Shown here: positions 1 through 64,000 of the stretch, in pieces
Layout of the letters: each line of letters starts with the position of its first letter
How positions within the stretch are numbered: the stretch's first letter is position 1
Assembly (NCBI RefSeq): GCF_033153115.1
Contig: NW_026889758.1
Span: forward strand, 28,086,001-28,150,000
Source: Saccostrea echinata
Taxonomy: Eukaryota
Length of the DNA: 64,000 nt
Direction: 5' to 3'
The notes under the pieces: model-generated
Databases searched by the model: none
Seen by the model: only the letters and a program-made list of their open reading frames with translations
Told to the model about the DNA's origin: nothing
Program-made: the position numbers and the translations under genes

Positions 1-1330
1 CTGTTAACCTCTTGTCATGGACAACTTTATCATACATTTTCTTCATTGCCTAGACAAAAGGATCTTGCTTGAGATCTGTATCATTTTCACAGTATAACAA
101 CAGTTTTATGTTTGTTTCTCTTTTATTAATTACAAATTAATATATCTTTAACATATAGACAAACTTAACATTAAATCAAAGAAATGAAGTGCAAATATTG
201 ATTTAAGATATTCTATGAAATGTAATAATAATTATAAATTATTTATGCTTAATACAAAAGAACACAGGAAAAAATACATGCCTGTTGAAATATTTTTTTC
301 TAGCTTAATATAACAATATAGGGTATATATAGGGTATATATTTTTACATCAACATTCATAACAAAATTAAGATATACCATGGAAACGTTTACAGTGTACA
401 ATATATTTCTATGCTAGCATGGTAGGCCACCATTCTTCACCTTACTCGAGATCATATTGCTCCCATACTAACCCACCCAGTCCACAAGTGTTGGCAACAT
501 ACACACTGTAACTTACAAATCTATACAAACTTTTTGAACACTTTATGAATTAGTACTTATTTATGTCACCATTCTGCAATATACATGTATTGATTTGTAT
601 TTAATAACGAGTGAAATAATTGTACAAACAATCCCTAGTACAAGATAACTTTGCTAGTCTACACTTCATCTTGTGTTTGTAAAAAGTCAAGGAGATTATT
701 TTTTTCATGCTATTAAAAAAATCCGAATTTTTATGTTTCCAACTGATTTTGAAACCTACAACTGAGCTTAAGTCATGTAAAAAAAAATGAGTCTTTACAA
801 GTATATGAGATGTTCTATATTCTCAATATTTCCAGTGGTCACATAACATTTGTACATTTGAATTCAAGAAATCTATTTGCGCACACTCAAGTTACTGTTT
901 AATAATTTATCCAGTTATTTATTGTTAATTTCTGCAATATGCTTAACATACTTGAAATTTCCATGCAGTAGTTAGAAGTTTCAATCCAGTAGTTTTCCGT
1001 TAATGGTATTAAAATTTTTATAGTGAATATGTTGTAGAAGACAGATTATTTTACATTTGTTATGAGTATGTTATTTTGCTTCCTTTAAAGATACATAAAC
1101 TGCTGTTTCTAATATTGATAAACAATGTCCTTTGACACAAGTGTTTTTTTTTTATTTTTATTTTATCGTCAGAATGAGGTATTCATGCATATAAATATGG
1201 TTTTGTACAAATATTATTTCTAAAGTATCTACCACAATTTCATAATTTTATCAATGGGGACATTTCAACTGAATAATTTTTCAAAAAACACCCCATAAAT
1301 TACATTATAAGGTGACTTTTTCCTTTATTT

Positions 1331-4300
1331 TCATACCACTTTCACTTTTTTGTCCATTTTTGCTTTTGCTTCTTTCAACTTTTTGTCTTCCTTTTGTCTC
1401 AATATTTCCATTCTCCTGTTTACTTTCCGAGTGGCAGTCAAGGCAGTTTGTAACTTTTTTTCATTTATTTCCTTCATCTTTTTATCCTGCGTGCTCAATG
1501 TCTGCTTAGAATAAAGGGGGGAAAAGTTATGATTTCAAATAAACACTTCTGGCACTTGTTGATCAAATATCATTTTATTAAAATTTCAATTGTCAGAACA
1601 TCAAATTTTCATAGAGAGAGAGAGAGAGAAATAGAGACAGAGAAACATAAAATTATATTAAAAAAAATCATGTTTATTTTATGATTGTGATGAAAATATT
1701 ATACATGAAATGTGGAGATAACTTACAGTAATTCCAACCTAAATTTTATTTATTGATTTCCCGTGTTTTGATTGGACGAGAACAAATTCAAGAAAAAGTT
1801 TACACATCGATAAATCTCTCAATTAGAACTACTTTCTTGACCTAGCTTTGTAAAAAATTGAAACAACTCGTTACTTCTCGTCTGTTTTAGCTAAACGATT
1901 GCAGAAACTTGAAATCAAATAAAAATGAATAATAAATAAAAACTGACGACTTGCAGGACTGACAGACAGGAATATTATGTTTATGTCACTCTCAGATCAC
2001 AAGTGTGAATTTAAAAATTTCTGATGCATGATGTCATTTTATCGTCGTTCCCAATACTAAGCAAATAAGCTCAGTTCTCGATAGGAAAGAGAAACGTAGA
2101 CTTTTACCTTATTAGCATCAAATTCATATGTCTATATCCTATATTCTGTTCATGCTTCGCACTTTTATTTAGTTTGTGAGTAAAATGTCAAGAGTTTACA
2201 CATCGATAAAATTTTCAAAAAGAACGTTTAATCCTAAAGTAATCAAGCTCAACAATCCATTGAAACAATACAAATCGGGAGCACACACGGACCTCTAAAA
2301 ACATCAGGGGTGGGATCAGGTGCCATGAAGGAGTAAGCTTCCCCTGTTGACCGGTCACACCCGCCTTGTGTTCATTGTCATGATCGGACAAACGGAAAAA
2401 TCCGTAGACAATTCAGTGTTTAAATAATGGCCTAACAATTAGTATGACAAACATCAGTCAGCATTCGACTTAATGATAGATGGCATTTGCTGATCATTGT
2501 ATTGACCAAAGAACTTGTGAAATGGTGACTTTAAACGAGACTGTTGATATCCTTGTTTCATTAACTTGTTTGTCAATAGCTTGCCTCGTTTTAGAAATTG
2601 TTCATACGTGGGGCATGCACTTGTGTAACGAATCAAATGTAAGATACTTTTGAAAAAACATATATCGTTACTTCACCGTTTTTAAACTGACAGAGATTTT
2701 AATGCAAAATATAAAATTACCTTCTTCATTGCATGCTTTAAATTTTCCTGTAATTTTGCAGAATTTTCCTTGGTTGACTTTTCTAAATTCGCCAATGATT
2801 TTATCATTTTTCTCTCTGTTTTCTTTATTTTATTCAGCTTTATTTTCAGTTGTTGGTTATTTTTCTCTGCAACCTTTCTTCCGCCTGCAAATCTCGAAGT
2901 CTAAAATACATATGAAGCTTGAGCATTTAATTACAAATAATATTTTCGTGTATTTAGCTCGTTTCTATGTTGAAGTGGGCTTTCTTTAAATATTTGTATG
3001 TATATACTTTTAGTGCCAGGTCGTCCATTTTCTTGTTCAAACTTTTCACTTCCTTTTCTTCATGTTGAGTCCATTGTGCCAAAGCTTTCAGGGAATCTAT
3101 CAAAACTTGTTTCATTTTTCCTATTCGTTTTCGCACTACTTTTTTTCTTCTCTTCTCCATTTTTGAGATTGCTTTTAAGGTCTGTGGAAAAATATAATGA
3201 ATATTGTCTGACATTTAAAAGTTGGTTTTTTTTTTCTCATTAGAATACTTGTATTTAGAAATGCTACAGTTCTGAGAATTACCTTTGAAAGAAATTTATT
3301 CATTTTTCTGTTCATCCTCTGTAATCTTTGAACACTGACTATATTGAGTTGTCCGATGTATGTATTAATATTTCTAAGTAGATGACTGATCTTCTTTAAA
3401 GCGCTGGGGGCTTCCTCTTTTGCATAAATGCCACCTAGTTGTTTCACATTCTTTAATAAGAAATAATTATCTACATGATTCTCTTGAAACGGGAATGTGT
3501 CAATTGGATACAGTACAAAGTCCAAGTACAATTTAATTCCTATTTAAACTCAAAGCCATATAAGAATGCAAGGAAAATAAAATTCACAGAATATCAGACA
3601 GAAATGGTGATTCAGCAACACTTCAAAAATTCTATTCTTATGTATTAGTATTATATTATACAAACAGTAAGCTGGTCTACAATTCATACAACAGAAATAT
3701 ATGTAGTTTACCTCTGAATCTAAAATACATGCAGTTTGTCAATGTGAAGGAATCTACGTACGTGCCACATGTAGCTGTCCTGAACTGCCTTTCTCAGGTT
3801 TGTCAGTTCTTTGTTGATGTTTTCTATCATGGATTTACTTTTTGATTCATCGGTCTGTGACATGACAAGGGCATGAGCTACGAGTTTAATGTTTTGTTCA
3901 AGATTTCTAATTCGCTTCTGAATTTTCTTCCCGTGATGAGATAATTCTTCCATTGACTTGACAGCTACTGCTTGAAACCTTTGCATGTTTGGATCATTCT
4001 TTGGCTAAGAAAATAAGATCATACTCTATAAATCATTGTATTTTCTTTTCATTTTTCAATTAAACGGAAATACCCCTATCTATGTTATCTTAATACAAAT
4101 AAGGCTACTTACATATCACAACTCATTTATGGTTGTTTTAAATAAATTACAGAATTTTTTAAAGCAGGCACGATCATGAACACCTTATCTTTCAGGGCAT
4201 CCACCTTTTTGGCAATTATTGTTGTTAACCGATGAAACAATGCCAGGTCGCTGTGAAGTTTAGCGCTCCTTTCCTCTAATTTTTTCAGAGTGGTATCAAA

Positions 4301-7300
4301 CTTCTCCCGACTTTTCTGTAAAAATGCTATGCTTTCCTGAACATTTTTATCAGAACTCTTTTGTTTCAATTCATCCATCGACTTTTTTATTTTGTCTATT
4401 TCTTTAGTAGTCTGAAGCAATTCTTCGTGAATATTACGCATTCTTTTGTTAAAATGCAGTAATGATCGTATTTGCATTTCCTTTATCTTTGTAAAGTTTC
4501 CCAGCACACTTTTACTAATGAGATGGATTTTGTCGCGTAAACTCTGGAATGAATGAAAATCAAAATTATATCACACAAATAATTTGAAATTATCTATCAA
4601 CAAACGTTTTTAAAAAATCCTTCTTAGGTTTGTACTTTGAAAAAAAAGGCAACATACAAAATGTACAGGGAATACCTCACCTGAGTGTTTTCTAGATTTT
4701 TCTTTAGATTCGCTATGTTTCCCTTCGTATATTTCGCTTTTTTCTGGCCTATTTAAACGAAATGATGAGATATACAAGTATAATGAACCAATATTTATCT
4801 GTTGTACATGAACATGTATGTACCTTAATTCAGAATAGGGTCTTTTTCATTTCTATTTTTATAAAATTACCTTTATCGCTATGTTTGGTTAATTTTTTTG
4901 TCGAAACTTGTTCTGCACCAGCAACTTTTGGTGTTGGCTTTTGAGAGGCGTTCTTTATTTTGAACAAAAGTTCAGCAATTTCAGTTAATTTATGTTTCTG
5001 TTGTTCCTCGACATTAGGTCCTGTAGTGGTGGAGGTTGTTGTATTTTGTGGAGTAACATCTACGGCAATATTCGGTTGGTCTCGATCAGATAGAAAACAC
5101 ATTTTCTTTTCCTCCTGATATTTAAAATATTGACATTTAATCAATTTTTCTTCCGTGCATAACTTTGCACATACACCATGATTCGGTACATTGCTTCTTC
5201 GGATGATCTTTATGTCTCCTGGTAAACTGACCACTGATGAAGGAGAAACTTGTCTTTTGTGGCGACCTCCAAAACAAAAACAACAATCAGAGGACAGTAC
5301 AAAGATTTTTTTATCATTTGCACTTGTGAGAATTTGATGCAGAATACCATCTGAATCAAGCCTTTTATTGAATATTACAGTTATTAGTATAAAAGATTTT
5401 TGTCGACTTGAGAACAGTTCAGTTTATTCTCTCAAAACTTGTAAATAGTACATGAGGTACGAAAACGTTTGTACATATAATGCAATGGGTCAAGCAAGAA
5501 ATGTGAGTCAAGTCTAGCTAGAGGGAGAAGAGACCAAGCAATTAATTCTAGTAATAAGTGTACACAGCTTTTTTTTTTTAAATTTCAAAATCTTTTGAGC
5601 ACATAATTTCACAAAACTTTATAATATTTAGCTTACAACAAAATTTCTGGCTCAAGAATTTTTTCTTCAAATATCCTAAAGTATTACATTATAAATGTAG
5701 TGGCATTCATCTTTTATCTTTTTACTGTCGCACAAATTACAAAGTCGTTCATTTCTTTGTGTACTATTTCATCTGCCTGTTGTTGATGGTGATTTGTTGT
5801 TCTAAATTTTACAAGACTTTTCTTAAGTTTAAATGATAACAGAGATGAATATTTTTCACACTCATAATTAGTTAACTGTTTTAATAAATTGCCGAACCTT
5901 ACTAATTCATTTTTGAATATATTGATCTTCTAACCTTTGTTTGACTGTTGCAGTTATCCATTTTCCATCATAAAAAGTTTGCTCACACCGTACATTTGAT
6001 AAACCACAGTTGTCAAAAATACATTGAACAAAGAAAACCCAGGCTTTATCAAACTGTTTACGCAGATACAAATAAACAATCCTACACAATTTATTTTCTT
6101 TTCCATACAAGTTTTGCCTAGTATTTTATAACTTAAGAGCATATATTAATGCATCTAGGAAACCGCCCGGTTTCACCATAAACCATACAACTTGGGGTAC
6201 TGCTTATCAAATTCAAGATGTTTAAGAAAGCGTAATTGTACAGTACTCGTTCACTTTCAGAGCCCCATATTTCACAACCACAAAACAGGTAAAAATTCTT
6301 TATCAAAAAAATCCAGATGACATTCAAAGGGTAAGTTAAGTTGTCAAATCTTACATATCACACCATACATTGCCTCTGAATTTTGGAACATGTAGTAAAC
6401 CCTAAACATTCCATCACATATTGGCCTTTCTTGGTCTTTAGAGAGTATATAATGTATATAGATGATGTATTTTTGTCTCATTTTTATACATCTATTATTT
6501 ACAAGTCTACTTTACCATTAAAAACTAAGAAAGTACTTTATGTATTACACATGTACATTAAAAATTCTCCTTTAAGTCTTTATTCATTTTGACTTATCAA
6601 TTACATGATTTACAGTAATAAATTATCTTGTAAATAGTAAGTACATTGTAAATAGCGAAGGGGAATAACTTCTATCAGTAAAGTACTACAAATTTCTCTG
6701 CAATATCAATAGTGCCTTATCAAGCACGAGATGACCCAGTGCCCAGTGGTCAAGAATTTCACAAATCTGGTGAAAACACTTGCTTATTACAACTTTGTAC
6801 TGTAAGCCTTCTCCTAGATGCCCGAGAGCAGAGAAGATTTTCAAAGAATTAATATTCTTTGAGGAGTAGATTATTCCTTTTGCTTAGGAGTCAGAAGGTC
6901 AATGGTCAAGTGTCAAACGGATCATAGAAAGATATTGACCACACTCCATATCTTGGAAACCCTTTGCTTGATAGACACAAACTTGGTAGACTTTTTTAGC
7001 CCTCAGAAGTGTTTTAATAGTTAATACCACTGTAAATTTTGAAGTCACATGATCAATTGCTATTATCAATTCAGTTTCTTGTGACCCGTTTCCTTTAAAG
7101 ACCAAATTTCACACACTGGTACCCTCTAAGAAGTATATTACCTTGAATGTACTGGAGGTCCGTTAGAGATCGAACTTAGTATTATGTTTGCCTCTGACTA
7201 GTAGATGACCAATTGTTTTCACTATCATTACAAACATTCTAAATTTTACAGTTGCTTCCTTTCTAAAATTGCCACACGGATCCGGAGGGTATATATGTTT

Positions 7301-8626
7301 CTCAAATATTTCTTGTTTTGCCTATATATTTCCTAAGCAATTCCCCTGAGAATGATATAAATTATTATATTAATATAAAGCTTTTACGTGTAATATGGGA
7401 TATATGTAATTCAAATTCTTCTGAAAATGTAAGAATAAATTAACATAACTAGAAGTGCATCGCACTGGTGAACTCAAAAAGGGCTTTTCCGACTACACTG
7501 CATTGTCACATGTGCTGGACGTTAACAAAACTACGCAACAATCAAATGACGTCATATTTTTAATACAATGCATGTATATATATATAATTATATACATACA
7601 GAAAAAATGACCTCTTTTGACAATCGTATTATTTTTATGCTTGATGTTTATAGATGTTTAAAATTGTTGTATTGTTAGAGACAGAGGATACAAACTAAAA
7701 AAAAACCCCGGATGCCTGGATTAGAATATATATGTTTTTGGACCTATTTTGATTGCAAATGATGCAAATATTGAATTTCCGAAATTCTAAACTTTCTATG
7801 ATGTTCAAAATTCTACCTTTTTGTCCCTTTACAAATCTATGCAACTTTTTATCACTTGAATTTTGTTTTACCTTTAGATAGCTCAGCATTAACCAAACCT
7901 AAGCAACAAATTTTGTGTTGCTATATACTGTGATGAAAGTTATTTCTAGAATAATATTCCCAATACTATTCTTTTGTTGATGATTAAGTTTGATCATGTT
8001 ACACCTATCATTAGTGAATATTGAGCGTTTTTCCAGCATTTTTCAGCATTTAAAATGTATTCTAAATGAACCTATGATTACCACTTACTTAGAGATATAT
8101 ATTCCAAATAATTTTTTTATAACATAAGTGGCAACAAGATATGATGTTTTTTGTGAGAATGGGTTGTTTGATTTTCTTAGTCTTTAATAAGATTAAAAAA
8201 TGCTGAAAATCTCAAAAATCTCATGGAAACCACGACACATAGCAACCAAATTTTAATTGATACATGTATGTTTCTGGTGTCAAGTTGTAACGATGGGCAA
8301 ATTTTTATCAAAATCGGTGACAATGCGTACCGAAGTAGGCTAGCTCTTGAAACTGAAAGCAGTTTTTCATAATATGTTTTTTTTTTAATGATTATCCTGT
8401 AATTTCATTTCGTTCACACACTTAAAACAAATTTCAGAATAGCACTGTCTTTAACCATCTAACGATCTCCATTTCTTTTCTTTTTTTCAGTTTTCACATC
8501 AGAACACAAAACAACCTAAAAATCTTTTTTAGATCTAGATATAACATATAATCTGTGGCATTTACCTGTATTTTCATTTTGTAGACACAATAAAAACAAT
8601 GAGCACAAGAGCACTGACTTTAACAT
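1331..8626 (-). CDS. Uncharacterised secreted protein A: signal peptide + PAN/Apple-like domain + Thr-rich linker + long Lys-rich coiled coil (about 645 aa, 9 coding exons)
   Basis: Hand-spliced exons with GT-AG boundaries and matching phases: 8626-8566 (MLKSVLLCSLFLLCLQNENT, signal-like), 5350 (or 5266)-4871 (RHKR, then CAKLCTEEKLIKCQYFKYQEEKKMCFLS, PAN-type C-x3-C...C..F.Y...C.LS), 4748-4681, 4543-4184, 4004-3762, ~3480-3283, 3181-3008, 2900-2721, 1504-1331 (stop TGA). The ORF-track pieces at 4830, 4127, 3720, 3175 and 2954 are these exons. The 3762/3480 junction and the exon 2 start are ambiguous. Confidence 0.8.
1613..1628. repeat. (AG)n microsatellite
   Basis: Direct run of AG dinucleotides in the last intron of gene A. 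Confidence 0.9.
2270..2640 (-). mobile_element. 3' fragment of a Penelope-like retroelement (probably Naiad-type): RT C-terminal region plus 3' tail
   Basis: IRYTSACPTYEQFLKRGKLLTNKLMKQGYQQSRLKSPFHKFFGQYND matches the QLIRYARAC...LTNKL..QG....RLKS.F.KFYGRY motif I recall from mollusc PLE reverse transcriptases. It is followed by a GC-richer 3' tail and has no 5' part. Confidence 0.65.
5600..6400 (-). mobile_element. Degenerate 3' part of a non-LTR retrotransposon (RTEX/L2-like ORF2) in intron 1 of gene A
   Basis: Frameshifted pieces: CGCEIWG, STPSCMVYGETGRFP, KENKLCRIVYLYL, DNCGLSN, VKQRLEDQYIQ, FRTTNH, and LCDSKKIKDECHYI (remnant of the C-terminal Cys/His motif). Confidence 0.7.
6710..7320 (-). 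mobile_element. Decayed Helitron/Helentron-like non-autonomous remnant
   Basis: Terminus AACAAGAAATATTTGAGAAACATATATACCCTCCG on -, GGTCAA-type internal motifs, and decayed pieces resembling the 166-bp satellite unit. Boundaries are approximate. Confidence 0.35.
7479..8348. mobile_element. Old TIR element, possibly Kolobok-like
   Basis: Imperfect terminal inverted repeats: AAGGGCTTTTCCGACTACACTGCATTGTCAC versus the reverse complement of the right end, AAGAGCTAGCCTACTTCGGTACGCATTGTCAC. TSD not intact. Confidence 0.4.
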
Positions 8627-8686
8627 CCTAACTTGTTTTAGCGTCTGCCATTTCCTCCATCCCAATGACGTTTTACGTATATTTTG

Positions 8687-8694
8687 TGACGTCA
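8687..8694. promoter_or_regulatory. Palindromic CRE (TGACGTCA) about 60 bp upstream of the gene A ATG
   Basis: Exact TGACGTCA, with a TGACG half-site nearer the ATG. Function is inferred. Confidence 0.5.
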
Positions 8695-9352
8695 TACATT
8701 TTTTTGCAAAATCATGAATTTAGTGTAAGAAGGCCGAAAGGTTCCTTTTTGTGCCAAAAAGAAAATATTATCTGCCACCTTTTTTTTTTTATAATAATGG
8801 CCTTAACTTTTGAAGCTGAAATATAGATCTAGTAGAAATTGAATCTTGTACCTGCATGTATGTGTTGTGCTACACATGTCAAGTGTGAATGCAGACCTCC
8901 ATCTACACATGTAAGAGTAGTTGTGGCTGCAGTTCCACAGATACTTTACCTGTGAACGCAGAGCTCCTCCTCTACCTGTGCATAGAGCTCCACCTATTAT
9001 AGCACGTTGATGCACCTTTACATGCACAGCATCCAGCTGACTTCATCTACACATGTTGATGATATAAATTCATGTAGCCTACCTGTAAATGCAGAGCTCC
9101 ATCTACACATGTTGACGTAGTTCCATGAATACAGAGCTTCACCTACATCCCTCTTCCCAAGGTACCGGCGAATGCCGACCACCACCGAAGGCAGAAGTAA
9201 ATGTACGTACACTACGTGAATACAGGGTCTGTGATAGGCTGCACCTACACATGTTTATGTAGACCTACCCCTGTGAGTACAAAGCTCCGCCCACCACAAA
9301 TGCATGTGAATGCACATGTACCTGTGAATAGAGATCACACTTGTACGATGCA

Positions 9353-10728
9353 CATGGCCGTAGAAACCAGAGGGGGCACGGGGGGGGGGGGGGTGCCGAT
9401 ATAAACAATACTATAGAAAACATAGCTTCTATATGCTTGTGGCCCCTCAATATCACAGGCACTTGGGGTCTGGACCCCCCCCCCCTTTTCCATTTTTTTT
9501 CTTTTTAAATATGGAGTCGATTCACCTTTTTCCTATTTTTGTATTCTAATATGCACTATATGTTATCAATAATGTAACTCTTTTGTCTCTATATGCTGTT
9601 TTTAAATATACCGTTTTCGACTGATACATAAAAAGAGAGAAGGCTTGCAACTCTTTTCTCATCGTCTGCCTCACCTCGCTTAAACTTCGCCTGATTATTT
9701 ATCGAAAGAATAAGAAAACATGGAATATGCATACATCAATAAATTCTTTATACATTCTTCTTTCTTTTCATATTTCCATTTAATTTTTATGTGCCCCCGA
9801 TTTGTAAATATTTCGATTAAATCATCCGCATCTAGGGTAAATTTTGTTGATGTGCACCAGCTGGGACGGAAGTGCAATAACGGTAACTCTAACTTTATAA
9901 ATGTTCTGCATTAAAAAAAAATCCAGGTTTGTAATAACAATATTGTGGAATTTGGTTGTCTAGGTCGTCTATTTAAAGTATAATCTTCATCCATTAAAAT
10001 TTGCTAGTTAAAGTTATCTTGTTATTCACAGAACTTACCGTTACATGTTATATGAAGAGAAAATTCGGGATGTATTCCTTCTCGCATTTAATGTTCCGAA
10101 TTACATTACATGTAATGATGATACCCGAAAATACCGGGCACTTCCGTCCCAGCTGGTGCACATCAACAAAATTTACCCTAGATGCGGATGATTTAATCGA
10201 AATATTTACAAATCGGGGGCACATAAAAATTAAATGGAAATATGAAAAGAAAGAAGAATGTATAACGAATTTATTGATGTATGCATATTCCATGTTTTCT
10301 TATTCTTTCGATAAATAATCAGGCGAAGTTTAAGCGAGGTGAGGCAGACGATGAGAAAAGAGTTGCAAGCCTTCTCTCTTTTTATGTATCAGTCGAAAAC
10401 GGTATATTTAAAAACAGCATATAGAGACAAAAGAGTTACATTATTGATAACATATAGTGCATATTAGAATACAAAAATAGGAAAAGGGTGAATCGACTCC
10501 ATATTTAAAAAGAAAAAAAAAATGGAAAAGGGGGGGGGGGGTCCAGACCCCAAGTGCCTGTGCTCAATATTAACGTCTGGTGACCTTTATTTTTATTTTT
10601 TATTTTTTTTATTTTTTTGCTTGTCAAGGAATTTTTGATAGTTGATAGCCCCCCCCCCCCAACTGAAAATGTATGGTTGTGCCCCATCCCCCTTCCACCC
10701 CCAAGTGAAATTGCTTCCTACGGGCCTG
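9353..10728. mobile_element. Short MITE (about 270 bp net; CATGG...CCTG ends, ~5-bp TSD, hAT5-like) hosting the foldback element
   Basis: Ends CATGGCCGTAGAAAC and TTCCTACGGGCCTG; flanks ATGCA/GTGCA. Colinear with the uninterrupted copy at 12762-13012. Confidence 0.65.
9454..10562. mobile_element. Young foldback-type non-autonomous DNA transposon: ~420-bp inverted arms, 8-bp TSD CTCAATAT (P or hAT superfamily)
   Basis: Arms 9454-9875 and 10138-10562 are near-perfect reverse complements around a 262-bp spacer. CTCAATAT sits at 9446-9453 and 10563-10570. Termini CACAGG...CCTGTG. Confidence 0.92.
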
Positions 10729-11260
10729 GTGCAGGTAGAGCTCCATCCACCTGGGCTTTGATGCACGTCAGAAAACAGAGCTCCATCAACACACGTTGAT
10801 GTACCTCTGAATACAGAGATCATACGGGCGTATCATACGCATTTTGATGTACCTTTGAATGCAAAGTTCCCTAAGCTAGCTCTGATGTAGCTCCATCTAG
10901 GCGGCATATCAAGATAGCTACCGTTGACTCTGATGCACCTGGGAATGTAGAAATTTCACCAATTCGCATAGAATTGTCCGAGTACTGGGTACAACCCCCC
11001 CCCCCCCCAAAAAAAAAATAGGAAACTGAACTGTCCGATAACTCTATCGTTGACAGTTTTTTTAAGTGCTTATTATAGAACTTTATAAATGTTCCAGTAA
11101 ATTTGATAACGGTAATACAAATATGTGTAACTTGAAATTATAGTCTTTACCCAGTACGTACATGAGTATTGATATTTGCGATGTTTCATTTATAATGCAG
11201 TTTATTTCATCTGACAATAAAAAGGACTGTACAATACAGTTTATTACAGTTCAATTGTTA

Positions 11261-13646
11261 TTACAAATCATATATATCATTTCCTATAGTCGCTTCTCCG
11301 AAAAAGAGAACACAGGGTCTGGAATTCTTATCACACAGTTTCAACGGTGAATGGTTTTGGGGGTTGGCTTCTGAATCCCGCGGATCTTCAAAATAGATGG
11401 GGATAAGTCAATTAAATATTTGCTTCAATAAAATAGATAGATAAAGTGTCAAAATATTCCCAAAACTTCATAATTCCATAAAAAATGGAAAAAACATTCA
11501 TTTATTCACAGTTTTTAAAATAATTCATTTTATTATTTTTATTACAATATTAATGTTTTTTAAAATTATTCTGTATTTTTCATCAAGAAATAAAATCATG
11601 AAGTTTGTAAAACAAGTAAATTGTATAACTTGTTCAGAAATATATCGTATAAGTAACTTATTTTTTTTTCTGCAATTGATATAAAATACCTACAAAAAGG
11701 TTGTAGTTTTGCAGTTGTTGGTAAAATTGTAGGGTCTTCAAAAGATCATACAAGATATCATGCATTATATTCTTCTGGTCAAGGCGCAAAGTTTCTATAA
11801 GACGATTAAAATTTCTCCAAAATGCAGTTTTGTTTTTCTCATCTCCACGTGAATTCATTAAGATAGACCCTGATTTTAAAAGCTTCACCGATGACATTGT
11901 CACTTGCTGCTGATGGCGCATGAGTTTCATATGGAGAACCTGCATTTTTCTTTTAGCTAAAGAAATGACCGTAGGTGACAAAATGTGCTGACCGCCCCTT
12001 AGTGTTATTAGGTTTTCTGTTGTAGATAGTAATTTCTGGAAGAAAAAAAGTTTTGATACATATACCGGTTAAGGTTTTTTTTTATTGAAGTTTGGCTTTC
12101 ACTACAATAACGTGTGTGCCTTGATGACGTTACCTGAAGCTCCAGGCTTTTCGCCTCTAATTGAAGAATTTTTATCATTTGAGCTACGATGGCAGAAGAG
12201 TCGGCATTTGACATTGCACTGGAGTCTAAAAGATGTTCAGAAAAAAAAAGTTTGTTAGTTGAAATAATATGTAAAAAAAAAAAATAAATATCTACATTTA
12301 GCCATTGTTGACTACATTCACATATAATCCACCTACTGTTTGCATGTGTTCGTTCAAGGAATAGGCGGGCGACTTTCTCGTTCTGTCTTTGCTCCGGTTT
12401 GACCGATACCCAGCCTGCCAGCTCGGCATATTTACTCTCAGACATCAAACATTGCTGAGTTGTTGTGTTGTACTTTAAATACTGACAGTCTATGGATTTC
12501 GTCCGAATACACGTTTGAATGCATAATTTAAGACTTGGAATTCCGACCTTAGTTAATGATTTCACACGTGCCTTCTGAACGAGGACAGCTGAAAAAGAAA
12601 CGAAATTTTTATTGAAAAATATAGTGTTTAACTTCATTAAAAAAATAAATAAATAAAAGTGTATTTATGCTTTTTAATTCAAAGAAAGGGTACAAAATGA
12701 ACCCTTTATTTTCTATCCCATAATAAATCCATTACAAATGTAAATTTACTCTCTGCATCAGCATGGACGTAGGAACGGGCCGGGGGAAGCACCCCCTTTA
12801 ATTTTGCCGACATATAATTGTAGAAAACACAACTACTTTATGCTTATGTTCCTCAATAGTAACGTCTGTTGATTTTTTTTTTTTTTTTTGGGCGGGTTAA
12901 AGATTTTTTCCTTGGTAGTGCCCCCAAAACTGAAAATGTTTGATTGACCACCACCCCCCACCCTAACCACCACCAAATTAAAAAAAAAAGGAAATTGCTT
13001 CCTACGGGCCTGAACAGTTCTGAAGATATTATGGAGCGCAAGTGTTTGGTCCAAGCGCACGAAATGAGTGGCAAGTTTTGTCTTGATTTATGAACTCATT
13101 AAATTACTGTTTATAAAAAAACAATTAAGGTGAGTCCCGGGCCGGGACTCGGGGAACGTGGGGCCCTTGTCAAATAACTAAACCACATATATACTGTGCT
13201 GCTGAAATGATAATCCCAATATAGGCCTATACATGTATAAGAATGATTGATTTCGTACGTGTACGTGTACAGTGTCATTTGGAATGAAATGTACTGGAAG
13301 ATGTTCCATCATCATATATAGAACAGATCATATAATTATATAATAAACCTATCATATAAGGTTGCACTTATAACTGTATAATCTGTGCCATATATCTTTG
13401 TTACTTTAATTTATGCCCCGCTATTGGCAGAACTAAGTCTGAATTGATTAAAATAGCCTATAGATATGAAGAAGGTATTGACTGATTAATTAATACACAT
13501 AATAAGCCTAGCGTTAAATTGCTAATCGCTCTGACCTTTGTGGACCTAACCATCTCTGATTCTGAGAAAGCAGACACAAAGACCTCACCAGAATGGATTT
13601 CCTCGCAATTGAAAACTATTGATAATAGAAACATCACCCACTTCAT
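11261..13646 (-). CDS. Uncharacterised secreted protein B: signal peptide + PAN/Apple-like domain + helical region (about 290 aa), paralogue of gene A
   Basis: Exons 13646-13589 (MKWVMFLLSIVFNCEEIHS, phase-1 donor GTGAGG), 12588-12337 (CIQTCIRTKSIDCQYLKYNTTTQQCLMS), 12225-12134, 12035-11690, 11385-11261 (TAA, then AATAAA about 15 nt downstream). The frame of the last exon depends on which of two donors near 11690 is used. Confidence 0.75.
12762..13012. mobile_element. MITE, same family as the 9353-10728 host element (empty-site copy)
   Basis: CATGGACGTAGGAAC...TTCCTACGGGCCTG; flanks ATCAG/AACAG. Internal CCTCAATAGTAACGTCTG corresponds to the foldback insertion site. Confidence 0.7.
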
Positions 13647-13765
13647 TTTTCTCTGGAAAAAGTGCGTGTGACGTAATTTTCAGTCTTCTGGGGGTGACGT
13701 CAGGTTTTTTTTAAATATCGGGTTCGATGTGCAATATATTTGAGTCACGTGATAAAATTGCAGCC
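13647..13765. promoter_or_regulatory. Compact bidirectional promoter region between gene B and SNX6
   Basis: 119 bp between divergent ATGs. Contains TGACGTAA (13669-13676), TGACGTCA (13695-13702), and TGAGTCA (13741-13747) overlapping GTCACGTGAT (13744-13753). CpG-richer than the surroundings. Confidence 0.65.
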
Positions 13766-16700
13766 ATGATGGTGGGTGTCCACAACTTTTCGTGGCGTAT
13801 GCTTCCTGAAATTATTATTCTCGTGATTATTTTTGTTTGTCAGTAATATAAATGTCCCTGCTTTATTTTTTAGGACGGAATAGATGACAGCCCCGACCTT
13901 TTGGCGGGCGAAGGGGAAGACAAAGTAAGTAAAGATGCGCAAAATTGAAGTGTCACTCCCCCTCGTCAACCCGTTGTCGCTGAATATTGATGCGTTCACG
14001 TTTATGGACAGCAGTTTTAGCAAGAAATATGTTATGGGCGTATAAAGGGAAACTTAAGGGCATATATATATTTAATGATTACATTTTTATGCAAAACAGT
14101 GCATGAAAAAATACATTTTCTAAAATGTGTCGGTCTCCTGCAGAGCACATACAATAAAAGGGTTGGGGCTATAAAGCATTTTTTTTTGGTGACCAAATAG
14201 ATACTCCTATATAGGTCCCTGACAGCACAAAGATGATTTGTCATACACTTGCGACTTTTGTCTATTTCTAACAAAAAGAAGAAAAAAATCGAAAAACTGT
14301 AATGAAATAGCTTTATCAAGCTATTTTGAATTGCTCCATAAAGCTTAGATAGAATGTTCTATTATTAAAATGATATTGTCCTATGGACCCAGTTTAACAA
14401 TAGAATTTGTTCCGTGTATTGGCAATGTTGCAAAATAAACATGGGCAATAACTCGAACTCTGTGCATTTTCTGTGAACAATTCAGAGAGTTCCGAATGTC
14501 AACATGGCATTTAATTTTAAGCGAGGAAAAAACGTTGAGAAAATGAGTTGAATTTTCGTATTTATATGGATTATTTTTTAGGTTAAAAGGCATATACAAT
14601 CTCAAAAAGGTTTGTTATGATTAATTTGGTAGTTATTTTCAGTGCAACTCCTTTTGTATTCTTCAAAATCATTTCGGAGTGGATCCACTCCGATTTGCTA
14701 CATTGCAAGTATATGGAACGTATTCTAACTGTGGTGAGGGCTTGTCCCGAGACATAGTTAGATTATTCTAACTAAATAAAGCTGTAAAGCTAATTCAATC
14801 TAGATAGATAGCTAAACCAAGAGATTGTGCTGGACCTAATAACAGGTTGGGACTAATCTCTCAAATGGTATAGAATATCTCAAAAAGGTTATGACTTGAA
14901 CGAGTTGTAAGTAAATGTCTGGTATGGGCTACAGACTACAGTTTTTTGCAATCTGATTAAAATCAGATCCTTTGGTCCACTCACATAGATCGCTACACAA
15001 GGATCTGAAGAAACCCCATTCAGGGTCATCTCCTGGTGACCTTTCAATTATCCAATCAAACATTTGCTTGCAAGAATTTAGAAGTATCTCAGAATTCAGT
15101 TATGGAAGTGAAAGTCCCGATGATACACGAACGGAAAATCGTGACCTGGTTTCCGTAGCCTATCAAAAGAATGACCATAGTCTTTTCTGTACAGAAATAT
15201 ATTTAGTACTTGTTTTTGCCTTGTTTTTTAGCTCTTTGTTTTGTTCGAAACGGTAAGATCTTCTCCACAGCTACTTTCACTTCTACATTCATTTTCCTGA
15301 ATGTCGCTTACGTACGATCTCTCTGATTGGACAAAATTTTAATGAATATTTTTATTAGAAAGGTCACCAGGAGATGACCCTGAATAGGGTTTCTTCAGAT
15401 CTTTGTGTAGCGATCTATGTGAGTGGATCAAAGGATCTGATTTTAATCAGATTGCAGTTTTTTGTTTCTTTTTTATATCAGAGAAACAGAAAGACTTGAT
15501 TCTTCAGACAAGGACCAAGGAATTTTTTCAAGGGGGGGTCTACCCTCCTCCCCAGTCAAAAATTTCTAATTTTACTTTATATATATATAGGTTTTCTTTC
15601 CACAGCTAAACACACGATGTTTATTCCCGAGTTTCAATTTGTTCAAAATGCCATTAATTTAGAAATATGCATCGTGAAATTCACTTTTTCCCACCGTTTT
15701 AGCAAATTTCATATAAAATTGCTTATTTTCAAGCAGTTTTTTTTCCATAAAATATTGAGCTCAGACTTAAACAAACTTTATATTTTCACCAAAGATGTAT
15801 CTATCAAAAACCAATTACTGACAGAAAAAAATTGCTTGTTCAAAGCTGCACTCCATTTTTACCTTAGGAAAAAAGTCCAGAAAAAGGTACATTTTTGCCT
15901 TATTTTGATTGGGTGGAAAATCAGGTTCATTTACAGCCAGCTTGTGCATATAAATGAGGCCAATGTATAGAAAATACCTCTCATCTAAACTCTTCTACAA
16001 AATGAAAAAAATTAATATACCTTAATTAGGGGATAAGCCTCCTTTGCGAAACGATACGTATCATATAATTTTGACTCGGTTCGGTTATTTTCGATGCTAT
16101 ACATTTTGATAGAAGGAAGCAAAGTCAACGTTCTTTTTTGTTTTGTTTCACTTATTCAAGTCGCTTATTCTACGTGCAAATTGACTAGAAGAAATTGTTC
16201 GAATGAATTGGCTGTTAAAGATTATTTTACAAACTATCTTCTCAAAAATTTGTGTTTTTAAAATTTAATTATGCTGAGTAACGTGTTTTACCTATGCATA
16301 ACCTGACTGAATAACGATCCTGACTGAAAATTGAACTGAACTGAAAATGGGGGATTTTGCACCATGTATCAAACCTATGAAAAATACCACACTGTCTCCC
16401 CTACAATGACCAATGTAAAAGTGAAAGTTAGTAGAATCTCTACTTTATAGATACAAATATGAGTTATCTAATACGGTTAACCTTTGGTATCTTGAACACC
16501 AATATCTTGAATACCATGGCTATGTCAAAGTGATTTGGAAGTCCTAACCACTATTCTTTATGTATTTTACAAGTTGGATATCTCAAATCCTTGTATATCT
16601 ATAGTTTTTTCTTGGTTCCATTGAGTTTGAGATAATGAGGTTTGACTGTACTTGCAAACATTTTTTTTCTGAACAATTAGTTAAAATAATGCATGTGACA

Positions 16701-19700
16701 TGTCAGTCTCTTATATTGTAGGATAGAGCAGTGAGTGTTGATTTGTCAACAGATACTTCATTGCTTGTAGACATATCAGATGCTCTTAGTGAACGGGATA
16801 AAATAAAATTTACAGTGCACACAAAGGTAAATAGAATTCGTATATTACCGTATATACTCGCCTATAAGTCGGTTTTTTGGGAGTTAAACTTTGGTCCAAA
16901 AACCCCTGTCCGACTTATAGGCAAGTTATGAAAATATTGGTATAATAGCGGGTCAATCCCTTTAATGTTAGCTTAAAAAATACAACCGACTTATAGGCGG
17001 ACCGACTTATAGGCGAGTATATACGGTATGTAAACTTTAATAAACATTTTATAACATCCTGATGTGAAATATTTGTTAGAAAACTGATTTATTAGGAACT
17101 GCTTGGATATATTATTTTCTTACTTATGTATGTGTTTTATTAGACAACACAGTCAAGATTTAAAGAATCTGACTTCTCAGTTGTGAGGCAACATGAGGAA
17201 TTTGTGTGGTTACATGACAGATTTGTTGAAAATGAAGAATATGCCGGTATTATTGTAAGTATCTATAAACCAGGTTAAAGTGCTTCTTGTTGCATGTTTA
17301 ATTGTAACCCATTTTCATCTAATATTGTGTAATTTGTGAACTTTTTAAATTTTTGGCTTCTACTCCAGAATCAAAAGACCAATGTAAATCAAACTTGTCA
17401 CAAAACACTCATGTTAATCGAACTTGTCACAAAACATTCTTGAGTTATTGAGATTCAAATTTATTTATTTATTTATTTATTTTTTTGAAAAAGAAGCAAG
17501 TCCTTTCAGAGAGAGATATTTTAAGGAAAAGTAAAAATAAAGTAAGGTCATCTGAAAGTATATCTCTTCAGAACTACTGAGCCAGAAGTGACAAAATTTG
17601 AAAGGAAGCTACTGTATATTTTGTTCACTCTTTCTCTCTCTGCAAGCATAGGGCACATTGTCCAAGTTAAAACACACACACACTTATATATCAATTTGAC
17701 ACAGCATATTTACATTGTCATCAGCCCAATATTTCACTTGCAGATTCCACCAGCTCCACCGAAACCCGACTTTGAGGCTTCAAGAGAAAAATTACAAAAG
17801 CTTGGAGAAGGGGAGGGAACTATGACTAAAGAAGAATTCACAAAAATGAAACAGGAATTAGAAGCGTAAGAAAATAACAACACCTCATGATTTTCATTAT
17901 TTATTACCGTATAAGCAGAATTTTTTAGCGAGGATTCAATTTTGGTATTACATGTGTTAGCTATTGCTCTCAGATCGCTAAAATTGAATATCGCTAACAG
18001 TTTATTCCATTTCGGTTGTTATATAGTTATCTCTCTTGACATTATTAAATCACTAAAATTACTTCTCACTAAAAATACACATGTATATACCAATTTGGGG
18101 GATAAATTGCTAAATATAGCCTGAACCAATTTATGTTTTCATTCTATAGGGAGTACTTAGCTACATTTAAGAAGACTGTAGCAATGCATGAAGTGTTCTT
18201 ACAAAGAATTGCTGCTCATCCCCAGCTCAAGAATGATGTCAACTTTGAAGTATTTCTCTCATTTGACCAAGATGTGAGTTCATCCTACAGCACATTTGCC
18301 CTATTTTTATAATCCTCAATATTACACTCTCACTAAGATCACTTCTGTGCTCAATTTAAAATTGCTTAATGCATATTATTATGTCTTAATATCTTATATT
18401 TCATATATTTAATTTTGGCCTCATTTAGTTGAGTGTTAGAGGTAAAAACAAGAAAGAAAAGATTGGTGGATTTTTCAAAAGCATTACCAAAACTGCTGAT
18501 GAAGTACTTTTGGCAAACCAAAAGGTAAATATTTAAGAACTTTACTCAGATATATTTCTTTAAATTCAAAGCACAAAAAAAAATCCACAAATGTTACAAA
18601 TTCAAGGGAAATGGAATATTTTGACAGGATGTAGATGAGTTTTTTGAGTCTGAAAAAAGTTTCCTTGTTGAGTACCACAACAAAATAAAGGATGCAACAC
18701 ACAAAGCAGATAGAATGACTAAGTGCCATGGAGGTAATGGTCCATTTATTGTAGGAGTTGTGTAACTGTCCAGGTTTAGAGAGATTGAGGGGGAAAAGTA
18801 CCTTATTAATGAGCTAAATTTGCATTTTGTTAATCCTCAACCCTTCTTCCCTTCCCTCTTTGAATCTTGCATCATTAATTTTAAATTTCTAGGACAGAAT
18901 ATAAACTTCTCTGATTCTGTGACAAATGGAAACATCAACAGAAAAAAGATGGTTAATTTTGAAATAATTTTCTCTGTATTGTTGAGTAAATATATCATTC
19001 CATATGTATTTGGCATATTTGTAGATGTTGCAGATAATTATATCCAAATTTCCTCTGGTTTCGTACAGTTGGCGACAGTCGAAAATACTGAGTTGGACAA
19101 GTAAGTTTAGAAGTTAAAAAATTTATTACACTCAGCATGAGAAAGTCCTCCAGTAATTCTTTGATTTTTACCATTGAGTATTGAAGCTTGTATGTACAAG
19201 ACTAAAAATATATGAAAGACTTTGTCCATGCAATGATTAATAAACTTTTTCCTGTTTCCTGTTCAGAATATTTACAAGAGTTGCAGAGGCTCTGGAGAAA
19301 ACAAGGGTAGGTTTCTAACAGTGGAACAAAAGAACATGATCATTATATGTCTTCTCCTAGTGGAATGCTTATGGGTTTTTTTCCTTGGAATAAAGAATAA
19401 GCATTTCTTTATTCAAACTTTCAGAAATTGGAGGGTAGAGTGTCTACAGATGAGGACCTGAAGTTGAGTGACACTCTACGATATTACATGAGAGACTCTG
19501 CTGCAGCCAAAGATTTGCTCTACAGGAGAGCTAGAGCTCTAGCAGATTATGAAAATGCCAATAAGGCCTTGGAGAAAGCTCGGCTTAAAAATAAAGAGGT
19601 GGCACAGGTAGGATAATTTGTTGAATGAGCATGATTTTCATATCATTTCACTCAAAATATATGTATTTGCTAAAATTCATATTAATTTATAAACATATTG

Positions 19701-20810
19701 ATTACTGATTGATTAGTTTTGAAGGAATGTATATGTATGAAGAAAAAAGAAATAAACTTGAAATCAAATGTTCTTCAATTATTTTCTTAGTCTTTAGATA
19801 AAGACACCATTAATAATCAAATGTTACAAAATGTCATTTAGTCTAAAACATATAGATGTAATTTTGCACCCCCAGTATTCACCAGTTTTCTCATGTAACT
19901 ACAAGTTCATAAAGGACAGTTCTGATTAGAAAATGTAGTAATCAAAGACAATAATCAAACTAAATGTAGCTGTGCTATAAATGCAACACTCATGGTTTAC
20001 CCGAGGAAAAAAGGAGCAATAGTTGACAAACCAAAATCCATCCTTTATTTTTTCAAATTATTTGTCATTCATCAGTTGATTGTGCTCAACAACTGACATG
20101 ATTGATGTTTTGTTCTTTCTTTTCAGGCCGAGAGAACCCAGCAAATTGCTTGTGAGAGATTTGAGAAAATATCAGAAGTAGCTAAAAAGGGTAAAAAAAA
20201 AAAAAAAAACAACAACAGCCAACACTCTCTTAACATGTATTTTAAATACTAGTACAAGGAATCTCTTATTAAGTTTTCACTTTGAGTTTTCAAGGTACAC
20301 ACAATTACAAAGAGGATTAACCGATTCTGTATGTGGGATTTTGTTTGCATTTGCAGAATTAACTGAGTTTAAAACAAGAAGAATAGCATACTTCAAGAAA
20401 AACCTTGTAGATTTAGTAGAACTAGAACTGAAACATGCTAGGGTAAGTACTGTGATCATAATTTTCTTCACTGCTAAAAACTTCATTAATTTCTGAAGGA
20501 CTTTGTTTGTACATGTATTTAAGTCTTAGTATTGTACACTTATTTTAATAGGACTTGTACTTTGATGCAATCCTTAGTGCACTAATAATAATGCAATGCC
20601 AAATGCTGTAATTCTTGAATGTCCAAAACAGTATTTGCTAAATTGTGAATACACTTAAAGAAAAAAATTATATATTCACAAAGTTTACAATTGGAAAATG
20701 TCTGGTAAAAAAAAATCATTATTGTTTTTATGTAAATATGTTAACTTTCATTGCAGGCACAGACCCAGTTGTTAACTAACTGTATAAATGCTTTGAGGGA
20801 TGATGCATGA
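13766..20810 (+). CDS. SNX6: Sorting nexin 6 (SNX5/6/32 family PX-BAR protein), complete
   Basis: Exons: 13766-13771 (MM), 13874-13924 ([17 protein letters not shown]), 16722-16826 ([20 protein letters not shown]), ~17144-17254 ([13 protein letters not shown]), ~17744-17865 ([25 protein letters not shown]), then [92 protein letters not shown], and [17 protein letters not shown] (TGA 20808-20810). Candidate AATAAA at 21711. Confidence 0.96.
14401..14727. mobile_element. TA-flanked MITE in SNX6 intron 2
   Basis: Imperfect ~33-bp TIRs: TAGAATTTGTTCCGTGTATTGGCAATGTTGCAAA and TTTGCTACATTGCAAGTATATGGAACGTATTCTA. Confidence 0.65.
14949..15454. mobile_element. Mutator-like MITE, ~105-bp TIRs, 8-10-bp TSD
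   Basis: CAATCTGATTAAAATCAGATCC... is mirrored at the right end. CAGTTTTTTG directly flanks both ends (14939-14948 and 15455-15464). Confidence 0.85.
16474..16648. mobile_element. Tc1/mariner (pogo/Tigger-like) MITE, TA TSD
   Basis: TA|CGGTTAACCT...GAGGTTTGACTG|TA. Homologous copy at 26375-26553. Confidence 0.65.
16848..17026. mobile_element. Tc1/mariner-type MITE, TA TSD
   Basis: Perfect TIRs CCGTATATACTCGCCTATAAGTCGG / CCGACTTATAGGCGAGTATATACGG, flanked by TA, with internal CCGACTTATAGGC repeats. Confidence 0.9.
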
Positions 20811-22929
20811 TTCTATTTTGTATCTGTGATAATTAAATGCCATTTTACAATCACAAGTCATGGGCCAACATACCAAGGGTTGTAAGTTAGCGGAGATCGA
20901 CCAATCACAGTCACTCACTAGGGGATGACATCACAGATTGATCATTTTCAGGGTGAATGATGCATCAACATTATTTTTACTCATTTAGTTATTAGCTGTA
21001 CACCATTTGTATATAGTGTTTGTACATATAAGTTTGTTGGTGTATTTTTAATTATGTCTACCATCTTTTCTTTCAAGACTTTTTTTATTGTATGAAATCA
21101 GTCATGAATGATGAGAAGGATTAAGTGATATATGCAGGAAAACGAGAGAAATAAGTTAAAAGGGTTAAGCAACATTTATTTTTTATTTGGATATTGTGTT
21201 TAATTTATATGATTAGCCAAACTATATACATATACAATTTAAACATGTAGCTTTTGATGCATTGTTCTTTAGCATTTATACATTTAATAATTTTCTAAAT
21301 TTATCAACATGGTGAAGTGTCAGTTTTGATGTTTCAGTTGAAAATGTATAGCATTCCATTGTACAAAATCTTCATTTTGAAATGCAGTCGCTTAACTCTG
21401 GTATATTTTTTCTTAAGCCTTATTAGAGTGAAAAACTCTTTCAAGATTAAATGTTCTCTTGTTATTTTTATGATGTACTTTATTGTGGTTATTTTCTGGT
21501 GGTAAAATACTCTTATTTTTTTGCAGTCAGATCTTTTTTGTATCCCTAGACCATTATACCTGTAGTGTAAGGTGTACCTAATTTTGATGTTTGATGCAGT
21601 TTGGGCCATTCAGTGTTTTACTAATTCATTCATGTTCTGAACAAACCATTTCTGTCAATTAAAACAAATGTGATATTCAGTGCTATTGCATTCTCTGTAA
21701 ATTATGTGATAATAAATTGTTACTAGTCTGAAAAAAGTAGTAAAGAATTTTCTTTATATTTTCGCAACTTTCAACTATTTTGCAGTGCACCATGTAAGCC
21801 ATCTTCGCAAGCAAAGTGTTTCTGGTCTGAATTATACAAGTTGTAGAATTCAAATTGGAAACCTTTGGCTTGTGAAATGCATATAAGCATTTGTTAGTAA
21901 ATTATGCATTAATGAGTGTTTTACATACTTATGAACAAAAATATTTATAATGTACATGGTAAATTTGGTACTTGCAATATCTTTCTCTGTAATTTTTGAG
22001 TTATTATTGGATTCAACACCGCTTCCAAATTTAAACACACCCAACCCCCAAGAATATATCAGTTTTGTTTCTTTTGTCCATACTCCATTGGAGCAAGAAA
22101 AAAAAAGTAAAAAGTAAATTTTTATGGATCTTCTACAATAAGGGATGTTTTTCACATAGTGAAGTGTATTTCTTATACAAAAAGATAGGGTGATTTGAAA
22201 TGAATACAGTGATGGGGAAAATAAAATTAATTTACATAGCTTGTATTTTTATTTTTTTTTTTGGTTGTAAAAAGGATTTTTAACAATTTCAGTGATTGTG
22301 ATGTAAAAGCACTGAGGACTCAAAGTTGATGTCCCTTGCATATGTACTTTAAAATGAATTTGTACAGTGTAGCATTTCATGATTTCTTTCTCCATTCCAC
22401 TGAGAGAATGGTTCCTGAAGTGCTTTACTGCCTCATGTGAATGGTGAGCAAATGGAAAGAAAACACTGTACATGTAAGCTGAACAAATGATAAGCATAGC
22501 CGATCGAGTACAAATACTGACCAAATACAAACACTGAATGAATGATTCTTGGAATGCATTAATGCATTTAAACAGAAAGACTAAATGGTCAGCAGAATAC
22601 CAATATTCAAATGAAGAGTGAACACTTGTTATACATTGAAGTGCTGAGTTTCTGAAAGCATCAAAAAGGGAATCGAGAGTTAATGATGAGTGAACACAAA
22701 AGGGGTCAAATGGAAAGTTTCATGGACTGTAAAAGGGAACTTATAGAAAAAAGCTTTTAAGAGGGTCCATGTTTCCTAGGGGTCCAAGGTCAAATTTGTT
22801 ACTTACATAGAATTTCAATGTACATTTTCATTGCCTTCAATAACACAAAGCTGGTTGATTTGAATTATTTTATGATGAATAAATTTATCCTTTATCCTCA
22901 ATACTAAAATTATAGTTGTTGAAAGTGAA

Positions 22930-23650
22930 GTCTACCGTCTGGGACAAATCTGTTGATAAGAAAAACCCTCAACTACATCCTATTTGGTAGAAACCTCTGG
23001 TGTTGTCTGGGAGAAATACTTTGGTACTATCTAGTAGAAACCTTCCTGATACTATCTTGTAAAAACCCTGTGGTAAAATCTGGTAGAAAATCTCATATAT
23101 GTGTATACTATCTAGTTAATAAAAGAAACCCTGTGGTGCTATTTTATAGAAAATCTCTGGTACTATCTGGTAAAGACCCTCCAACAGTAATTGAACAAAA
23201 CCAGCTAATAATAAGTGAAACACAGCTTGTAACTGAGAGCAACTACATGTATTAGGATGTAACTAGTAATCTTCTGGTAGTATCTAGGTGAACATTCCCA
23301 GGGCTAATGTTATTATCAGATGTCTCAGTCAACAGAAATATTTTTGTCCCCCTCTTTCACGAAAGTGAAGGGAAAATTTATTAAATCTCATTTGTCAGTC
23401 AATATGTCATAAATAATTGTACCTCCATCAAAATACTTTGACACCAAAAGCAAGTGAACCACAGTTCTTTGAATTTGCTTGTTGTACTGCTGGTAAAGCC
23501 ATTGATAATAACTGGGAGAAAAAAATCTTCCCAAAAATAATAGAAACCCCTTGCATCCCATAGATACTCTTTGGTGGTTTTATATAATAAAATCCTCTTT
23601 TTAGTATCTAAGAAAACTCTTGTAGTAACTGGGCAAAGACCTTTTTCTGC
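22930..23650. repeat. Degenerate ~24-bp minisatellite (TATCTGGTAGAAACCCTCTGGTAC-like) between the convergent SNX6 and CCDC175-like 3' ends
   Basis: Recurring AGAAACCCT/CTGGTA units at 22930-23290 and 23500-23650. Confidence 0.6.

Positions 23651-64000: not shown

What the first reader, a model, noticed from the sequence alone, without database searches (positions are those of the whole stretch)
1331..13646. Tandem pair of uncharacterised secreted PAN/Apple + coiled-coil proteins: candidate new family
Seen: two same-strand genes share one architecture, a ~20-codon signal-peptide exon, a phase-1 intron, and an exon with the same Cys spacing (CAKLCTEEKLIKCQYFKYQEEKKMCFLS vs CIQTCIRTKSIDCQYLKYNTTTQQCLMS), followed by helical sequence. 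Outside that motif they have diverged almost beyond recognition. Known: PAN/Apple modules mediate protein or glycan binding and usually sit on proteases, ZP proteins, receptor kinases or adhesins. I do not recognise a family with one N-terminal PAN head on a ~450-aa basic coiled coil. Inference: fast-evolving extracellular rod-and-head proteins for gamete recognition or coat, adhesive/cement, shell matrix or defence, possibly hetero-oligomerising.
Basis: partly seen in the sequence, partly recalled or inferred. Interest (0 to 1): 0.75.

Follow-up and report, generated by a model that had tools for sequence, protein, structure and literature searches.

The report
Candidate oyster sperm PAN-rod proteins
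Two neighbouring, spliced oyster genes encode strongly basic, likely secreted proteins that start with a PAN binding module; the eastern-oyster counterpart of the larger one is strongly enriched in male gonads, so they are likely sperm proteins, of a family I found undescribed, that would help sperm grip or cross the egg coat.

Summary
Both genes are real. All 12 introns are bridged by spliced contigs, and the models equal RefSeq proteins of Saccostrea echinata. Both carry a PAN_1 domain above Pfam's cut-off.

Only gene A (606 aa) has the ~450-aa basic coiled coil, plus a conserved furin-type site. Gene B (262 aa) has a predicted three-helix bundle not shown to be homologous to it.

A has orthologs in Saccostrea, Ostrea (1569 aa) and Crassostrea (2100 aa), and remote relatives in scallop and pearl oyster. 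Scallop isoforms end in either a C-type lectin or basic repeats. RefSeq names (titin, WDR87, myosin) are unsupported.

The C. virginica ortholog of A is male-biased in gonad (logFC +6.7 and +7.0) and shows no sex effect in gill (PMC12040131 supplements). This favours the gamete option over shell, cement or defence.

Best reading (0.45): cationic acrosomal proteins that bind the egg envelope alongside bindin. Location in sperm, ligand, oligomer state and B's expression are untested. The PAN head is conserved rather than hypervariable. I found no description in print.

The parts
8566..8626 (-). Gene A exon 1: start codon and predicted signal peptide (20 codons), phase-1 donor
   Evidence: hydrophobicity
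4871..5266 (-). Gene A exon 2 (phase 1-1): RHKR furin-type site (5264-5253), 4-Cys PAN_1 domain (about 5201-5046), Thr/Pro-rich linker with N-glycosylation sequons
4681..4748 (-). Gene A exon 3 (phase 1 to 0), start of the helical region
4184..4543 (-). Gene A exon 4, coiled coil with the conserved NFT/NFS sequon and QIRSLLHFNKR motif
3762..4004 (-). Gene A exon 5, coiled coil; holds the NDPNMQ motif that aligns with the scallop relative
3283..3450 (-). Gene A exon 6
3008..3181 (-). Gene A exon 7
2721..2900 (-). Gene A exon 8
1331..1501 (-). Gene A exon 9. The frame runs through a donor-like GT at 1336-1335 into the stop; Crassostrea-type genomic fragments leave their exon at the matching residue and go on into a long basic tail
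600..1330 (-). 3' UTR of gene A (contigs run on past 600); no remnant of the long-tail exons found in 1-1340
13589..13646 (-). Gene B exon 1: start codon and predicted signal peptide (19 codons), phase-1 donor
12337..12588 (-). Gene B exon 2 (phase 1-1): 4-Cys PAN_1 domain (about 12562-12428)
12134..12225 (-). Gene B exon 3 (phase 1 to 0), predicted helix 1
11694..12035 (-). Gene B exon 4, predicted helices 2 and 3 of a three-helix bundle
11341..11385 (-). Gene B exon 5, coding end and stop; the UTR runs to a poly(A) end at about 11184

Best explanation
The two genes encode PAN-headed, strongly basic proteins that are likely made in the male germ line, likely packed into the sperm acrosome, and would bind the egg's vitelline envelope when released. 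Steps: (1) SHOWN: both are spliced genes with an N-terminal hydrophobic leader, no internal membrane span and a 4-Cys PAN domain; pI is about 10. (2) SHOWN for the C. virginica ortholog of A only: strong male-gonad bias. (3) INFERRED: they enter the secretory route; A is trimmed by a furin-type convertase at R-x-K-R, kept in all four oyster species, so that the PAN domain becomes the free tip. (4) INFERRED: the spermatid's main secretory product is the acrosomal granule, where A's long cationic coiled coil self-associates into a rod or meshwork that displays PAN heads. (5) INFERRED: after the acrosome reaction the PAN heads bind a conserved glycan or protein of the egg coat, and the Lys/Arg-rich rod and variable tail bind the anionic coat. 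A would act as a conserved adhesive scaffold beside the hypervariable lectin bindin. B, a compact PAN plus cationic helical bundle, would be the small diffusible partner, possibly loosening the coat as abalone lysin does.
For: Gene models. PAN. Leader present, no transmembrane segment and no KDEL in 10 of 11 full-length proteins; the Pinctada model has a weak, probably truncated leader. R-x-K-R before the PAN in 4 of 4 oyster A proteins, and twice in O. edulis, once before each PAN; absent in B and in the scallop and pearl-oyster proteins. A sequon follows the PAN and another lies in exon 4 in all four. LOC111129585 (P0024; 40% identical to A; HMM E 5.9e-138) has Sex logFC +6.72 in the gonad table (524 male-up of 35,736 transcripts) and +6.95 after removal of one outlier male (683 of 37,676). 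In the latter table testis kinase TSSK3 is +7.54 and vitellogenin -8.75; plus means male. In the gill table it is listed without any effect. Scallop isoforms put a C-type lectin domain at the end of a related rod (PF00059 E 6e-07; rod homology score 40.5 vs null 17.8+-2.9, 0 of 60 shuffles). Bindin is stored in the oyster acrosome and binds the vitelline envelope (PMC5712786); cationic helical lysin acts on the abalone envelope (PMC6826153).
Against: The expression evidence is one study of whole gonad, in another genus, for A only. It cannot tell germ cells from somatic cells, or acrosome from sperm surface or seminal fluid. The transcript is also among those retained in gill. Of 6 papers whose supplements I searched, 5 did not list the gene. 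No proteomic or localisation data were found. The PAN head is conserved and the partial pN/pS is about 0.37, unlike positively selected recognition proteins. No ligand is known. The model of A is poor (pLDDT 45). B has no expression data by tissue.
Confidence: 0.45

Rival explanations
1. Male reproductive but outside the acrosome: the proteins are secreted by testicular somatic cells or germ cells into the lumen as a cationic matrix or sperm coat that packs and protects sperm (sperm balls in Ostrea), or acts as a spawning cue.
For: The same male-gonad bias. Very long Lys/Arg-rich tails (779 and 1468 aa, 33-34% K+R) suit a bulk matrix. Sperm balls in Ostrea and sperm-borne spawning cues in oysters are recalled, from no call.
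Against: The family is kept in free-spawning Crassostrea and Saccostrea (recalled life history), and Saccostrea uses a short form. The logFC falls among spermatid and sperm-structure genes, which does not exclude somatic cells.
Confidence: 0.22
2. A purely structural acrosomal matrix: the rods condense and order the granule contents, or support the acrosomal process, and never bind the egg.
For: Conserved PAN and purifying selection; a long proline-poor helical rod (3 Pro in 454 aa); a conserved convertase-type site.
Against: A terminal PAN module and, in scallop, a terminal C-type lectin domain are typical ligand-binding heads.
Confidence: 0.15
3. A non-reproductive extracellular protein (larval cement, shell or periostracum matrix, mucus, defence), as the first reader also proposed; the male bias would be secondary.
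For: The transcript is retained in the gill data set. PAN occurs in biomineral proteomes (PMC13425148). A coiled coil plus C-type lectin resembles collectin-like pattern receptors (recalled). The scallop and pearl-oyster relatives have no expression data here.
Against: About 100-fold male bias in gonad if the values are log2, as edgeR reports by default; only 1.5-1.8% of transcripts were male-up.
Confidence: 0.12
4. An intracellular sperm protein: a nuclear basic protein or a tektin-like flagellar filament, with a leader that does not function.
For: pI above 10 and up to 31% K+R. The top fold matches of B's bundle include axonemal doublet chains (Z 13.8, rmsd 2.7, 141 aligned).
Against: Conserved leader, disulfide-type PAN domain, furin-type site and sequons. 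The Z scores are in the range that unrelated helical bundles reach, and designed three-helix bundles score almost the same. No tektin Pfam match.
Confidence: 0.06

Closest known systems
PAN/Apple domain (Pfam PF00024; plasminogen/HGF N-domain type with four cysteines)
   Same: One PAN_1 domain per protein (two in O. edulis A), above the curated cut-off; C-x3-C...C...C spacing; 1-1 phase exon.
   Different: No protease, kringle, ZP or kinase domain. The PAN is of a distinct bivalve subtype (a shared motif matched 14 of 16 proteins tested) and sits on a basic helical rod or bundle.
Oyster bindin (acrosomal F-type lectin of Crassostrea; PMC5712786, PMC3348941)
   Same: Male-gonad-expressed secretory protein with a binding module and many splice forms (at least 8 RefSeq isoforms for O. 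edulis A and 10 for C. virginica).
   Different: No F-type lectin domain; the head is conserved rather than diversified; a long coiled coil is present. Acrosomal location is shown for bindin and untested here.
Abalone lysin (PMC6826153)
   Same: B is a small, cationic, predicted helical-bundle protein with a leader.
   Different: No sequence match to any PDB chain at E <= 1; B carries a PAN domain; no envelope-dissolving activity tested.
Mytilus acrosomal proteins M3/M6/M7 (named in PMC6826153; their C-type lectin nature is recalled)
   Same: Bivalve sperm secretory proteins; scallop isoforms of this family end in a C-type lectin domain.
   Different: A and B have no C-type lectin domain, and M3/M6/M7 are not known to me to have a PAN or a long rod. 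No sequence comparison was possible.
Collectin / scavenger-receptor-A-like rod-and-head proteins (recalled) and snail CAMPs (PMC10475054)
   Same: A constant N-terminal part with oligomerising helices and interchangeable C-terminal modules.
   Different: No collagen region. The CAMP paper does not mention PAN, Apple or coiled coils (0 occurrences) and describes Ser/Thr-rich N-termini in mucus.

Membership tests
PAN_1 domain (PF00024) | HMM score above the gathering cut-off | tested here: met
   A 29.7 bits, B 25.0 bits, cut-off 21.4; 14 of 15 proteins scanned pass, P0022 scores 20.9
PAN_1 domain (PF00024) | Four core cysteines, helix then beta strands | tested here: met
   Exactly 4 Cys in each mature protein; helix plus strands in both models at modest pLDDT; weak Foldseek rows to plasminogen, HGF NK1 and SML-2 (E 0.39-0.54)
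Apple domain with six cysteines (factor XI / prekallikrein type) | Third disulfide joining the domain's ends (recalled) | tested here: not met
   Only four cysteines outside the leader in A and B
Oyster bindin | One to five F-type lectin domains | tested here: not met
   No such Pfam match at E <= 0.001 in A, B or their orthologs
Oyster bindin | Male-gonad expression | tested here: met
   For the C. virginica ortholog of A only; B not tested
Oyster bindin | Storage in the acrosome and binding to the vitelline envelope | not testable with these tools
   Needs proteomics, immunolocalisation and binding assays
Oyster bindin | Positive selection on the binding module | tested here: inconclusive
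   The PAN is among the best-conserved regions; partial allele list 9 N: 6 S over 1457: 361 sites, 67 further differences not shown by the tool; no interspecies dN/dS possible
Abalone lysin / sp18 | Sequence similarity to lysin | tested here: not met
   A profile of B found no PDB chain at E <= 1; no Pfam match besides PAN_1
Abalone lysin / sp18 | Amphipathic cationic helical-bundle fold | tested here: inconclusive
   B predicted as a three-helix bundle, pI 10; fold matches are generic bundles
Mytilus M3/M6/M7 | C-type lectin domain (recalled) | tested here: not met
   Absent from A and B; present in scallop isoforms P0036 and P0050
Titin / WDR87 / TSGA10 / myosin / paramyosin (the RefSeq labels) | Ig-Fn3 repeats, WD40 repeats or myosin tail; no signal peptide | tested here: not met
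   None of these Pfam families matched; an N-terminal leader is present
Collectins | Collagen Gly-X-Y region before the neck and lectin domain (recalled) | tested here: not met
   No collagen Pfam match in any of the 15 proteins scanned
CAMPs of snail mucus | Near-identical Ser/Thr-rich N-terminus with lectin, VWA or fibrinogen C-terminus | tested here: inconclusive

The most novel reading that the evidence does not exclude
These are the founding members of an undescribed fertilisation protein family of pteriomorph bivalves. A is a convertase-activated, PAN-tipped cationic rod with tails swapped by splicing (C-type lectin or polybasic repeats) that glues sperm to the egg coat. B is the oyster's functional counterpart of lysin. 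This would make PAN a gamete-binding module in animals and give oysters a second sperm-egg system beside bindin.
Probability: 0.22. Interest if true: 0.8.

Novelty: new variant of a known kind. Interest (0 to 1): 0.55.

Why it matters
For oysters, the papers I read name only bindin as an acrosomal egg-binding protein; what else fills the acrosome and how sperm cross the vitelline envelope is open. This locus gives two concrete, cloneable candidates with a conserved head, traceable in three farmed oyster genera and, more remotely, in scallop and pearl oyster. They are hidden in databases under wrong names (titin, WDR87, myosin). If confirmed, they bear on hybrid compatibility, sperm-quality markers and sterility breeding, and add PAN to the modules used in gamete binding. 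If not acrosomal, they are still an uncharacterised class of cationic rod proteins of the male gonad.

Tried and rejected
No whole genome is held, so paralogs and possible downstream exons of A beyond position 1 could not be searched.

Two scans of metagenome contigs found no relative (119 and 592 pattern matches, none confirmed).

A complex prediction of three copies of A 165-378 gave no verdict (score 0.00, alignment not used); this says nothing for or against oligomerisation. A/B pairing was not submitted.

The AlphaFold model of A was too poor to search (pLDDT 45). Fold searches with the B model gave no Foldseek match at E <= 0.001 and only generic helical bundles; lysin was not among the 50 rows shown in any list, which does not exclude it. 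ESM Atlas: one weak PAN_1 cluster for A (0.75), no usable feature hit for B. PDB sequence searches: nothing significant for A or B.

No run listed was on record as RNA; contig depths were not used to rank genes.

My first idea, that Saccostrea A was shortened by a frameshift, was dropped: the stop follows a donor-like site where Crassostrea-type fragments end the exon. Contig ends at 1336 in X3 and X4 are not evidence of a long isoform, because depth about doubles into the UTR, as when two alleles merge.

Homology of B's helices to exons 3-4 of A: not established. Oyster A rod against the Pinctada rod alone: not significant (25-62 of 300 shuffles reach the score).

My recollection that snail CAMPs carry PAN domains was wrong.

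Male-biased genes with LOC numbers next to LOC111129585 (574, 575, 581, 582, 584) were not counted as a cluster: SNX6, the neighbour in this window, is LOC111130157, so ID order need not be gene order.

Supplements of PMC13070813, PMC11750097, PMC11556341, PMC13219418 (one scanned PDF unread) and PMC13144384 held none of the identifiers. Earlier scan findings: none relevant.
Full report
OBSERVATION. Both genes lie on the minus strand. Contigs of four public runs (at most 3 samples, 2 studies; RNA status guessed by the tool) bridge all 8 introns of gene A in every run. They bridge all 4 introns of gene B, two in 4 runs and two in 3, with canonical ends. The spliced A frame (9 exons, 8626-1331, 606 aa) is identical to P0001, which is XP_061173443.1 of Saccostrea echinata, labelled 'titin homolog'. 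B (5 exons, 13646-11341, 262 aa) corresponds to P0004, XP_061174472.1. A poly(A) end at 11184 closes B's transcript, so these are two genes. Their first four exons share phases: leader (phase 1), PAN (1-1), short exon (1-0), then an exon of about 350 nt (0-0). The cysteine motif occurs twice in the window; of 200 shuffles, 13 gave one match and none gave two. Both PANs pass Pfam's cut-off.

ANATOMY. A: leader, RHKR, PAN (aa 43-94), a Thr/Pro linker, and about 450 helical residues with 3 prolines, net charge +65 and a modest heptad signal (13% of windows vs 1.8% shuffled; orthologs 25-30%); pI 10.2. B: leader, PAN, and three helices of 41-53 residues predicted as an antiparallel bundle (pLDDT mostly 65-81 there, 59 overall); no heptad signal and no furin-type site. 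SignalP was not available. A hydrophobicity scan shows an N-terminal core and no internal membrane span or KDEL. A and B align only over the PAN (28% over 67 aa; profile probability 95% over 51 columns). A weak profile signal between B and exons 3-4 of A (1 of 100 shuffles, probability 2%) is inconclusive. A common origin by tandem duplication is inferred from the PAN subtype, exon phases and position.

FAMILY. An HMM of A against 1.84 billion representatives gave 27 hits at E <= 0.001; those that carry a species name are all bivalve, the rest are unnamed fragments. Orthologs of A: S. cucullata (615 aa, 82%), Ostrea edulis (1569 aa, 57%, two RxKR-PAN units) and Crassostrea virginica LOC111129585 (2100 aa, 40%). 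The Ostrea and Crassostrea tails are homologous (32% over 440 aa) and 33-34% K+R, so the long form is probably ancestral. Saccostrea stops just after a donor-like GT where Crassostrea-type genomic fragments end the exon. The read-through form is real (contig X2 record 6 runs from the coding region into the UTR); a long isoform is neither shown nor excluded. Orthologs of B: S. cucullata (79%), O. edulis (50%) and an unnamed record (48%). In S. cucullata and O. edulis, A and B have the same longest-contig length (305,907 and 94,306,699), and in S. cucullata near-consecutive accessions; this suggests, but does not show, conserved linkage. Argopecten and Pinctada proteins have the same PAN subtype and a rod of about 450 aa. 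Their rods are clearly related to each other (Z 22) and remotely to oyster A: profile score 40.5 vs 17.8+-2.9, 0 of 60 heptad-block shuffles, probability 49%; pairwise 0, 7 and 1 of 300 shuffles for scallop, not significant for Pinctada. Scallop isoforms are identical to residue 571 and then end in a C-type lectin domain or in Lys/Arg/Gly-rich repeats. The PAN tree supports A and B as separate clades (99/98 and 100/100) but leaves their relation open (15 rows, 52 columns; P0022 and P0046 were missed by the extraction pattern).

EXPRESSION. In PMC12040131 (abstract, passages, term searches of the supplements, and one part of S3 read), LOC111129585 has Sex logFC +6.72 in the gonad model and +6.95 without one outlier male. 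Plus is male. 524 of 35,736 and 683 of 37,676 transcripts were male-up; TSSK3 is +7.54 and vitellogenin -8.75. In gill it is listed with no effect. This is one study, whole tissue, the ortholog of A only. Five other papers' supplements (term searches only) did not list the identifiers.

SELECTION. The PAN is 60/65 (A) and 59/66 (B) identical between the Saccostrea species; the other regions run 58/85 to 54/58 in A and 109/140 for B's helices. Of the allele differences shown for A, 9 are nonsynonymous and 6 synonymous, pN/pS about 0.37; 67 further differences were not displayed. This fits a constrained head, not a species-specific key.

MECHANISM. The leader, disulfide-type PAN, sequons and a convertase-type site kept in four oyster species point to the secretory route. 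Male-gonad expression points to sperm, whose main secretory organelle is the acrosome (established knowledge). I therefore commit to acrosomal cargo that binds the egg envelope: PAN as the binding tip, the cationic rod and variable tail as a multivalent adhesive scaffold, and B as a compact cationic partner (0.45). Every step after expression is inferred. Rivals: seminal or sperm-coat matrix (0.22), purely structural acrosomal matrix (0.15), non-reproductive matrix or defence (0.12), intracellular protein (0.06).

COMPARISON. It would work like bindin or lysin but is a member of neither: no F-type lectin domain and no lysin similarity. I read passages of PMC5712786, PMC6826153 and PMC3348941 for these. 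The RefSeq names are unsupported.

NOVELTY. I ran ten full-text searches. Those aimed at the family or at five of its locus identifiers (26, 37, 52, 57, 91) showed no description; most rows were seen as listings only. Passages of PMC10475054, PMC13425148, PMC3269628 and PMC8353863 do not describe it. Subscription journals, including oyster and scallop sperm proteomes that I recall but could not read, and bioRxiv supplements were out of reach and may list these proteins. C. gigas gene identifiers were not available to search.

VERDICT. A real, apparently undescribed bivalve family of secreted PAN-rod proteins with one solid functional clue, male-gonad bias. New variant of a known kind; interest 0.55.

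Noticed in passing
window 9454-10562: Foldback or MITE-like insertion between the two genes: inverted arms of 401 nt, 98% complementary, 262 nt apart, with further outer arm matches.
   Followed up: no
window 9202 to 13874, + strand: One contig of run X1 joins 9202 to 13874 with GT..AG ends: a plus-strand spliced transcript whose intron would contain all of gene B in antisense. Seen in 1 of 4 runs.
   Followed up: no
window 8631: A 13-nt insertion in the 5' UTR of gene A, just before the start codon, in runs X3 and X4.
   Followed up: no
window 8884-9122 and 10768-10806: Degenerate 39-nt direct repeats, 4 copies, flanking the foldback element.
   Followed up: no
window about 1960-2700: High-copy repeat in the last intron of gene A, with very many contigs laid and a short frame that looks like a retroelement remnant (recalled resemblance).
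   Followed up: no
window about 16700-20500 (+), 24300-44200 (-), 45700-46460 (+), 48700-64000 (+): Neighbours: a sorting nexin 5/6-like gene (Vps5 match), an unidentified multi-exon coiled-coil gene, a C1q-domain gene with leader and short coiled coil (C1q E 1.9e-16), and a dynein heavy chain (DHC_N1).
   Followed up: partly
P0036, P0037, P0050, P0051 (Argopecten irradians RefSeq isoforms): One scallop gene swaps a C-type lectin domain for Lys/Arg/Pro/Gly and Gly/Glu repeats after residue 571; it is annotated as myosin- or paramyosin-like.
   Followed up: partly
P0039, P0047, P0048, P0049 (unnamed genomic fragments): Further PAN exons of the same subtype, suggesting more paralogs or more host species than the named ones.
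   Followed up: partly
PMC12040131 S3 file: Five uncharacterised C. virginica genes with LOC numbers close to the ortholog of A (111129574, 575, 581, 582, 584) are also male-biased (+4.1 to +5.8); one could be the ortholog of B, or this may reflect how IDs were assigned.
   Followed up: partly
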